Below, piece after piece: positions 1-64,000 of a stretch of DNA of 64,000 bases (position 1 is the first letter of the stretch; each line of letters begins with the position of its first letter). This DNA is from Alphaproteobacteria bacterium (lineage in GTDB: Bacteria; Pseudomonadota; Alphaproteobacteria; Rickettsiales; UBA998). The notes under the pieces were generated by a model. It made no database searches. It was not told the DNA's origin and saw only the letters and a list, made by a program, of their open reading frames with translations. Position numbers and translations under genes: made by a program. Where the stretch lies: NCBI GenBank assembly GCA_043765375.1, contig JAYUJH010000035.1, positions 7,348 through 71,347 of the forward strand, written 5' to 3'.

Positions 1-536
1 CCAAGCCTGAACATTTAGCAGCACAATCAGCGAGTAACCGTCAAGGCAGGGGGGAAGTGTTGCAAGGCGAGGCAGCAGAGCGTGCAATTCGCATTATTCA
101 AGGTGATAGTGAGGCGGCTTATGCGCATTATGAAGAGTTGCTCGGTGCGCATGATGGCGGTGCAGAAAATAATATTGCAGGGGAAGGAGATGAGGGGTTG
201 GCGCGAGAGCTTGCCCGCATGATTTTACCCGTGAATTATTATACTCAATGGTATTGGAAGATTGATTTACATAATTTGTTGCATTTTTTGGCGTTGAGAG
301 CAGATTCTCACGCCCAATATGAGATTCGTGAATATGCAAATGCGATGTTGGATATGGTTAAAGCGTGGGTTCCTGTGACGTATCAAGCATTTATGGATTA
401 TCGGGCTGATGCAGCATTGCTTTCAAGCGGGGCTTTGTCAGTGATTAAGCGAATGCTTGCGGGTGAGGATATATCACAGCAAGATTCTGGGCTATCCAAG
501 CGTGAATGGGACGAATTACAAATATTATTGAGGTAG
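1..536 (+). CDS. thyX: Flavin-dependent thymidylate synthase ThyX, C-terminal part (5' end outside window)
   Basis: The frame is open from the window edge to the stop at 536. The block RMILPVNYYTQWYWKIDLHNLLHFLALRADSHAQYEIREYA matches the conserved ThyX C-terminal region. Confidence 0.85.
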   Translation, partial: KPEHLAAQSASNRQGRGEVLQGEAAERAIRIIQGDSEAAYAHYEELLGAHDGGAENNIAGEGDEGLARELARMILPVNYYTQWYWKIDLHNLLHFLALRADSHAQYEIREYANAMLDMVKAWVPVTYQAFMDYRADAALLSSGALSVIKRMLAGEDISQQDSGLSKREWDELQILLR

Positions 537-539
537 AAC

Positions 540-1091
540 ATGAATCATACAGATGATAAAATATATTATGGCACAACAATTTTAGTGGTACGTAAGGGTA
601 ATGAGGTGGTGTTGGCTGGTGACGGTCAGGTGAGCCTTGGGGCAACAGTGATTAAAGCCTCGGCAAAAAAAGTCCGCACCCTTGCTGATGGTTCAATTAT
701 AGCGGGATTTGCGGGGGCAACGGCTGATGCTTTCACTTTGTTTGAGAGGTTGGAGGCGAAGTTGGATAAGCACCCGCAGCAATTGGCTCGGGCATGTGTG
801 GAGTTGGCTAAAGATTGGCGTGGCGACAGATATTTGCGCAAATTGGAGGCGATGATGCTGGTGGCTGATGCAACTGCTACATTTATTTTAACGGGTAATG
901 GCGATGTGCTGGAGCCTGAAGATGGCGTAGCGGGGATTGGCTCGGGCGGGAATTATGCGCTTTCGGCGGCTCGTGCATTGGTTGAAAATACTGAGCTTGG
1001 GGCGGAAGATATTGTGCGCATATCCATGAAAATTGCATCAGATATTTGTGTTTATACTAATAATAATCTCACAATATTGCGCTTAGATTGA
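540..1091 (+). CDS. hslV: ATP-dependent protease subunit HslV
   Basis: 183 aa. [23 protein letters not shown] and [14 protein letters not shown] are typical of HslV. No hslU follows. Confidence 0.9.
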
Positions 1092-1115
1092 TTGAAAATA
1101 CTGGGAAGATTAAAT

Positions 1116-1143
1116 AAAAATAATGCGTAACGCATTTTGTTGT
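1116..1143 (+). terminator. Candidate intrinsic terminator after hslV
   Basis: Hairpin aatgcg-taa-cgcatt followed by the T-rich ttgttgttg. The loop is short, so this is only moderate. Confidence 0.35.
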
Positions 1144-1172
1144 TGACAACTGACGCTAAAATTGGTTTATAC
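1144..1172 (+). promoter_or_regulatory. Candidate promoter for the rplP-led ribosomal protein cluster
   Basis: Perfect TTGACA at 1144-1149. The -10 candidates 17-19 nt downstream (tttata/tatacg) are imperfect. Confidence 0.25.
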
Positions 1173-1218
1173 GTTATTCCTTATTTGAAGATGTTAAAAA
1201 AATAAACAGGTAAATGAA

Positions 1219-1632
1219 ATGTTAACTCCAAAGCGAACTAAATATCGCAAGCAACATAAAGGCAGAATACACGGTCTTGCTAAAGGCGGAGCTGAGCTTA
1301 ACTTTGGTATTTACGGTCTTAAGGCGATGGAGCCAGAGCGCATAACGGCTCGCCAAATTGAGGCTTCTCGTCGTGCGATTAACAGGCATTTGCGCCGTTC
1401 GGGAAGATTGTGGATTCGTATGTTTCCAGATGTTCCAGTATCAGCAAAGCCAGCTGAAGTTCGTATGGGTAAAGGAAAAGGTTCGGTTGAGTTTTGGGTT
1501 TGCAAAGTTAAGCCGGGCAGAATATTATTTGAACTTGACGGCGTTGAGGAAGAAATGGCTAGAGGTGCTTTTGAAAGGGCGGCTGCAAAACTTCCAATTA
1601 AAACTAAGTTCGTTTCAAGGGTTGGAGTTTAA
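1219..1632 (+). CDS. rplP: 50S ribosomal protein L16
   Basis: 137 aa. [16 protein letters not shown] and the rest match L16, and the gene order is conserved. Confidence 0.95.
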
Positions 1633-1634
1633 TT

Positions 1635-1832
1635 ATGTCTGTAACTAAAATGAAAGATTTTTCTGGAAAAACCAAGGCTGAATTGTTAACGGTGATAGCA
1701 GATTATAAAAGAGAGCTAATGAATCTGCGCTTTCAAAAAGTTGCAGGGCAGCTTGAGAATCCTTCTCGCTTTAAGCAAGTTAGAGTGGCGATAGCTCATG
1801 CTTATACCGAAATAAATAAGAATAAAGGTTGA
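1635..1832 (+). CDS. rpmC: 50S ribosomal protein L29
   Basis: 65 aa. ELMNLRFQKVAGQLENPSRFKQVR matches L29, and it follows rplP. Confidence 0.9.
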   Translation: MSVTKMKDFSGKTKAELLTVIADYKRELMNLRFQKVAGQLENPSRFKQVRVAIAHAYTEINKNKG

Positions 1833-1835
1833 TTT

Positions 1836-2072
1836 ATGCCAAAAAGAATATTACAAGGTGTTGTGGTAAGTGATAAAGCAAATAAAACTATATCAGTTTT
1901 GGTTGAACGTCAAATAGCACACCCGATTTACAAAAAGTTTATTCGTCGCTCAAAAAAATATGCGGCGCACGATGAAAATAATGTTTGTAAAATCGGTGAT
2001 AAAGTAAGAATAATTGAATGCGCTCCAATATCCAAGACAAAAACTTGGACAGTTGTTGCGGAAGGGATTTAG
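1836..2072 (+). CDS. rpsQ: 30S ribosomal protein S17
   Basis: 78 aa. [20 protein letters not shown]...HPIYKKF matches S17. Confidence 0.92.
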
Positions 2073-2076
2073 TGCT

Positions 2077-2445
2077 ATGATACAAATGCAATCCATATTA
2101 GAAGTCGCAGACAACTCTGGTGCAAAAAAAGTTCAGTGCATTAAGGTTCTAGGTGGTTCAAAGCATAATATTGCTTCAGTTGGTGATGTGATAGTTGTGT
2201 CAGTGAAAGAAGCTCTGCCCCGTGGTAGGGTTAAAAAGGGAACGGTTCAGAGAGCGGTGATAGTTCGCACGGCAAAAGACATAAAAAGATCTGATGGAAC
2301 AGTGATTCGTTTTGATAAAAATGCAGCAGTTTTGTTGAATAAGCAAAATGAGCCAATAGGAACTCGTATTTTTGGACCAGTTGTTCGTGAGTTACGAGCT
2401 AAGCGTTTTATGAAAATAGTCTCGTTAGCTCCAGAAGTGTTGTAA
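2077..2445 (+). CDS. rplN: 50S ribosomal protein L14
   Basis: [28 protein letters not shown] chose the ATG at 2077; the ORF-track start at 2014 overlaps rpsQ. Confidence 0.95.
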
Positions 2446-2457
2446 TTGAGGGTTGTT

Positions 2458-2766
2458 ATGAAAATTAAAAAAAATGATAAAGTCATAGTTTTAACTGGTA
2501 AATGTAAAGGTGTAATAGGTTCGGTATTGAAATCTTTGCCTTCAGAGAAGAAAATATTTGTTGCTGGTGTGAATGTGGTTAAGAAACATCAAAAAGCAAA
2601 ACTCGGTTCTCCGTCCGGAGTTATTGAGAAAGAATTGCCTATATCAGTTTCAAATGTGGCTTATTATGATGAGAAATTATCAAAACCTTCACGGGTTGGA
2701 TACAGATTCTTGGAAGATGGAACTAAAGTTCGCTTTTCAAAAGTGTCTGGCGAACAAATTAATTAA
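2458..2766 (+). CDS. rplX: 50S ribosomal protein L24
   Basis: [18 protein letters not shown] is a KOW motif. I prefer the ATG at 2458 over the TTG at 2446. Confidence 0.9.
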
Positions 2767-2780
2767 TCGGTTGGTATATA

Positions 2781-3323
2781 ATGTCTAGAGCAAAATTGCA
2801 ATATGAAGAACAGATTAAAAAGGTGATGCAAGAAAAGTTCGCTTATTCAAGCAGCATGCAAGTGCCTAAAATATCAAAAATAATACTCAACATGGGTGTT
2901 AGTGAGTGTGTTAATGACAGTAAGGCAGTGCAAAAAGCTGCTGACGACTTAACATTAATGGCTGGTCAAAAATCCGTGATAACTCGGGCGAAAAAATCTG
3001 AGGCTGGCTTTAAGATTCGCGAAAATATGCCCGTTGGTTGTAAGGTCACTTTACGTGGACAAAAAATGTATGAGTTCATAGATAGATTAATAAATGTTGC
3101 CATGCCGAGAATAAGAGATTTCAGGGGGCTGAACGTAAAAAGTTTTGACGGCAGAGGAAACTATGCCTTTGGGATTAAGGAGCATATAGTATTTCCAGAG
3201 ATAGATTATGATAGAGTGGACAAGATACGCGGATTTGATATAATAATAGCAACAACTGCTAGGACTAATGAAGAGGCTAAAGAGCTTTTGCATGGTTTTG
3301 ATTTTCCATTTAGAGCTAATTGA
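2781..3323 (+). CDS. rplE: 50S ribosomal protein L5
   Basis: 180 aa. [34 protein letters not shown] matches L5. Confidence 0.95.
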
Positions 3324-3335
3324 GGAGATTTAATT

Positions 3336-3641
3336 ATGGCTAAAAAAAGTTCAGTAGAGCGCAATGATAAAAGAAAAAGAATGATAAGTTCTTATGCGAA
3401 TAAAAGAGCAGCTCTAAAAGTTATAACATGTGATAGAAGCTTATCTTTTGAAGATAGATTGGAAGCGCAAGTAAGATTAGGTGAATTGCCAAGGAACTCA
3501 TCTAAGGTTAGGTATCGCAATAGGTGTGGAGTGACTGGTCGCTCAAGGGGATATTACAGAAAGTTTGATATGTCTAGAATTGCCTTGAGAGAGCTCGGCA
3601 ATTTTGGTGAGATACCTGGTTTAATTAAGGCGAGTTGGTAA
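3336..3641 (+). CDS. rpsN: 30S ribosomal protein S14 (long form)
   Basis: 101 aa. RNRCGVTGRSRGYYRKFDMSRIALRELGNFGEIPGLIKASW matches S14. Confidence 0.93.
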   Translation: MAKKSSVERNDKRKRMISSYANKRAALKVITCDRSLSFEDRLEAQVRLGELPRNSSKVRYRNRCGVTGRSRGYYRKFDMSRIALRELGNFGEIPGLIKASW

Positions 3642-3647
3642 GGATTT

Positions 3648-4043
3648 ATGGCTATTAATAATATATTATCTGACATGATTGCTAGGATAAAAAATGGGCA
3701 AAGTGCTCATCTGGCAAATATAACAGCTCCATACTCTAATCTTTCAACAAATGTGTTAAAAGTTTTAGAAAGTGAAGGTTATATACGTGGTTGGAGTGAG
3801 ATCAAAGACGGAAATAAAAGGAACTTAGATATTCAATTGAAGTATTTTGAAGGTTTGCCTGCAATAAAATCTATTAAAATGGTTTCAAAGCCAGGGCGCA
3901 GGTCTTATTGTGCAGTATCAGATTTGCAGCCAGTTTATAATGGCTTGGGCATATCAGTTTTGTCCACTGATAAAGGAGTTGTTTCCGACAACGACGCTAG
4001 AGCTAACAAAGTCGGTGGTGAAGTTCTTTGCCAAGTTTTTTAA
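3648..4043 (+). CDS. rpsH: 30S ribosomal protein S8
   Basis: 131 aa. LSDMIARIKNGQSA...GGEVLCQVF matches S8. Confidence 0.93.
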   Translation: MAINNILSDMIARIKNGQSAHLANITAPYSNLSTNVLKVLESEGYIRGWSEIKDGNKRNLDIQLKYFEGLPAIKSIKMVSKPGRRSYCAVSDLQPVYNGLGISVLSTDKGVVSDNDARANKVGGEVLCQVF

Positions 4044-4061
4044 TTTTGTGGAATAATAATT

Positions 4062-4595
4062 ATGTCTCGTGTAGGAAAATTACCAATTCAAATACCCTCT
4101 AATGTAAACATAGAGCTATCAGGCGAAGCGATAAATGTTAAAAGTTCAACTGGCGTTCTGTCGCTATGTTTGACTAAAGATGTTGTTGTTGAAAATGACG
4201 GAAGCTATATAAGAGTTCAGCCAGCTAGAAGAGATGCTCGCTCAATAGCAATGTGGGGAACAACTCGCAGTAGAATTAACAACATGGTAAAGGGTTTATC
4301 TGTTGGATTTACGAGAAACTTAGAAATACGTGGTGTTGGCTATAAAGCTGCGATGTCTGGGAAAATATTGACAATGTCACTTGGATTTAGCCATGAAATT
4401 AAATTGGTAATACCATCTGACGTTGAGTTGAAAGTTGAAAAGCAGACGCAAATAGAAATAAGTGGTGTTGATATCCAAAAGGTTAGCAAAGTCGCTGCGG
4501 AAATTAGGTCACTTAGGAAACCCGAGCCTTATAAAGGTAAAGGAGTCCGATATGTTGGTGAATATGTGAGAATTAAAGAAGGGAAGAAAAAATAA
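4062..4595 (+). CDS. rplF: 50S ribosomal protein L6
   Basis: 177 aa. MSRVGKLPIQIPSNV...PEPYKGKGVRYVGEYVRIKEGKK matches L6. Confidence 0.95.
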   Translation: MSRVGKLPIQIPSNVNIELSGEAINVKSSTGVLSLCLTKDVVVENDGSYIRVQPARRDARSIAMWGTTRSRINNMVKGLSVGFTRNLEIRGVGYKAAMSGKILTMSLGFSHEIKLVIPSDVELKVEKQTQIEISGVDIQKVSKVAAEIRSLRKPEPYKGKGVRYVGEYVRIKEGKKK

Positions 4596-4951
4596 TGTTC
4601 AGCGGTGAAACAAAATTTGATAGAAGAAAAAGAAGAATAAGATATTCAATTAAGCAAAAATCTAAAGGTAAATTGAGATTGTCGGTTCATAGAACTGGCC
4701 AGCATATATACGCTCAAATAATTGATAATGATAATGGGATAACACTAGCTTGCTCATCAACGTTGGATAAGGATTTTGTAGGAACAAAGACCGCAAACAT
4801 TGATGCCGCATTCAAGGTTGGTGAGGCAATAGCTCGCAAAGCAATGTCTGGTAACTTAGATTCAATAGTATTTGATAGAGGCGGTTTCTTGTTTCATGGT
4901 AGAATAAAAGCAGTTGCTGATGGTGCTCGTAAAGCAGGGTTAGTTTTTTAA
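4595..4951 (+). CDS. rplR: 50S ribosomal protein L18
   Basis: 118 aa. RLSVHRTGQHIYAQIID...VFDRGGFLFHGRIKAVADGARKAGL matches L18. Confidence 0.93.
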   Translation: MFSGETKFDRRKRRIRYSIKQKSKGKLRLSVHRTGQHIYAQIIDNDNGITLACSSTLDKDFVGTKTANIDAAFKVGEAIARKAMSGNLDSIVFDRGGFLFHGRIKAVADGARKAGLVF

Positions 4952-4971
4952 CATAGTTTGTGTAGGATTTT

Positions 4972-5553
4972 ATGGTAGTTAATATTGACCAACAAAAAGA
5001 CGGTGAAATAATAGAAAAATTAGTTTCTATAAACCGTGTTGCAAAAGTTGTAAAAGGTGGTCGTAGGTTTGGCTTTGCCGCTCTGGTAGTTACTGGTGAT
5101 GGTAAAGGCAGAGTAGGGTATGGTTCTGGAAAAGCGAAGGAAGTTCCAGAAGCGGTAGCCAAGGCAACCGATGCAGCTAAAAAATCTATGGTAAGGATTC
5201 CCCTGCGCGAATCACGCACTTTGCATTTTGATGTCAAAGGTGAATTTGGTGCAGGAAAAGTTTTGTTACGTTCAGCTCCAGCTGGGACAGGAATTATAGC
5301 GGGTGGGCCAATGCGTGCAGTTTTTGAGGCGTTGGGTGTGCATGATATTGTTGCAAAATCAACAGGAACGTCTAACCCACACAATATGGTGAAGGCAACT
5401 ATGGCGGCGTTAGCAAAAGTTAGTGCGCCAAGAGATGTTGCTGCTCGTAGGGGCTTAAAGGTAGGTGATTTAATCGCTCGTCGTGAAGCTATGTTTGGTA
5501 AAAAATCTCGCCCAACTATAATGTCTGAAACTGAATTATTGGGAGACAACTAA
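4972..5553 (+). CDS. rpsE: 30S ribosomal protein S5
   Basis: 193 aa. [45 protein letters not shown] matches S5. There is a modest C-terminal extension. Confidence 0.95.
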
Positions 5554-5744
5554 TGAATGCTGTTGAGAAAACTATAATAGTTGAACAAATTGGAAGTCCA
5601 ATAGGTAGGAAAGATTATCAACGCCAAACACTAGTTGGCCTTGGCTTGAATAAAATGCACCGCACAAAAACATTGATAGATACACCTGAAGTTCGTGGTA
5701 TGGTTCGTAGGGTTCACCATTTAGTAAGAATAATTGAGGGTTAA
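5553..5744 (+). CDS. rpmD: 50S ribosomal protein L30
   Basis: 63 aa. It lies between rpsE and rplO, and [25 protein letters not shown] matches L30. Confidence 0.9.
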
Positions 5745-5745
5745 A

Positions 5746-6207
5746 ATGATTTTATTGAACGAATTACATGATAATGATGGGTCTAAAAAAAATAGAATAA
5801 GAGTAGGTCGTGGAATTGGCTCAGGAAAGGGTAAAACTTGCGGGCGTGGTGAAAAAGGTCAAAAATCAAGGAGTGGTGTAGCCATAAAAGGTTTTGAAGG
5901 CGGGCAGATGCCTGTATTTCGTAGATTGCCGAAAAGAGGATTTAACAATATATTTAGAACTGAATATGAAGTGGTAAACCTGTTTCAGCTGCAGCAATGT
6001 GTTGATGATAACAAAATTGTAATAGGTTCAATTGTTGATAAATCAGTTTTATTTGAACTGGGATTAATTAGGTCTAGTAAAAACCTAGTGAAACTGCTTG
6101 GCAATGGTGCATTAGAGAATCCACTTGATATAAGATTAGACGCTATTTCTAAATCTGCTTCAGATGTAATAAACAAAGTAGGTGGAAAGGCTTCATCACA
6201 TGCTTAA
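5746..6207 (+). CDS. rplO: 50S ribosomal protein L15
   Basis: RVGRGIGSGKGKTCGRGEKGQKSRSG matches L15. I chose the ATG at 5746; the TTG at 5734 is an alternative. Confidence 0.92.
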   Translation: MILLNELHDNDGSKKNRIRVGRGIGSGKGKTCGRGEKGQKSRSGVAIKGFEGGQMPVFRRLPKRGFNNIFRTEYEVVNLFQLQQCVDDNKIVIGSIVDKSVLFELGLIRSSKNLVKLLGNGALENPLDIRLDAISKSASDVINKVGGKASSHA

Positions 6208-6221
6208 AGCGGTTGCGTCAA

Positions 6222-7535
6222 ATGAGCAAAATTAAAGCCAACAATTTAGGTGTGTTTAATAAATCATCTGAATTAAAGTCTAGAATATTGTTTGTTATAT
6301 TGTGCCTAGTAATATACAGACTGGGGACTTATATTCCAGTTGCCGGTATAGATTCAGCTATTTTGAAATCTATATTTGAAAAACAATCATCCGGTGCCTT
6401 AGGGATATTTAATCTTCTCTCTGGCGGTGCATTGGGGCGAATGACAATTTTTGCGCTTGCCATAATGCCATATATTTCTGCATCTATAATCATTCAATTG
6501 CTTACAATAGCTGTTCCATATTTATCATCGTTAAAAAAAGATGGTGAAGCTGGAAGAAGAAAAATTAGTCAATACACACGTTACTCCGCAGTATTACTTG
6601 CTATGATTCAAGGATATGGGATATCAGTTGGTATGGAAAATATGAGTGTGGAAGGCAAAGATGTTGTGATTGCATCGGGCTCACTATTTCGTGTTTCAAC
6701 CACGATTACATTAGCTGGGGGAACCATGCTGTTAATGTGGTTGGGTGAGCAGATGACCTCACGTGGAATTGGTAATGGAATATCACTGATAATTTTTACA
6801 GGAATTGTAGCTGAAATACCAGCTGGCTTTGCATCGCTTGGTAATCTAAACATTAGCGCATTATCTATAATTTTGATATTATTATTTGCTATCTCATTAA
6901 TGGGATTAATTGTTTTTGTGGAGCGAGCGCAGCGAAAAATATTAGTTCAATATCCAAAAAAACAAGTAGGTAATAAAATATATAACGGTGAAAAAACTCA
7001 TTTACCGTTGAAAATAAACACCGCTGGGGTAATTCCACCAATTTTTGCAAGCTCAATATTGCTTTTTCCGCTAACAATTGCTAATTTTAATAGTGAGAAT
7101 GCACCAAATTGGTTATTATTTTTAACTTCATATTTAGGGCATGGTCAACCAGCTTATATAATGCTATATGTTGCAATAATAATGTTTTTCTGCTTTTTTT
7201 ATACGTCAATAGTGTTTAACTCGGAGGAGACGGCGGAAAATCTAAAGAAAAATGGCGGGTTCATAGCTGGAGTAAGACCGGGGCAACAAACTGCAAATTA
7301 TTTTGATAATGTTTTGACGAGATTAACAGTTATTGGTGCGATATATTTGTCATTCATTTGTGTTGTGCCAGAGTTTTTGGTTGCTAAATATTCAATCCCG
7401 TTTTTCTTAGGCGGAACAAGTTTATTGATTGTGGTTAATGTTATAATGGATTTTATAACTCAAGTTCAATCACATTTATTTGCCAATCAATATGAGCATC
7501 TTATCAAAAAAGCACAATTGAAAGGAAGGAAATAA
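6222..7535 (+). CDS. secY: Preprotein translocase subunit SecY
   Basis: About 437 aa and multi-TM. GALGRMTIFALAIMPYISASIIIQLL and WLGEQMTSRGIGNGISLIIF match SecY. I chose the ATG at 6222. Confidence 0.95.
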   Translation: MSKIKANNLGVFNKSSELKSRILFVILCLVIYRLGTYIPVAGIDSAILKSIFEKQSSGALGIFNLLSGGALGRMTIFALAIMPYISASIIIQLLTIAVPYLSSLKKDGEAGRRKISQYTRYSAVLLAMIQGYGISVGMENMSVEGKDVVIASGSLFRVSTTITLAGGTMLLMWLGEQMTSRGIGNGISLIIFTGIVAEIPAGFASLGNLNISALSIILILLFAISLMGLIVFVERAQRKILVQYPKKQVGNKIYNGEKTHLPLKINTAGVIPPIFASSILLFPLTIANFNSENAPNWLLFLTSYLGHGQPAYIMLYVAIIMFFCFFYTSIVFNSEETAENLKKNGGFIAGVRPGQQTANYFDNVLTRLTVIGAIYLSFICVVPEFLVAKYSIPFFLGGTSLLIVVNVIMDFITQVQSHLFANQYEHLIKKAQLKGRK

Positions 7536-8189
7536 ATGCGTTTGATTTTACTTGGCCCCCCAGGAGCAGGAAAAGGAACGCAAGCATCATTTTTGGCGCG
7601 CAATTATAATATTGAGAAACTATCAACTGGTGACATGTTGAGGCAAGCCGCTGCTAACAAAGATGATTTTGGCTTGAAATTGCAAAATGTAATGAGTGCT
7701 GGCGGGCTAGTAAGTGACGAAATAATTGTTGAAATAATAGCTAAAGAAATAATAAAGCCAAATTGTGCCAAAGGATTTATTTTAGATGGTTTTCCACGAA
7801 CTTTGCCGCAAGCAAAATCACTGGATTTGATGCTTGAGGAACGTGGTTTATTGATAGATTATGTTATAGAATTAGCGGTTGATTATGACGCTTTAATTAA
7901 GAGGATATCTGGAAGATTTGCTTGTGCAAATTGCGGTGAGGGTTATCATGATACATATAAAAATCCTTTAATTTCAGGTGTTTGTGATGTTTGTGGCGGA
8001 GTTGATTTCACTCGCAGGCAAGATGATAAAGCTGAAACAGTTGCAAAAAGATTGCAATCATATCAAGAACAAACAGCGCCATTATTGCCGTATTATGACG
8101 GTAAAAAAATGCTAAAAAAAATCAATGGAATGTTAGAAATGCACGAAGTTAAAGCGCAAATCAAAGCCATTTTTACTAATATTATTTAA
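7536..8189 (+). CDS. adk: Adenylate kinase
   Basis: MRLILLGPPGAGKGTQ is the P-loop. The lid carries a CxxC...CxxC zinc motif. Confidence 0.95.
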   Translation: MRLILLGPPGAGKGTQASFLARNYNIEKLSTGDMLRQAAANKDDFGLKLQNVMSAGGLVSDEIIVEIIAKEIIKPNCAKGFILDGFPRTLPQAKSLDLMLEERGLLIDYVIELAVDYDALIKRISGRFACANCGEGYHDTYKNPLISGVCDVCGGVDFTRRQDDKAETVAKRLQSYQEQTAPLLPYYDGKKMLKKINGMLEMHEVKAQIKAIFTNII

Positions 8190-8198
8190 GAGGAATAT

Positions 8199-10352
8199 AT
8201 GTTTAACATCACAAAAAAATCAATTGAATGGGGCGGAAAAACGCTAACACTTGAAACTGGAAAAATTGCTCGCCAAGCTGACGGTGCAATAATGCTAGAT
8301 TATGATGGCGTGGTTTTGCTTTGCACAGTCGTTGCTGCAAAAAAACCGAAGCCAGATTTAGATTTTTTCCCGTTGACGGTTCATTATCAGGAAAAAACTT
8401 TCGCTGGTGGAAAAATACCAGGTGGTTTTTTTAAGCGTGAGGGCAGACCATCTGAACGTGAGATTTTAATTTCAAGGTTGATTGATCGTCCTATAAGACC
8501 ATTATTTCCTGATGAGTTTCGCAATGAAACACAAATAATATGCACGCTTTTGTCAACCGATAAAGTTAATTTTACTGATATAGCCGCCATAATTGGAGCA
8601 GCCGCTGCTTTGACTGTATCAGGTATTCCATTTTTGGGCCCAATTGCTGCTGCCCGAGTTGCTTATATTGATGGTGCTTACGTTCTCAACCCTGATATGC
8701 AACAGCTTGAGCAAAGTTCGCTTGATTTGGTTGTGGCTGGAACGGATAGTTCTGTGTTAATGGTGGAATCAGAAGCGCAAGAGCTTTCTGAGGAAATTAT
8801 GCTTGGTGCGGTTAAGTTTGGTCATGATGAAATCCGCAAAATCACTGATTTTATTGTGGATTTTGCTGAGCATTGTGCTAAAGAACCTTGGGATTTGAAG
8901 GCAGTTGAAGGTTTGGACGAGCTTTATGCTAAAGTTAAATCTGGCTTTGAGATTGATTTTTTAGAGGCGTATAAAATACGTGACAAACAACAGCGTCAAA
9001 CTCGCTTGAAAGAAATTAAAGATAGTATTATTTTATCAGTTGCTGATACGGGTTTTAGCTCGGTGCAGGTGAGCGACGCTGTAAAAAAATTGGAAATGAG
9101 CGTTGTTCGTGGTGATTTAATTAAAAATAAAACACGCATAGATGGACGAGATTTGACAACAATACGTCAAATTGAAGCGGAAGCTGGATTATTGCCTCTG
9201 ACACATGGTTCTGCATTATTTACTCGTGGAGAAACACAAGCAATAGTTGTGGCGACACTTGGAACTTCGCAAGATGAGCAAATTATTGATGCGCTTGAAG
9301 GTGAGTATAAAGAACGTTTTATGTTACATTATAATTTTCCTCCTTATAGCACTGGTGAGTCATATCCGATGCGTTCTCCGGGTAGGCGTGAAATTGGTCA
9401 TGGTAAATTGGCTTGGCGGGCAATTCGTCCACTTTTGCCAGCGCATGAAGATTTTCCATATACAATAAGGGTGGTATCAGAAATTACCGAGTCAAATGGT
9501 TCATCATCAATGGCGACAATATGTGGTGCATCGCTTGCTTTGATGGACGCAGGAGTGCCGATTTCTCGCCCAGTTGCAGGAATTGCAATGGGGTTGATTA
9601 AAGAAGGTGATGAGTTTGTTGTTTTATCTGATATTTTGGGTGATGAAGATCATTTAGGGGATATGGATTTCAAAGTTGCGGGAACAGAAATTGGTATAAC
9701 TGCTTTGCAAATGGATATAAAAATTAATGGTATAACCATTGAAATTATGAAAGTTTCGCTAGAGCAAGCCAAAAATGGGCGTGCGGTGATTTTGCAAAAA
9801 ATGGCAAATGCTTTGACAGCAGCTCGTGAAGAAGTTAGCGAGAATGCTCCAGCAGTGACTAGTATTAGCATAAGTCGTGATAAAATCCGTGAGGTAATTG
9901 GAACGGGCGGTAAAATTATTCGTGAAATATGTGAAACAACTGGTGCAAAAATTGATATTGATGAAGACGGATCAGTGCGGATTTATGCGGTGAATGCAAC
10001 TCAAGCAAATGCTGCAAAAAATTGGATAATAGGGATTGTTGCTGAACCAGAAGTTGGGGCAATTTATGATGGCAAAGTTGTGACTATCGTTGATTTTGGT
10101 GCATTTGTTAATTTCATTGGTAACAGCGAAGGCTTGGTTCATGTAAGTGAAATCACAGGCGAGCGAATTGCTGATGTTCACTCAGTGTTAAAAATCGGTG
10201 ATAAAGTCAAGGTTAAATTAGTTGAAATGGATTCACGAGGCAAGTTCAGGCTTTCCATGCGAGCAGTTAATCAAGAAACTGGTGAAGAAATTGAATTGCC
10301 TCAGGAAGAAGAAGGAGAACGCTCCAAAAAACCACGTCGCCAGAAAGATTAA
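8199..10352 (+). CDS. pnp: Polyribonucleotide nucleotidyltransferase (PNPase)
   Basis: 717 aa with two RNase PH-like halves plus KH and S1 domains. [14 protein letters not shown] and [13 protein letters not shown] are present. Confidence 0.95.
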
Positions 10353-10353
10353 T

Positions 10354-11283
10354 ATGATACAATCAGCCGTTGAAATTAAATCTTTGACTAAAGATTATCG
10401 TTTTAATAAAGGTAAAAATGTGAAACACGCCTTGCTTGGTATTGATTTATCAGTGCCACAAGGTGCTTTTTTTGGTTTGCTTGGGCCAAATGGTGCAGGA
10501 AAATCTAGTATGATTAACATTATGGCTGGGTTAGTTAAAAAAACTTCAGGTGAAGTTAATATTTGTGGTTTTAATATTGATACTCATGAGCGGCAAGCGA
10601 AGCAATCAATCGGAGTTGTCCCTCAAGAATTAGTGTTGGATAGTTTTTTTACGGTGCGTCAAGCGTTGGATATTCACGCTGGATATTATGGTGTGCCAAA
10701 AGCGCAACGCCGCACACAAGAAATAATAGAAGTGATGGGGTTGCAGGATAAAGCCGACGCAAAATCTCGCTCTCTTTCAGGTGGAATGCGACGACGCTTG
10801 CTGATTGGTAAGGCGTTAGTTCATTCTCCCAAAGTTTTGGTGCTTGATGAACCAACGGCTGGGGTGGATATTGAACTTCGCACGCAGCTTTGGGATTATG
10901 TCAAAAAATTGAATAAAAATGGAACAACTATAGTATTAACCACGCATTATTTGGAAGAAGCAGAGGCTTTGTGCGATGATATAGCAATAATTAATCGTGG
11001 TCAGGTTGTGGCTCATGATAAAAAAGATAATTTAATGAGTGGTTTTAATAATAAAAAATTAATCGTTAAATTATCAGAAAAAATTAATGAGATGCCTCAC
11101 GATTTGCTAAATGATGGTTGGATAATGCTTGCAGATAACGAATTGCAAATAACTTACAAGCCGAGTGAAGCAAATATTGAATATAATCTAAGTAAATTGC
11201 GTGATTTTGGGCTATCAATTAGTGATTTATCCACCAAGGATACGGAGTTGGAAGAAATATTTTTGCATTTCACCGCATCGTAA
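10354..11283 (+). CDS. ABC transporter ATP-binding protein (no adjacent permease)
   Basis: Walker A is GPNGAGKSS, the signature is LSGGMRRRL, and Walker B is VLVLDEPT. I chose the ATG at 10354; the ORF-track start at 10222 overlaps pnp. Confidence 0.85.
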   Translation: MIQSAVEIKSLTKDYRFNKGKNVKHALLGIDLSVPQGAFFGLLGPNGAGKSSMINIMAGLVKKTSGEVNICGFNIDTHERQAKQSIGVVPQELVLDSFFTVRQALDIHAGYYGVPKAQRRTQEIIEVMGLQDKADAKSRSLSGGMRRRLLIGKALVHSPKVLVLDEPTAGVDIELRTQLWDYVKKLNKNGTTIVLTTHYLEEAEALCDDIAIINRGQVVAHDKKDNLMSGFNNKKLIVKLSEKINEMPHDLLNDGWIMLADNELQITYKPSEANIEYNLSKLRDFGLSISDLSTKDTELEEIFLHFTAS

Positions 11284-11285
11284 TA

Positions 11286-12206
11286 TCAAAACTTCTGAGT
11301 GTAATATTCATTATTTTTATTAGTTGTATCAGGTAAATACTCAAAATTAACGTTAACATTCGCTATGATTTCGGCGTGTAAAATTGGTTGAGCCGCTATA
11401 ATGCGATATTCGCTATGATAATTTTTGCTAGAAAAAACAATTTCATCACCATATTCGTCAGTTATTTTAATACCTGATTGTTCTAAAATAGGGATTAATG
11501 CGGCAACATCATGAAACGCTAAATCTCCTTCCCAGACAGCATCAACTTCACCTGTTAAAAGTTGCATAAAACCAATGCAATTTCGGTTGGTATAAACTGC
11601 TTTCGCTTTGCTGCATATTGAGTGAAAAGATTTTTGTTGCCTTGGCGTATTGAACATAACTTGTGGAGCGGTACTGCATATTATTGCGTCACATAATTTT
11701 TTTTCTGGCGAAAGAATTATAGATTGCCCGTTAAAAATTGGTGCAATCTCTGTTCCTCCAATCCATATATTTTCATTAATCAAATCATAAATTAATCCTA
11801 ATATTGCTTTTTTCTGATATAATAATGCAATAGAAGTTCCAAAATATGGTTGAATAGCTACGTTAGGAATTGTATTGCTGGCAATGTTAACAGCAGATTC
11901 AACCATTGCCGCGGTTCCATCTATTGGATCAAACGCCCATAAATAATCACTTGCACCAATTTGATAACCAAATTCTTCACCAGCAATATCATGAGTTGGA
12001 TAAGTTAATTTAACCAAATCACGCATAGCTTGTTCTGCTATTAATTCGCCTTTAGTTACCAACTCTTTTGTTTTGCTTTGTTTCCATATTAACGCGTCGT
12101 TAATATTTTCACGTGCGCTTGCAACTAGTGAATCGTAATTTTCTTGCAGAATTGGTTTAGCATTCTCTAACAATTGCAGTGAAAAATCATAATATTGCTT
12201 AAACAT
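11286..12206 (-). CDS. Inositol monophosphatase family protein (SuhB/HisN/CysQ-like)
   Basis: 306 aa. WAFDPIDGTAAM and the second motif HDVAALIPILEQSG fit the IMPase fold family. Confidence 0.75.
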   Translation of the reverse strand: MFKQYYDFSLQLLENAKPILQENYDSLVASARENINDALIWKQSKTKELVTKGELIAEQAMRDLVKLTYPTHDIAGEEFGYQIGASDYLWAFDPIDGTAAMVESAVNIASNTIPNVAIQPYFGTSIALLYQKKAILGLIYDLINENIWIGGTEIAPIFNGQSIILSPEKKLCDAIICSTAPQVMFNTPRQQKSFHSICSKAKAVYTNRNCIGFMQLLTGEVDAVWEGDLAFHDVAALIPILEQSGIKITDEYGDEIVFSSKNYHSEYRIIAAQPILHAEIIANVNVNFEYLPDTTNKNNEYYTQKF

Positions 12207-12805
12207 TATTTGAATAATTTAGCTATTCTATCGTTGCAATCGGAGATTGTATCAGTGAATGGTTCAGTTGATTTTGCACTCATTTCAAACAGCATATTAC
12301 TTATTTTGCTGTGATTATCAAATAACATTTTCATATTTATTTGTGAAACACGGTTTTGCAGTGAAAATAAGTCCTTGGCAGTGCGACAATTAAATAGATT
12401 TTTGAAGCATTCAACATTTTCACTAATTACATGATTTGCGGATTCATAAATTGATTCGCTTATATTTTTTGCATGTTCATTTGCAATTTCTCTCGCCTCG
12501 GTGCATGCTTCTACATAACTTTTGCTGATTGAAGACGTTTCATTCATCAGTCTTGAGGTAATATTAACGGTTTGATCGATATTCTCTGATGATTGTTTCG
12601 CATCAATGCTTGCTGGAGCAATTTGCACAACGTTGTCAGAAATTTTGTTTTGATTTACTGTTATGTCTAATTTAATATTTTGCTGTTCGCTTACAATTTC
12701 AGTTTTTGCTTGCTCCAAAGTTTGTGTAGTCGCCGCTTGCAATCCAGCATTTTGCTGCTTAGGTGAATTACCTTTATTTCCACGATTATTCATATAAAAC
12801 TCCAC
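12206..12805 (-). CDS. Hypothetical protein, possibly phasin-like
   Basis: 199 aa. The C-terminal half (CRTAKDLFSLQNRV...SKISNMLFEMSAKSTEPFTD) resembles the phasin_2 pattern. Its stop overlaps the downstream start by 1 nt (TAATG). Confidence 0.4.
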   Translation of the reverse strand: MEFYMNNRGNKGNSPKQQNAGLQAATTQTLEQAKTEIVSEQQNIKLDITVNQNKISDNVVQIAPASIDAKQSSENIDQTVNITSRLMNETSSISKSYVEACTEAREIANEHAKNISESIYESANHVISENVECFKNLFNCRTAKDLFSLQNRVSQINMKMLFDNHSKISNMLFEMSAKSTEPFTDTISDCNDRIAKLFK

Positions 12806-12886
12806 TATATTCTAAAATATTTTTTCAAATACATAATATACTTGCGCAATTACTATGTCAATATATTTATAGTTTGCACGACGACT

Positions 12887-14158
12887 TCAAATTGCAACTT
12901 TAAGTAGAGAAAAAACGCCATTTGCTTTGGTCAACATCTCCTGATATTCACTCTCTGCCTCGGAATCTGTGGTAATTCCGCCACCAAACTGGCACTCAAA
13001 TTGTGTATCATTGGTAATTAAAGTGCGAATAACCACAGATAATTCGCAATTATTGCCGTTTATCCAGCCAAGCGCACCGCTATATATGCCACGAGGTGCG
13101 CCTTCAATTATGTTTAGCCATTTCATTGCAGCGATTTTTGGTGCGCCCGTCATTGAACCTGCGGGAAATATTTTGCTTATAACATCTCCAAGTTGAAAAT
13201 TATGTTGCAACATTGCTGAAATAGTTGAAGAAAGATGATGCAAGTTCTTAAAGCTATCAATTTCCCACAGATGTGGCACTGATAATGTTCCATTAATCGC
13301 TACTTGCGAGAAATCGTTGCGCATCAAATCAACTATCATTAGATTTTCTGCCATGTTTTTTTCGCTTAATCGCAATGAAGTCGCCGTTTCAGTGATTGGT
13401 GCAGTCCCTTTAATTGGGCGAGTGGTGATGTTGTTATTTGCATCAATTTTCACAAATAATTCAGGCGAGGCAGAAATTATATATGTGCCACCCTGTGCAA
13501 TAAATGCGCTATAAGGGGCGGGGCTAGTCGTGCATAATTCTGTGAACCCCGCAAATGCTGAAATATGGTTGATTTTTTCTTCAAGTTCACCGCTATATTT
13601 GCAAGTTAAATTAGCTTGATAAAAATTGCCCGCATGTATTTGAGCGATTGCATCATTAATATGTTGGTGATATTGCTCGCGTAAAAAATATGGGGTGATG
13701 TTTTTTGCCTTAGGGAATGTTTGAGGGAATGATATATGGGATTTTGCAACATCATTTGAGAGCGATTTTAATATAGCTTCTACTGGTTCACTTCCATGAT
13801 AATAACATTTTTCTGTGATGTGATTATATTGCACCACATTTGCATATTTAACGAAATTAACGCCATTTTGTGGGGGAGTATTTTTTGCCACATCAAAGCC
13901 AAAATTGGCATGATTTGCTTCATAAGTGATGTAGCCAAACCAGTGGGGCAGGGTAGTTGCTTCATTTATTTGGGTGAGTGCATTAATGTCATCGGCTGTT
14001 AGTTCGTCAACAACGCCCCAAGCTAAATATGAATATTCACCTGAGTAACTAGTTTGTTTTGCGGAAAATAGCAGTGCGAAATCAGTTGCTTGAGTAGCTA
14101 GAGATTGCGCAGCTTCAACAGGTGAGTGCCACGCAATCTCTTGTAATTCGTCAATCAT
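12887..14158 (-). CDS. pabB: Aminodeoxychorismate synthase component I (chorismate-binding enzyme)
   Basis: 423 aa. SPELFVKI...TRPIKGT and GSMTGAPKIAAMKWLNIIEGAPRGIYSGALGWI are chorismate-utilising enzyme motifs. pabC lies in the same operon. Confidence 0.8.
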   Translation of the reverse strand: MIDELQEIAWHSPVEAAQSLATQATDFALLFSAKQTSYSGEYSYLAWGVVDELTADDINALTQINEATTLPHWFGYITYEANHANFGFDVAKNTPPQNGVNFVKYANVVQYNHITEKCYYHGSEPVEAILKSLSNDVAKSHISFPQTFPKAKNITPYFLREQYHQHINDAIAQIHAGNFYQANLTCKYSGELEEKINHISAFAGFTELCTTSPAPYSAFIAQGGTYIISASPELFVKIDANNNITTRPIKGTAPITETATSLRLSEKNMAENLMIVDLMRNDFSQVAINGTLSVPHLWEIDSFKNLHHLSSTISAMLQHNFQLGDVISKIFPAGSMTGAPKIAAMKWLNIIEGAPRGIYSGALGWINGNNCELSVVIRTLITNDTQFECQFGGGITTDSEAESEYQEMLTKANGVFSLLKVAI

Positions 14159-15627
14159 AGACCGCTAATTGTTGGGATTAATTTAGCCACTTCATTCGCA
14201 TCAACCATGAAATCTGCTTGTGGTTTGTCAGAAATTGTGATGGTTTCCCCTTTTTTAACAATCTTCCATGTGACATTTTTATCATCATCATTAATATCAT
14301 ATTTTTGATAAAGTTTGATTATGCCACCTATTGCTTCATTGGAAAAAACTTGCGGGCTAGCAGTTTCGCCACATGCGTGCAACATTTTTGCAACATCATT
14401 AGCGTAATTAGCGAAATTAGTTATCATGACTTCGCAATTTTGGCAATTAATTTCAATTTGTGCGTCCCCGTTTTTGGTCTCCCCACTTGCGGTTAAACCA
14501 AACATAGATGTGCTGAACCCAACTTTTTCAAACGCTCCTTTCATTGTTGAAAAGTCACCATTTGCATTAAAAAATGTTTCTATTTTACTATATTTTTGCA
14601 ATTGTGGCACGATATTGATGAAAACTTCATCGGCAACTTCATTATTTTTGATTTTCTTCGCAATATCGTCTGAAATTAAATTATTATTCTCACCTTTTTT
14701 AACTGCCTCTAGCATTTTTTTGGCAAGCTCAATATTGGCAACATCAAACTTTTCAGTGAAATCAAATGTTCCAGAATGTTTGATTTTGCTTTCCGTTTCA
14801 GTCACAATTTCTAGAGGGAAATCAATATTATATAAATTGTTGCTGATTTTTAATTCACGCAAGTTAAATTGAAATTGTGAGGAATTATTTGTATCAAAAA
14901 CTGCACCACCGCTAGCGATGAAGTTTTGTTTGCCTAAATCCGCATATTTCACGTTAAATAAATCCGCATATTCTGTTCCCGCAGCGTCATTCAACATATC
15001 AATATCGTCAAATATTTCAAAATCTTCCGCTCTGATGCTAAAATCAACCATTTGCGAAGTTTTAGCTGCTGGGCTAGAATTAAACGACATACTGTATAAT
15101 TTTGCGGAGGCGAGTTTTTTTTCGCCCTCTGTGACGGTGAAATTGGCGATTTCGCAACCTATTGCACGAATATTTTTGGCAACATCACTAAACTTGCCTT
15201 GCTTTAGATGCTTATTTGCGGCGATAAAATTAACGATTGAATCAGCAGCAATATTGCATTTTAAGCCGTCATCACTGACGATTTTATATGATTTCGCAGC
15301 GTCATTAATCACGATTGCGCCGTGTGATTGCATTTTCACATAGTCACCCATCAACCCCGATGAAAAGGTTAAATCTTCTTCAATTAAAATGGTTGCATCT
15401 TTAGATTTTAATGTCGGTTTGGTGAAAGTAACCATAGATTTGGTTGGATAACCTGAAGTTTTGCGATCTTCATAAGAGATTTTCATATCATCTTTGGCAT
15501 TTTCATTCAATTTTGTTAATTGTTTGGTCAAGCCTTCCGCCAACTTATTTGTCAATATGTCCCACACAACATAATGTGTTCCGATGATTGATGCGACTAA
15601 TGGCACTATAATTAACGACTTTTTCAT
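14155..15627 (-). CDS. Hypothetical N-terminally anchored or secreted protein
   Basis: 490 aa with an N-terminal hydrophobic segment, MKKSLIIVPLVASIIG. Its stop overlaps the pabB start (ATGA). It is possibly DUF2125-like, but I cannot verify that. Confidence 0.6.
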   Translation of the reverse strand: MKKSLIIVPLVASIIGTHYVVWDILTNKLAEGLTKQLTKLNENAKDDMKISYEDRKTSGYPTKSMVTFTKPTLKSKDATILIEEDLTFSSGLMGDYVKMQSHGAIVINDAAKSYKIVSDDGLKCNIAADSIVNFIAANKHLKQGKFSDVAKNIRAIGCEIANFTVTEGEKKLASAKLYSMSFNSSPAAKTSQMVDFSIRAEDFEIFDDIDMLNDAAGTEYADLFNVKYADLGKQNFIASGGAVFDTNNSSQFQFNLRELKISNNLYNIDFPLEIVTETESKIKHSGTFDFTEKFDVANIELAKKMLEAVKKGENNNLISDDIAKKIKNNEVADEVFINIVPQLQKYSKIETFFNANGDFSTMKGAFEKVGFSTSMFGLTASGETKNGDAQIEINCQNCEVMITNFANYANDVAKMLHACGETASPQVFSNEAIGGIIKLYQKYDINDDDKNVTWKIVKKGETITISDKPQADFMVDANEVAKLIPTISGL

Positions 15628-15686
15628 GAATATTTTCCAATGTATTTTTTTCCAAGTTTAGCGATTAGATTTGTTTTTCGCAATAG

Positions 15687-16574
15687 TTATTTTGCGCAGA
15701 AATTATTAATTTCATTGGTGATTTGCGTTGTGATTTTTTTTATCAATTGCGCAATTAAATCATGATTTTGTCGTAATTCATCATCATTAATGCTAGCAAT
15801 TTTAGTTATTCCCATGGTGCAATTAGTTAAGAAAGCCCCGTTACATTCGCATAGTTCATTAATAGTAGTTAATTTCTCCGTCGCCCCAAGTTGCAATAAT
15901 TTTTGCCGCATCACTCCATTGAGGCAACCAGTGGTTAATGGTGGGGTTAAAAGCTGCTCACCTTCTAGCCAAAAAATGTTGGAACTTGCCGCTTCGCTAA
16001 CAAAATCATCATGGCTCAACATTAATGCTTCATTATATCCTGCATTAATTGCTGCTATTTTGGCGAGAATTGGGTTCATTCCTTGCATGATTTTGCTGGT
16101 ATTGGGCAGGCAGTTTGGTGGAGGTCTGCGCCATTTGCTCAGCTGCAACCGCACCGCCTGATTTGCGTATATATTATGAATTGGCGGAGTTGTATTTTGT
16201 GTTTCAATATATATGGTTGGCGGGGTTGCGTTAGTGGGAAGGTAACCTTTGCTTCCATTGCCACGGGTGATGATGATGCGACATAACCCGTTGATGATAT
16301 TGTTTTGGTGGATAATTGCTTGAACTGCATCAATGATGTTGTCAATATTTGCGCTAATGCTCAAAATATCTAGCCCAATTTGCAATCGTGAGAAATGTAA
16401 ATCCCAAAATATTGGTGCTTGTTGTAGCACCGCAATTGTTGTGAATATTCCATCACCAAAACGAAACCCTCTATCATTGCAATTTATATGCGCATCAGAT
16501 TGTGGTATGATTTCACCATTCAACCAAACATAATTCGGGCAGACATAATCTAGGCTAGCATCATTATGCACCAT
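15687..16574 (-). CDS. pabC: Aminodeoxychorismate lyase / class IV aminotransferase
   Basis: 295 aa. NDRGFRFGDGIFTTI marks the fold-type IV PLP family, and pabB is co-located. Confidence 0.75.
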   Translation of the reverse strand: MVHNDASLDYVCPNYVWLNGEIIPQSDAHINCNDRGFRFGDGIFTTIAVLQQAPIFWDLHFSRLQIGLDILSISANIDNIIDAVQAIIHQNNIINGLCRIIITRGNGSKGYLPTNATPPTIYIETQNTTPPIHNIYANQAVRLQLSKWRRPPPNCLPNTSKIMQGMNPILAKIAAINAGYNEALMLSHDDFVSEAASSNIFWLEGEQLLTPPLTTGCLNGVMRQKLLQLGATEKLTTINELCECNGAFLTNCTMGITKIASINDDELRQNHDLIAQLIKKITTQITNEINNFCAK

Positions 16575-17358
16575 AGGAGGGGCTAAGCAATTTCAAGGTG
16601 CTGGAAGATTGCGGAGTGGTGCGCATTTGCTCCATCAATTTCACTTGTTCTTCGGCTAATTTTTTGAGATTAGATTGTTCTTTTTCCAACATCTGACGAT
16701 TATTAATCACTTCACGGCGTTCTTGCTCTTTCTCATTTTTGATGAACGCATCTTCCAAGGCTAATATCTGAATGGCGACATCACGCATACGAGTTCGCAC
16801 TCGCTCCACATTACCATCTAAAATATAATAAGCTGCCATAGTCGGGATTGCTACACAAAGCCCCCCCACAGTTGTGATTAATGCCTCCCATATTCCACCA
16901 GCGAGCAGGGCAGGGTCAACCCGTCCGCCCGCATCGCTCAAAGTTGCAAATACTGTTATCATGCCAAGCACCGTGCCGAGCAACCCAAGCAATGGCGAGG
17001 TATTTGCTACCATCTCCAACCCACGCATATGAGATTCTAGCACTTGTATCTCAGCCGTGCCGATGCGAGCAATTTCTGCTTCTCTGCTCTTGCTGGACAT
17101 ATCACGGTTTAACACGCAGCGAATGGCGCAACGCATAACTCTAGCAACTGGCCCTATAGTTTTTTGCAGCAATTCATCAGCGTCAGTATATTCCCCTTGG
17201 CGAATATGCTGCATTATTGGCTCAATATATGCACTTTTCAGGGCTTGCCCAGCATTGAACTGCACTATTTTATAAAAAATCACCGCAAGAGCGTAAATTG
17301 AAAGTCCAACGATTGGTATCATTATGATGCCACCTTTGGATAAAATATCTAAACTCAT
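16564..17358 (-). CDS. MotA/TolQ/ExbB proton-channel family protein with a C-terminal coiled-coil tail
   Basis: 264 aa. SPLLGLLGTVLGMITVF and GGIWEALITTVGGLCVAIP are ExbB/TolQ signatures. The tail EKEQERREVINNRQMLEKEQSNLKKLAEEQ is a predicted coiled coil. No ExbD/TolR gene is adjacent. Confidence 0.8.
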   Translation of the reverse strand: MSLDILSKGGIIMIPIVGLSIYALAVIFYKIVQFNAGQALKSAYIEPIMQHIRQGEYTDADELLQKTIGPVARVMRCAIRCVLNRDMSSKSREAEIARIGTAEIQVLESHMRGLEMVANTSPLLGLLGTVLGMITVFATLSDAGGRVDPALLAGGIWEALITTVGGLCVAIPTMAAYYILDGNVERVRTRMRDVAIQILALEDAFIKNEKEQERREVINNRQMLEKEQSNLKKLAEEQVKLMEQMRTTPQSSSTLKLLSPSYGA

Positions 17359-17386
17359 AAATTACTTACCTTGCTTGCTTTTAATT

Positions 17387-17434
17387 CGCTATTTGCTTAA
17401 TGCTCTATTTACTTGATGCTCTATTTGCTTATCT
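17387..17434. repeat. Tandem 16-bp x3 direct repeat in the intergenic region
   Basis: The units are cgctatttgcttaatg / ctctatttacttgatg / ctctatttgcttatct. They lie between the kinase gene and the exbB-like gene. Confidence 0.8.
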
Positions 17435-17497
17435 AATACGTATTATTTGTTTCAATATTTACCATAATATTCATTTTTTAACAAATATCAATAGTTT

Positions 17498-20104
17498 TTA
17501 ATGAATTGTAATGGTTTGTTGCGTCAGTGCTAAAGTTTCAAGTGCTAAAGTCTCGTCTGATGGGTCACGGGGCGTTTTATCAGAAATATCATTCTGATTA
17601 TTCTTATCCAACGATTTATTATCCAACGATGTATCTGATGATTTGATTGGCAAATAACATGTCACCATTGTCCCTTTATTTAGCTCGGAGTGCATCTCCA
17701 CATATCCACCGTGCAACTCAACAAAGTTTTTCACCATTGAAAGCCCAAGCCCTGTTCCTGCTTTTCGCACTCCCGAACTGCCACGATAAAACTTGTCAAA
17801 CACTTCTTTTTGCTCCGTTTCAGAAATCCCAACCCCGTTATCCTGCACCCACATCACAATTTCACTATTAGTTTTTTTTGCCCCCAAAGTGATGCTACCA
17901 GCCCCATCAACCGAATATTTCACGGCATTGCTCAGCAAATGAAATAATATCTGCCTGATGCGAGTTTCATCAGCGTGCATTGCCCCAATATCAGCTGCAC
18001 ATTCAATATGCGCAATTAGTTCAAACTCTTTCAACCGTTCACTCAACAAGTTTGTCATAGTGTTTAACAATTTATAAACGTTAAACTCGGTGATGTTTAG
18101 CGTCATATAACCAGCTTCAATGCTTGATAAATCCAATATATCGTTAATCAAGTGCATCAAATGTTGTGAAGAATTATAAATCCCCTCAACATATTCCCGC
18201 TGTTTGACGGACAATTCACCGAAATAATCTTGGCGCAACATTTCAGCAAATCCACTAATTGATGTAAGTGGTGAGCGCAATTCATATGACATATTAGCCA
18301 AGAACTCGGTTTTTAGTTTGTCGCCAGCTTCCAGTGCCTCGTTGCGCTCCCGCAATGATCTCTCAACCAATGTGCTTGCGGTGTTATCAATATAAGTTAT
18401 TAAAACTCCGCCATCGGGCAGTGGCACAATGCTACAATCTATCACTGCGCCATCTGTGCGTTCAAATCGCAGCAAATGCCGTTTCCTATCTTGTGCAATA
18501 TTTATCAATTCTTCCTTGAATAATTCCCAATTACTAGTCAGATATAAATGTCTAGTTTTATCCAATAATTGTGAAATATGTATTCCACTTTTAAGATTTT
18601 TTTCCTCCAAATCCCAAAGCGAGAGAAAAGTTGGATTTTTGAGTTTCAGCCTGCCATCTTCACCAAAAACCACCACTCCTTCATGCAAATTATCTAATGT
18701 TTCGCTCTGCACTGCAATCAAAGTATTGTAAGAACGCTCCAATGCTAGCTTATCCGTCACATCTTCATAAATAAACAACATTCCGCCCGCTGAGTTAGGT
18801 ATGGCGACATTACGCAAAGTCCTACCATCGGGGAGATAAAATAATTCCTCCTGCGGCTCGGTGATTTCACTGAACATACGCAAACGTTGTTGCTTGAATG
18901 CGGCAAAATTAATTTGCTCGGGCAGGCGGCGCAATTCACGCAAATGCTCAATCATTTCGGCAAATGTCGGCTCGCTATCCAACCATGTTTCATCAACTCC
19001 CCAAATGCGCACATAAGCCTGATTATAAAACTTCAAGCGCATATTTGCGCCGTAAATAATCATCGCTGAAGATGAACTATCAAGCAAATCTTCTAACGTG
19101 CTTAAATTATGCGTTACCTCAGTTTCAACTTTCTCTAGTGCGCTAATGTCATGGGCAAAGCCAATTGTTCCACCAAGTTCGCTTACATATAATTCGTTAA
19201 TATTCCATAATATCCGCTCACCTTCCACCACCAATCTATGCCTACTGCTTGATAATGCTTTGCTCTCCATCGCATGGTTGGCAATTCGCCTAGCTCCTTT
19301 GAATAAAGAAGGCATCGCACCATCTTTAATAGTTGCATCATTTTCATCAACTAACTGCATATAAGCAAGGTTGCAATAAATTATATCCATTTTTGCATCA
19401 CGCACCCACATGGGGATTGGAATATTATTTAGCAATAAATTATGCTGTTTGCGCTCATGTTTTAATGCTTCATTTTCCGCTACTGCGCTAAGCATTTTCT
19501 GATATTCTTTATGGACATTACGCAACATTAATGCATAGGCAGGCTTTTTTTGCCAAATATTATGATGGACTAAATATTTCACTACCTGCCCATTTTTGAA
19601 ACGTAATAGTGATTGATTATGCTCTGTTTCTGGATTATTCAGTGCATCACGCAATTTTAGTGCATCTTCAGCTCGCAAAAGTTGCAATAATTCTTCTATG
19701 TTGGAGAATTGAATATTAGCATCATCAGCTATGTTATCAGATTTTTGTGTTTTGACCTGAACTCCTATTTTGTTTGGCTCTCCCGCCTTAGCAACACTAC
19801 TACTCGCCTTGTTCAAGCCGTGTGTGTTACCAAGCCCCTGAATATTTCCAAGCCCTTGAGCAAATAATATTTTTTCGCTGGCTTTACAAAACAAAATATT
19901 TGCAAAGCCAGCTTCGGTTAGTTGATTGTTGAAATCATGAGCAATTTTTGCAATATTATTAGCTCGCCGTAATTTTAACATCGCATATAATAATATTACA
20001 ACCGCAAACCCAAGCGATATAAACCCTAGATTTATATCAAGCCCTAGATTTGCGCTAAAATAATCCGCTTGCCAAGGCATATGATTTGCGGTTGTTGTGT
20101 TCAT
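17498..20104 (-). CDS. Membrane-bound multi-PAS sensor histidine kinase
   Basis: 868 aa. The H-box is FLANMSYELRSPLTSI. The N/G boxes are HLLSNAVKY, DNGVGI and GTGLGLSMV. PAS-like repeats lie upstream. Confidence 0.88.
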   Translation of the reverse strand: MNTTTANHMPWQADYFSANLGLDINLGFISLGFAVVILLYAMLKLRRANNIAKIAHDFNNQLTEAGFANILFCKASEKILFAQGLGNIQGLGNTHGLNKASSSVAKAGEPNKIGVQVKTQKSDNIADDANIQFSNIEELLQLLRAEDALKLRDALNNPETEHNQSLLRFKNGQVVKYLVHHNIWQKKPAYALMLRNVHKEYQKMLSAVAENEALKHERKQHNLLLNNIPIPMWVRDAKMDIIYCNLAYMQLVDENDATIKDGAMPSLFKGARRIANHAMESKALSSSRHRLVVEGERILWNINELYVSELGGTIGFAHDISALEKVETEVTHNLSTLEDLLDSSSSAMIIYGANMRLKFYNQAYVRIWGVDETWLDSEPTFAEMIEHLRELRRLPEQINFAAFKQQRLRMFSEITEPQEELFYLPDGRTLRNVAIPNSAGGMLFIYEDVTDKLALERSYNTLIAVQSETLDNLHEGVVVFGEDGRLKLKNPTFLSLWDLEEKNLKSGIHISQLLDKTRHLYLTSNWELFKEELINIAQDRKRHLLRFERTDGAVIDCSIVPLPDGGVLITYIDNTASTLVERSLRERNEALEAGDKLKTEFLANMSYELRSPLTSISGFAEMLRQDYFGELSVKQREYVEGIYNSSQHLMHLINDILDLSSIEAGYMTLNITEFNVYKLLNTMTNLLSERLKEFELIAHIECAADIGAMHADETRIRQILFHLLSNAVKYSVDGAGSITLGAKKTNSEIVMWVQDNGVGISETEQKEVFDKFYRGSSGVRKAGTGLGLSMVKNFVELHGGYVEMHSELNKGTMVTCYLPIKSSDTSLDNKSLDKNNQNDISDKTPRDPSDETLALETLALTQQTITIH

Positions 20105-20119
20105 GATTTAATGATTGTT

Positions 20120-21463
<1,344 letters not shown>

Positions 21464-21725
21464 TCATAACCCACTTTATAAGTATTTTTGCAATTAATCT
21501 ATGTTTTTTTTCACTAAAATAGTGGGGATTTTATAAAATATGGAGATTTCATCATGTGTCTTTTTTGCATCATCGCAATTATATTTGCATGGTTGTGATG
21601 TTTTATACAAAAAAGTAACGTTTTTGAAATTATTACTTGTAGTATATGAAAATATTGTTATAATGTATGTTAAGTTGGATAACAACTTTTTATATTATTA
21701 ACTTTATATACAAAGGAATTAAAAC

Positions 21726-21896
21726 ATGAAACATTTGAAAAAATTAATTAACGATGAGTCTGGTGCAACTGCAATTGAATATGGTTTGATCGCAGCTCTG
21801 ATTTCAGTAGCAATCATTGCTATAGTAACAACGCTTGGACAAAGTTTGACTTCAACATTCACTACTGTTAATGAAGGTCTGCTATCTACTCAATAA
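21726..21896 (+). CDS. flp: Flp family type IVb pilin (small ORF absent from the ORF track)
   Basis: 56 aa, MKHLKKLINDESGATAIEYGLIAALISVAIIAIVTTLGQSL.... It has the Flp motif G/ATAIEYGLIAA and is followed by a terminator. Confidence 0.8.
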   Translation: MKHLKKLINDESGATAIEYGLIAALISVAIIAIVTTLGQSLTSTFTTVNEGLLSTQ

Positions 21897-21920
21897 TCAA
21901 TTATCGATTACTTGAACTAA

Positions 21921-21954
21921 AAAATGTTGGGAGTTATCTTCCAGCATTTTTTTT
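21921..21954 (+). terminator. Rho-independent terminator after flp
   Basis: Stem aaaatgttgg / ccagcatttt with one G-U pair, a 10-nt loop, and a T8 run. Confidence 0.65.
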
Positions 21955-22109
21955 GATCTGAGATTAGGCTCTAAACTTATGCCCCGAACTAATTCCTTGA
22001 AATAATTTTCTAATATTATATCTTAAAATAATGACTCAAAACAATGGGTTGCAATGTTTTTGTTCGCATTTTCGCCTATATATTTCTATAAATATCCGCA
22101 TTTTTTATA

Positions 22110-22244
22110 TAGTGATTCCTATTTTTAATTGCCGATTTTATCGGTCATTAAAAATTAGGATAAATCACTATAAATATATGAGAGATAGTGCTTTCTAATT
22201 TTATTCACTTGAAAATAACAAGTAAATAAAATTAGAAAGTACTA
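22110..22244. mobile_element. 135-bp double-hairpin MITE-like element (copy 1), flanked by TA/TA
   Basis: It forms two consecutive imperfect palindromes. Its termini (tagtgattcc...gaaagtacta) and core (tttttaatt-N-gatttNatc-N-attaaaaa, gatagtgctt) are shared with the element at 44227-44360. Confidence 0.5.
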
Positions 22245-22309
22245 TATATTTGATTGCAAATTATCGCAAAATCATATTAATTATATTCAATTTATAAATT
22301 GGTTGAATT

Positions 22310-22519
22310 ATGTTATATTTGTCACGAAAAATCGGAGAATCTATTGTTGTTAATAATAACATAATAGTGACTGTAACAGAAATTAAAGGCAACATGGCGA
22401 AACTTGGATTTTCATTTCCATCTGAGGTTAGCATTTTGCGCAAGGAAATATACGATCGCATCAGTGCCGAAAACGCCTCCGCCATGAACTCAGATTTTGA
22501 TATGATGCTTGGAGATTGA
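22310..22519 (+). CDS. csrA: Carbon storage regulator CsrA
   Basis: 69 aa. MLYLSRKIGESIVV...VTVTEIKGNMAKLGFSFPSEVSILRKEIYDRI aligns by eye with E. coli CsrA. Confidence 0.88.
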   Translation: MLYLSRKIGESIVVNNNIIVTVTEIKGNMAKLGFSFPSEVSILRKEIYDRISAENASAMNSDFDMMLGD

Positions 22520-23017
22520 ATGAAATATTATAATCACTTGTCGTTAGTGTCATTCATAGTTATCATTGCCGACCAATTTTGCAAATATTGGTTGGTTAGC
22601 GAAATGATGGCAAATAACTTCATCGCCATAAAAATCACTAGTTTTTTTAATATAGTCATGGTGTGGAACAGGGGCGTTAGCTTTGGGCTGTTTTCGCAAA
22701 TTGATGCCCGCATACCACTTATTGCGCTATCGTTGATTGTGGCAATTAGCTTGACATTTTGGCACAGAAAATCAACCAATTGGAGAATATCTTGCGGCGT
22801 TGGCATGGTTGTTGGTGGTGCATTTGGTAATGTGATTGATAGGCTACATTATGGTGCAGTGGCAGATTTTTTTGATTTTCATGTTATGAATTATCATTGG
22901 CCATCATTTAATATTGCGGATATGTGCATTATGATGGGAGTTTGTTTGTTGATTTTTAGCGAAATCAAACAGGGTAGGGTGCATAAAATGGAGCAAAAAT
23001 CCACCAAGCAACCATAA
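22520..23017 (+). CDS. lspA: Lipoprotein signal peptidase (signal peptidase II)
   Basis: 165 aa. NRGVSFGL, GGAFGNVIDRLHYGAVADFFDFH and WPSFNIADMCI match LspA. Its start abuts the csrA stop. Confidence 0.9.
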   Translation: MKYYNHLSLVSFIVIIADQFCKYWLVSEMMANNFIAIKITSFFNIVMVWNRGVSFGLFSQIDARIPLIALSLIVAISLTFWHRKSTNWRISCGVGMVVGGAFGNVIDRLHYGAVADFFDFHVMNYHWPSFNIADMCIMMGVCLLIFSEIKQGRVHKMEQKSTKQP

Positions 23018-23054
23018 TTATATAATTTTGAAATTATAATTATGAATAAAAATC

Positions 23055-24905
23055 TCAGTTAATAATAATATTTTGAGGAAAACGTAAGAATATTCGGTTG
23101 GTTTCGCCCTTCCTGACATTAATTGAGAGATTTCCACCAAGCACAGTAACCAACATTCTCGCCATCAAAAAGTTCATGATAGAGCTTTTTATCGCAGGTT
23201 CATTTACATATTTATCATGGTTTTTAACATTCTCCAACGCCACCAATTTGTCTTTATAATTATGAATTGGTGATGAATATTTAACGTGAATGTTGAGTTC
23301 TTTGTGATTATGCTCGTTATATTCCATTTGCGCATTTAGCTCAATCGCACTGCCTTGGCTGATATTAGCGGACGCACCACACAAAATATAAATAATAATA
23401 TCGGTGAAAATATCCTCGTCACCAAGCAAAATTGGCAGATTATCATCAATTTTCAAACGCACTTCAATATGCGTAAATCGTTGAAACTCATGAAACTTGC
23501 GTATTGCACGGTGCATGATAAAGTTCAAATTAATGCTATTTTCACGCACTCTAAGTTTCGCATATTGTGCATTTGCGGTATAATTAATGTCACCAATTAT
23601 CAATTTTATCATCTCAATATGGTGCATCGCCTCCAGCGAACTTGCATGATTATTGGGATTATTCGCTATTATCTCCCCAATTGAGTGATTTAGCTGTTGC
23701 AGCGGTTGCTCCATCTCATGCGCTGTTTGCATCAAAAAGTTAATGCGAGCATTATCAAGCACCTCAGTTCCTTCTTTGATTTTGTTAAGATATTGATTTT
23801 TCACCTTTAATTCATTATTAGTGCGATTTTGCTCAATCAGATAATCGGATAATTTACGGATTTGATTGGCTAATTGCTCAATTTCCAGCGGCCCTCCCCG
23901 AGAGATTGGTTGATATCTCCCCCCCGCATTAATATTTGCAGTGATTTCGCACAATTTTTCTACAGGCTTGATAATCCTAGTTTTCACCAGCCATAATAAT
24001 GTCAGCAAGAAGCAAAATATAAGTAATATCTGAATCATACGAGCGCGCAGCAACTTGAAAATCTCATCTTGATGGGTAATATGATTGTGATTTATGTAAA
24101 TAATATAAGGATATTGCGAAGATTTGGCAAAATAAGCGAATGGAATTGATTGATTAAACAAATATGGCTCGGAAATAATCCCCTTTTTTTTCTTTTCAAC
24201 CTGTTGGCTCAGCAGCGTGATTTGGTTGCTATCCAAAATATTATATTTCTTCTCTAATTTCCTACTATCAGCAATGCTATTCATGGTTGTGGTAAAAATA
24301 TTGAAATCCATTTCAGGGATTTGCATCACTTTTTTCAGCTCTTTTGTAATGCTCGCAATATCAATTCCAATCATCAAAATGCCAATAAAATCACCTTTAT
24401 AATTGGTCACGCCGATGCTTAATGGCAATATCCATTTATTGGTAATTTTGCTATTATTTGGTCGCCCAATATGAACTTGCCATGGAGCTGCTAGCGATTT
24501 TTTGATATAATCAAGGTCGCTAAAATTGATTTTTTGATTTACAAACCCAGATATGCTGCTGATTATGACGTTTTGATTGGCGTTCAACCAATTTATTTCA
24601 TTGTTTCTGCCGTCATTGCTATCATTAAAAGATCCTAGCAAACGTGATATTTCATCATTATTTTTCAATTGCACAATTTGACGTGACAAAGATTCCATCA
24701 AATAAGATGCGTCTTTGATTTCCACAATCATGGAGCGATCAATGCGCAATGTTTCGCTTTTTATATCTGATATAATTTCATCAACGTAATTATCAAAAGT
24801 TCGGTAAGCAACCCAAACGGCAACGATTGACACAATAAAAATTAACACGAAAAATAATAGCAAAAAATCACGCGATACTGAAGATTTTTTAGGGGTTATA
24901 ATCAT
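23055..24905 (-). CDS. Sensor histidine kinase-like protein with a degenerate ATP-binding domain
   Basis: 616 aa with two TM segments flanking a large periplasmic region. The H-box-like motif is QTAHEMEQPL. I could not recognise the N, G1 or G2 boxes in the C-terminal domain. Confidence 0.6.
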   Translation of the reverse strand: MIITPKKSSVSRDFLLLFFVLIFIVSIVAVWVAYRTFDNYVDEIISDIKSETLRIDRSMIVEIKDASYLMESLSRQIVQLKNNDEISRLLGSFNDSNDGRNNEINWLNANQNVIISSISGFVNQKINFSDLDYIKKSLAAPWQVHIGRPNNSKITNKWILPLSIGVTNYKGDFIGILMIGIDIASITKELKKVMQIPEMDFNIFTTTMNSIADSRKLEKKYNILDSNQITLLSQQVEKKKKGIISEPYLFNQSIPFAYFAKSSQYPYIIYINHNHITHQDEIFKLLRARMIQILLIFCFLLTLLWLVKTRIIKPVEKLCEITANINAGGRYQPISRGGPLEIEQLANQIRKLSDYLIEQNRTNNELKVKNQYLNKIKEGTEVLDNARINFLMQTAHEMEQPLQQLNHSIGEIIANNPNNHASSLEAMHHIEMIKLIIGDINYTANAQYAKLRVRENSINLNFIMHRAIRKFHEFQRFTHIEVRLKIDDNLPILLGDEDIFTDIIIYILCGASANISQGSAIELNAQMEYNEHNHKELNIHVKYSSPIHNYKDKLVALENVKNHDKYVNEPAIKSSIMNFLMARMLVTVLGGNLSINVRKGETNRIFLRFPQNIIIN

Positions 24906-25066
24906 GTAATTAACATATTGATTGATGGTTAACTAATCTATAAAAACATTAAAAATTGGCGATATTTATGCGAAATAAAAATTAATTGTCTGATCTAAGT
25001 ATAATTATCCACATATTATAGCGTTTTTTAATCTCAATGTATGATAAAATTATAAAATGTTAATGG

Positions 25067-26164
25067 TCAATTCCTACCAAATATAAAATTAGGTTGATGG
25101 CGATGATTGGGATTTTTTGGTTCAGTTTTTTCAGTCGCTGCATCACTGGTAGGGGCATTATTATCCAACATATTATTCGCCAATTGTTGCGTGTTTTTTG
25201 CATTATAAACAAATTGTTCCGCACCAGAATATTGCGCAGAATTGCTGGATTGTCGCAGAGCGGTTGGCGTAATCGTGACGGTGGTGTTGTCAGTTGCGAC
25301 GGAATCACTAACTTTGATAACTTTCATTCCGTGCCTATTATTGGAGTTGTTATTTGCCTGCAAATTATTTCCCATGGTCACATCAATTCGCTTCGCATTG
25401 CTTGGCATTGCTTGTTGTGCGGGGTTGCGTGTGGTGACTTTGCCCCCATCATTAATGGAGAGGCTATATTCAGGTAGTCGCCTGATGAAACTTCGTTCGC
25501 TTACGATATTATGTGCTAAACGGCTAACTTTTACGCCATTAACAGTTTCAGATTTAGCGGCGACATAATCAGTATTTTCAAGTAAATCTCCACCTGCAAT
25601 TCCCCGCACATCACGCCAACGTTTCTGCACCATGGCGAAATATTGTGCGCCCTTTGCACTGCGAGAATGATAAGCCGCAATAGCTTTTGGCCAAGATTTT
25701 AATTCATCAAAATTGCTGCGTAAGAACTTTGCTGCGTAATCTATGTTGACGGCGGGGGTTAAAGCGTCTTGCACACTAGTGAAGGCGTGGGGGTGGTGCT
25801 TCAAATTAACCTGCATACAACCAACATCAATGCTTGATTGTCCACGTTGTTTTGCCCGATTTACCGCTGTGATTGCGTCGTGCATATTTCCGTGATAACT
25901 GCCTGCTCCTTCAATATTAAGCGTCCAAGGCCAAGGCAAAACTCGTTTCAACCCGTGATTATATCGCCCAGATTCAGTGTTAGCTATTGCTAATAATAAA
26001 TGTTTTGGAATGCCATACTTAGTTTCTGCCCGAGTAAAGTGTGCGGTGCAATGAGTTGATATTTGCGCCGCTTCACCATGAAGAATCTCACCTTTAGCTT
26101 GAGCCGCACCAGGGATTAATCCCACATTGAACATCAATGACAATGTAATTAATATTTTTTTCAT
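25067..26164 (-). CDS. Lytic transglycosylase (SLT domain) protein with signal peptide
   Basis: 365 aa. The signal peptide is MKKILITLSLMFNVGLIPGAAQA. LLLAIANTESGRYN holds the catalytic Glu-Ser SLT motif. The C-terminal region is Asn/Gln-rich. Confidence 0.75.
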   Translation of the reverse strand: MKKILITLSLMFNVGLIPGAAQAKGEILHGEAAQISTHCTAHFTRAETKYGIPKHLLLAIANTESGRYNHGLKRVLPWPWTLNIEGAGSYHGNMHDAITAVNRAKQRGQSSIDVGCMQVNLKHHPHAFTSVQDALTPAVNIDYAAKFLRSNFDELKSWPKAIAAYHSRSAKGAQYFAMVQKRWRDVRGIAGGDLLENTDYVAAKSETVNGVKVSRLAHNIVSERSFIRRLPEYSLSINDGGKVTTRNPAQQAMPSNAKRIDVTMGNNLQANNNSNNRHGMKVIKVSDSVATDNTTVTITPTALRQSSNSAQYSGAEQFVYNAKNTQQLANNMLDNNAPTSDAATEKTEPKNPNHRHQPNFIFGRN

Positions 26165-26267
26165 AATTGAGTTGTTCTGTTAAATTAATATAACACATAA
26201 CCATGTTACTAGTTAATGTAATATTAATCCAACAAATTAATTATCAATTAGTTGATTAATTAGTTGA

Positions 26268-26531
26268 TTAATTAATCGCTGCTGGGACGATAGACACATA
26301 TTGCCTGCCATTACCCTTGGTTGCGAATGCAACATTTCCTGCCTCAAGCGCAAATAATGTATGATCACGCCCCATTCCAACATTTAATCCTGCAAAAAAC
26401 TTTGTACCACGCTGACGCACCAAAATATTTCCTGGAATTACTAATTCACCACCGAACTTTTTCACACCGAGCCTGCGCCCTGCTGAGTCCCGACCGTTGC
26501 GTGAACTACCACCTGCTTTCTTATGAGCCAT
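26268..26531 (-). CDS. rpmA: 50S ribosomal protein L27
   Basis: 87 aa. [28 protein letters not shown] matches L27. Confidence 0.95.
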
Positions 26532-26559
26532 TTTATCTCTCCAAATCTAATATTTTATG

Positions 26560-26859
26560 TTAAGCTGCGATTTTGTCAATCTGCAAAATTGTTTTATGAT
26601 GACGATGCCCGTTGAAACGGCGATAATTCTGACGGCGTTTCTTTTTGAATACCAACACTTTAGCATCACGTGTTTGTGCTATAATAGTTGCGGACACGCT
26701 TGCTCCTTCAACCAAAGGAGTTCCTATTTTTCCAGTGGCTGCAAGCACATGGTTGATGGTTATTACGTCACCAACTTCACCCGCCATGCGTTCAACGGCA
26801 AACTTCATGCCTTCTTTCACACTATATTGCTTTCCGCCAGTTTCTATAATTGCAAACAT
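26560..26859 (-). CDS. rplU: 50S ribosomal protein L21
   Basis: 99 aa. MFAIIETGGKQYSVKEG matches L21, and it lies upstream of rpmA. Confidence 0.93.
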   Translation of the reverse strand: MFAIIETGGKQYSVKEGMKFAVERMAGEVGDVITINHVLAATGKIGTPLVEGASVSATIIAQTRDAKVLVFKKKRRQNYRRFNGHRHHKTILQIDKIAA

Positions 26860-26987
26860 AATTTATATCCAAACATTATTAATTCAATCGTCTATATATA
26901 ATCAATGTCGTTTTAATGTCAAGCAATTTTTCACAGCATTCGCAATCAATATTTCCAGATTGTCACAAAATATTAACAATTAAGTAA

Positions 26988-27015
26988 TTGACTTTAACGG
27001 GGGGGGGGGTAAAAT
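26988..27015 (+). promoter_or_regulatory. Sigma70-like promoter TTGACT-N16-TAAAAT whose spacer contains a G11 homopolymer
   Basis: The -35 ttgact is at 26988-26993. The spacer ttaac+G11 is at 26994-27009. The -10 taaaat is at 27010-27015, about 80 nt upstream of the ATG at 27096. Confidence 0.55.
26999..27009. repeat. G11 homopolymeric tract
   Basis: Eleven consecutive G, counted directly in an AT-rich intergenic region. Confidence 0.95.
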
Positions 27016-27095
27016 AATTATTGGTAATAGATTGGTTTATGATTTGTTTTTAAGCAAATTATAAACCAGCAGATTTTTTATTCCTAGAGGGAAAA

Positions 27096-27398
27096 ATGCA
27101 AAATTGGAAATTGAAATTATCGGCAGCGGCAACGGCGGTATGTGCATTAGTAGCTTTAGCTATTAATGTAAGTGCTCCAAAAAAAATTACATTAATAGGA
27201 ACGCTCTCAACAAGAGTGACCAATGGAGGCACTCTTTTAGTAGTAAAAGATGCCAAAGGCGAACAGAAATTAATGGCGTTAGGAAATACTCCTGAATTAG
27301 TTGATACCATTCTTCCTAACAGATTGTCCATTATAGTAGGAGTAGAAAATAATGAAGGACTACCAATAGTTACTTCAATCAGTTGCAACCAATGGTAG
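27096..27398 (+). CDS. Small secreted hypothetical protein
   Basis: 100 aa with a signal-peptide-like N-terminus, KLKLSAAATAVCALVALAINVSA. The SD-like gaggga lies before the ATG, and a strong terminator follows. Confidence 0.55.
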   Translation: MQNWKLKLSAAATAVCALVALAINVSAPKKITLIGTLSTRVTNGGTLLVVKDAKGEQKLMALGNTPELVDTILPNRLSIIVGVENNEGLPIVTSISCNQW

Positions 27399-27425
27399 TA
27401 AGTTTTTGAATGATGATAATTTCTT

Positions 27426-27452
27426 AAAAGAGCCCGCAAGGCTCTTTTTTTT
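27426..27452 (+). terminator. Rho-independent terminator
   Basis: aaaagagcc-cgcaa-ggctcttttttttt: a GC-rich stem followed by a T-run. Confidence 0.75.
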
Positions 27453-27592
27453 GGGAGTATTATATTGGGATTATTCATAATAGTGAAAATAATATAATAT
27501 ACACCCCTCACGTTTCAGCTTTGCTTACATTAGTAAGCTCGCTTCAACCGCTCTCCCGCAAGGGGAGAGCATAAGCATATTACAACTTTTTC

Positions 27593-28357
27593 TCATAACA
27601 TTCGCACGGCAATTTGTTGCGCTTGCAAATGTGATTTAACCTGCGCTATCGTTAATTCACCGAAATGAAACACAGAAGCGGCAAGCAAACCCGTTGCACC
27701 AGCGTGATAACCATCTGCAAAATGTTCAAGCGCACCTACGCCGCCTGAGGCAATAATTGGAATATTCACCGCATTTGAGATTGCCCGCAACATTGGTGCG
27801 TCATAACCTGATTTAGTGCCGTCTTTATCCATGGAAGTGACTAACAACTCACCCGCCCCCAATTCCATCATCTTAACCGCCCAAGCAACTCCGTCAAGCC
27901 CCGTTGCATTGCGCCCGCCATGAGTGAATATCTCGTAACCGCTTGACATTGACGAAGATTTTTTCACATCAAGCGCAACCACCACACATTGTGAGCCGAA
28001 CTTTTGCGCCACTTGTGCGACTAATTCAGGGTTATGCACCGCCGCCGTGTTGATGCAAACCTTATCCGCCCCGCATACCAACAATTGCCGCACATCTTCC
28101 ACACTGCGCACTCCACCTCCCACTGCAAACGGAATTGAGCAACGGCTTGCGACTTTTTCCACCATTTCATATAAAGTATTGCGATTGTCACTTGAAGCGG
28201 TTATATCCAAAAAGCATAGTTCATCAGCCCCCGCATCATTATAAATCACGGCTTGTTCCACAGGGTCGCCCGCATCACGCAAATTGATGAAGTTCACCCC
28301 CTTAACCACTCGTCCATTATGCACATCAAGGCAGGGAATGATACGAACTTTAAGCAT
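27593..28357 (-). CDS. hisF: Imidazole glycerol phosphate synthase cyclase subunit HisF
   Basis: 254 aa. [23 protein letters not shown]...[11 protein letters not shown] matches HisF. Confidence 0.95.
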
Positions 28358-28466
28358 TTTTCATGCCTTCGTTATGGGTTTTGTTCTCGTGAAATATGTG
28401 CCTAACAATGTTTTTCATATCATTGTTTTTTAGCAGTATTTTAGTGGTAGGTCTATAAAATAAATA

Positions 28467-29621
28467 TTATGCTGCTCTTCCACTTGACATTATCTTATTA
28501 ACTCCTTGTGATTGAGCGAATATCTGGTCATTGGCAGGTTGAAGTTGTGTTAGATTTCCAGATGATTGAGCAGTTCGTTCAGCTTCCTTATTCTGATGAT
28601 TATTATGTAGCACAATTCCACCAACAACGGCTAACGTTCCAAGCACTGCTGCACCAACTTTTACTGATGTCGGCAAATTGTTGACCTTGGTTCCTAAAGA
28701 TTTTGCGGTTTCCGCTGCTTTTTCCTTCCACCCTCCTTTTGCAACTGATTCGGTAACGGCTTCTGCAACTTCATCTCCGTTTTGTGATACAACTTTTGCA
28801 ACGTCATCTTTTATCTCGTTTGTGACTACTTGTTTGGTTGCTTCCCCCATTTTTTCCAAGCCTTCGGTTACAATTCCCTCAACAGGCGGAAGAGGATTTG
28901 AGACTTTTGGAACAGCAGATTGTGCAGCGTCTACTACGTTATTAACTGCTGCTGTTGCACCATTTGGCAAGTCTGAGGCTAAATCGGTTTTAACGTTAGA
29001 CCATTGCTCCGAATTTGCATTTCTAGGAGAAATACCAATCGCTTCTGCTCCTTCTGTTAATTTGGTCGCATTGGCTGTAAGATCTGTTGCTACTTCAGTT
29101 ATTATTGCTGGTGCGGCAGGGGGTTGGACGGAAGCAATATTGCCAGCAGCAACTTCTGTAATCTCACTAATAGCGGTTTGCGCAACTGCGTGGGGGGGGG
29201 GGGTGGTATTGCTAACAATATCAGTAGCAGCATTACTTATATTATCTACTGCACTGCTATTAGCAATAGTCTGCGGAAGTGCTTCGGATACAGTGCTGGC
29301 GGCTTGAGTTGCTTTCTTTTGCAAATCACTAACCACTTGACTTTGCTCGTGAAGAATATTTCTAACCGCGCTGCTAAAACCATTTTCTGTTTTTAACAGT
29401 GTTCCGCTATAATCTCCAACATCATTTATTTTTGTAAGGGCTTCTGAAATTTCTGGGCTTCCTTCAAACGCTTTTAACAATTCTGGATTTGTAAAAACTT
29501 CTTTGAACTGTTCGTTTTGCACACCAGAAAGCGTCTGTAATTTCTCATAATCGCTTATGTTTTGTCTTGAAGCAAGGCTTATTAATTTTTTAATAACTTC
29601 TTCAGCAGGTTCTATTTTCAT
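28467..29621 (-). CDS. Hypothetical Ala/Thr/Val-rich tail-anchored protein containing a C12 tract
   Basis: 384 aa with no signal peptide. A single TM lies near the C-terminus (VGAAVLGTLAVVGGIVL). I recognise no domain. It is inserted between hisF and hisA. Confidence 0.55.
   Translation of the reverse strand: MKIEPAEEVIKKLISLASRQNISDYEKLQTLSGVQNEQFKEVFTNPELLKAFEGSPEISEALTKINDVGDYSGTLLKTENGFSSAVRNILHEQSQVVSDLQKKATQAASTVSEALPQTIANSSAVDNISNAATDIVSNTTPPPHAVAQTAISEITEVAAGNIASVQPPAAPAIITEVATDLTANATKLTEGAEAIGISPRNANSEQWSNVKTDLASDLPNGATAAVNNVVDAAQSAVPKVSNPLPPVEGIVTEGLEKMGEATKQVVTNEIKDDVAKVVSQNGDEVAEAVTESVAKGGWKEKAAETAKSLGTKVNNLPTSVKVGAAVLGTLAVVGGIVLHNNHQNKEAERTAQSSGNLTQLQPANDQIFAQSQGVNKIMSSGRAA
29192..29203. 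repeat. G12 (C12 on the coding strand) homopolymeric tract inside the CDS
   Basis: Counted directly. It encodes TPPPH within ...SNTTPPPHAVAQ.... Confidence 0.95.
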
Positions 29622-29729
29622 ATTATGTTACCAATACATTGTTATTCAATAAATCCAAATTAACACACAAATATTACGATATAAAGAAGATGGCTTAACA
29701 AAACATGTATTTTTAATAGTTAATCATCA

Positions 29730-30449
29730 TTATTTCAGCGCATCGTCATATGATATTGCTCCTTCATAAAAAGCACGGCCAATGATTGCCCCGCTAATGC
29801 TTGATTCTGCTTGAATGTTACGCAAATCTTCTATTCCATTTACCCCACCTGAGATGATGACGGGGGTTGAAATGCGCTCTGCTAACATTTTGGTTTGTGC
29901 TATATTTGCGCCCTGCATTGCGCCGTCACGTTCAATATCAGTATATATCAATCCAGCAACTCCCGCATCTTCAAAATGCAAAGCAAGGTCGGTGGCGGTG
30001 ATGGTATCAAGGTTCACCCAGCCATCAACGGCAACCATTCCATTTTTCGCATCAATCCCAACCATAATTTGGTTGGGAAATTGCTTGCACGCTTGCTTGA
30101 CAAGTTCGGGGTTTTTGGCGGCGATGGTGCCGAGTATCACCCGTTTAATGCCACGATTTAACCAATATTCAATATTTTCTAATGTCCGTATGCCACCACC
30201 CAATTGGACTGGTATGGTTATATGTTGCAAAATTGCATCAATGCTTTGCGTGTTAAGTGATTTTCCTGCACATGCTCCGTCCAAATCCACCAAATGCAAC
30301 CATTTGAACCCCGCTTCCTCAAATTGCTTGGCTTGCGCTTGGGGTGAATTGGCGAATATGGTTGCTTGGTTCATATCGCCCTTGAACAAGCGCACGCATT
30401 TCCCATCTTTCAAGTCAATTGCGGGGTAAATAGTGAAGTTATTTTTCAT
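29730..30449 (-). CDS. hisA: 1-(5-phosphoribosyl)-5-[(5-phosphoribosylamino)methylideneamino]imidazole-4-carboxamide isomerase HisA
   Basis: MKNNFTIYPAIDLKDGKCVRL...GGGIRT matches HisA. I prefer the ATG at 30449 over the TTG at 30464. Confidence 0.92.
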   Translation of the reverse strand: MKNNFTIYPAIDLKDGKCVRLFKGDMNQATIFANSPQAQAKQFEEAGFKWLHLVDLDGACAGKSLNTQSIDAILQHITIPVQLGGGIRTLENIEYWLNRGIKRVILGTIAAKNPELVKQACKQFPNQIMVGIDAKNGMVAVDGWVNLDTITATDLALHFEDAGVAGLIYTDIERDGAMQGANIAQTKMLAERISTPVIISGGVNGIEDLRNIQAESSISGAIIGRAFYEGAISYDDALK

Positions 30450-30541
30450 GTAATCTTTTCTCAAATTAAGTTCTCATGACTTAATATATTACTGAGTGGA
30501 TAATTCCTACGTTAATTTAGCCGTTCTTACAAACTGTAACT

Positions 30542-30625
30542 TGGTGCCCTCGGCCGGACTTGAACCGGCACGACCGAAGTCAACGGATTTTAAGTCCGCA
30601 GCGTCTACCATTCCGCCACGAGGGC
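30542..30625 (-). tRNA. tRNA-Leu (anticodon UAA), CCA encoded
   Basis: The reverse complement is GCCCTCGTGGCGGAATGGTAGACGCTGCGGACTTAAAATCCGTTGACTTCGGTCGTGCCGGTTCAAGTCCGGCCGAGGGCACCA. The 7-bp acceptor stem pairs, the anticodon loop is CTTAAAA, the variable arm is long, and the T-loop is GGTTCAAGTCC. Confidence 0.92.
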
Positions 30626-30809
30626 AACCATAACAGCGCAATATTAATGCACTATTCAATCTTTTTTGCACATTCATGATTTTATTACAACAGTAAAAAT
30701 TAAAAATGTATAAAAAAAAGCATATGTGATATTTTTGTTGAAATATTGTGACGTTTTTGTCTATAAGCATATTTAAGAATTGGAAAATGTATATTTTGGA
30801 GTAGATATA

Positions 30810-31514
30810 ATGAGAATAAGTGCGGTGAGAATAAGTAAAAAAAATATATTAATGTCATTAGCTGTCGCATTAATGGCGGGCGGGTCGCAGGCTCAAGAAG
30901 CTGCTTATCCTTCAAGCCAACATGGCGAGGGACGTTGGCCAAATTGGTATGTTGGCGTTAAAGGCTCGCTCAATTATGTTGATGATACAAATATTGCATC
31001 TGCCAACAGAAATGTTGGTGACTTAGGTTTTGATTCTGGTTACGGAGTGGCTGGATCAATTGGATATACACCAGGGCCAACGGGAAGCGTGCTAGATTAT
31101 ACTCGCTTTGAGTTTGAAATTGGGCATCGTTTCAATGATTTGGAGAACTTCACCGCTGGCGGAAAAGTTAGCAGTGTTTCTGGTAATATTAAATCATATA
31201 GTTATATGATGAACGCTTATTTTGATTTTGATACTCAAACGCAGGTTAGCCCTTATGTTGGTGCGGGTATTGGTTTGGATACGATTAGCATGAGTTCCAA
31301 AGGGCTTGGCGTTCAAGATGAAGACAAAGTATTCGCATATCAATTTATGGCGGGGCTTGGCTGGCAACCTGAGTTTATGTTGAATACTGTGTTGCAAGTT
31401 GGTTATCGTTATCACGGCACGACTGACCCAACATTCACCGCAAGCACGGGGCAGAGCGTTGAACATGAATATACAACTCACGCATTGGAAGCTGGCGCAA
31501 GATTCAGATTCTAG
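30810..31514 (+). CDS. Outer-membrane beta-barrel protein (OmpA-like/porin family)
   Basis: The signal peptide ends AGGSQAQEA. It has alternating amphipathic strands and the terminal ...GARFRF with an aromatic last residue. Confidence 0.7.
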   Translation: MRISAVRISKKNILMSLAVALMAGGSQAQEAAYPSSQHGEGRWPNWYVGVKGSLNYVDDTNIASANRNVGDLGFDSGYGVAGSIGYTPGPTGSVLDYTRFEFEIGHRFNDLENFTAGGKVSSVSGNIKSYSYMMNAYFDFDTQTQVSPYVGAGIGLDTISMSSKGLGVQDEDKVFAYQFMAGLGWQPEFMLNTVLQVGYRYHGTTDPTFTASTGQSVEHEYTTHALEAGARFRF

Positions 31515-31525
31515 GAAAAACATAT

Positions 31526-31562
31526 CTCGCCTCTGATAGTTAAAATTGGGGGCGAGTTTTGG
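31526..31562 (+). terminator. Candidate intrinsic terminator after the OMP gene
   Basis: ctcgcc...ggcgag stem with an 18-19 nt loop, followed by tttt. Confidence 0.4.
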
Positions 31563-31716
31563 ATTACGGATTTGAGAAAAAATATTTAACTCATATGTGA
31601 ATGCAGATTGAAGTAAAATATTTGAAACATAAATGTTTGAAATGCGGTATTAACATTAATTTGTGATATTAATCTCAATTTATAAGGTTAATCTCAATTC
31701 ACAAGGCTAATATTAA

Positions 31717-33024
31717 GTGTTTAGCTCAAAGAAAATATCTGAATTAAAAACACGATTGGATTTGACAAAGTCATTCAACTCGTCGCAGTCACTTTTTGTT
31801 GTGATTTTTATGGTTATGCAATTTTGTATGCCATCATTTGTAATATATTCGTTTTGGTTTTATCTGTTCATCGCAATTCCAACGATATACATAGTGTTAA
31901 AATATGTGATGGTTGGCCAGAAACAAATATTATCATTAATATGGCAAAATAATGACAGAAAATTGTTATTTTTATTATTCGCATATATCATAATTCACTC
32001 ATTGTTTTTTTATGGAACATTGCAAACAATTCGCCATTCAATAACTAACTTGTTGTTCGTGCTTGCCATGATTATGTTTCATCGCAACTTAAACCAGCAT
32101 AATATGTTGCGATTTATCAGATTAATGTTGTGGGTGGTGGTGATTTGTGGAATTATCTCAATTGCGAAATATGTTGCATTTCCCCACGAAAATGGACGAT
32201 TAATTCCAATTGGGCAGAATAATCACGCTATTTTAGGCGCAAATATATATGCTTTATTCTCGCTGATGGGGTTATGTTTGTGGCGCAGGGTTGAAAATAT
32301 TTCACCAAATTATATGCCAACTGGTGAATTATTGGGTGTCACAGCTTCGCATCAGAACATAAAAGATAAAATGTTGGTTGTTGCTGCATTTTTGGTAACC
32401 GCAATTTTGATTTTGCTCACCCAAAGTAGAGGGCCGTTAATTGCGTTTTGTTGCAGCGGGGCAGTTGGTTTGCTGATGATGCGCCATTATAAAATATTCG
32501 CTGCATCATTAATAATCATCGCAATTTTAATCGCTGATATGTGGTTTTTTTATTACAATAATTATAGCATTCTTCCGCTCGCTGAATATTACGAATATTT
32601 GCTTGATGCGCTCCACCGCAAATCACATCGGTTGGAGATTTGGCAGCTTGCATGGCAGTTAATCGCTAGACAACCTGTGTTTGGCTATGGTATGCAAGCA
32701 ACATTTCCTTATGGTTATGCGGGAGTAAATCCTCACAATTTGTTCATCTCAACATGGTATTATACGGGCATCATGGGGTTTGTTTTGTTGCTCGCAATTG
32801 TGATGAATGCGTTGGTTAATTTATATAAAAATCATAGCCAAGATATTGCTTTTATTGGCTTTTTACTGTTAATCCATGGCGTGATTGCGTGTTTGACCGA
32901 TCAAGGGCAGTTAGTCAAAACACCATCACCATTATGGTTTATATTTTGGTGGCCAATCGCCAATTCATGCGCTATTTCCTATCAAAACACTATAGTTGAG
33001 AAAACTATAGTTGAAAAAAACTAA
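31717..33024 (+). CDS. O-antigen ligase family (Wzy_C) membrane protein
   Basis: 435 aa and polytopic. It has LTQSRGPLIAF and a large loop with HRKSHRLEIWQ...GYG...NPHN, as in the WaaL/O-antigen ligase family. Confidence 0.7.
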   Translation: MFSSKKISELKTRLDLTKSFNSSQSLFVVIFMVMQFCMPSFVIYSFWFYLFIAIPTIYIVLKYVMVGQKQILSLIWQNNDRKLLFLLFAYIIIHSLFFYGTLQTIRHSITNLLFVLAMIMFHRNLNQHNMLRFIRLMLWVVVICGIISIAKYVAFPHENGRLIPIGQNNHAILGANIYALFSLMGLCLWRRVENISPNYMPTGELLGVTASHQNIKDKMLVVAAFLVTAILILLTQSRGPLIAFCCSGAVGLLMMRHYKIFAASLIIIAILIADMWFFYYNNYSILPLAEYYEYLLDALHRKSHRLEIWQLAWQLIARQPVFGYGMQATFPYGYAGVNPHNLFISTWYYTGIMGFVLLLAIVMNALVNLYKNHSQDIAFIGFLLLIHGVIACLTDQGQLVKTPSPLWFIFWWPIANSCAISYQNTIVEKTIVEKN

Positions 33025-33087
33025 TCTCAAAAAAAGCATAGCCAAGCATATCGCATTAAAAAAACATAATGCTTAAGCTAAAAACAC

Positions 33088-33549
33088 TCAAGCAATGTGA
33101 AACCAATTTAGCAAAATCATCGTAATTACCGCTATAGTGATGTTGCGGCGCAGCAACCAAAACCAATATGGAATTAAGTTGATTTGTTGCATGAAATGTT
33201 CAATTTTTAGCAGGCTCAAAAACCCACCAATCAGCAATAACCATGCGATATTTTGCGGAAATAATAGCACCGCAACCCACGCAATTAATGCGGGAATCAC
33301 GCTCAAAATCAATAACCACCCTGCTAAACTACTATTTCCTTTGGTGTGCAGCACGCCTCCCCACATTATTCCACCTAAGAAAGAGAGGATTATAGCGGCG
33401 TAGGATAAAAAAATAAAATACGCAGATACGCCAAAAAAACCACTTAACCAATTAATATTTAGCCAAATCTCCAATGTTGCCCATGCAAATGGTAGCACCC
33501 CTAAAATGCTCAAAGCCCACGCTTTTTTGATGATATATTGTTCATTCAT
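33088..33549 (-). CDS. DUF3429-like small membrane protein
   Basis: 153 aa with 4-5 TM segments. The FLGGIMWG motif is reminiscent of DUF3429. Confidence 0.5.
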   Translation of the reverse strand: MNEQYIIKKAWALSILGVLPFAWATLEIWLNINWLSGFFGVSAYFIFLSYAAIILSFLGGIMWGGVLHTKGNSSLAGWLLILSVIPALIAWVAVLLFPQNIAWLLLIGGFLSLLKIEHFMQQINLIPYWFWLLRRNITIAVITMILLNWFHIA

Positions 33550-33620
33550 GATATATATATAGTCTAATATCGTTTGAATAACAATAAAATTGGCGATAAC
33601 AAACTATAGGAGTTAAAGAT

Positions 33621-35129
33621 TTGAATGCAAATGATGAAGGGTTGCTGGCGCGAATATGGGTGATTGAATCGGCGCATTCAATTGTCAATCCTAAATCTGG
33701 TTCTGGGGCAGGAGTTGGAGCAGGGCTTGATGGTTGCTTGCATAAATTGCGCAAAAACAAGGCGATAACTCATCAGGATAAGATATTTGCAGAGCATTTA
33801 TTGCGGTTAATATTGAAGAATAAAACAAGATATGATGTTTTATTGCAACAATTCATGGCAAATATCGGTAATATGCCAAGTTTAGCGATGATAATATTAT
33901 ATGCGGGAGTTGCGCAGATTCACCATATGAATGTGCCAAATTATGCCGCAGTGAACACATGTGTTGAGCTTGCCAAACATTATAGGTTAGGCAAAATTGC
34001 AGGTTTAGTTAATGCGGTGTTGAAGAAGGTGATTTCGGGAGAATTATGTGAGAACATGTTGGGTGATGCGCCTGAATGGTTGCGCTCACGCTTAATTAAT
34101 GATTATGGCGAACAAGTTGCAGCGCAAATATGGAGTGCATCGCTTGCGGATATTAATTATGTGGATTTGAGTTTTAAGGCGGAATTGAGTGATACGCAAA
34201 TGCAAAAATCATCACAAAGTGCTTTGCAAGGTGTTTTACGAAAATCATCACAAATCCAAGATGATTTACCAGAAGAATTGCCCATAGAACTGAAGGGCGA
34301 ACCTCGGGGTGAACTGGAGGACGAACTGGGGGGCGAATTGCACATAATAGGGCAGAGTTTGCGCTATTTTAATGTTGGTAAAATCACAGAGTTAGATGGA
34401 TATAATGACGGCGATTGGTGGGTGCAAGATTTGGCAGCATCATTGCCTATTTATGGAGCAAAACATTTGCTTGAGGGCAAAAATATCATTGATTTATGCG
34501 CTGCTCCCGGTGGGAAAACTATGCAGCTTGCTGCATTTGGAGGAAAGGTTTTGGCGGTTGATAGGTCAAAGAAACGTTTGGAATTGCTTGATGAAAACTT
34601 GCAGCGCACCAAATTGCAAGCGCAAATGCAGCATAGAGATTTATTGAAGGGCGGTGATTTATTAAAGAGCGGGGATTTATCCACCAAGTATGAGGTTGCT
34701 CAAAATGATATAAATCAATATGATTTTGTGGTGCTAGATGCGCCATGTTCAGCAACGGGAACTTTGCGTCGCAATCCTGATATATTATATCAATTAGGCA
34801 ATGAAGATATAGCAAAATTATGCGTGGTTCAACAGCAATTATTGCAAGTGGCAGCTTCAATGGTGGCGAATGGTGGATATTTGCTATATGTGGTATGTTC
34901 ATTGTTCAAACAAGAGGGGGAGCAGCAGATTGAAACATTTTTGCAACAAAGTAAGTCCACCAATTCTGCGTATTCGCCTAATTCTTCACAGTCATTCAAG
35001 TTGGTGCAATTTAACTTGCCAAGCATAGTTCTCAACAATGCGGGGCAGATGCGAACTTTACCGTTTTTGCATTCAGAACATGGTGGCATGGACGGATTTT
35101 TCGCTGCTTTATTGCAAAAAATTGGTTAA
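33621..35129 (+). CDS. rsmB: 16S rRNA (cytosine-C5)-methyltransferase RsmB/Sun family
   Basis: DLCAAPGGKT is the SAM motif and VLDAPCSATGTLRRNPD holds the catalytic Cys. The N-terminus is NusB-like. Two repeat insertions are present. Confidence 0.82.
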   Translation: MNANDEGLLARIWVIESAHSIVNPKSGSGAGVGAGLDGCLHKLRKNKAITHQDKIFAEHLLRLILKNKTRYDVLLQQFMANIGNMPSLAMIILYAGVAQIHHMNVPNYAAVNTCVELAKHYRLGKIAGLVNAVLKKVISGELCENMLGDAPEWLRSRLINDYGEQVAAQIWSASLADINYVDLSFKAELSDTQMQKSSQSALQGVLRKSSQIQDDLPEELPIELKGEPRGELEDELGGELHIIGQSLRYFNVGKITELDGYNDGDWWVQDLAASLPIYGAKHLLEGKNIIDLCAAPGGKTMQLAAFGGKVLAVDRSKKRLELLDENLQRTKLQAQMQHRDLLKGGDLLKSGDLSTKYEVAQNDINQYDFVVLDAPCSATGTLRRNPDILYQLGNEDIAKLCVVQQQLLQVAASMVANGGYLLYVVCSLFKQEGEQQIETFLQQSKSTNSAYSPNSSQSFKLVQFNLPSIVLNNAGQMRTLPFLHSEHGGMDGFFAALLQKIG

Positions 35130-35142
35130 TATAAATCATATA

Positions 35143-35793
35143 ATGAAACAATCATTTGCACAGCAATTTTTACCGTTAGCAATCAAACAAAAATCGCAAT
35201 TAATGGTGGGTAATGCGAATGAGTTAGCATATAAATATTTAATTGAACGCAATAATTGGTTGACGCATGTTTGCTTTCTCGCAGGTGAAGAGGGTAGCGG
35301 GAAAACTATGTTAGCCTATGAGTGGCGTCATAAGTTTAATGCGATAGATATAGATTTATTTAATTATACGCCCGCAATGCAACTTGGTAAAAATTATTAT
35401 TTAATTGATGATTTGCCAAGTTTTGATTCGCTTCATCAGCCACTTTTTAATTTGATTAATGCAATAAAAAATGCAGGCGCAAAATTATTATTATGTTCCA
35501 GCAATACCCCGTCATATTATCCAACTCAGCTTGCGGATTTATCTTCACGCTTGAAGGCAGCGGATTTTGTGGAGATTTCCTCCCCTGATGATGCAATGTT
35601 AAAAGCGGTTATGTTGGCGCATTTAGCAGCAAAACAGCTTAAAGTGGAGGGGCAGTTGCTTGATTATTTGTTAAAGCGAATTAACCGTTCATGCAAGGAG
35701 GCGGTGGCGGTGCTTGATGAATTAGACGAATATTCGCAAAGCCTAAATGCAGAAATCACGATTAATATGGCAAAAATTGCCCTTAATTTTTGA
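35143..35793 (+). CDS. hdaA: DnaA-related AAA+ protein, HdaA-like
   Basis: About 216 aa. The Walker A is GEEGSGKT, and the size and layout resemble Hda/HdaA. I chose the ATG at 35143. Confidence 0.55.
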   Translation: MKQSFAQQFLPLAIKQKSQLMVGNANELAYKYLIERNNWLTHVCFLAGEEGSGKTMLAYEWRHKFNAIDIDLFNYTPAMQLGKNYYLIDDLPSFDSLHQPLFNLINAIKNAGAKLLLCSSNTPSYYPTQLADLSSRLKAADFVEISSPDDAMLKAVMLAHLAAKQLKVEGQLLDYLLKRINRSCKEAVAVLDELDEYSQSLNAEITINMAKIALNF

Positions 35794-35900
35794 AATATCA
35801 ACAACTTATGAAATATTAACATTTTATAATATCATTTTCATTTGTATGAAATATGCTAATTAGGCTATATATATTTATTGAATAATTGGGACTTAAATAA

Positions 35901-37160
35901 ATGAGAAAAATTGCGGTGATTGGGTCTGGTATTTCGGGGCTTGGAGCAGCATATTTGTTGCAACATCAATATGACGTAACATTATTTGAAAAGCAACATC
36001 GCCTCGGTGGACATGCCCGCACCGTTAATGTGAATTATGCGGGTGAGGAAATTGCGGTTGATACTGGATTTATCGTATTTAATTATCGCAATTATCCGCA
36101 TTTGACGGCAATGTTTAAGCATTTAGATGTGCCAGTGAAATTGAGTGATATGTCGCTAGGTTTGAGCCTCGGGGGGGGGAAGTTTGAGTGGGGTTGCCAA
36201 GGTTTGAGTGCTGTGTTTGCACAAAAAAGCAACATTATAAGCCCGAGATTTTGGGGTATGATTAAGGATATTTTGCGTTTTAATAAATGTGTGCATCAGT
36301 TCAAAAACTCTAATCTAACGCTTGGCGAAATATTGTTGCAACTCAAAATGGGTGAGGATTTTAAGAACCGCTTTTTGTTGCCAACCGCAGGGGCAATATG
36401 GAGCTGTTCACCGCAACAAATATTAGATTTTCCTGCTAGTTCATTCATTAACTTCTTTGATAATCATGGGTTATTGACGGTGAATGATCAACCAAAATGG
36501 TGGACTGTTGACGGTGGTAGCATTGAATATGTTAATCGTATTGCTGCTAATTTTAAGGGTGAAATCAAGCTAAATGCCAATATCTCAAGTGTCCGACGTG
36601 CTGATGACAAAAATAATGTGATGGTTGAGGTGATTAATGACGGCGAGGTAATGCTATTTGATGAGGTGGTTTTTGCCACTCATAGCGATCAGGCTTTGCG
36701 GTTGCTGGTTGATGCTGGGACTGACGAAACAAATATTTTATCCAACATAACATATCAAAAAAATCACGCTTATTTGCATCGTGATAATTCGCTTATGCCA
36801 AAACGCAAAGCCGCATGGGCAAGTTGGAACTATTTATGCGATGATGTGGTTGATGAAAACGCGCATATCACTTTGACTTATTGGATGAATAGATTGCAAT
36901 CAATTCCGCATGATAAACCATTATTTGTGACGCTAAACCCTGCTAAAACGCCCCGTGATGAGATGATTTATGACCAAGTAACATTTGAGCACCCTGTTTA
37001 TAATCAAGCAGCATTGCAGGCACAAACTGAAATGATTAATATTCAAGGGGGCAGGGGAGTATGGTTTTGTGGTGCTTATATGCGCTATGGTTTTCATGAA
37101 GATGGGTTAAATAGTGCGGTTGAAGTGGCAAAAATGCTCGGGGTTGAAGTTCCGTGGTGA
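35901..37160 (+). CDS. NAD(P)/FAD-dependent oxidoreductase (amine-oxidase fold) of the cfa cluster
   Basis: KIAVIGSGISGLGAAYLL is a Rossmann motif. It is the first gene of the conserved oxidoreductase-DUF1365-CFA synthase trio. It contains a G9 run. Confidence 0.8.
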   Translation: MRKIAVIGSGISGLGAAYLLQHQYDVTLFEKQHRLGGHARTVNVNYAGEEIAVDTGFIVFNYRNYPHLTAMFKHLDVPVKLSDMSLGLSLGGGKFEWGCQGLSAVFAQKSNIISPRFWGMIKDILRFNKCVHQFKNSNLTLGEILLQLKMGEDFKNRFLLPTAGAIWSCSPQQILDFPASSFINFFDNHGLLTVNDQPKWWTVDGGSIEYVNRIAANFKGEIKLNANISSVRRADDKNNVMVEVINDGEVMLFDEVVFATHSDQALRLLVDAGTDETNILSNITYQKNHAYLHRDNSLMPKRKAAWASWNYLCDDVVDENAHITLTYWMNRLQSIPHDKPLFVTLNPAKTPRDEMIYDQVTFEHPVYNQAALQAQTEMINIQGGRGVWFCGAYMRYGFHEDGLNSAVEVAKMLGVEVPW

Positions 37161-37975
37161 CATCAAGTGAAGATATATTAAGTGAAAACACATTAAACAA
37201 AAATATCAATAATCAATTATTGGTGGCAAAGGTGATGCACCGCCGTAATATTCCCAAACATAATGCTTTTTGTTATGGTGTGTGTTATCTCAGCTTTAAT
37301 TTATCGCAACTTTCAAGCATCAAAAACAAGTTGTTAGGCGTTGACGGGCGGGGAATATTTAGCTTTAACCAAGCAGATCATGGTGAGAAAAATCAAACGA
37401 ATATCCAAACGAATGAACAATGGATTGAAAATATTTTGCAGCAATATGGATTGGAAAATATCGCAAATGGTGAGGTGTTGGTTGTTGCAATGCCCCGTAT
37501 GTTTGGCTATTTGTTTAACCCCGTTAGTTTTTGGTTTTGCTATGATGTGCAGTTACAATTGCGAGCGGTGATTTCTGAGGTGAATAACACATTTCGTGAA
37601 GCACATCATTATATCAGTTTTCATGATGATATGCGCCCAATTAAAGGCGATGATTGGCTGAAATCAGAGAAAGTTTTTCATGTTTCGCCCTTCATGAAAA
37701 TTGAAGGAGAATATCAATATCGGTTCATGGCTGATGCAACCAAGTTCGCTGTTTGGATAAATTATTATGTTGATGATAAATTAACGTTGGAAACCTCGTT
37801 GATTGGTAAGCGCATATCACTAAACATATTTAATTTGTTGAAATATAATATTCGCTATCCACTTGCATCATTGCGGGTGATGGGGTTGATTCATTGGCAG
37901 GCAATTAAGCTAATATCCAAACGAATTAAATATAATAATAAACCAGTTCCACCAATAATTAAGGTTACTAGATGA
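37154..37975 (+). CDS. DUF1365 family protein
   Basis: 273 aa. The VMHRRNIPKHNAFCYGVCYLSFNL pattern, and its position between the oxidoreductase and the CFA synthase, fit DUF1365. Confidence 0.7.
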   Translation: MVTSSEDILSENTLNKNINNQLLVAKVMHRRNIPKHNAFCYGVCYLSFNLSQLSSIKNKLLGVDGRGIFSFNQADHGEKNQTNIQTNEQWIENILQQYGLENIANGEVLVVAMPRMFGYLFNPVSFWFCYDVQLQLRAVISEVNNTFREAHHYISFHDDMRPIKGDDWLKSEKVFHVSPFMKIEGEYQYRFMADATKFAVWINYYVDDKLTLETSLIGKRISLNIFNLLKYNIRYPLASLRVMGLIHWQAIKLISKRIKYNNKPVPPIIKVTR

Positions 37976-39165
37976 AAAAGTTAATTAGATATAAAGTTAT
38001 TACGCATTTTTTGCGCAATATGACGCAATTAGAGTTTGGTAGCTTACGAATTATCACTCCAAAAGGTGCGGTGAAAGAGTTTGTTGGCAAAAATAATGCG
38101 GGCGATTTGCAAGCAGAGCTAAAATTGCATGATTGGGACGTGCTGGTGAATGCTGCCAAGCGTGGTGATATTGGGTTGGGGGAAGATTATATTGCAGGCA
38201 AGTGGGAAAGCCCTGATATAGGTGCGTTGATTGAGGTTTTTTTGCGTAATATGCAATGTTTTGAAGGCTTTGCACATGGCAATCAACTGAACTTAGTTGC
38301 ATTTCGGTTATATAACTTCATGAGGCGCAACAATAAAAGTGGTTCTCGGCGTAATATCAAAGCGCATTATGACGTAGGCAATGATTTTTATCAATTATGG
38401 CTTGATGATTCCATGACATATTCTTCCGCATTATATGATGGTGCAGAATTATCCCTCAGCCAAGCGCAGGCGAATAAATATGCTCGCATTTTGAGCAAAA
38501 TATCCAAGCCAAATGCTAATATTTTAGAGATTGGGTGCGGGTGGGGCAGTTTTGCTGCTAATGCGGCGCATTCGCATCACAATGTTACTGCATTAACTAT
38601 TTCGCAAGCCCAGCATGATTTTGCCAAAACTGCAATAGCCAAGCAAGGTTTGCAATCACGGGCGCAAATCAAATTGCAGGATTATCGCGAGGCAACGGGG
38701 CAATATGATGCGATTGTTTCTATTGAAATGTTTGAAGCGGTGGGTGAACAATATTGGGCGTCATATTTTCAAACAATTAAAGCACGCTTAAAACCAGAAG
38801 GGGTTGCGGTGGTGCAAACTATCACGATTGACGATTTATTATTTGATGATTATCGTAAGCGTAGCGATTTTATTCGCCAATATACATTTCCGGGGGGGCT
38901 GCTGCCATCAATTGCAAGATTTGTGGAAGAGGCTGCCAAGGTTGGGCTTGAATGCAAAGAAATATATCCTTTTGGTTTGGATTATGCTAAAACATTATCA
39001 GAATGGTTGGTGCGGTTTGATTTGGCTGCGGAGCAAATTAAAGCGATGGGTTATAGTGAGCAATTCATGCGATCATGGCGGTTTTATATGGGAATGTGCA
39101 TCGGTGCATTTAATGCGGGGCGCACTAATGTGGTGCAAGTTGAACTAGTTCATGCAACAAATTAA
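37972..39165 (+). CDS. cfa: Cyclopropane-fatty-acyl-phospholipid synthase family methyltransferase
   Basis: 397 aa. HYDVGNDFYQLWLDDSMTYSSALY and the SAM motif ILEIGCGWGSFA match the CFA synthase family. Confidence 0.88.
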   Translation: MKKLIRYKVITHFLRNMTQLEFGSLRIITPKGAVKEFVGKNNAGDLQAELKLHDWDVLVNAAKRGDIGLGEDYIAGKWESPDIGALIEVFLRNMQCFEGFAHGNQLNLVAFRLYNFMRRNNKSGSRRNIKAHYDVGNDFYQLWLDDSMTYSSALYDGAELSLSQAQANKYARILSKISKPNANILEIGCGWGSFAANAAHSHHNVTALTISQAQHDFAKTAIAKQGLQSRAQIKLQDYREATGQYDAIVSIEMFEAVGEQYWASYFQTIKARLKPEGVAVVQTITIDDLLFDDYRKRSDFIRQYTFPGGLLPSIARFVEEAAKVGLECKEIYPFGLDYAKTLSEWLVRFDLAAEQIKAMGYSEQFMRSWRFYMGMCIGAFNAGRTNVVQVELVHATN

Positions 39166-39183
39166 TGATATTTAGGGCTTGAT

Positions 39184-39765
39184 ATGGTGCATAAATATAA
39201 CAAAATAGCTATAATACTCCACTGGGTGATGGCGATTTGCATCATCGCCATGATTGCTGTTGGTTACGTGATGGTGAATGTTGATTTGCCAAAAATGTTG
39301 CAATTTGAGTTATATCAATATCATAAATCACTCGGCGTTTGCTTGTTGCTAGCATTTTTTTTGCGCTTGCTGGTGCGGATAATTTCAGCAAAGCCAAAAT
39401 TGCCTGATGCAATGAAACCATATGAGAAAATAGCTGCAAAATTGGGTCATTTATTGTTATATATATTAATGTTTGTGATGCCATTTAGCGGTTGGTTGTT
39501 GATATCTAGCAGTCCATATGGGTTGCCGACAATTGTGTTTGGTGCATTTGAGTTTCCACATTTTCCAAATATTGCGGGCAATCATGATGTTCACGAATTA
39601 TCAGAAAATGCGCATGAAATCATGGCTTATGTGTTTGCGGCGATAATTTTGTTGCATATTGCAGCGGTGGTTAAGCATTATTTGATTGACCATGAAAATC
39701 TGTTACCACGAATGGGTGTAGGCAGGGCTAAACAAAAAACACTTGAAATGAAGGATAAATCATGA
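39184..39765 (+). CDS. Cytochrome b561 family protein
   Basis: 193 aa with 4 TM segments. The conserved His residues (ILHWVMA, YHKSLG, HEIMAY, LLHIAAV) follow the CybB-like pattern. Confidence 0.75.
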   Translation: MVHKYNKIAIILHWVMAICIIAMIAVGYVMVNVDLPKMLQFELYQYHKSLGVCLLLAFFLRLLVRIISAKPKLPDAMKPYEKIAAKLGHLLLYILMFVMPFSGWLLISSSPYGLPTIVFGAFEFPHFPNIAGNHDVHELSENAHEIMAYVFAAIILLHIAAVVKHYLIDHENLLPRMGVGRAKQKTLEMKDKS

Positions 39766-40376
39766 AAAAATTAATTATATTATTTGCAATATTAATATTA
39801 TCGCAAGCAAATATTGCTGATGCGTCAGGGGTTGTTGCCGCAAAGTTTGTGGTGGATAAATCACAAAGCTATATCCAATTTTCAGGCAAACATGCGGGCA
39901 AGGAGTTTAAGGGCGAGTTTGAGGAGTGGGAAGCAGAGATTGAGTTTGATGCAAATAATTTGCAGGAAAGTTCGGTGGTGGTGATTATAGATACTGGTTC
40001 TGCCAAAACTGGTGATGCAATTTATGACGGAACATTGCCTAATAAAGATTGGTTTGATGTTAAAAATTATCAAAAATCCATCTTCAAAAGTCGCAAAATC
40101 AGCAAAAATGGAGAAACCACAAAGGGAGGAACCAAAAAGGGAGAAACATTTACGATGATTGGCGATTTAACCATCAAAAACATAACTCAAGCCATGCAGT
40201 TTGACTTTGCCTTAAGTTCGCAAGTTGATGATACGCAAAATACGAAAACTATAGCCAAGTTTGCATTGCCATTTTCACGTTTGAAGTTTGGGATTGGGGT
40301 GGAATCTGATGCTGAAGCTGAGTGGGTTGATGATGAAATAAAGTTGGAGGTGCTAGTCGTATCACGACCAAAGTAA
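39762..40376 (+). CDS. YceI family periplasmic protein
   Basis: It has a signal peptide. SYIQFSGKHAGKEFKGEFEEWEAEIEFD is the YceI pattern. It overlaps the cytochrome b561 gene by 4 nt. Confidence 0.75.
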   Translation: MKKLIILFAILILSQANIADASGVVAAKFVVDKSQSYIQFSGKHAGKEFKGEFEEWEAEIEFDANNLQESSVVVIIDTGSAKTGDAIYDGTLPNKDWFDVKNYQKSIFKSRKISKNGETTKGGTKKGETFTMIGDLTIKNITQAMQFDFALSSQVDDTQNTKTIAKFALPFSRLKFGIGVESDAEAEWVDDEIKLEVLVVSRPK

Positions 40377-40424
40377 GATTCGTATCACGACCAAAGTAAG
40401 ATTCGTTTCACGACCAAAACACAG
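40357..40424. repeat. 23-bp tandem repeat x2.9 spanning the yceI stop codon
   Basis: tcgtatcacgaccaaagtaagat occurs twice exactly (40357-40379 and 40380-40402). A diverged third unit, tcgtttcacgaccaaaacacag, follows. Confidence 0.9.
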
Positions 40425-40457
40425 TTTGCTTACCAATTAAAATCGTCAACCAACTAA

Positions 40458-40928
40458 CTACTTGCTGAGTGGCACACCATAAAGCTCAAGGCGGTGACCA
40501 ACTAATTCATACCCCAATTCACGGGCGATAATTTCTTGCAGCCGTTCAATTTCCTCATTATTAAACTCAATAATCGTCCCACTGCGCACATCTATCAAAT
40601 GATCGTGATGGCTATTGCTTGTTTCTTCATAGCGAGATTTTCCATCGCCAAAATCATGGCGTTCAATCACTCCAGATTCCTCCAGCAACTTCACCGTGCG
40701 ATAAACCGTGGCAATGCTAATATTTGCATCAATTGCGCTTGCCCGTTGATATAATGTTTCAACATCGGGGTGATCGCTTGCATCTGAAAGCACCCGTGCG
40801 ATGATGCGTCGTTGTTCTGTCATTTTTAGGCCGATATCAGCACATTTTTTCTCTAAACTATCAATTTTCAAGTTATTAGTCTCTGAATTCTTAATCGCTG
40901 AACCCTTAATCGCTGAATTTTCAGTCAT
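40458..40928 (-). CDS. fur: Fur family transcriptional regulator
   Basis: 156 aa. It has the winged helix TEQRRIIARVL...ISIATVYRTVKLL and the metal site HHDHLIDV. Confidence 0.82.
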   Translation of the reverse strand: MTENSAIKGSAIKNSETNNLKIDSLEKKCADIGLKMTEQRRIIARVLSDASDHPDVETLYQRASAIDANISIATVYRTVKLLEESGVIERHDFGDGKSRYEETSNSHHDHLIDVRSGTIIEFNNEEIERLQEIIARELGYELVGHRLELYGVPLSK

Positions 40929-41048
40929 ATGTGCAATCCTTATTTTGTTGCCATGTTTTGTTGAAATATTTTATAAAATAAATATTTTATTTTAGCAACT
41001 TATGTTTTTTTGATTTTTAATTAATGATTATTATGATATAATTAATTT

Positions 41049-42179
41049 ATGATAATAGAAATTGGTGAAACCCTCAAAAATAATATTTTGAAAGATGAAG
41101 CATTCACATTAAAATGGCGTGATGTGTTCACGGTTGATGAATCTAGTTTCAAAAACAAAGCTGATTTCAACACTTTGATTGAACATTTGGATAAAGCTCA
41201 AGGCACTGTGGTGGGGCAGCAATTATTCCATAAAATTATTCCACAAAATAATTCAGAGGGAGAGGGGAGCAAAGTTAAAATAGCTCATGGTGATTCAGCA
41301 GCTTATGATGCAAATCAAAGGACTATATTTTTCAATACGAAGGAGCATAAAAACAACTTCAACTTAGATGAAAAAGGAAATGCTCACCCTTTTGGTAACT
41401 CTTTTGTGGGCTTGATTCATGAAATGGGTCACGCCGCTTATTATAATACAAAAAATCTGTCAGATATGTTACAATTAGATAGTAAAAAACTAGATGGAAT
41501 TATCAAACAAACATTAATGAATATTAATGACAAACAAGAATCTTTTGGATTTGATGAACAAAGTTCTTTTTTTCAGGGTTTGACCAGTCAGCAGCAATCT
41601 GCATTAAAAGAATTGGAGCAAGCTAAGCAAAACGGAGTTATGCCTATTGAGTTTCAGACTATGCTAGAAGCCAGAAAAGAAATATTATTCTCAAATGCGA
41701 CACTAAAACAAAGTTATGAATTAAATCAAGAAATAGAACAAACTATATTGAAGGCAGAATCCTCGGCAATGCTACCTGAAAATAACGTTGCCCTTGAAAT
41801 CGCTGGTGATAAATCTGCTGCTCATAAAAATAGGTCTGTTTATGTTAATTCTATTGTAAGAACAGACAGCGAACTTCTAGAAAACCCAAACGTAACTATA
41901 ACTCCTCGTGAAAGAGAAAATCTTGACATTGAGGTTAAAAAAATCCAAGCTATTGTTGGTAAGCTACCAAACGCCTCGCCCGATAATAGGCTTCACTGGG
42001 ACGATCTTAATGAACCATTAAAACCAAATAACTCCATGCAGCATTTCATACCACCAGAATTGCAGCAGCAATTGAGCGCAATTAGTTCTGGTGCGGGATT
42101 TAATTTTAAGGATATTAAAGAAGTAGCATTGCTTAATTCGCAATCAGTATTGCCAGCAAGCAATGCAATGTCTTTATAG
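41049..42179 (+). CDS. Hypothetical protein with an HExxH zinc-metalloprotease motif
   Basis: 376 aa with no signal peptide. HEMGH lies at 41418-41432 in the context FVGLIHEMGHAAYY. I recognise no other domain. Confidence 0.55.
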   Translation: MIIEIGETLKNNILKDEAFTLKWRDVFTVDESSFKNKADFNTLIEHLDKAQGTVVGQQLFHKIIPQNNSEGEGSKVKIAHGDSAAYDANQRTIFFNTKEHKNNFNLDEKGNAHPFGNSFVGLIHEMGHAAYYNTKNLSDMLQLDSKKLDGIIKQTLMNINDKQESFGFDEQSSFFQGLTSQQQSALKELEQAKQNGVMPIEFQTMLEARKEILFSNATLKQSYELNQEIEQTILKAESSAMLPENNVALEIAGDKSAAHKNRSVYVNSIVRTDSELLENPNVTITPRERENLDIEVKKIQAIVGKLPNASPDNRLHWDDLNEPLKPNNSMQHFIPPELQQQLSAISSGAGFNFKDIKEVALLNSQSVLPASNAMSL

Positions 42180-42321
42180 CTATAAAAACCAGCATCACAC
42201 TCACATAATATCTTCATAAAACAAAACGATATTTATTTACATTTTTGCATTATGATATTAATATAATTTTATCATAAATATGGTAATTATGTTAAATTAG
42301 AAAAGAATATTTAATGAGAAA

Positions 42322-43149
42322 ATGGTTGGTGAAATAATGTCTGCTAAATCACAACTTCATAAAACATCATCTGACGAAATTATATCTACTAAAATCTTAT
42401 CTCTAACATTGGAGGAATATGTGCAGGAATCTTCAGCGTTGGCTCAAATAGATTTAGGCGTTATCTCAGATTCGTCCGTTAAAACTGGGTTATGCACTCA
42501 AGCGGGTTCAGGGTTTCGTCGTGGATTTATGTTTGTGCTTTCTTCGCCTTCGGGGGCTGGCAAAACCACGCTTTCACGCATGTTGCTTAGCCAAGTTTCA
42601 GGAGTTCGTATGTCTGTTTCGGTGACAACTCGCTTGCCAAGGACTGGGGAGGTTGACGGCGTTGATTATTGTTTTGTCAGTCACGCCCAATTTGCGCAAA
42701 TGGTGGTGCAAGGAGAGTTGCTGGAATATGCAACTGTGTTCAATAATTCATATGGCACGCCCGCAAGTTTTGTGCAGCAATCGCTGGTGGTGGGTGAGGA
42801 TATATTATTTGATATTGATTGGCAAGGCACCAAACAGTTGGCACAAAATTGCCGTGATGATTTGGTCAGTGTGTTTATTTTGCCTCCTTCAATGGCGGAG
42901 TTGGAGCATAGGTTGCGTGGGCGGGGACAGGATAGTGACGAGGTGGTGCGATTTCGTATGGAAAAAGCCACCGCTGAGATTTCGCATTGGAATGAATATG
43001 ATTATGTGGTGATAAATAATAATGTGGAGCAAACTTCAAATGACATCATCAATATATTAAATGCAGAGCGCAACAAACGCTTGCGTCAAACAAGTCTGCC
43101 CGATTTTGTGGCGGGGTTATTTGATGAAGCAAAAAAGATGGGTTATTAA
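42322..43149 (+). CDS. gmk: Guanylate kinase with a ~60-aa N-terminal extension
   Basis: The core is FVLSSPSGAGKTTL...GVDYCFVS...YGTP...DIDWQG. There is no in-frame ATG closer to the P-loop. Confidence 0.85.
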   Translation: MVGEIMSAKSQLHKTSSDEIISTKILSLTLEEYVQESSALAQIDLGVISDSSVKTGLCTQAGSGFRRGFMFVLSSPSGAGKTTLSRMLLSQVSGVRMSVSVTTRLPRTGEVDGVDYCFVSHAQFAQMVVQGELLEYATVFNNSYGTPASFVQQSLVVGEDILFDIDWQGTKQLAQNCRDDLVSVFILPPSMAELEHRLRGRGQDSDEVVRFRMEKATAEISHWNEYDYVVINNNVEQTSNDIINILNAERNKRLRQTSLPDFVAGLFDEAKKMGY

Positions 43150-43245
43150 AATGGGTTGTTGATGTTATGTTACGGTTTTTCCATTGTCGGGTAGGCGCAA
43201 AAACTGAACTTGTATGTCAAGCATAATTATGGTAATATTTATATT

Positions 43246-43590
43246 ATGAACACAATAACATTTGATACTCACCAATTTGTGAAGAAGTTGCAGGCGAAAG
43301 GTATATCTGAGGAGCAATCAGAGGCTATTGTTGATGTGGTTAAGGAATCACGCAATGACGCTGTTAATTCACTTTCCACCAAATCCGAGATGCAGCAATT
43401 CAAATCTGAGCTAAAATATGATATGTCACTGCTTGAAGGGCGGCTTGAGGCTCGGATTAAAGAAGAAATTGCTGGAGTGAAAGCTGATATTGCCACCGTG
43501 AAATCAGATGTTATATTATTAAAATATGGAATGGGATACTTAATCGCAGCGATAACGGGGCTTGGAATTAAAACAATATTTTTCGGGTGA
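43246..43590 (+). CDS. DUF1640 (CCDC90-like) coiled-coil membrane protein, paralog 1
   Basis: MNTITFDTHQFVKKLQAKGISEEQSEAIVDVV...LSTKSEM...; the C-terminal TM is GYLIAAITGLGIKTIFFG. I chose the ATG at 43246. Confidence 0.7.
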   Translation: MNTITFDTHQFVKKLQAKGISEEQSEAIVDVVKESRNDAVNSLSTKSEMQQFKSELKYDMSLLEGRLEARIKEEIAGVKADIATVKSDVILLKYGMGYLIAAITGLGIKTIFFG

Positions 43591-43600
43591 AACATAAATT

Positions 43601-43912
43601 ATGAACACTATAACATTTGATACTCACCAATTTGTGAAGAAGTTGCAGGCTAAGGGAATATCCGAGGAGCAATCAGAGGCGATTGTTGATGTGGTTAAGG
43701 AATCACGCAATGACGCCGTTAATTCACTTTCCACCAAAGCGGAGATGCAGCAATTCAAATCTGAGCTAAAATATGATATGTCACTGCTTGAAGGGCGGCT
43801 GAAAGAGGAAATTGCTAGTGTGAAAGCTGACGTTACATTGCTAAAATATGGAATGGGTTACTTAATTGCAGCGATAACTGGGCTTGGAATTAAAACAGTT
43901 TTCTTTGGGTAA
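43601..43912 (+). CDS. DUF1640 (CCDC90-like) coiled-coil membrane protein, paralog 2
   Basis: Its first ~70 aa are nearly identical to paralog 1. The heptad region is shorter. Confidence 0.7.
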   Translation: MNTITFDTHQFVKKLQAKGISEEQSEAIVDVVKESRNDAVNSLSTKAEMQQFKSELKYDMSLLEGRLKEEIASVKADVTLLKYGMGYLIAAITGLGIKTVFFG

Positions 43913-43922
43913 GACATAAATT

Positions 43923-44252
43923 ATGAACACGATAACATTTGATACTCACCAATTTGTGAAGAAGTTACAAGCGAAAGGAATATCTGAGGAGCAATCAGAG
44001 GCGATTGTTGATGTGGTTAAGGAATCACGAAATGATGTTGTTAATTCACTTTCCACCAAAGCGGAGATGCAGCAATTCAAATCTGAGCTAAAATATGATA
44101 TGTCACTGCTTGAAGGGCGGCTTGAGGCATGGATTAAAGAGGAAATTGCTAGCGTGAAAGCTGATGTTACATTATTAAAATATGGAATAGGTTACCTAAT
44201 TGCAGCAATCACAGGGCTTGGAATTATAGCAGTTTCACTTTTTAATTACTGA
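43923..44252 (+). CDS. DUF1640 (CCDC90-like) paralog 3, C-terminus replaced by a MITE insertion
   Basis: The N-terminus is the same. After GLGI the reading frame runs into the inserted element, giving IAVSLFNY*. The ancestral end KTIFFG* survives at 44362-44382. Confidence 0.65.
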   Translation: MNTITFDTHQFVKKLQAKGISEEQSEAIVDVVKESRNDVVNSLSTKAEMQQFKSELKYDMSLLEGRLEAWIKEEIASVKADVTLLKYGIGYLIAAITGLGIIAVSLFNY

Positions 44253-44360
44253 TTTAATCAGGATTAAAAAGTGATGTACTGCTATATTCTTTAATGATAT
44301 AGTGCTTACTTAACTTTTAATTTATCATGAAATGATAACAAATTAAAAGTGAAAGCACTA
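44227..44360. mobile_element. 134-bp double-hairpin MITE-like element (copy 2) with TA target-site duplication
   Basis: The terminal inverted repeats are tagcagtttcactttttaatt / aattaaaagtgaaagcacta. The flanks ggaatTA|...|TAaaaca reconstruct the uninterrupted ggaattaaaaca seen in paralogs 1 and 2. Confidence 0.7.
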
Positions 44361-44431
44361 TAAAACAATTTTCTTTGGGTGAAAGCTGAAATATCAAAAT
44401 ATCAAACACCAAAACATATACCTATAAAATA

Positions 44432-45562
44432 TTAAAACCCAGTTTGTGGGATTTTTTCAGAACGATTAACCCAAGCATTAATCGCCAAGCCAAATGCCGC
44501 CAAAATACTTATCATGTTAGATCCACCATAGGAAACTAGGGGCAATGGAATGCCAACAACGGGCAACATACCCATCACCATGCCAACATTGACGAATAAA
44601 TGCAGGCATAACATTGCCGCAACGCCATGCGCCATCAGCGACCCAAATAATGAAACATTATGGTAAGCTATTCCAATAATCAGCAAAATCAGGCAAGTAT
44701 ATCCCAAAATTAAGGCGAAACTACCAATAAAACCAAACTCTTCCGCTAGCACCGAGAAGATAAAATCTGTTTGTTTTTCGGGCAGAAAATTAAGTTGCGT
44801 TTGTGAACCTTGCAGCAAACCTTTTCCCGTTAATCCGCCAGAACTTATGGCGATGATTGATTGCGAGATGTTATAACCCGAACCAAGTGGGTCACTATCG
44901 GGGCTTAAAAATGTCATAACTCTACGTTTTTGATAATCATGCATGGATTGCCAAGCAACGGGGGCGGCGCAAGCAACTAACATGATTGCGATGATGAAAT
45001 ATTTGCGGTGAACGCCAGCAGCGAACAGCAACCATGTTACCATTGCGCATAATAAAGTTGCAGTGCCGAGATTTGGTTGCTTCAAAATCAATCCAACTGG
45101 AATGAGTGTAATTAAGGCGGGAATACCCAGATGCAGCACACCATTATTTTTCACGGGTGGAAAATTATGCAAATAACGTGATAATGCTAATATAGTAGCA
45201 ATTTTTGCCAACTCAGATGGTTGAATGGTGATAAATCCGAGGTTAATCCAACGTTGCGCTCCCATACCAATATGTCCCATAATTTCAACTATCACCAGCA
45301 ATATTATGACTATAGCATAAATCACATAAGCATAGCGCATCAATAGATGAATTGGGATTGAGGCGATGATAATCATACTAACTGCCCCAGCGATAAAACG
45401 CATAATTTGCGGTATCGCCCATGTGCCAATAACTCCCCCCGCAGCGGAATATAAGGTGATGAACCCCACTCCCGAGATTGCAAAAATCAGTGCAAGCAAC
45501 GGCCATGGCATATTGCGCATAGCATAGATGATGTTATTAACAATAGAACCGCCAATCATCAT
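44432..45562 (-). CDS. rodA: SEDS-family peptidoglycan glycosyltransferase, RodA-like
   Basis: 376 aa and polytopic. IQPSELAKIATILALSRYL and PLPLVSYGGSNMIS match the SEDS family. The true start may be the internal Met at 45520. Confidence 0.75.
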   Translation of the reverse strand: MMIGGSIVNNIIYAMRNMPWPLLALIFAISGVGFITLYSAAGGVIGTWAIPQIMRFIAGAVSMIIIASIPIHLLMRYAYVIYAIVIILLVIVEIMGHIGMGAQRWINLGFITIQPSELAKIATILALSRYLHNFPPVKNNGVLHLGIPALITLIPVGLILKQPNLGTATLLCAMVTWLLFAAGVHRKYFIIAIMLVACAAPVAWQSMHDYQKRRVMTFLSPDSDPLGSGYNISQSIIAISSGGLTGKGLLQGSQTQLNFLPEKQTDFIFSVLAEEFGFIGSFALILGYTCLILLIIGIAYHNVSLFGSLMAHGVAAMLCLHLFVNVGMVMGMLPVVGIPLPLVSYGGSNMISILAAFGLAINAWVNRSEKIPQTGF

Positions 45563-45603
45563 AAATTATGCGCCATCACTTGAAACATACCACTCAGATA
45601 TTA

Positions 45604-46458
45604 TCATTCAAAAACCACGGTTTTATTACCATTTATCAACACACGATGCTCAGTATGATAGCGCACTGCACGATATAACACATTGCTTTCAGTTTCCTCA
45701 CCAATGCTGACTAAATCTTCCGCTGTATGTTTATGATTAACCCGCATCACTTCTTGCTCAATCACGGGGCCTTCATCAAGATCTGTGGTGACATAATGCG
45801 CTGTTGCCCCAATCAACTTTACCCCCCGTGCATGTGCTTGATGATATGGCTTTGCCCCTTTGAAACTTGGCAAAAATGAATGATGAATATTAATCGCCCG
45901 CTCAGCAAAATGCGCACACATATCATTGGATAATATTTGCATATAGCGAGCTAGCACTAGCAAATCTACGTTATAACGGCTAGCTAATTGTTTGATTTGT
46001 TGCTCCTGCGTGGCTTTATCAGTATTAATTGGCAGGTGATAATATGGTATATCATACCATTCAACCAAGCGTTGCAAATCTGGGTGGTTAGACACAACTA
46101 GGGGAATCTCCACATGGAGCGAGTTATGCAATGAACGATGCAGCAAAGTGTTCAAACAATGGCTGGATTTGGAGACCATAATCATCATTTTTGGTTTGCG
46201 CAAAGCATCATGAATGCGCCAATACATATTATAACGATCCGCCACTTGCACTTGAAATAATTCGCTTAATTGCTGTTGGGGAGGAGTTTTTGCATCACCA
46301 CGAAAATGAATGCGCTGAAAAAATATACCCGTATCAGGGTCACCATATTGATTGGCTTCCAAGATGAACCCATTTTGTGCAGCGATAAAACCCGCAACTG
46401 ATGCCACAATATTTGGCACATCGGCGCAAGAAATTATAATGATATATTCTTTGTTCAT
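45604..46458 (-). CDS. purU: Formyltetrahydrofolate deformylase
   Basis: 284 aa with an N-terminal ACT domain and a formyltransferase core. INIHHSFLPSFKGAKPYHQA is present. Confidence 0.9.
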   Translation of the reverse strand: MNKEYIIIISCADVPNIVASVAGFIAAQNGFILEANQYGDPDTGIFFQRIHFRGDAKTPPQQQLSELFQVQVADRYNMYWRIHDALRKPKMMIMVSKSSHCLNTLLHRSLHNSLHVEIPLVVSNHPDLQRLVEWYDIPYYHLPINTDKATQEQQIKQLASRYNVDLLVLARYMQILSNDMCAHFAERAINIHHSFLPSFKGAKPYHQAHARGVKLIGATAHYVTTDLDEGPVIEQEVMRVNHKHTAEDLVSIGEETESNVLYRAVRYHTEHRVLINGNKTVVFE

Positions 46459-46477
46459 GATATTGGAGCTAAGGGTT

Positions 46478-46580
46478 CTTGGGTTATGATTTCGGATTAA
46501 GGGGGGCTTGGCTTATGATGATTGGTTTTATAGTGCTGTATTGGTGACTGGGTTTATGGTGCTGTATTAATGGTGCTGAC
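46478..46580. repeat. Cluster of direct repeats upstream of purU
   Basis: ggtttTAtaGTGCTGTATT (46524-46542) and ggtttatGGTGCTGTATT (46551-46568) are followed by GGTGCTG. There are also gggttatgat (46481) and ggcttatgatgat (46510). Confidence 0.7.
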
Positions 46581-46662
46581 AATCTAATCTTTTATATTAT
46601 GCTTCATTGATATTATAGATTTAATTTTTAGGCAATAATAATATATGTTTTGGGTGTTGTTA

Positions 46663-48288
46663 TCATATATCAAGTCCTACTTGCACATTTCTACTTTCTT
46701 TGGTAGCTTTTTTGAAGCCGCTAGAATCAATTAATGGAATATGAGGCTTTGCTCCGTTCAATAAATCAGTGATAGTGAATATTTGCATTTTCGGATATTT
46801 ACCATATTCAGTTTCATAGTAACCAAGTTTAGCTGCCTCTGCAATCATTGGTGTGGTGGGTGACACAAGCGTTATAAATATACCAATTTTTGCTCCTTCA
46901 CGCTCCACCACATGCCCCAAATCACGTATCATGGCAACTGAAACATTCTCTCCACCTTTTACTGAAATAATAGCAATTTCGGTGTTTTTATTATCTGGTT
47001 TGAAATGCACTAAACCATCAATTCCCCCATCTGCACCTTTCTTTTTGCCACCATAAGGCACTGCTTGCTTGATGAGTGAAATTGCCCACCATTGAAACTG
47101 ATATTTGTCTTTTTGCGCCAAAGCCCGTGCGCCTTCCAAATCTTTTGGCGTGCCATGCACTGTGAACCTCGCATCATTGAACGCATCATATAAACGTTTT
47201 TCAATTAGCGAGATAGCAAGATTGGTGATATCAATCCCAATCCACCTCCTACCCAGTTTTTCTGCAGCATGAATTGCCGTGCCACAACCACAAAATGGAT
47301 CCATCACCGTGTCACCCTCTTTGGAAGATGTGGCAATGATGCGCTCTAATAATGATACTGGTTTTTGCGTAGGATATCCGAGATATTCCTTTGCATTTGC
47401 GCCTAGTGGTGGAATGTCCGTCCAAATATTGGTTACTAACAACCCTTTTTGCTCATTTAGATAACGCTTTAATGTTAATCTTTTATAATATTCTGGATTG
47501 CCTTCTTTATCTGCTGGATAATTAACTCTACCCTCATCGTGTAGTTGTTGCATTGTATCACGTTGATAACGCCAACCTTTTTTAGGATATCCATAGCCTT
47601 TCCATTCATACATCATATTGGGGCGTGGGCTAGGGCTTGACATATTATCTAACATATAAACGCCACGCCCATCGCCATCATCAAAACGATATGATTTTTT
47701 GATATATTCAGGATTATGTTCATTATATTGCGGGTTAAAATAAATATCCTTGCCTTTGCTATAAAACAAAATAATATCCGAAACATTGGGATATTTATTT
47801 TTAGAATCATTATGCGAGCCAGTTCGCTTCCATGTTATTTCGTTTCTAAAGTTGTTTTTGCCAAAAATACTATCCATTAATATTTTCAGATAATGTGAGG
47901 CGGTTGGGTCGCAATGCAGATATATGCTACCAGTTGGTTTTAGCACCCTATGCAGTTCCAGCAAGCGCACGCACATCATGGTGAGATATGCCATCATATC
48001 ATTCTCACGCAACAGCGCACGAATTGCCCGCAACATAGTAGATGCGTCAGTATAAGTGCTGTGCATAACTTGGTCAAACGCATCTTCGGCTTCCATGCTC
48101 CACACCCATGTATCTTCAAAGGCTTCAATCTGTGCTTGGCTTTGCAGAGTTTTGCTTGATTTGAACAATAGGTTATAATTCTTTTTAGAATTAAATGGTG
48201 GGTCAAGATATATTAAATCCACGCTATCATCTTTAATATGATTGCGAATAATCTCTAAATTATCACCGTAATATAATTCATTATTCAT
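46663..48288 (-). CDS. Beta-class N6/N4 DNA methyltransferase fused to a C-terminal Mrr-like (PD-(D/E)xK) nuclease domain
   Basis: 541 aa. Motif IV DLIYLDPPFNS precedes motif I DPFCGCGTAIHAAEKLGRRWIGIDI. The C-terminus GADGGIDGLVHF...IISVKGGENV resembles the Mrr catalytic core. Confidence 0.8.
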   Translation of the reverse strand: MNNELYYGDNLEIIRNHIKDDSVDLIYLDPPFNSKKNYNLLFKSSKTLQSQAQIEAFEDTWVWSMEAEDAFDQVMHSTYTDASTMLRAIRALLRENDMMAYLTMMCVRLLELHRVLKPTGSIYLHCDPTASHYLKILMDSIFGKNNFRNEITWKRTGSHNDSKNKYPNVSDIILFYSKGKDIYFNPQYNEHNPEYIKKSYRFDDGDGRGVYMLDNMSSPSPRPNMMYEWKGYGYPKKGWRYQRDTMQQLHDEGRVNYPADKEGNPEYYKRLTLKRYLNEQKGLLVTNIWTDIPPLGANAKEYLGYPTQKPVSLLERIIATSSKEGDTVMDPFCGCGTAIHAAEKLGRRWIGIDITNLAISLIEKRLYDAFNDARFTVHGTPKDLEGARALAQKDKYQFQWWAISLIKQAVPYGGKKKGADGGIDGLVHFKPDNKNTEIAIISVKGGENVSVAMIRDLGHVVEREGAKIGIFITLVSPTTPMIAEAAKLGYYETEYGKYPKMQIFTITDLLNGAKPHIPLIDSSGFKKATKESRNVQVGLDI

Positions 48289-48337
48289 ATTTGTTCCTTG
48301 AAATATTAGTAACTTATAACGCTAATATTTAACATTC

Positions 48338-49450
48338 TCAATCGCTAATCCAACCGCCACCCAAAACTTTGCTGCCGTCATAAACAACGCAAGCCTGCCC
48401 TGCTGAAATTGCATATTCTGGTTGCAGAGTTTCAATTATTGCGCAATTAGCATCCAGCATGGTGATTAATGCGGGGCGCAATGCTTGAGTTGAACGCCAT
48501 TTAATCATCATTTGCATCACGTTATTTTGTGCAATTTCGGCAAAATCTCCCAACCAATTAGTATCCTTAATTGCGAACTGAGTTTTGGCTAAATGCTCCC
48601 GCTCCCCCACAATAACTTGGCGCAATTCAGCATCAAGCCGCACCACATAAAGCGGGGTTGCATAAGCGATGCCAAGCCCTTTGCGCTGCCCAATGGTGAA
48701 ATGCACAACCCCTTCATGTTTGCCTAATATAGTTCCATCAACATGAATTATCTCACCAGCTTGCAACGCATCAGGTCGGATTTTCTCAATCACCTTGACA
48801 TAATCACCATTTGGCACAAAACAAATATCTTGGCTATCAGGCTTTTGTGAAACACTTAAGCCATAATGCACCGCCAAACGCCTTGTTTCCTCCTTGGTTT
48901 GCGTCCCCAAAGGGAAGCGCAGAAAATCTAGTTGCGGTTGGGTGGTGGCGAATAGAAAATAGCTCTGATCTTTGCCATCATCAAGCCCTGAATGTAGTTC
49001 GGCTTTGCCATCATCGCCAATCACTCGTTGCACATAATGCCCTGTTGCCATCACATCTGCATCAAGGTCTTGCGCCATTTTGAGCAAATCATTAAACTTA
49101 ACTGATTGATTGCAGCGCACACATGGAATAGGTGTTTGCCCTGCAAGATATGTTGCCACGAAATCATCAATCACATTTTCACGGAACTTGCTTTCATAAT
49201 TTAGTACATAATGCGCAATCCCTAGGGAATCCGCCACTGCCCGTGCATCGTTAATATCTTGCCCAGCACAACATGCCCCTTTTTTGCCAAGTGCTGCACC
49301 ATTATCATAAAGCTGAAGCGTTATTCCGATAACTTGATAGCCAGAATCATGAAGCATTGCTGCCACCACGGAAGAATCCACCCCGCCTGACATTGCCACC
49401 ACCACACGGGTTTCACTCGGTTTTTTATTTAGTCCTAAATCTATAAACAT
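48338..49450 (-). CDS. mnmA: tRNA 2-thiouridine(34) synthase MnmA
   Basis: 370 aa. [18 protein letters not shown] is the PP-loop, and the conserved Cys residues are present. Confidence 0.93.
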
Positions 49451-49604
49451 ATCAGTTTAATACAATAAAAACTTGTTATTATCTAGTGCTATTTATTATG
49501 TTACGGAGTATTAAGATTTTGCTATTGCATATTAGTTTTTTGTTGATATGTTGCGATTTAGACATGAAAGTTTAATATCAAGATTTTAATATAAGGTTTT
49601 TTCA

Positions 49605-51050
49605 ATGGATTTTACTAATCTCACCCCAGCTTTGAACTTCACTCCAGCATTGCAAAATCGTCGTTGCCATGTTATCGCAACGATAGGGCCTAAAACTGAT
49701 GCACTTGCATTGTTGAAGGCTGGTGCTACGGCGTTTCGTTTGAACTTTTCTCATGGCAGCCATGAAGCGCATTTGGAGCGTATTGCAGCAATTCGTGCAG
49801 CAGAAAAACAATTTGGTAAGTTTGTGTGCATCATTGCGGATTTGCAAGGGCCTAAAATTAGGGTTGGAACATTTGAAGAAGAAATAATTACGCTAGTTGA
49901 GGGCAAGGAAGTTACCCTTGAAGTGAGCAAAGAAAAGGGTCGTGCGGGTTTGATTCGTCTGCCACACCCTGAAATTATTGCCGCAATTCAAGTGGGTGAT
50001 TTAATCAAGCTAGATGATGGCTTGATGGTGCTTAGAATTATTCGCAAACAATCAGATTTGTTGGCAACAGCGGTGGTTGAAGTTGGTGGGATATTATCCG
50101 CTCGCAAAGGCGTGAATGTGCCAACTCGCCAATTGCCAATTTCTGCAATGACTGAGAAAGATAAGCGTGACCTTGAGTTTGTGTTGCAACATGGTGTTGA
50201 TGTGATTGCGCTGAGTTTTGTGCAAACGGCTGATGATGTGCGTGAAGCGCAGGAAATTGTGAAAGGGCGGGCGTTGATTTTATCCAAAATTGAAAAACCA
50301 TTGGCGATTGAGCATATTGATGAAATTGTTGAATTGTCAGATATGATAATGGTGGCTCGTGGTGATTTGGGTGTGGAATTGCCAACTGAGCAAGTTCCAG
50401 CAGCGCAACGCAAAATTGTCAACGCTTGCAGGCGTGCGGGTAAGCCAGTTGTTGTGGCAACACAAATGTTGCAATCAATGATTGATAATCCATCGCCAAC
50501 TAGAGCGGAAGCATCAGATGTGGCAACAGCGGTATATATGGGCGTTGATGCAGTTATGCTAAGTGCGGAATCAGCGGTTGGGAAATATCCGATTGAATCA
50601 GTGGCGATGATGGATAGTATCATTAAAGCGGTGGAAGATGATGAAACTTATTGGGAAGATTTATATGCAAGGCGCAAACAGCCTTTGGCAGCAGATTCAA
50701 ATGTGCTTTCAACTTCCGCCCGTGACATTGCCCGTGCTTTACCAGCGGAGGCAATTTTTGCTTTCACTCGCAGTGGAGCAGCAGCTTTTGCCGCCGCAAG
50801 GGAGCGTGCTTATTCACCTTTATACGCATTAACGCCTGATGAAAATGTCGCTCGCAGATTATCACTCGTATGGGGGGTCACTCCCGTGCTTTCACCTGAG
50901 CATAATGATTCTGATACAATGCTTGCATGGGCAGAAAATTATGCGCACAAGGAATTGAAGCTAAAGGCGGGCGCAAAAGTTGTGGTGCTAGCTGGAACAC
51001 CTTTTGGTGTTTCGGGGACGACTAATACCTTAAAAATAATTAGTTTATAG
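49605..51050 (+). CDS. pyk: Pyruvate kinase
   Basis: 481 aa. FRLNFSHG, IIADLQGPKIR and MVARGDLGVELP match pyruvate kinase. Confidence 0.93.
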   Translation: MDFTNLTPALNFTPALQNRRCHVIATIGPKTDALALLKAGATAFRLNFSHGSHEAHLERIAAIRAAEKQFGKFVCIIADLQGPKIRVGTFEEEIITLVEGKEVTLEVSKEKGRAGLIRLPHPEIIAAIQVGDLIKLDDGLMVLRIIRKQSDLLATAVVEVGGILSARKGVNVPTRQLPISAMTEKDKRDLEFVLQHGVDVIALSFVQTADDVREAQEIVKGRALILSKIEKPLAIEHIDEIVELSDMIMVARGDLGVELPTEQVPAAQRKIVNACRRAGKPVVVATQMLQSMIDNPSPTRAEASDVATAVYMGVDAVMLSAESAVGKYPIESVAMMDSIIKAVEDDETYWEDLYARRKQPLAADSNVLSTSARDIARALPAEAIFAFTRSGAAAFAAARERAYSPLYALTPDENVARRLSLVWGVTPVLSPEHNDSDTMLAWAENYAHKELKLKAGAKVVVLAGTPFGVSGTTNTLKIISL

Positions 51051-51227
51051 CTATAATTTCGTTGTGATTTCCACAGTTACTTGCTGCAAATCACAGTTTA
51101 ACTTGTTTTTTTCTCTCATGTATTTTAGCGCATTAGTGAAATCATAATATAACTTAAAATAACAATGAAATATTTTTTCTAAAGGCGTATTAACAACATA
51201 TAAATATTTATATGCAATTATTAGCGA

Positions 51228-52679
51228 ATGAACCAATCTCAACTAAATAAACAAAAAATTACCCCCGTTATTTTGTGCGGAGGAGTTGGTAGCAGACTTT
51301 GGCCACTCTCCCGAGCAAAACACCCAAAACAGTTTTTGGCGTTGTGTCATGAGAGCCACAGCATGTTGCAACAAACATTAATGCGGGTTGTGGGTGATGA
51401 TTTTGCCAAGCCGATTATCGTTGCTAATGAGGAACATCGCTTTTTGATAGCGTCACATTTGCAAGAAATCAACCTAGAGGCGGATATTATCCTTGAGCCA
51501 CAGGGGCGCAACACCGCAGCAGCAATTGCAGTTGCAGCAATGCACGCCTCGCCTGATGCAACATTGTTAGTGCTACCATCTGACCATATCATCACTGACA
51601 TATCAGCTTTTTTGCAAGCGGTGCAAGTGGCTTATGGTGCAGCGCAACAGGGGCATTTGGTAACATTTGGCATCACCCCTGAATATGCACATACGGGCTA
51701 TGGATATATCAGCCAAGGTGAATTAATCGCAGGATATGATAATATTTATCATGTTGCGCAATTTGTAGAAAAGCCAAACAAACAGCGAGCTGAGGAATAT
51801 TTAGCCACTAATAAATATTCGTGGAATAGCGGTATGTTCATGTTTGCATCGGCAGTGTTTTTGGAAGAAATTGCAGCATTACAACCAACCATTCATCATC
51901 ATGTTAAAGATGCGCTAAAAAATGCACAAATTGATGCGGATTTCATACGGTTAAGTCATGATTATTTTGTGCAATTACCTAATATTTCGGTTGATGTGGC
52001 GGTGATGGAACAAACTGACAAAGCCGCAATAATTCCGTTGCAATGTGGTTGGAGTGATGCGGGCAGTTGGGATTGTGTGTGGGCAAGCGTTGCGCATGAT
52101 GCAAATGGTAATGCTAAACATGGTTTGGTGGTGGAGCAGGATTGTCGCAATAATTATTTATATGTGCAACAAAATGCGCCAATAATTGCAGCAATCGGGG
52201 TTGATAATCTTACCATCATCAGCACGCCAGATGTGGTGATGATTGCTAAGCAAACTTCATCGCAAGCAGTGAAGGAGTTATCTATCATTGCGCAAAATAT
52301 TAGCACTGAATTATTGGAAAATCATGTGCGGGTGGTGCGCCCTTGGGGGTTTTATGAAACATTAATGCCGCAAGTTTCAACTCCTGAAATTGGCTATAAA
52401 GTTAAGCATATTAATGTGGCGGTGGGAGGAGAGTTATCAACGCAAATGCACCATCGCAGGCTTGAACATTGGGTGATTGTGCAGGGCAATGCAAGGGTGG
52501 TGCTTGATGCGGTTGAACATTTGATTGATGCGGGTGGCTATATTTTCATTCCACAAGGGGCGGTGCATTCAATTAGTAATATCGGCAAAACCCCACTTTA
52601 TTTTGTGGAAGTGCAAATGGGTGATTATCTCGGTGAAGATGATATTGTGCGCTTTCATGATAAATATGGTAGGAATTGA
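51228..52679 (+). CDS. manC: Mannose-1-phosphate guanylyltransferase / mannose-6-phosphate isomerase
   Basis: 483 aa. It has PVILCGGVGSRLWPLSR...PKQFL and the C-terminal cupin GGELSTQMHHRRLEHWVIVQGNA. Confidence 0.9.
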   Translation: MNQSQLNKQKITPVILCGGVGSRLWPLSRAKHPKQFLALCHESHSMLQQTLMRVVGDDFAKPIIVANEEHRFLIASHLQEINLEADIILEPQGRNTAAAIAVAAMHASPDATLLVLPSDHIITDISAFLQAVQVAYGAAQQGHLVTFGITPEYAHTGYGYISQGELIAGYDNIYHVAQFVEKPNKQRAEEYLATNKYSWNSGMFMFASAVFLEEIAALQPTIHHHVKDALKNAQIDADFIRLSHDYFVQLPNISVDVAVMEQTDKAAIIPLQCGWSDAGSWDCVWASVAHDANGNAKHGLVVEQDCRNNYLYVQQNAPIIAAIGVDNLTIISTPDVVMIAKQTSSQAVKELSIIAQNISTELLENHVRVVRPWGFYETLMPQVSTPEIGYKVKHINVAVGGELSTQMHHRRLEHWVIVQGNARVVLDAVEHLIDAGGYIFIPQGAVHSISNIGKTPLYFVEVQMGDYLGEDDIVRFHDKYGRN

Positions 52680-52709
52680 TGCAGTTGTTTAGCCTAAAAC
52701 ATTGCCAGC

Positions 52710-53351
52710 CTAAAACATTGAATTAATGAACATGATTAACTCAGAATATAAAAATATTAAAAAATAAGTCCATATCAGCCCAATTATAATCCCAATTATC
52801 ACGGCTAAACCATCATGCATTAATATTCCCATTCCAATGATGAACATACCAATTGAAGGCACAAAATTGGTCAGAGGCCCAGGGACGGCAATTACAAGGG
52901 TGAATAATAGTAAAAAACAGGCGATAATGCGTTCAAACTTTGGTTGCAAAACTCCGCCAAGCCTTGGTTTGATGATTATTTCCACGCGTTTTATGTATGG
53001 TATAGATTTATTGATAACCATTTGCAAAGTCGCACGTTTTATTTGTTTTTTAGCGATAAAATTAGGCAATTTTGGTGCGTCATATTTCAACATCATTTGT
53101 GCAGCAATTATGATTTGCGGCAATGCAAAGGCGGTTGCCACTAGCGGGATAGCATTCAACATGGAAAATAGCAAAATTAACATTCCAAAACCACGATCAT
53201 GCAGTTGCAACATTATGTCATTAAGGCTAATCATATCGTCATGAGAATTGTCGTTTTCACCATTATTTTCACCATTGCTTTCACAATTATTTTCATGTGG
53301 TTTTTGAAAAATAGTTGCGAGCAATTCTGATATTTTGAAAGGTGATGTCAT
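52710..53351 (-). CDS. exoD: Exopolysaccharide synthesis ExoD family membrane protein
   Basis: 213 aa. HDRGFGMLILLFSMLNAIP...LP...KPRLG follows the ExoD layout. Confidence 0.7.
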   Translation of the reverse strand: MTSPFKISELLATIFQKPHENNCESNGENNGENDNSHDDMISLNDIMLQLHDRGFGMLILLFSMLNAIPLVATAFALPQIIIAAQMMLKYDAPKLPNFIAKKQIKRATLQMVINKSIPYIKRVEIIIKPRLGGVLQPKFERIIACFLLLFTLVIAVPGPLTNFVPSIGMFIIGMGILMHDGLAVIIGIIIGLIWTYFLIFLYSELIMFINSMF

Positions 53352-53414
53352 GGTTTTTTTGCCGTATTGTTGCAGGTTTAGTTATATTTATAGCTCTAAA
53401 CAGCAATAAAGCAA

Positions 53415-53945
53415 TTATTTGTAATGTTCTATTAATATATTATATGAAGTGGTGATTTGATTGAAAATATCAGCAGCGTCGGCTTGTTTATTAACATCTG
53501 GGTGATATTTCTTAACTAAATATTTATATTGAGCTTTGATATTTTTCACCTCACATGGGTGAGTTAGCGCAAAAACTTCCAATGCTCCCCTGATTTCTTT
53601 GGAGATAACTAACGGAGCTTGTTTTGCTTCAATATGCAAAAAGTTCTCAAGCGCATGTTCAAGTTCCAGCAAGCGCAAATCGGGATTATCACCAATTTTC
53701 CATGTGGGGCGATGTCCTGTGATTGCTTCATGGCGAAAATTAACTATTGCATCTTCGTCCATTCCTGCAAAAAAATCATAGGATTTGTTGAACTCCTGCA
53801 CATGGAGCAAACAAAAATGGTGATAATCCTTGTTTCCACCGCCTTTGCGCTTTGGTGCTTTATGCAAACCAAGCTCCAAGCAATTTGGTGCATCACATTT
53901 TGGCGCATTGACAAATGTTTCTGTAGCTTTTTTTCGTTTTACCAT
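53415..53945 (-). CDS. J-domain (DnaJ-like) protein with a C-terminal J domain
   Basis: 176 aa. KAQYKYLVKKYHPDVN holds the HPD motif. It lies divergent from bolA. Confidence 0.75.
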   Translation of the reverse strand: MVKRKKATETFVNAPKCDAPNCLELGLHKAPKRKGGGNKDYHHFCLLHVQEFNKSYDFFAGMDEDAIVNFRHEAITGHRPTWKIGDNPDLRLLELEHALENFLHIEAKQAPLVISKEIRGALEVFALTHPCEVKNIKAQYKYLVKKYHPDVNKQADAADIFNQITTSYNILIEHYK

Positions 53946-53983
53946 TATAATTTGTTTTATATAGATAAAATATCAAAAAGTGA

Positions 53984-54256
53984 ATGGAAGAAATGACAAA
54001 AATGCAAATTAGCGAACAGATTTATGCGTTGCTTGAGGCGGAGTTTTTGCCTGATAAATTGGTTGTTGTGAATGAATCTCATTATCATGCGGGACATGCT
54101 GAAGCGGGTGATGGCGGTGATACTCACTTCAAAGTGCAAATATCTGCTATGTCATTGCGAGGCAAAAACAAAATTGCGCAACATAGGGCGATTTATGCTT
54201 GTTTGAGTGAGTTAATCAACAACCCAATTCATGCTTTGGCAATTGAGGTTGGTTGA
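53984..54256 (+). CDS. bolA: BolA family protein
   Basis: 90 aa. VVNESHYHAGHAEAG...THFKVQISA...HRAIYACL matches BolA. Confidence 0.85.
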   Translation: MEEMTKMQISEQIYALLEAEFLPDKLVVVNESHYHAGHAEAGDGGDTHFKVQISAMSLRGKNKIAQHRAIYACLSELINNPIHALAIEVG

Positions 54257-54379
54257 TAATGTTCAACATTGTCATGTGAAATATATTATCATGCAAAATA
54301 TTGGCGCAGAAAATTATTTTCGCTGAGGCAATTTAATTGCTGCATTCGTCATAAAAATATAATATATTCATAATTACTT

Positions 54380-54934
54380 ATGCAATCAGTTCATCAGAAA
54401 AATAATATTAATCAAAAAAATAATAACCTAATGCTAAGCCTGTTCGCAGTGGTGGCGGGAATGGTGATGTTGTGTTATGCTGCTGTGCCGTTATATAGTT
54501 TGTTTTGTAAAATGACAGGCTACGGCGGAACGCCAACAATTGGTGCAACCACGCCAGAGCATATTATTGGTCGGGAGGTGACGGTTAGCTTCAACACAGA
54601 CAAAGCAAAAGATTTGCCGTGGCAATTTGAATCACTACAAAAAGCGATAACTTTGCCCCTTGGCAAGCGACAATTAGCATTTTTCAAAGCAACCAACACC
54701 AGCGATCACGATATCACGGGAATGGCAACTTATAATGTGACACCATTCAAAGTTGGGGAATATTTCGTGAAAATGCAGTGTTTTTGTTTTGAAAAACAAA
54801 CGATAAAAGCAGGCGAAACTGTAACTTTTCCTGTGTCTTTTTATGTTGATAGCGCATTAAATGACAATAAATATATGTCTGATATAACAAATATTACTTT
54901 ATCATATACATTTTTTCCGCTAAAAGAGAAATAA
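54380..54934 (+). CDS. ctaG: Cytochrome c oxidase assembly protein CtaG/Cox11
   Basis: 184 aa. AAVPLYSLFCKMTGYGGTP and the copper site MQCFCFEKQ match Cox11. Confidence 0.9.
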   Translation: MQSVHQKNNINQKNNNLMLSLFAVVAGMVMLCYAAVPLYSLFCKMTGYGGTPTIGATTPEHIIGREVTVSFNTDKAKDLPWQFESLQKAITLPLGKRQLAFFKATNTSDHDITGMATYNVTPFKVGEYFVKMQCFCFEKQTIKAGETVTFPVSFYVDSALNDNKYMSDITNITLSYTFFPLKEK

Positions 54935-54956
54935 CTTAATTAATTGAGGTTTTTTT

Positions 54957-55778
54957 ATGAGTGCAGAACAAAATCACCCTTATCATGTGTTAGAGCCAAG
55001 TCCTTACCCGATTTGCACCTCATTCTCACTGATGGCACTTGCTTGTGCGGGGCTGATGTGGCTGAAACAACATGCTCTTGGAATGCCGCTAACCATAGCT
55101 GCTGCCATGTTGCTTGGGTCATGTTGTTTTTTGTGGTGGCGCAGTGCAATTCGTGAAGGGATTCGTGACCACGCCCATAATCATGTTGTGCAGCAGGGCT
55201 TGCGCTTTGGTATGGCGTTATTTATCGTGTCAGAATTAATGTTTTTTGTGGCGTTTTTCTGGGCGTTTTTTAATTCCAGCTTATATCCTCATGTCCATAT
55301 TTCTGATGCTTGGGATATTATCACGGGCGTTGCTGAATGGCCACCGAAAGGAATTGAAACATTCAATGCTTGGGATTTACCATTTTTGAATACGCTGATT
55401 TTGCTATTATCTGGAACGACTTTAACATGGGCGCATCACTCATTATTGCATGGCAAAAACGATGAGTTAAAGCAGTTTTTAGCGGTTACAGTGTTTCTTG
55501 GCGTGATTTTCAGTTGCTTGCAAGCATTGGAATATTCGCACGCCGCGTTTAATTTGAAAGATGGGATATATGCTGCAACTTTTTATCTTGCAACAGGTTT
55601 TCATGGGGCGCATGTAATGATTGGGACGGCTTTTCTAGCAGTCAATCTAGTGCGGGCGCATCGTGGAACTTTAACAATAGAAGGGCATTTGGGGTTTGAG
55701 TTTGCTGCATGGTATTGGCATTTTGTTGATGTTGTATGGTTGTTTTTATTCGTATTCGTTTATTGGTGGGGAGCTTGA
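54957..55778 (+). CDS. ctaE: Cytochrome c oxidase subunit III
   Basis: 273 aa. HPYHVLEPSPYP and YWHFVDVVWLFLFVFVYWWG match subunit III. Confidence 0.93.
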   Translation: MSAEQNHPYHVLEPSPYPICTSFSLMALACAGLMWLKQHALGMPLTIAAAMLLGSCCFLWWRSAIREGIRDHAHNHVVQQGLRFGMALFIVSELMFFVAFFWAFFNSSLYPHVHISDAWDIITGVAEWPPKGIETFNAWDLPFLNTLILLLSGTTLTWAHHSLLHGKNDELKQFLAVTVFLGVIFSCLQALEYSHAAFNLKDGIYAATFYLATGFHGAHVMIGTAFLAVNLVRAHRGTLTIEGHLGFEFAAWYWHFVDVVWLFLFVFVYWWGA

Positions 55779-55850
55779 TAACATTATAATCACTAATATT
55801 ATAATTATTAACATATTGGTGTATTTTGCAAGAAACTGGGGATTATAATC

Positions 55851-56687
55851 ATGGAAATGCGTGATAGGCGAAAAGATGCAAGGCTGCAACGTGAGCAAGA
55901 AGAGCTTGAAGCAAAGAAAAAGCGTTGGCATAATCCGCACTGGTTTGCATGGCTATTTATCATCGGTGCTGTTGGGTTGCTGTTCTCCTTGAGCGCGTGG
56001 CAGATTCAACGCTTGCAATGGAAAACGGGCTTGATTGCGGAGATAAGCTCGCACCACTTAAGCAAGGTTGGTAAGTTGCCTAAAGATGAGAATAAACTCA
56101 AATCTATGGGCAAATCTATGGGCAAATCTATGGGATTTTCTCGGGTGATGCTTGAAGGCGAGTTTTTGCATGATGACGAAATCCACCTTGTCCCTCGTTA
56201 TTATAATAGTCAATTAGGATATCATATTTTAACGCCATTTCAATTGACTGATGGCAGGATTGCGTTGCTTAACCGTGGTTGGGTTCCGAACAAACAAAAA
56301 AATGATGAAGGGCGCAAAGCGGTGCATGGCAAGCAAACCGTGATTGCGATGATACGAACTGATGGTGACCGTAATTATTTCACTCCCAAAAATGATGCAA
56401 TTAAAAATATCTGGTTTGGGCGTGATTTGAGTGAGATAGAGAAGGCGACGGGTTATGCACTTGTTCCTGTCAATATGGATTTGCTTTATGATTCTCCCAA
56501 GGGTGGGTTGCCAATTGCCTCAAACGGTTTGGTGGAATTGCGCAATGACCATTTGGGTTATGCAATAACATGGTTCTTAATCGGTTTTTGTGGTGCGGTG
56601 ATTTTTTTCTACCGCCATTATTATGTGCCAACGCCTATACCAACGCCCGTGCCAAATTATGCTCCAAATACTGGGCAAAAATCGTAA
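55851..56687 (+). CDS. SURF1 family cytochrome oxidase biogenesis protein
   Basis: 278 aa. LSAWQIQRLQWK, LLNRGWVP and NDHLGYAITWF match SURF1. It contains a KSMG x3 repeat. Confidence 0.85.
   Translation: MEMRDRRKDARLQREQEELEAKKKRWHNPHWFAWLFIIGAVGLLFSLSAWQIQRLQWKTGLIAEISSHHLSKVGKLPKDENKLKSMGKSMGKSMGFSRVMLEGEFLHDDEIHLVPRYYNSQLGYHILTPFQLTDGRIALLNRGWVPNKQKNDEGRKAVHGKQTVIAMIRTDGDRNYFTPKNDAIKNIWFGRDLSEIEKATGYALVPVNMDLLYDSPKGGLPIASNGLVELRNDHLGYAITWFLIGFCGAVIFFYRHYYVPTPIPTPVPNYAPNTGQKS
56100..56135 (+). repeat. In-frame 12-bp x3 tandem repeat (KSMG)3 inside SURF1
   Basis: The units aaatctatgggc aaatctatgggc aaatctatggga were read directly. Confidence 0.95.
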
Positions 56688-56762
56688 AGTGAAACCTTGC
56701 ATATTTCTGCAAATTGTGTAAATTACGTTGCTATATTATAATCAAAATTGAGCAATTTTTTC

Positions 56763-59700
56763 ATGTCACAAACCAAACAGAATTATCCACAAGTGAAATC
56801 CGATGTTAGCTTTCCGCAGCTTGAGCGTGAAGTGCTAGATTTTTGGCAAAGAGAGCGGGTATTTGAGCAATCAGTGGCGATGCGTCCCGCTACAAAATCT
56901 ATGCTCCCTGCAATAAATGGTGATAGTAGCAATGCTTATGTGTTCTATGATGGTCCTCCATTTGCAAATGGGTTGCCACATCATGGACATTTACTGACTG
57001 GATATGTTAAGGATATGTTCGCCCGCTATCAAACAATGAAAGGCAAACGGGTTGAGCGACGCTTTGGTTGGGATTGTCACGGGCTGCCCGCAGAAATGGA
57101 GGCGGAAAAGCAATTAGGCGTATCAGGGCGAGCAAATATCATAAATTATGGGGTGGAAAAGTTCAATGCGCATTGCCGCACTTCTGTGATGGCGTATCGT
57201 AATGAATGGGAGGAATATGTTAATCGCCAAGCAAGATGGGTGGATTTTGAGAATGATTATAAAACCATGGATACGCCTTATATGGAGTCGGTGCTATGGG
57301 CTTTTGCGGAGCTGCATAAAAAGGGCTTGATCTATGAGGGGTTTAAGGTGATGCCTTATAGTTGGGCGGCAGAAACAGTGCTTTCCACCTCCGAAATCCG
57401 CATGGACGATGCCACAAGAGAGAAGGTGGACAAAGCGGTTACAGTTGCATTTAAGTTGAAAGAAGTTCCAAAAAAACTAAAAGAGCTAGCTGATAATTTT
57501 CAAAATGGTGCAGAAATATATTTATTAGCATGGACAACAACCCCGTGGACATTGCCAAGCAATTTAGCGTTGGCGGTTAGTGAAAAGGTAAGCTACTCTG
57601 CCTTTGAGTGTTTCCATAAAAATGGAAAAATAGATTGGTTTATACAATATTGTAATGCAGGTAACCTTTCAGCTGCAAAAGAATTATTAGAAAGAAATAC
57701 AAACTGTGAAATTGGACAAATAATTGATATAACTCATGCGAATGAAGATAAGTTATCTTCTTTGGTTGGACTTCAATATGAACCATTATTCCCCTATTTT
57801 GCGAATCACCCAAACGCTTTCAAAGTGCTTGATGGCAGTGATTTCATTGAGGAAGGGGCGGGGACGGGGATTGTTCACATGGCGCCCGCATTTGGTGAAG
57901 ATGATATGCGCATATGCGCCGCAAACGGAATTGAGGTGGTAATTCCAGTTGATGGCGAAGGAAAATATAGCGATGCAATTTATGATTTAACCAGTATTCA
58001 AACCAAGCGTTGCATTTTGCGCACTCCAACTGATTCAGATGCAAGCAATTTTTTGCGGTTGCATACTAATCCACAAGTCATGGCAACGGTTAATGATGGC
58101 TTGATGAGTGAAGCGGAGGCAAATGAAGATTTCGCCCGTAATTTGGCGCATTTCAAGCAACATAGTTATGGTCAATTTGCGGTTTATAATCGTGATAATG
58201 GTGCATTTATGGGGCGTGCGGGTTTGAGTTTTTCTGCGCAAACTGATGGATTTCCCGCCCGTCCAACCTTGCGTTGCGCACTTCTGCCTGAGTTTTGGCA
58301 TGGTGGATATGGTGGTGAGTTATGCGCTGCTGCAATAGAATATGGCTTTAATTATTTGGGTTTTTCGGAAATAGCGGGCGGTGCATTGGAGAATAATCCA
58401 CGTTCACATGAAATGATGAAACGTTTAGGCATGAAATATGTGCAAGATGTGATGTTCAAACGTTCTATGGGACCTTATTTTTTGATAACTAAGCAGGATT
58501 TTGTTGGCGATAATGCTATTATAGTAAATATTTTTTCTCTTAAAGGGTTAAATGTTATTCAAGAAACAGAAAAATTGAATAAATTGGAAAAAGAAGACCA
58601 ACAAAAATATGAAAAATCCAAATATAGTATTAAAAACTTAAATCAGTTTGGGCTTGCAAATATAAGAATTGCTAAATGGCTTAATGACAAAGGCGTTTTA
58701 ATTAAAGAAGATAATGATTTTAGGCATAATTATCCGCATTGCTGGCGAACTGATAAGCCGATTATTTATCGTGCGATGTCTTCATGGTTTGTTGATGTGC
58801 CAAAAATCAAAGATCGTATGATTGAGCTAAATCAGCAAATAAACTGGATTCCTGAACATGTGAAAGATGGTAGATTTGGCAAATGGCTTGAGGGCGCAAG
58901 AGAATGGTCAATTAGTCGTTCACGTTTTTGGGGCTGCCCAATCCCCGTATGGCGCAGTGATAACCCTGAAAATACGCAATTATATGTGTTTGAATCAATT
59001 GCTGAGTTGGAGCAATTTTTTGGCGTTAAAGTGGAAGATTTGCATAAACCATTCATTGACACATTAACCAAGCCAGACCCAACTAATGCGAAATATACAT
59101 TATCACGTGTTGATGAAGTGTTTGATTGCTGGTTTGAATCTGGCTCAATGCCTTATGCGCAGGTGCATTATCCGTTTGAGAACAAAGAATGGTTTGAGGC
59201 TAACTTCCCCGCTGATTTCATTGTGGAATATGAGGCACAAACACGGGGCTGGTTTTATAATATGATGGTGCTATCTGTTGCATTATTTGACCGTATTCCG
59301 TTTAAGAATTGTATTTGTCATGGCGTGGTGCTGGACGGTGAAGGGCGAAAACTTTCCAAAAAGCTCAAAAATTATGTAAGCCCGATGGAATTATTTGATG
59401 AATATGGCTCAGATGCGCTGCGCTGGTTTTTGATGTCATCAACCATTATGCGGGGCAATGAGTTGTTTCTTGACGCTGAAGGTGTGTTTATCCGTGATGC
59501 TGTGCGCCTATATATTAAACCATTATGGAATGCTTACAACTTCTTTTGCCTATATGCAAATGCGGACGGAGTTGTAGCTAATTTTGATTTAAGTTCGGCA
59601 AATATAATGGATAAATATATTTTGGCGAAATTAAAGGCGTGCGTGGGGGCAGTTGAGATTGCGCTTGATGCTTATGATACGCCAACGGCTTGTGCGATCA

Positions 59701-60890
59701 TCACCGCATTTTTGGAGGTGCTAAATAATTGGTATATCAGGCGCAATCGTGGCAGGTTCTGGGGTGAAGCGGTGGATAGCGATAAAATATCCGCATATAA
59801 TACGCTTTATTCTGTGTTGCATGTGATGTGCCGATTGGTTGCACCTTTATTGCCGCAAATCAGCGAGGTGATTTTTGCGGGGCTGATAAATGGCGGTGAT
59901 TTTGAACGCAATCACAGCGTTCATTTAACAGATTTTCCAACTGAGTTAGCACAAATGGCAGATGATGCGAACATAATGCAAGCGATGGATCGGGTGCAAG
60001 ATATATGCAATACCGCACATGCAATACGAAATGAGGTGAATATCCGCACCCGTCAACCACTGAGCAAATTAACAATTTATGGCGTGAAGATTAATGATAA
60101 TGCGGATTATTTTAAGGCGTTGATAGCTGATGAAGTGAATGTGAAAGAGGTTATGTTTTCTGATGATTTGGAGGCGGTTGCAACCCGCAACCTGAAAATC
60201 AGTTTTCCATTAGTTGGTAAGCGACTACCAGCTAAAATGAAAGCGATTGCAGCAGCAGCAAAATCAGGAAATTGGAAAATAATAGATGCAAATCAAAATA
60301 ATATATCTCATAATAGCGATAATGTATCAGTTAAAGAATGTCATAATCTTAACATGCAACGTGATATTAAAGGAAAAAAAATGATACATAACACTTTTTC
60401 TTATATCACAAAGTATTCAATTGAAATTGAAGGTGAAGTTTTGCATTCCAATGAATATGAGTTCACATTGCAATCAACCATTAAAGATGCAAAAGATGTT
60501 GCCGTGCGTTCGCTCCCTGCGCAAGATGGTTTGCTAGTGCTGGATACTAACTTAAGCGAGGCACTGATAAGCGAGGGGGTAGCGCGTGATGTGGTGCGGT
60601 TGATCCAGCAATCACGCAAAGATGCGGGGCTTAATGTGGCAGACCGTATTGCATTAATGATTGATGCACCCGCAAATGTGCTAAAAGCCATCACCGAGCA
60701 TCAGGGTTATGTGTGTGAACAAACATTAACGGAGAGCCTAATTTTTGGGATAAGTTCAAATGTTGGAACAAGCGCAACGCAACATTCCGCAAGCCATAAT
60801 TTGGGTGATGCAATTGTTGCTTTATCATTTAATGTGGCAGCGAATGATGCGAATATTAAGCAAATAAACGTTAAGCAAGTGGCGGGGTGA
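56763..60890 (+). CDS. ileS: Isoleucine-tRNA ligase (type 2) carrying an embedded GNAT acetyltransferase domain
   Basis: 1375 codons from the ATG at 56763. HIGH is PHHGH and KMSKS is KLSKK. [26 protein letters not shown] and [21 protein letters not shown] are present. A GNAT-like ~165 aa lies at roughly 57990-58500. Confidence 0.9.
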   Translation: [1375 protein letters not shown]

Positions 60891-60893
60891 GTT

Positions 60894-61436
60894 ATGAAAA
60901 TACTGCCGATTGTGGTTTCACCAGACCCGTTGCTTAAGCAAAAATCATTACCAGTTGAGCAGATTGATAATAGTGTGAAAACGCTAATAGATGATATGTT
61001 CACTACTATGTATGCCTCCAACGGGATTGGTTTGGCGGCAGTGCAAGTGGGAGTGCTAAAGCGCATTATTGTGGTTGATGTGGATTATGGTTCATCTCGT
61101 TATGAAAGCCATGATAATAATAAAAGCAACCCAATTGCATTAATCAACCCTGAAATTATCCATAAATCACCCGAATTGCGGGATTATGATGAAGGGTGCT
61201 TGTCATTTCCTGCGCAATCTTCCAAGGTAATTCGCCCTGACAACATCACAGTGGAATATATGGATTTGCAATGGCAAAAGCAACGCTTGCACGCTGATGG
61301 GTTGCTTGCAACTTGCATTCAACATGAGATTGACCATATTAACGGCGTGGTATTTGTTGACCATATTTCAGCGTTGAAGCGTAGTGTGATTTTGCGCAAA
61401 ATGCAGAAGGCGGAAAAATTAAGGGAATCTGAGTAA
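60894..61436 (+). CDS. def: Peptide deformylase
   Basis: 180 aa. GIGLAAVQVG, EGCLSFP and QHEIDHINGV match peptide deformylase. Confidence 0.93.
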   Translation: MKILPIVVSPDPLLKQKSLPVEQIDNSVKTLIDDMFTTMYASNGIGLAAVQVGVLKRIIVVDVDYGSSRYESHDNNKSNPIALINPEIIHKSPELRDYDEGCLSFPAQSSKVIRPDNITVEYMDLQWQKQRLHADGLLATCIQHEIDHINGVVFVDHISALKRSVILRKMQKAEKLRESE

Positions 61437-62531
61437 ATGCGCATCATATTTATGGGAACGCCAAACTTTGCATTGCCAGCTTTGCGTGCATTAATGGCGA
61501 GCGAACATGAGTTGGTAGCGGTTTATACTGCACCGCCTCGCCCTGCCAATCGTGGTAAGAAAGTTAGTCGTTCGGCTGTGCATTTGTTGGCTGAGGAAGC
61601 ATGTTTGCCAATATTTACGCCATCATCATTGCGGGGGGCGGAGGCGCAAGCGGAGTTTGCGAGCCTAAATTGTGATATTGCGGTGGTGGTAGCATATGGG
61701 TTGCTGTTGCCACAAGCGATTTTAGATACGCCAAAGTTTGGTTGTTTGAATATCCACCCGTCGGATTTGCCTCGTTGGCGGGGGGCCGCTCCAATTCAGC
61801 GAACCATTATGGCGGGTGATGCAACCACTGCTATTTGTATTATGCAAATGGATTCGGGGTTGGATACTGGGGCAGTTTGGAAACGGCTTGAGTTGGCTAT
61901 TCCTCAAGCAATCACGGCGCAGGAATTGGAGGTGGAGCTGGCGGAGAAATCTGCGGACTTATTGCTGGAAGTTTTGGCGAAAATTGAGGATTTGGAGAAG
62001 GCTGGAGAGTTGGAGAAGTCTGGGGCGGGCGGTGATTCACCAATTCCACAAGCGCAAAATGGCGTGACATATGCGCATAAAATTGAAAAAAGCGAATATT
62101 TATTGCGTTTTGATATGCCCGCTCAATCAGTGTTGAACCATATAAATGCGTTAAGCCCGTATGGTTATGTGATGATAGGAGAAGAGCGGGTGAGAATTGT
62201 GAAAGCGGAGTTAGTTGTTGGCAGTGCTGCTAATGTTACGGCTCGGAGTGCTACGGCTCGGGCTGGTGAGTTTATTAATTCTCAATTCCATATTCAATGT
62301 GAAGGGGGGCAATGTGGAAGTGGGCGTGGAAGTGGGCAATGTGAAGGAGAGCGGTCTGCCACGGCTGGTGGTGCAATAGTTACTAATGAAGATTTAGCTA
62401 TTAAAGCTGTTCATTTTGAAGGGATTGCTCGTCAAGATTCTCACTTAACTGCGATTGCTCCAATCATTGTGCAACGTGAGGGCAAAAAACCAGTTCACAT
62501 TACTGATTTTCTGAATGGTTTGCGGGCGTGA
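61437..62531 (+). CDS. fmt: Methionyl-tRNA formyltransferase with repeat-derived insertions
   Basis: MRIIFMGTPNFALPAL, NIHPSDLPRWRGAAPIQR and C-terminal REGKKPVHITDFLNG match Fmt. It is 364 aa, against about 310-315 typically. Confidence 0.9.
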   Translation: MRIIFMGTPNFALPALRALMASEHELVAVYTAPPRPANRGKKVSRSAVHLLAEEACLPIFTPSSLRGAEAQAEFASLNCDIAVVVAYGLLLPQAILDTPKFGCLNIHPSDLPRWRGAAPIQRTIMAGDATTAICIMQMDSGLDTGAVWKRLELAIPQAITAQELEVELAEKSADLLLEVLAKIEDLEKAGELEKSGAGGDSPIPQAQNGVTYAHKIEKSEYLLRFDMPAQSVLNHINALSPYGYVMIGEERVRIVKAELVVGSAANVTARSATARAGEFINSQFHIQCEGGQCGSGRGSGQCEGERSATAGGAIVTNEDLAIKAVHFEGIARQDSHLTAIAPIIVQREGKKPVHITDFLNGLRA

Positions 62532-62560
62532 TTAACTTGCAAAAATGACTATATTGATTC

Positions 62561-62728
62561 AGAACCTGTATTCACAGCTTTTAGCTCCGCAGCCCTTACG
62601 GGTCAAAATGCCTGCAACATTTGATTTTTTGCGCTTCCGCTGCTCATGTATTTCTATATACACTGCGCTGCGGTTCTCAAAAATACAAACGTTTCGGCGG
62701 TTTTCAAAAACTGTTAATACTAGGTTCT
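62561..62728. repeat. 168-bp element bounded by ~22-bp imperfect inverted repeats
   Basis: The left end agaacctgtattcacagctttt matches the reverse complement of the right end, agaacctagtattaacagttttt. Internal CCGCAGC/GCTGCGG motifs are present. Confidence 0.6.
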
Positions 62729-62844
62729 AAACAATGTAATTCTTGAAGTTAGAGTATTTCTTAAAGTTTGAGGTTTTCTTAAAGCTCAAGGTTTATTCAT
62801 ATTTGCATAAACCAAAAAATAACATAAACTTAAACCCAACAAAA

Positions 62845-63480
62845 TCAACCAACCCCTGCAAGTTGACCAGATTGCGCCATTTCTTGTTCTTTGGCACGCT
62901 GCTCCATAATTTGTTGTTGAATATTATTTCCATTACTTTTACGACTTTTATTGAGTGATGTGAACTTGCCCGTTCCGACCACTGCGCTGTTAGGATCTGA
63001 GTTTTCCATCACACCAGCATTATATGCGTTATTTAGTTGTTCATCAGCGAGAGCGGATTTTTGAGCTTCCAGCTCTTTTTTCTCATTAGATTCCAACATA
63101 CCACCGACAACATTCGATGCAATGGCGATGGCGGGAACTGCCACCCAACCAACTGGAGTTGTTGCTGCGAGCAATGCTCCAACGGTTAGACCAGCCGCTC
63201 CCCAGTTTATTGTATCGTTTTTTGTTTTGTCAACTGAACTCACTCGTTCATTTTGAACTTCGTCATGTTCTCGCTTAACTGCCACTGCTGCATTCACGGC
63301 TGAAGCTGCTGCCATGCCGAGTGGAATATTTCCACCAGCAAATAGAAACCCCGCAACACCACCAGCTGCTAGGATTTTCCAATCTGTTGCTGCGCCCAGT
63401 GCCGCTTGCACATCTTGTGGTTTCTTTGCGAATGGATCTTGTTGAGTTTGTTGTTCTTGTTCTGCCATATCAATCAACAC
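62845..63480 (-). CDS. Hypothetical membrane protein (Gly/Ala-rich TM segments)
   Basis: 211 aa with two Gly/Ala-rich hydrophobic stretches and a Gln-rich tail. I recognise no domain. Confidence 0.5.
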   Translation of the reverse strand: MLIDMAEQEQQTQQDPFAKKPQDVQAALGAATDWKILAAGGVAGFLFAGGNIPLGMAAASAVNAAVAVKREHDEVQNERVSSVDKTKNDTINWGAAGLTVGALLAATTPVGWVAVPAIAIASNVVGGMLESNEKKELEAQKSALADEQLNNAYNAGVMENSDPNSAVVGTGKFTSLNKSRKSNGNNIQQQIMEQRAKEQEMAQSGQLAGVG

Positions 63481-63704
63481 TTAAAAAATATAATAGTTTA
63501 TATATATATTTATAGCAATTTTCTATGAAGGAATTATGAAGGTTCACGCTTTTTTAACCTAAACTCTGCTATTTATATAAAATAAATATTTCTGCACTAG
63601 ATTATGTTCTTATTTCGCTGATGCGCTAGCGAAATCACAACGCAATCTATTATATATATTACAATACACACTATCATATAATATAACTCACAAAAGGTTT
63701 TTTT

Positions 63705-64000
63705 ATGTCACTTGCCGCATTGCTTGGCGCATTACTCGGGGTTGGATTATTTTGTATATCCGTGTTTTTAAGCACCGATGATTATCTCTCATTTTGGGAT
63801 TTCCCCAGCTTATTAATGGTGCTTGGTGGCACAATCGCCACTGCTTACATGAGCTATCAACCAAGTTACGTTAATATTGCATTCAAGGCGATTATTTGGA
63901 TGTTTGCCAAGCCAAAAGCCACTCGTGAAAGTTTGAATACCGAAATTATGCGCCTTGTAAAATGGTCATATTTGGTGCAGAAAAAAGGCTTGCCAGCATT
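63705..64000 (+). CDS. MotA/TolQ/ExbB family stator/channel protein, N-terminal part (continues beyond the window)
   Basis: MSLAALLGALLGVGLFCISVF...SLLMVLGGTIATAYMSY resembles a MotA/PomA N-terminus. The ORF is open at the window end. Confidence 0.6.
   Translation, partial: MSLAALLGALLGVGLFCISVFLSTDDYLSFWDFPSLLMVLGGTIATAYMSYQPSYVNIAFKAIIWMFAKPKATRESLNTEIMRLVKWSYLVQKKGLPA

Follow-up and report, generated by a model that had tools for sequence, protein, structure and literature searches.

In the 64,000-nucleotide stretch of DNA analysed here (the window), which comes from an uncultured environmental alphaproteobacterium, a run of eleven G was found to make up most of the spacer between the -35 and -10 hexamers of a predicted promoter, and the length of this run differed among related genomes, in one comparison between otherwise identical contigs. 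Based on these comparisons we consider it probable (roughly 0.65) that the tract acts as an SSR (contingency) switch on transcription, giving phase or 'volume' variation of the porA/opc/fetA type. Slipped-strand mispairing at replication would add or remove G's in the promoter spacer, and the tract would set the distance between the hexamers (17 nt with G12, 16 nt with G11, 15 nt with G10 and 13 nt with G8), with promoter strength changing heritably and reversibly with tract length. The promoter, predicted to be of the sigma-70 type, would drive a monocistronic mRNA with a conserved 5' stem-loop, and the encoded product would be exported, small and quick to evolve, perhaps with an OB fold. The window genome would have the switch in a near-optimal, expressing state.

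A 90%-identity cluster of L21 served to find syntenic contigs, which belong to three relatives, species B, C and D; the window represents species A. The promoter region contained the following elements.

26957 to 26987, plus strand: AT-rich block, a possible UP element or activator site, of which about 30 nt can be aligned with species B, C and D
26988 to 27015, plus strand: the switch module as it lies in the window, TTGACTTTAAC-Gn, with the layout TTGACT-TTAAC-Gn-TAAAAT
26988 to 26993, plus strand: -35 hexamer TTGACT, the same in 4/4 species
26994 to 26998, plus strand: TTAAC, the fixed part of the spacer, the same in 4/4 species
26999 to 27009, plus strand: G11 homopolymer, which sets the -35/-10 spacing (16 nt here); G8, G10, G12 or G-T-G9 in the relatives
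27010 to 27015, plus strand: -10 hexamer TAAAAT, the same in species B and C (3/4 species with the window); TAAGCT in species D

An earlier note on this DNA had described the TTGACT hexamer, the 16-nt spacer made of TTAAC plus G11, and the TAAAAT hexamer, and all the coordinates were reproduced. The same note had called a G11 run very improbable by chance, in agreement with the 0.002 (base composition) to 0.003 (first-order Markov) runs of at least 11 G that are expected per window. The window has a GC content of 38.9%, its longest A or T run is no longer than 8 nt and its longest C run no longer than 7 nt. The promoter matched the consensus at 10/12 positions, and the scan gave 14 such sites in 3 kb as compared to 8.9 ± 3.3 in shuffles. 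A hexamer match alone is not significant in DNA this rich in AT, and the promoter call draws its weight from conservation in related genomes, not from the consensus match alone. The layout that characterizes SSR transcriptional phase variation of the porA/opc/fetA type was found in the window and again in the three related species. Transcription would start near 27022.

Next to the promoter, the genes rplU, rpmA, hisF and hisA of the relatives showed 76-80% nucleotide identity to the window. The promoter block (26959 to 27012, 54 nt) was 91% identical to species D, and identity to species B and C was about 77.5% over the promoter and leader up to codon 4. The remaining intergenic DNA was unalignable between the window and the relatives; in BLASTN the homology started at 26959, and the sequences farther upstream were unrelated. 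The G tract and the resulting spacers were as follows.

Species A: G11, spacer 16 nt (window, L001)
Species C: G12, spacer 17 nt (L085/L107, L108)
Species B: G8, spacer 13 nt (L087 = L091 = L103, L093, L104, L106; four samples)
Species B: G10, spacer 15 nt (L095; one sample)
Species D: G-T-G9, spacer 16 nt, with the -10 hexamer degraded to TAAGCT (L082, L083)

It had been stated beforehand that a length invariant across related strains would speak against a switch, and that strains or metagenome bins should be compared. The tract was found to vary instead (G8, G10, G11, G12, G-T-G9), and G8 and G10 were present in contigs that are otherwise the same: L095 (G10) and L087 (G8) had 0 substitutions over 920 nt, their sole difference being a 2-nt indel in the tract. 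Seven A/T runs of 6-7 nt were unchanged between these two contigs across the same 920 nt. As a control, rplU loci from 80 other alphaproteobacteria (594 kb) contained no G/C run of at least 8 nt. Since the alleles vary against identical flanks and G/C runs of this length are absent from the control, the alignments indicate a real, lineage-specific tract that has been kept despite substantial divergence and mutates far more readily than the sequence around it. Differences in tract length between strains are an accepted in-silico criterion for phase variation (PMC5320596), and here such differences were found with the flanks kept.

An ENA metagenome contig of 492 kb (L001) matched the window at 100% identity across 10.3 kb, and the small protein of the window species was present in five further assemblies too. 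A scan of GTDB genomes with L21 gave as the best match an alphaproteobacterial MAG with 68% identity, and no close relative. Scanning a metagenome contig collection with ATTGACTTTAACGKGGGGG gave three unrelated chance matches only, and that collection evidently contains no relevant contigs, so the scan has no bearing on further copies of the module.

Under the sigma-70 spacing rules, spacers of 13-17 nt cover the range between a non-functional and an optimal promoter. Because the rplU promoter of the same organism also uses a 16-nt spacer, the allele of the window is predicted to be ON, with expression of the window cargo. For the G8 allele the best alternative -35 at 17 nt was TTTATT, which by inspection agrees at only 3/6 positions and therefore implies low expression in most species-B populations; G8 is 3-4 steps away from the predicted ON lengths. 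A 'stochastic tuning' of the cargo, as proposed in the earlier note, would follow from the promoter-spacing rules and the porA precedent, and we likewise infer the TSS, the rate at which the tract slips and reverts, and an effect of its length on expression. The consensus alleles were repeatable (G8 in 4/5 species-B samples and G12 in two species-C contigs; some contigs may come from shared or related samples, e.g. JGI versus Logan or ENA assemblies), which argues for a moderate and not a very high switching rate. The G8 allele of species B looks fairly stable, and its recurrence fits either a moderate rate or long-term selection for OFF.

Taken together, the rival explanations hold a substantial minority of the probability. 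The one that survives best is a mutational hotspot in a real promoter with no adaptive switch, in which lengths would be slowly fixed between lineages and the short alleles (G8, and G-T-G9 with TAAGCT) would be on their way to silencing and loss of a dispensable islet. We regard it as unlikely. It would account for a consensus of G8 in four samples of species B and for G12 in both contigs of species C, for the combination of interrupted tract, degraded -10 and replaced cargo in species D, and for the islet missing from two relatives (L089 and L101). Neutral homopolymers decay, whereas here 8-12 uninterrupted G's persist in three species at about 22-24% nucleotide divergence. The G8 genomes also keep their cargo ORFs intact, G8 and G10 occur within an otherwise identical 920 nt, and five contigs break at the tract.

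These five contigs (L086, L088, L092, L094 and L099) stop exactly at the tract (TTGACTTT or TTAAC), and a further contig, L105, picks up 21 nt past it. For a transcriptional switch the stops are an indirect hint of length change within populations; contig stops at poly-G can come from loss of Illumina coverage or quality, not heterogeneity. It is very improbable that the length differences as a whole were produced by sequencing or assembly errors in a long homopolymer whose true length is fixed: Illumina data do degrade at long G runs and several assemblies fail exactly at the tract, but independent samples repeatedly gave the same lengths (G8 four times, G12 twice), the species differ by up to 4 nt, and the other homopolymers in the same contigs are invariant.

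Downstream of the promoter the following features were found.

27033 to 27068, plus strand: leader stem-loop with a 16-bp stem, conserved in species B and C, followed in the window by T6 (27074 to 27079)
27087 to 27092, plus strand: SD-like GAGGGA, 3 nt before the ATG
27096 to 27398, plus strand: cargo gene, an ATG ORF for a 100-aa orphan, with the public gene call on the same strand
27426 to 27452, plus strand: intrinsic terminator, with a hairpin at 27426 to 27448 (9-bp stem, 5-nt loop) and a T-run to 27452; it folds with U8

The SD-like element, the 100-aa ORF and the strong terminator had been noted before as a self-contained monocistronic unit. Their coordinates were confirmed, the terminator folds, and the unit has both its own SD and its own terminator. 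The strong 16-bp leader hairpin was absent from that description. Its stem dominates the leader fold (-21.1 kcal/mol, z = -3.4), and compensatory double changes occur at 3 of the 15 pairs in the consensus structure of the three species with the hairpin; species D lacks it. A terminator scan flagged the hairpin together with T6. We treated it as a leader structure, perhaps for stability or attenuation, and not as a terminator, because species B has no U-run after the hairpin and species C only a short one, so that T6 is not a conserved feature.

The flagged, stable and structurally conserved hairpin would also suit a promoter whose main product is a short RNA of about 55 nt, non-coding or an attenuated leader, that ends at 27033-27068 and T6, with the ORF expressed by read-through only. 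We give this very low credence. Besides the changing U-run, the stem is AT-rich with 3 G-C pairs, and it is followed by an SD and an ORF with a strong terminator of its own. In an Rfam covariance search of the whole window only a tRNA reached the gathering threshold, and the leader hairpin had no family match. An antisense ORF of 150 aa (27059 to 27511, minus strand) was considered as a real gene and rejected: it has no SD and no conservation, and both the public calls and the orthologous positions are on the plus strand.

The protein behind the promoter has an N-terminus (MQNWKLKLSAAATAVCALVALAINVSA) that is basic and hydrophobic, with a Pro after a VSA site. A signal-peptide-like N-terminus had been proposed for it and was seen in the window product, which looks exported, and the cargo of relatives matched phage 'secreted protein' families. 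A word-indexed search of 5.8 billion proteins returned only the window cargo itself. Exhaustive HMMER over 1.84 billion representatives gave the cargo itself plus one repeat protein, P0012 (E = 7e-5), which was rejected as a homologue since its score was summed over four repeats and is uninformative. Pfam, NCBIfam, PADLOC and PDB-sequence searches gave nothing above noise for any cargo, of the window or of the relatives, and the window cargo had no PHROG family match.

At the same position species B and C encode proteins of 120 and 118 aa, which are 43% identical to each other (E = 7e-27) and match the PHROG 'secreted protein' families phrog_301 (1.9e-8) and phrog_6641 (2.6e-7), as well as an Arthrobacter phage 'secreted protein'. 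The likeness between the window cargo and these proteins is limited to the C-terminal 11 residues (LPIVTSISCNQ vs YPNVIEISCNQ), and orthology was not demonstrable by BLASTP (E = 28) or hhalign (probability 7%, last 11 residues only). Low-confidence AF2 models of the window and B/C types (pLDDT 50 and 64) both had an N-terminal helix followed by b1-b2-b3-a-b4-b5. With Foldseek the top PDB matches of both low-confidence models were all OB folds (among them AB5-toxin B subunits, YgiW and aaRS anticodon-binding domains), at levels that are not significant (E of at least 0.015, TM about 0.45-0.5). An OB fold for the window cargo is a lead from these models, not a result. The species D cargo is an unrelated 123-aa protein with no signal peptide, and it stands behind the decayed promoter.

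The locus is flanked by the rplU-rpmA operon, which is divergent and on the minus strand, and by hisF, which is convergent, and it has the following neighbours on the rplU side.

26922 to 26917 (TTGACA), N16, 26900 to 26895 (TATATA), minus strand: rplU-rpmA promoter, conserved in all relatives
4830 to 4935 in L082, 4905 to 5005 in L085 and 1985 to 2090 in L087 (approximate): MITE-like element

The rplU promoter is back-to-back with the G-tract promoter, the two -35 elements being 66 nt apart. Between the two promoters, species B, C and D have a palindromic, MITE-like element (GTCATTGCGAGCAAAGCGAAGCAATCC...GGAGGACTACGTCCTCCTCGCAATGAC, about 105 nt), which is absent from the window species; contig L100 stops at its edge. 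In L089 (1269 to 1333) and in L101, hisF is directly beside the rplU promoter and there is no MITE-like element, G-tract promoter or cargo. L101 shares its exact L21 protein with L099 and L100, which carry the islet, so the presence of the islet is polymorphic at a very short evolutionary distance. Because the species D cargo is unrelated and the islet is missing from L089 and L101, the comparison identifies the locus as a small presence/absence islet that swaps its cargo, and the switch as its most conserved part.

The position of the tract in the rplU upstream region, and the end of the species D homology just past the tract and the -10, near the boundary of the cargo replacement, could also be read as pointing to some other purpose for the tract, with coincidental hexamers: it might regulate the divergent rplU-rpmA operon, bind a protein or have a structural role, or mark a boundary of recombination. 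We think this highly unlikely. The hexamers flank the tract exactly in all species, and rplU has its own conserved promoter (TTGACA-N16-TATA(T/A)A), which is retained in the islet-free relatives. The MITE-like insert in species B, C and D means that the geometry relative to rplU is not conserved. A role of the tract as part of the rplU promoter itself was rejected on the same two points, the separate promoter and the altered geometry.

A bolder form of the switch reading is that the promoter, together with its structured leader, is a conserved, portable 'bet-hedging expression slot' beside rplU, kept across more than 20% divergence in a lineage of environmental Alphaproteobacteria while the cargo genes behind it are swapped. 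We hold this to be doubtful. In this reading the cargo would comprise exported OB-fold relatives of phage 'secreted proteins', an orphan in the window and an unrelated cytoplasmic protein in species D. If the slot exists, a free-living bacterium would stochastically display or hide an envelope factor relevant to phages or predators, and contingency-locus biology would extend well past host-adapted pathogens.

Homopolymer switches in promoter spacers are textbook knowledge for a few mucosal pathogens, such as Neisseria, Haemophilus, Bordetella and Mycoplasma. Our search of the literature for such switches in environmental uncultured Alphaproteobacteria found no description, and pathogen systems only. 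The mechanism itself is an established one; new are the lineage of the host, the orphan as cargo and the pairing of a conserved switch with variable cargo. We regard the locus as a new and well-supported candidate for porA/opc/fetA-type variation in an environmental alphaproteobacterium. The standard comparative signature (conserved promoter, varying tract and identical flanks) was obtained from public metagenome assemblies alone, which suggests that contingency loci could be mined from metagenomes. The coupling of the switch to a fast-evolving presence/absence islet, with cargo that resembles phage 'secreted proteins', hints at phage- or grazer-driven bet-hedging in natural populations.

In porA of N. 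meningitidis a poly-G tract lies between -35 and -10, and expression is high with 11G, about 2-fold lower with 10G and, at the surface, about 13-fold lower with 9G (PMC3639595). As in porA, with its approximately 9-11 G, the homopolymer in the window is made of G and lies in a promoter spacer, and it shares the G11 length; the gene behind it may likewise encode an envelope or exported product. The host here is an uncultured environmental alphaproteobacterium, whereas that of porA is a mucosal pathogen; the cargo is a 100-aa orphan and not a porin, and the alleles are wider (spacers of 13-17 nt) and are known from sequence alone.

Sarkari 1994 is said to be the reference for the poly-C promoter tracts of the opc/fetA type in Neisseria. 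The window locus is like opc and fetA (frpB) in having a homopolymer between -10 and -35 (poly-C there), and candidates of that kind were recognized by tract differences between strains (PMC5320596). Besides the differences in host and cargo given for porA, Neisseria genomes have dozens of such loci, in contrast to three long G tracts in the 64-kb window.

The lipoprotein genes vlp of Mycoplasma hyorhinis, a multi-copy family, carry a poly-A tract in their promoter spacers. They resemble the present locus in that mature coding regions of high divergence follow a conserved 5' module (in vlp a promoter with homopolymer spacer, a leader and a signal sequence); unlike vlp, the locus here is single, has poly-G and has no lipobox. 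A multigene family of the vlp kind was not found, as the module was present in one copy in the 64-kb window and in one copy per 10-kb locus of the relatives. In fim2/fim3 of Bordetella pertussis a poly-C promoter tract separates the site of the activator BvgA from the -10. There too a promoter homopolymer alters the distance from upstream recognition elements to the -10, whereas in our locus only a conserved 30-nt block lies upstream of the -35, with no known activator.

According to passages in PMC8355987 and PMC6321876, AT-rich Campylobacter has G/C tracts as its only long homopolymers, both intergenic and intragenic, and these act as contingency loci. Similarly to that phasome, the window also holds intragenic G12 and G9 tracts; most tracts in Campylobacter are intragenic frameshift switches, in contrast to the promoter spacing described here.

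The intragenic G12 was observed at 29192 to 29203, within ORF 28467-29621 on the minus strand, where it reads as C12 and encodes T-PPP-H, and is absent from the earlier note. The ORF encodes a 384-aa orphan with a C-terminal TM helix. Its frame is kept only at n=12, and n=10, 11, 13 or 14 would leave a truncated product of 150-173 aa. By its sequence this ORF is a candidate for phase variation by frameshift; it lies 2.2 kb away from the tract in the promoter. The slot between hisA and hisF holds different genes in the relatives (327 aa in L082; 160 and 266 aa in L085). The G9 at 36171 to 36179, also absent from the earlier note, lies in ORF 35901-37160 (plus strand), where it encodes LGGG. The product is flavin amine-oxidase-like, its gene is upstream of a cyclopropane-fatty-acid synthase gene, and G8 or G10 would cut it to about 100 aa.

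Additionally, we observed some other genes in the window. A class-I aminoacyl-tRNA synthetase of 1380 aa, IleRS-like (tRNA-synt_1, Anticodon_1, DUF5915), is encoded at 56748 to 60890 (plus strand) and has a GNAT domain (Acetyltransf_3, residues 421-563, E = 8e-20) inserted inside its catalytic domain, which is an unusual architecture. At 46663 to 48288 (minus strand) a 541-aa fusion joins N6/N4 DNA methylase and Mrr_cat restriction-endonuclease-like domains. Just past hisA there are genes for an outer-membrane beta-barrel, Surface_Ag_2/Opacity-like (30780 to 31514, plus strand), and for a Wzy_C O-antigen-ligase-like protein (31717 to 33024, plus strand), and the his genes are thus interleaved with envelope and variable genes.

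Follow-up and report, generated by a model that had tools for sequence, protein, structure and literature searches.

Does the run of twelve cytosines inside a 384-codon open reading frame (ORF), lodged between hisA and hisF in an uncultured alphaproteobacterium, work as a genetic switch, or is it an idle feature of the gene that carries it? The question arises from an earlier sequence-only reading of the 64-kb stretch of DNA analysed here (hereafter the window), and the answer that we put forward, with a probability of roughly 55%, is that the ORF is a homopolymer contingency gene in the style of those of Campylobacter or Neisseria, currently in its ON phase. The C12 run, situated in a proline linker, would act as a slippage-prone simple-sequence repeat. 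With C12 (or C9 or C15) the cell would make the full, anchored protein (ON), the gain or loss of one C at replication would leave an anchorless fragment of 151 or 172 aa (OFF), and slippage by ±1 would thereby give rise to a population with reversible ON and OFF sub-populations. The gene itself (below, the orphan) we take, at odds slightly better than even, to be lineage-restricted and to lie inside the hisA-hisF transcription unit of its host, whose GC content is ~39%. With much the same confidence we infer that the tract is hypermutable, that its changes are reversible, and that they carry adaptive value.

The layout of the locus is as the sequence-only reading had described it, a 384-aa ORF between hisA and hisF on their strand, with spacers of ~110 bp that measure 108 and 109 bp. 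On the minus strand, the tRNA-Leu(taa) gene (30542-30625) comes first in order, followed by hisA (29730..30449, 239 aa from the ATG at 30449), the orphan (28467..29621, 384 aa, ATG start, taken from the ORF list and favoured by a codon-frame model), and hisF (27593..28357, 254 aa). Both his genes carry Pfam His_biosynth in the public gene calls; the mechanically called hisA ORF begins further out, at TTG 30464. In the hisA-orphan spacer (29622..29729, minus strand; fold z-score of +1.07 against shuffles) no minus-strand terminator was found, and the sole promoter-like match, TTGAAT-16-CATAAT (9/12), which abuts the orphan ATG, is at chance level. The orphan-hisF spacer (28358..28466, minus strand; z-score of -0.53 against shuffles) is likewise without terminator-like structure and contains a GAAGG Shine-Dalgarno sequence ahead of hisF. 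A hairpin flanked by an A-run and a T-run lies at 27426..27452 (10-bp stem, -12.7 kcal/mol, z of -3.55 on the minus strand, with U8 on its 3' side on the plus strand), and is likely a terminator shared by the hisA-orphan-hisF unit on the minus strand and a convergent 100-aa ORF on the plus strand. Because both spacers lack terminator-like structure and the hairpin occurs only after hisF, hisA, the orphan, and hisF are probably co-transcribed.

The tract occupies 29192..29203 (C12 on the minus, coding strand; G12 on the plus strand) and encodes TPPPH, exactly as had been read. It starts at CDS base 419, 36% of the way along the CDS, where ACC CCC CCC CCC CAC specifies T140-P-P-P-H144 (aa 140-144) in a linker that breaks the predicted helices. 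When the CDS was rebuilt in silico with 8-16 C's, C9, C12, and C15 stayed in frame, C11 or C14 led to a stop after 172-173 aa, and C10 or C13 to a stop after 150-151 aa. The ±1 products (172 aa for C11, 151 aa for C13) end ahead of the only hydrophobic helix of the protein, at aa 322-338, which bears out the earlier claim that a single slip truncates the protein before its membrane anchor.

Such a tract is not due to chance or codon choice. Within the 64-kb window, counts of G/C runs drop ~4-5-fold per extra base, and geometric extrapolation of the run lengths predicts 0.01-0.05 runs of at least 11, against 2 observed. CCC makes up 13.6% of the proline codons here, and the probability that T-P-P-P-H would be spelled as twelve C's is ~1e-4. 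After extension of the sequence to 80.9 kb via the public contig, four G/C runs of at least 9 were counted (G12, G11, G9, and C10), about one per 20 kb, while A/T runs in this 61% AT sequence numbered sixteen of length 8 and none of 9 or more. The two counts together indicate that long A/T runs are avoided and long G/C runs kept; slippery runs seem to be purged in general, with G/C tracts retained at a few sites, a pattern that characterises genomes in which polyG/C contingency loci operate. The C12 tract itself has three of the attributes by which such loci are recognised, namely its length (G/C of at least 7-8), a placement that alters expression, and over-representation relative to composition.

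The other long runs sit in different settings. G11 (26999-27009, plus strand) fills the 16-nt spacer of a promoter-like site, TTGACT-N16-TAAAAT, at 26988..27015, 80 nt upstream of the 100-aa ORF (27096..27398, plus strand); the site is a consensus match only, no commoner than in shuffled sequence. This neighbouring ORF, taken from the ORF list, has a signal-peptide-like N-terminus and is itself an orphan, and the codon model could not distinguish it from an overlapping minus-strand ORF. G9 (36171-36179), encoding GGG, is part of an amine-oxidase-like gene, the first of a cluster in the order amine oxidase-DUF1365-cyclopropane-fatty-acid-synthase, and C10 is found 3.5 kb outside the window, with ribBA on one side and a lipoprotein-like ORF of 106 aa on the other. 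The sequence-only reading had the extreme G/C homopolymers confined to envelope or secreted genes flanking hisF; G12 and G11 are indeed there, and the confinement falls away, since G9 is in an enzyme gene and C10 lies outside the window, so that long tracts are not restricted to the two genes beside hisF. The local census of tracts and the promoter geometry of G11 strengthen the phase-variation reading, which as a candidate explanation of the orphan is reasonable.

How mutable a C12 tract might be can be gauged from Campylobacter jejuni, in which polyG/C tracts 8-11 long show high switching rates and the extension of G8 to G11 made the tract 10-fold more mutable (PMC3401435). The tract of the orphan is longer than the modal G9 of that species, and tracts of its type and length have proved hypermutable in the organisms studied for this property (PMC3401435). 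By this comparison, the instability of a 12-mer should match or exceed that of the G8-G11 tracts of C. jejuni, unless repair in the present organism is unusually efficient.

Public assemblies offer a glimpse of how the tract behaves in nature. All that are available are ON, with C12 in frame: the identical 384-aa protein was present on 6/6 public contigs that carry the identical HisF, which, as the assemblies are near-clonal, is a weak test. Contigs with the exact 384-aa product and contigs with the exact HisF had the same size distribution (6 each), and no tract-length variant was found at the consensus level among these near-identical assemblies. The product of the G9 gene, the 100-aa ORF, and L21 were likewise identical on 6 contigs. 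The smallest contig (10-20 kb) has the genes that flank G11, G12, and G9 on either side; as these are all present, it appears to span the three tracts unbroken, and no assembly break at a tract, which might serve as a proxy for polymorphism, was found in it. Identity of the assemblies to the window is at least 99.7%; what separates them is 5-10 substitutions and a 23-bp tandem repeat with one copy more or fewer, and they may be re-assemblies of one or few samples. The stretch compared also includes a tandem of three paralogous genes. Given assemblies that are near-clonal and non-independent, the invariance of the tract neither confirms nor refutes switching.

That same invariance of the consensus in all six contigs is what would be expected if the gene were real and C12 a non-adaptive by-product, an account that we consider doubtful, if the most serious of those set against a switch. 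On this account the orphan evolves fast under weak constraint, slippage would have expanded one of its proline linkers, and the tract would merely have been kept in frame, or be too young to have decayed, with no role as a switch. The GC3 of the orphan, 0.26 compared with a window mean of 0.35 and with 0.44-0.45 in hisA and hisF, suggests weak or atypical constraint and speaks for such an origin, as does the G9 tract in an ordinary enzyme gene, which indicates that tracts are not restricted to envelope genes. Bayliss et al. have moreover argued that modal tract lengths reflect mutational drivers and not selection for rates (PMC3401435), an argument that favours a by-product here as well. Long A/T runs, however, are equally slippage-prone and are absent despite 61% AT, so that slippery runs appear to have been purged; of the four long G/C runs, three are inside small orphan genes of envelope-type character or immediately precede such genes; and an exact in-frame 12-mer in a dispensable gene would be short-lived.

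The protein that would be switched is rich in Ala (13.5%), Val (9.9%), Ser (8.9%), and Thr (7.8%), has a pI of 4.8, and contains no Cys. Its N-terminus, MKIEPAEEVIKK, is hydrophilic, from which we read directly that there is no signal peptide. A single hydrophobic helix at aa 322-338 (VGAAVLGTLAVVGGIVL; 28608..28658, minus strand) coincides with the Kyte-Doolittle maximum of 2.12, reached in the best 19-residue window (residues 320-338), and windows above 1.6 occur only across residues 318-340. Composition and hydropathy thus agree with the earlier description of an Ala/Thr/Val/Ser-rich protein with no signal peptide and one transmembrane segment near the C-terminus. The label "tail-anchored" survives in part: the lone transmembrane helix without a signal peptide stands, and the strict definition, a helix within ~30 residues of the C-terminus, does not apply to a protein in which 46 residues follow the hydrophobic core, for which reason we call it C-terminally anchored.

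Net charge is +3 over the 15 residues before the helix and 0 over the 15 after it. Together with the lack of a signal peptide, and by the positive-inside rule, this predicts that the 321-aa N-terminal part faces the cytoplasm. A predicted cytoplasmic bulk argues against a surface protein, barring export by a dedicated system, and on these grounds we set aside the earlier designation of the product as a surface or effector protein. A single-sequence AF2 model consisted of helices throughout, with breaks at proline motifs that include the PPP tract (aa 139-142), at a pLDDT of 41.5 that makes it unreliable; because matches to such a model would be meaningless, no fold search was made. Our picture, held with slightly more belief than disbelief, is of a 40-kDa acidic protein made of amphipathic helices joined by proline-containing breaks. 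The single helix, 46 residues from the C-terminus, would on balance anchor it in the inner membrane, a topology that follows from hydropathy and charge.

Some of these same properties would suit a translocated effector, delivered by a secretion system of type IV or another kind, whose C-terminal helix inserts into a host membrane and whose tract varies an exposed antigen or effector; we judge this improbable. The protein lacks a signal peptide, its hydrophobic helix comes late, its acidic body is helical or disordered, and it is an orphan, all of which are common traits in effectors of intracellular bacteria. The nearest relatives of the window HisF come from metagenome-assembled genomes (MAGs) labelled Rickettsiales, two of which have a large, putatively VirD4-like ORF (read from its translation) directly after hisF, and a weak Peptidase_M91 (NleD-like) match lies 12 kb from the orphan. 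Yet neither a secretion system nor a secretion signal was identified within the window, the charges around the helix are as expected for an ordinary N-in anchor in the inner membrane, and the orphan is placed in a biosynthetic operon, not near secretion genes.

Searches for relatives returned the orphan and nothing else. A word-indexed search of 5.8 billion proteins retrieved only the query itself, with no truncated or ±3 length variants, as did an exhaustive comparison by phmmer with 1.84 billion representatives. Nothing significant was found in Pfam (best match DUF2433, E=0.34), NCBIfam, PHROGs, or PDB sequences, the protein was absent from JGI metagenomes, and neither paralogs in the window nor internal repeats were found. 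The impression of a protein without any recognisable motif was therefore well founded. Membership of the DUF883/ElaB family was considered and rejected: no Pfam DUF883 match appeared even at E values up to 10, and the best BLASTP alignment to ElaB had an E of 0.087 over 12 residues only.

Orphan status is, in part, a product of sparse lineage sampling combined with fast evolution. The best matches of the window HisF are only 67% identical in GTDB species representatives and 64% in JGI metagenomes, and for a control protein of the window with no Pfam domain (490 aa) only one relative came to light (58% identity), encoded on a contig of 3.6 kb in GCA_043737595.1; both observations point to sampling as one cause of the isolation of the orphan. 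GCA_043737595.1 is too fragmentary for absence of the orphan from it to be judged.

All of the above presupposes that 28467-29621 on the minus strand is a protein-coding gene, and very probably it is. A codon-frame model trained on the other long ORFs of the 64-kb window preferred the orphan frame to all five others by 0.12-0.51 nats per codon, with a score inside the spread of the Pfam-supported genes of the window. Scored separately, codons 1-139 before the tract and 145-384 after it showed the same preference, so the halves that C12 connects are both coding and share a frame. Hydrophobic residues recur in the protein with a period of 3.5-3.7. A 209-aa antisense ORF (28678..29307, plus strand) is open, as had been remarked, and its negative codon-frame score marks it as non-coding. 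No Shine-Dalgarno sequence is recognisable ahead of the orphan; one is present in only 17/51 ORFs of the window. It is very improbable that the ORF is no gene at all, only a frame that compositional bias has left open in a hisA-hisF spacer grown large, or that assembly error accounts for the length of the tract. Homologs and a Shine-Dalgarno sequence are both absent, the antisense frame is open as well, and the AF2 model is of low confidence. Against this, 384 stop-free codons are very unlikely by chance at 39% GC, the codon-frame model picks the orphan frame on both sides of the tract and scores the antisense ORF negatively, the hydrophobic helix and helical periodicity are clear, and the same in-frame protein emerges from assemblers independent of one another (contig naming in MEGAHIT style, a scaffolded assembly of a metagenome, and Logan).

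The hisA-hisF junction as an insertion site was surveyed in 160 fetched loci encoding a relative of HisF, whose HisF is 55-67% identical to that of the window. The expectation that the two genes are normally adjacent, and the insert unusual, was upheld: hisA lies at most 200 nt upstream of hisF on the same strand in 127 of the 160, and an insert of 0.7-1.4 kb, made up of unrelated small genes, separates them in 7 (7/134 linked loci). In another 18, hisA is missing from at least the first 1.5 kb upstream, and 8 are uninformative. The orphan itself was found in 0/160 of these loci, and in the MAGs closest by HisF, hisF is unlinked from hisA. Insertion between hisA and hisF is hence unusual, not unprecedented.

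Delivery of the orphan by a genomic island or mobile element was weighed and found no support, there being no flanking direct or inverted repeats, no mobility gene, and no GC anomaly. The flanks hold only short repeats at chance level, no integrase, transposase, or other mobility gene was found in the neighbourhood, and local GC (37-46%) is similar to that of the neighbours, the low GC3 being the sole compositional deviation. The idea of a "module" inserted into the his region is unsupported for the same reasons; proximity is what supports such a grouping.

A bolder proposal, which we regard as a long shot, is that the lineage runs a dense, Campylobacter-like repertoire of polyG/C contingency loci (~one per 20 kb over 81 kb), one switch of which sits in the hisA-hisF operon and couples histidine biosynthesis to the phase of the orphan via polarity. 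A frameshift in the OFF phase would leave ~640-700 nt of untranslated mRNA ahead of hisF and could in this way impose transcriptional polarity on hisF. To our knowledge, a dense polyG/C contingency repertoire has not been described for Alphaproteobacteria. Should the tract switch, homopolymer contingency loci would be extended to an uncultured, deeply branching alphaproteobacterium, and small orphan envelope-type genes would be flagged as the variable interface of the organism. Its position in a housekeeping biosynthetic operon would also allow one to ask, in a natural setting, whether frameshifts of the OFF phase affect essential genes downstream. A stable tract would reduce the locus to no more than an orphan gene whose proline linker is odd.

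Several known systems resemble the locus in part. Escherichia coli ElaB, YqjD, and YgaM (DUF883) are C-tail-anchored inner-membrane proteins which, like the orphan product, have no signal peptide, a helical hydrophilic N-terminal part, and one Gly/Ala-rich helix near the C-terminus; the orphan product, in contrast, is four times longer, carries 46 residues after the helix where they have a few, and shows no sequence relationship to them. The hisA-hisF inserts of Methylococcales, Thiotrichaceae, and other MAGs are, as here, small genes on the same strand spanning 0.7-1.4 kb, but they encode unrelated proteins, have no homopolymer tract, and belong to distant lineages.

A further comparison is with the polyG/C loci of C. 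jejuni. Unlike the products of those loci, the orphan protein is no surface-glycan or restriction-modification enzyme, and its gene sits inside a histidine-biosynthesis operon; the organism is an uncultured alphaproteobacterium, and the tract is of uniform length in its public assemblies. Shared with C. jejuni are an AT-rich genome, G/C runs of 9-12 in the 5' part of coding sequences, and early stops upon ±1 changes. Several G/C tracts per genome region alongside short A/T runs are a further likeness, as are tract targets that are often small, poorly conserved, or envelope-related genes.

The promoter spacer is the other classical site for a phase-variable tract, with polyG/C between the -35 and -10 elements of Neisseria porA and opc, and polyC upstream of Bordetella fim. 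The neighbouring G11, in the 16-nt spacer of a -35/-10-like pair that forms a putative promoter, is in this respect like the contingency loci of Neisseria and Haemophilus. Poly(G-C) tracts have reportedly also been seen near genes for Ser/Thr-rich proteins in Ehrlichia canis. Homopolymer contingency loci as a class are thus well known, and what the present locus would add to them is a candidate case on an orphan gene in an odd place.

The three longest single-nucleotide runs in the window are all of G and all lie on the + strand, with G runs reaching 9, 11 and 12; A/T runs extend to a maximum of 8 in the whole window, with sixteen of exactly that length, even though the sequence is 61% AT. The + strand also has more G than C overall (13464 G vs 11443 C).

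Near hisF, a G11 tract (26999-27009, +) fills the 16-nt spacer of a promoter-like site, TTGACT-N16-TAAAAT (26988-27015, +), upstream of a 100-aa ORF (27096-27398, +) that has a ribosome-binding site, GAGGG, and a signal-peptide-like N-terminus, and for which a search of 5.8 billion proteins returned no homolog. The leader of this ORF holds a long AT-rich hairpin and a T-run (27032-27069). The G9 tract (36171-36179, +) is intragenic, encoding GGG (aa 91-93) of an amine-oxidase/DAO-like gene (35901-37160, +), which is the first gene of a cluster that continues with DUF1365 and cyclopropane-fatty-acid-synthase genes. A slip of ±1 at this tract would inactivate the amine-oxidase/DAO-like gene, the product of which has the same sequence on all six public contigs. 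A further tract, C10, is found ~3.5 kb past the right end of the window, 30 nt 3' of the ribBA stop, at positions 16588-16597 of the public-contig sequence that continues beyond that end (handle L169). A promoter-like pair, TTGACG...TATATT, follows it ~50 nt downstream, and ~330 nt downstream comes an ORF whose lipoprotein-like product of 106 aa matches no Pfam family.

A 23-bp tandem repeat, TCGTATCACGACCAAAGTAAGAT, present in 2.7 copies in the YceI-Fur intergenic region (40357-40418), has one additional copy and a SNP in ERZ28574018 as compared with the window. At ~52714-52720, the 3' end of an ExoD-like gene, an ERZ28574018 scaffold and a Logan contig (sequences from other public assemblies, handles L165, L166 and L170) stop or begin again no more than a few bases from this site, and one of these two assemblies resumes, past a run of N, in four copies of a 16-nt tandem repeat, AACATTGCCAGCCTAA. 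Part of the population may carry an insertion or other structural variant here. At 43231-44235, three CCDC90-like (DUF1640) paralogous genes stand in tandem with a repeat period of 322 nt and 88-97% identity.

A 490-aa protein (14155-15627, -), whose gene has a pabB-like gene (Chorismate_bind) on one side and a pabC-like gene (class IV aminotransferase) on the other, has no Pfam match. Its sole homolog found (58% identity) is carried by a 3.6-kb contig of GCA_043737595.1, the only relative of the window's lineage found, where it weakly matches DUF2125 and adjoins an aminotransferase gene in the same arrangement. Weak matches elsewhere in the window are to Peptidase_M91 (NleD-like effector protease) in a 376-aa protein (41049-42179, +) and to Mrr_cat (restriction nuclease) in a 541-aa fusion with an N6/N4 DNA methyltransferase (46663-48288, -). 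An isoleucyl-tRNA-synthetase-type protein of 1375-1380 aa (56748-60890, +) also matches the GNAT acetyltransferase domains Acetyltransf_3 and Acetyltransf_1, an unusual fusion.

Follow-up and report, generated by a model that had tools for sequence, protein, structure and literature searches.

A 134-bp double-hairpin element, probably a MITE, inserted with TA duplication into the 3' end of a coding sequence

Small mobile repeats comparable to the element

Transposases of the IS630/Tc1-mariner type insert only at TA, duplicate this dinucleotide and act on a minimal end of about 24-30 bp (PMC2170065). A bacterial MITE tied to such an element is RUP, the repeat unit of pneumococcus, which is related to IS630-Spn1, duplicates TA upon insertion and contains stops in all reading frames (PMC2229807). 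In the locus described here, which lies in a stretch of 64,000 nucleotides that was analysed as a whole and is called the window in the following, a 134-bp segment splits the third of three CCDC90-like paralogs. It shares with RUP the size (about 107-134 bp for RUP), the TA duplication, the closed reading frames and the non-autonomous nature (PMC2229807). RUP differs by its short terminal inverted repeats that match a resident IS630-family element, by its roughly 108 near-identical copies and by its single stem, whereas the element described here is seen in two copies of about 70% identity and has two hairpins. Correia elements of Neisseria, also termed NEMIS, have the end motif TATAG(C/T)..., and their similarity to the element ends after TATAG(T/C)G. 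Their terminal inverted repeats of 24-26 bp pair one end with the other, and they also contain an IHF site and outward-directed promoters; the element revealed none of these features. Correia elements resemble it in size (about 107-155 bp), in the TA duplication and in that their insertion can disrupt a coding sequence or alter it (PMC2229807, PMC10969869). By its behaviour, the element would be a RUP- or Correia-like TA-duplicating MITE. Most bacterial MITEs (about 90%) lie between genes (PMC11602168). The element would represent a new MITE family, apparently of low copy number, in a lineage that has not been studied, and the event is ordinary in kind, because gene-altering MITE insertions are well documented (PMC10969869).

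With respect to architecture, the nearest described repeats are the CcrM-associated intergenic repeats of Caulobacter (CIR1-4), which occur in Caulobacter, Brucella and other alphaproteobacteria. They share with the element an alphaproteobacterial host, a length of about 110-135 bp, termini with TA and the closure of all six frames by stops; moreover, each of their two long inverted repeats forms an arm of its own, connected to the other by a linker, in place of one stem that pairs the 5' with the 3' end (PMC2229807). CIRs have been reported only between genes, and target duplication, mobility and mode of spread have not been established for them (PMC2229807), whereas copy 1 of the element is intragenic with a demonstrable TA duplication. 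The element also has a very different composition with 24% G+C. Furthermore, CIRs carry a phylogenetically conserved GANTC at the terminal loop, while the element has no such site in copy 1 and one non-conserved stem site in copy 2. Because this CIR-defining loop GANTC is absent, the element is not filed as a CIR, and it is the description of the CIRs, not a CIR sequence, that sets it apart.

The original prediction had drawn an analogy to the palindromic elements of Rickettsia (RPEs), which are known to insert in-frame into genes. RPEs are indeed small palindromic repeats as well (105-146 bp) and reside within protein genes of a host-associated alphaproteobacterium. However, they are open-frame, add peptides in-frame and form one long stem-loop, whereas the element is closed-frame and two-armed; as it has stops in all six frames and the protein is truncated, the analogy fails with respect to in-frame insertion. 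PATEs and the REP/REPIN-RAYT repeats are mobility units defined by hairpins that are kept via compensatory change, as are the hairpins described below. They differ from the element by asymmetric ends, by short G+C-rich stems with GTAG/CGTC tags, and by inserting without duplication of the target (PMC3733652). PATEs insert 3' of a fixed tetra- or pentanucleotide, whereas the ends of the element are symmetric and TA-flanked, which is a weak comparison with n = 2. The REP/REPIN sequences are G+C-rich palindromes of 20-40 nt in inverted arrangement, whereas the hairpins of the element measure 58-61 nt with 24% G+C, are arranged in tandem and end with (T/G)ATAG.

The insertion site in the third paralog

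As read from positions 43150-44700, the three CCDC90-like paralogs are arranged head-to-tail on the plus strand with a spacing of 10 nt, and public gene calls assign PF07798 (CCDC90-like/DUF1640) to all three. Paralog 1 (43246..43590, 114 aa) and paralog 2 (43601..43912, 103 aa) possess the intact tails ...GLGIKTIFFG and ...GLGIKTVFFG, respectively, each followed by a stop, and both represent in-genome empty sites. Their 3' ends, GGAATTAAAACAATATTTTTCGGGTGA in paralog 1 and GGAATTAAAACAGTTTTCTTTGGGTAA in paralog 2, follow the common pattern GGA ATT AAA ACA (A/G)T(A/T) TT(T/C) TT(C/T) GGG T(G/A)A, which encodes GLGIKT(I/V)FFG and the stop. In its present reading, paralog 3 covers 43923..44252 on the same strand and encodes 109 aa; the translation now ends with ...GLGIIAVSLFNY before the stop, and its final eight codons together with the stop (IAVSLFNY) are mostly element-derived. 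The array is operon-like, and the empty site is kept twice within it. The convergent neighbor on the minus strand, a rodA/ftsW-family gene (44432..45562), is of contextual relevance only and was used for placing the organism among the Alphaproteobacteria.

At the junctions in paralog 3, GGAAT is followed by TA (44225-6), the 134 bp (44227-44360), a second TA (44361-2) and AAACAATTTTCTTTGGGTGA (44363-82). The comparison of this filled site with the empty junctions in paralogs 1 and 2 gives a difference of exactly 134 bp and one additional TA. The TA target, which is single in paralogs 1 and 2, is double around the insert, with the left copy at 44225..44226 as identified by comparison with the paralogs, and the right copy at 44361..44362 as read from the sequence. 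The point of integration is the TA within codons 101-102 of paralog 3, seven codons from the gene end, and the ancestral final seven codons, stop included, are found unaltered 3' of the element. This orphaned 3' end (44362..44382, plus strand) reads AAA ACA ATT TTC TTT GGG TGA, corresponding to KTIFFG and the stop, and is now untranslated. The 134-bp insert splitting paralog 3, the duplicated TA and the intact ancestral end had all been proposed in the original prediction, whose coordinates and sequence are confirmed, as are the tails that it had translated for the three paralogs.

The chimeric paralog 3 protein is present in exact form on five contigs, including a 492-kb ENA contig (ERZ27314324, k141_232442). 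A Logan contig from the separate run SRR14689464 extends from rodA across the entire element and its two flanking TAs into 126 bp of paralog 3, and it has no mismatch with the window. As this Logan contig and the 492-kb ENA contig match base for base, the insertion is not an assembly artefact.

Direction of the change

With paralog 2 as query, only eight relatives were identified among about 5.8 billion proteins. Three of them are the window's own paralogs, and the other five, which originate from other samples, have 47-68% identity. In an alignment, four of these five outside homologues terminate with ...(G/I/V/L)(I/L)(K/E)(T/A/I)IFF(N/A/S), like paralogs 1 and 2, and the tail IIAVSLFNY is confined to paralog 3. 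At two outgroup loci, the DNA itself runs through the homologous position without interruption (...ATTATCAAAACAATATTTTTCAATTAA and ...GTGATTAAGACTATATTTTTTGCATAA). Together, the outgroup tails and the uninterrupted outgroup DNA show that the tail of paralogs 1 and 2 is ancestral and that the 134 bp were inserted later than the gene triplication. An intact allele of paralog 3 was not found among the approximately 5.8 billion proteins, in which the relevant 90% clusters are single-member each, and as far as sampled the insertion in paralog 3 is fixed.

There is hardly any chance that the 134 bp are ancestral and were lost by deletion from paralogs 1 and 2, or that the insertion arose during assembly. 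An ancestral segment would require two independent deletions, each of which would have to excise precisely the element together with one TA and also restore the frame. The tail is uninterrupted in four outgroup homologues, and the boundaries of the 134-bp element recur in a second copy at an unrelated locus; a segment that was deleted twice is refuted by these outgroup tails and the second copy. Against an artefact stand independent runs and assemblies that are base-for-base concordant. It had been suggested that a mobile element inserted at TA and thereby replaced the C-terminus, and that further copies and empty sites should then be detectable. Both could be found, namely the copy at 22110-22244 and the uninterrupted tails of the two paralogs and four outside homologues, which have the general form ...IKTIFF(G/N/A).

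Anatomy of the element and its second copy

Copy 1 of the element (44227..44360, plus strand) has 134 bp with 24% G+C and is composed of hairpin A (44227..44284, 58 nt, TAGCAGT...ACTGCTA), a linker of 15 nt (44285..44299, TATTCTTTAATGATA) and hairpin B (44300..44360, 61 nt, TAGTGCTT...AAGCACTA), all given for the plus strand. Its minimum-free-energy fold consists of two consecutive hairpins at nt 1-58 and 74-134, in agreement with the two hairpins originally noticed. As RNA, this fold has -44.8 kcal/mol as compared to -18.1 +/- 3.1 kcal/mol for dinucleotide shuffles (z = -8.75), with 0 of 200 shuffles reaching this stability, and as DNA the z-score is -10.18 with none of the shuffles as stable. 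The G+C content of the element (23-24% in the two copies) is to be compared with 39% for the window. Stops close all six frames, and in forward orientation a stop is encountered within 0-9 codons in any frame; therefore the element truncates a protein and does not permit read-through.

A BLAST search of the insert against the window resulted in one other full-length match at 22122-22244, and the corresponding unit was read as 22110-22244. This copy 2 (plus strand, 135 bp) is intergenic and located between an Flp pilin gene (21726-21896) and csrA (22310-22519). It has a hairpin A at 22110-22170 (61 nt) and a hairpin B at 22186-22244 (59 nt), again with a 15-nt linker, and it is flanked by TA at 22108-9 and 22245-6. 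Only for copy 1 is a TA duplication demonstrated; copy 2 is likewise flanked by TA, yet it lies in A+T-rich DNA and lacks an empty site for comparison. In a global alignment, 99 of 142 columns are identical between the two copies (~70%), with z = 8.65 relative to 2000 shuffles. The similarity between the copies is high for A with A (z = 6.0) and for B with B (z = 6.8), and lower for A with B (z = 3.2-4.8). As the A-A and B-B similarities exceed the A-B similarity, the copied unit was A-linker-B and not a single hairpin, with hairpins A and B being distantly related.

Both copies are bounded by TA, followed by TAG...CTA and again TA, and the outer ends of the element are TAGTGCTTTC-like. All eight hairpin-arm termini read TAG(T/C)(G/A), and seven of the eight abut TA, the exception being the inner end of hairpin B in copy 2, which abuts GA. 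Terminal inverted repeats had been claimed for the element, and the outer ends of copy 1, TAGCAGTTTCACTTTTTAATT and the reverse complement of AATTAAAAGTGAAAGCACTA, do match at 20 of 28 aligned positions; this description was an understatement, however, as each end is a complete hairpin whose arms match better. In copy 2, the outer ends match at 18 of 27 positions, so that for both copies the match of the outer ends comprises 18-20 positions or 67-71% of the aligned length, as opposed to 22-24 positions or 71-89% for the two arms within one hairpin. The minimum-free-energy structures of the two copies were also compared pair by pair. In the stem of hairpin A, 17 pairs are unchanged, seven are changed on both sides and none on one side only, and in that of hairpin B, 14 pairs are unchanged, five are changed on both sides and one has turned from G-C to a G-T wobble. 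In total, the stem differences between the copies are 12 compensated changes, one one-sided change and about two lost pairs. Since the stems are compensated and the arms within a hairpin match better than the outer ends, the conserved feature is the hairpin, beyond a mere pair of terminal inverted repeats.

Copy number and searches for a mobiliser

Two copies of the element, 22 kb apart, are present in about 83.5 kb, which comprise the window and 10 kb on each side, and a profile built from both copies retrieved no further copy in this region. Solo hairpins were not found either: when the window and about 19 kb of flanks were scanned, by structure alone, for TAG...CTA hairpins of 40-80 nt, the only ones with A+T-rich, TA-flanked character were the four hairpins of the two copies. 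The hairpin-A loop pattern TTTTTAATTNCNGATTTNATCNG had 76 loci in JGI metagenomes, all of which were chance matches and were rejected by the profile search; many of them represent the conserved coding motif PYPITFLITDLISEIYGK, presumably of a YhhQ-type transporter. A hairpin-B pattern that matches both copies had 0 matches in 185,579 species-representative genomes, a collection in which the source genome is absent. With a pattern of linker and hairpin B, IMG/VR gave 25 chance matches only, and blastn with the element gave no match in PLSDB. In 80 loci of RodA relatives from species-representative genomes (1.39 Mb), neither the element nor a CCDC90-like gene beside rodA was detected.

A k=31 assembly passes uninterrupted through copy 1; therefore, no sibling that shares a 31-mer with it exists in that sample, which speaks against a recent burst. 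Extrapolation from two copies in about 83.5 kb would give tens of copies per genome, which is a guess. Another Logan contig terminates at window position 22210, which is precisely the apex of hairpin B in copy 2.

The window had been predicted to be free of a transposase, and this holds true also for the 10 kb on either side: the Pfam lists of the gene calls in these ~83.5 kb comprise housekeeping genes and no transposase domain. Nine unannotated proteins were scanned separately, with only SURF1 and a weak Peptidase_M91 match as result. Likewise, no cognate IS was found within the ~83.5 kb.

Mode of mobility and alternative explanations

We think that the 134-bp segment is very probably a non-autonomous transposable element, that is, a MITE in the broad sense, which inserted at TA and duplicated this dinucleotide. 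It shows the generic traits of bacterial MITEs, as it is non-coding, has 134/135 bp (within the range of 50-800), no transposase of its own, inverted repeats, for which at least 10-15 bp are generally demanded, and a target duplication. Mobility of the element would depend on a transposase that acts in trans and whose gene lies elsewhere in the genome. Within the MITE explanation, this mobiliser is most likely, with a somewhat better than even chance, a TA-specific DDE transposase of the IS630/Tc1-mariner type, which is favoured because TA-only targeting and TA duplication define those transposases; the TA duplication is the sole basis of this link. The original prediction had already named TA duplication as typical of IS630/Tc1-mariner, and the literature agrees (PMC2170065), with RUP as a precedent (PMC2229807). 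Each hairpin could then be a back-to-back pair of transposase-binding ends, and the hairpins might persist either because master copies are selected for mobility or because the arms are homogenised with each other.

The outer repeats are weak, and a sequence that drifts with compensation would not be expected of a site to which a transposase binds sequence-specifically. The compensated stems suggest a selection for hairpin formation in active master copies, arm-to-arm homogenisation, or an enzyme that reads the structure. It is conceivable, albeit rather unlikely, that the element belongs to a class of twin-hairpin alphaproteobacterial repeats, maybe including the CIRs, that is mobilised by an enzyme which reads the hairpins and not the terminal sequence and nevertheless duplicates TA. 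If this were true, copy 1 would be the first proof by filled versus empty site that a two-arm repeat transposes, and the 12 compensated changes would mark a structure-reading, TA-specific transposase that is as yet undescribed. The paired hairpins with compensated stems are the only feature that goes beyond the routine, and they would matter only if a whole-genome family and its mobiliser emerge.

As alternative to a TA-specific DDE transposase, a HUH/Y1 enzyme that recognises hairpins and moves the element in single-stranded form has to be considered, as for the IS200/IS605-derived PATEs or the REP/RAYT type, and we judge this mechanism to be improbable. According to this mechanism, the hairpins would be the recognition structures of the left and right ends, insertion would occur 3' of a short target ending with TA, and the right-hand TA would be the element's own cleavage site, so that there would be no duplication. 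Characteristically, both ends of IS200/IS605 elements carry a hairpin, and the layout of the element matches this. The conservation of structure over sequence, with 12 compensated changes and a within-hairpin match that exceeds the outer-end match, also fits, as does the orientation of both copies, which is the same and co-directional with the flanking genes (n = 2). However, TA, TAG...CTA and TA are found symmetrically at both outer and three of the four inner ends, whereas IS200/IS605 ends are asymmetric with differing cleavage sites. The hairpins moreover extend to the very termini, which leaves no space for sub-terminal guide and cleavage tetranucleotides, and their A+T-rich stems of 24-26 bp far exceed the hairpins of IS200/IS605 or REP. 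The GTAG/CGTC tag of REP is absent, there is no Y1_Tnp gene in the ~83.5 kb, and the left flanks of the two copies (GAATTA and TTTATA) have only TA in common, again with n = 2.

The compensated stems could also point to selection on the fold itself, which would be expected if the twin hairpin were a functional module, such as a structured RNA, a stabiliser or terminator at transcript ends, or a CIR-like protein-binding site, that was spread by recombination. The positions of the copies, with copy 1 between convergent genes and copy 2 between two genes, would be useful for a terminator, and the layout of two arms plus linker is common to the alphaproteobacterial CIR repeats (PMC2229807). Yet the base-precise location of copy 1 in a coding sequence with a 2-bp duplication is a signature of transposition. 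At the gathering threshold, Rfam finds one tRNA only in the window and no family for the element, and permissive searches with each copy gave merely sub-threshold matches to generic miRNA-precursor hairpins. Consensus scans for promoters and terminators detected no terminator-like sites, and promoter-like sites were not above chance. The T-rich tract that follows hairpin A in copy 1 has no counterpart in copy 2, and GANTC is not conserved, being absent from copy 1 and present once in copy 2, within a stem. We therefore regard a functional module as very improbable, and prefer the explanation by a transposed MITE.

Consequences for the paralog 3 protein

Through the insertion, the six-residue tail KT(I/V)FFG of paralog 3 was replaced by IAVSLFNY, as translation enters hairpin A for eight codons and then meets a stop. 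The uncharged hydrophobic run at the C-terminus is extended from 14 to 22 residues, and its mean hydropathy rises from 1.4 to 1.7. Because the new tail is hydrophobic and the sole charged residue is lost, the C-terminal segment, which resembles a membrane anchor, has if anything become longer. In the first 66 codons, the paralogs differ by 7-8 synonymous versus 1-2 non-synonymous changes, and in the last 31 codons by 8 synonymous versus 2 non-synonymous changes, counts in which selection before and after the insertion is inseparable. As the paralogs differ mainly synonymously, paralog 3 is probably still functional, and the insertion was probably tolerated as near-neutral, since the element would by chance have supplied a compatible hydrophobic tail. 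If so, it is a textbook-clean case of a tiny non-coding transposon that rewrites a C-terminus without destroying the protein, with the displaced gene end still legible.

The host organism

The closest relatives of the RodA protein, with 45-57% identity, are from 'Alphaproteobacteria bacterium UBA998', several 'Rickettsiales bacterium' MAGs, Ferrovibrio, Micavibrio and Thalassospira; the top value of 57% is reached by the MAGs of UBA998 and 'Rickettsiales bacterium'. Because these relatives are distant, the source organism is placed as an alphaproteobacterium that is uncultured, branches deeply and has no close relatives among sequenced genomes. In the twelve best of the RodA-relative loci that were checked, the G+C content is 47-66%. 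A probable host association of the organism is suggested by TrcR, Surface_Ag_2, the Flp pilin and an effector-like M91 protein, and the element adds a MITE family from such a deep-branching, uncultured alphaproteobacterium.

Tandem CCDC90-like genes

The three CCDC90-like genes (PF07798/DUF1640) form a tight tandem array at 43246-44252, in which consecutive paralogs are separated by spacers of only 10 nt each (aacataaatt and gacataaatt). Two indels distinguish the paralogs, one of seven residues (ADIATVK) and one of four (EARI/EAWI), both lying in the predicted coiled coil, and the remaining differences are mostly synonymous. In a collection of 5.8 billion proteins the family has hardly any relatives, with only 8 hits.

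Hairpins and assembly breaks

The Logan contig SRR14689465_66106 stops at 22210, which is the exact apex of hairpin B in copy 2 of the twin-hairpin element; copy 1 is crossed without a break by a different Logan contig. The contig end at 22210 could reflect a k-mer shared with another locus, a drop in coverage at the hairpin, or chance. A solitary 52-nt hairpin at 63598-63649 (TAGATTATG...CAATCTA) resembles the element in starting with TAG and ending with CTA, but it has no TA flanks and no sequence similarity to it.

Three independent assemblies terminate at 62605, 62701 and 62838, within the intergenic stretch (62532-62844) that separates fmt (61437-62531) from a 207-aa Gly/Ala-rich ORF. No repeat of this stretch was found within about 83.5 kb. 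Fmt itself carries an unusual Gly/Ser/Cys-rich insert (GGQCGSGRGSGQCEGERSATAGG) and comprises 364 aa in the window versus 359 aa in the ENA contig; its exact window form was matched on a Logan contig only, and the insert may be length-polymorphic.

A run of 12 G at 29192-29203 lies inside a 384-aa ORF that is flanked by two His_biosynth genes and has no Pfam match. The tract might be phase-variable, or it might stem from an assembly error in a homopolymer.

Further proteins of the window

Two proteins combine domains: a 1375-aa fusion of isoleucyl-tRNA synthetase with a GNAT acetyltransferase domain at about 56760-60890 (L079 2324-6451), and a 541-aa protein on the minus strand (46663-48288), 2.3 kb from copy 1 of the element, with an N6_N4 DNA methyltransferase domain and a weak Mrr_cat restriction-endonuclease domain. 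On the plus strand, a 376-aa protein (41049-42179) weakly matches Peptidase_M91, the NleD-type effector family, with an E-value of 8e-5 that falls slightly short of the Pfam cut-off. Taken together with a Surface_Ag_2 porin and a Flp pilin, this match hints at host association.
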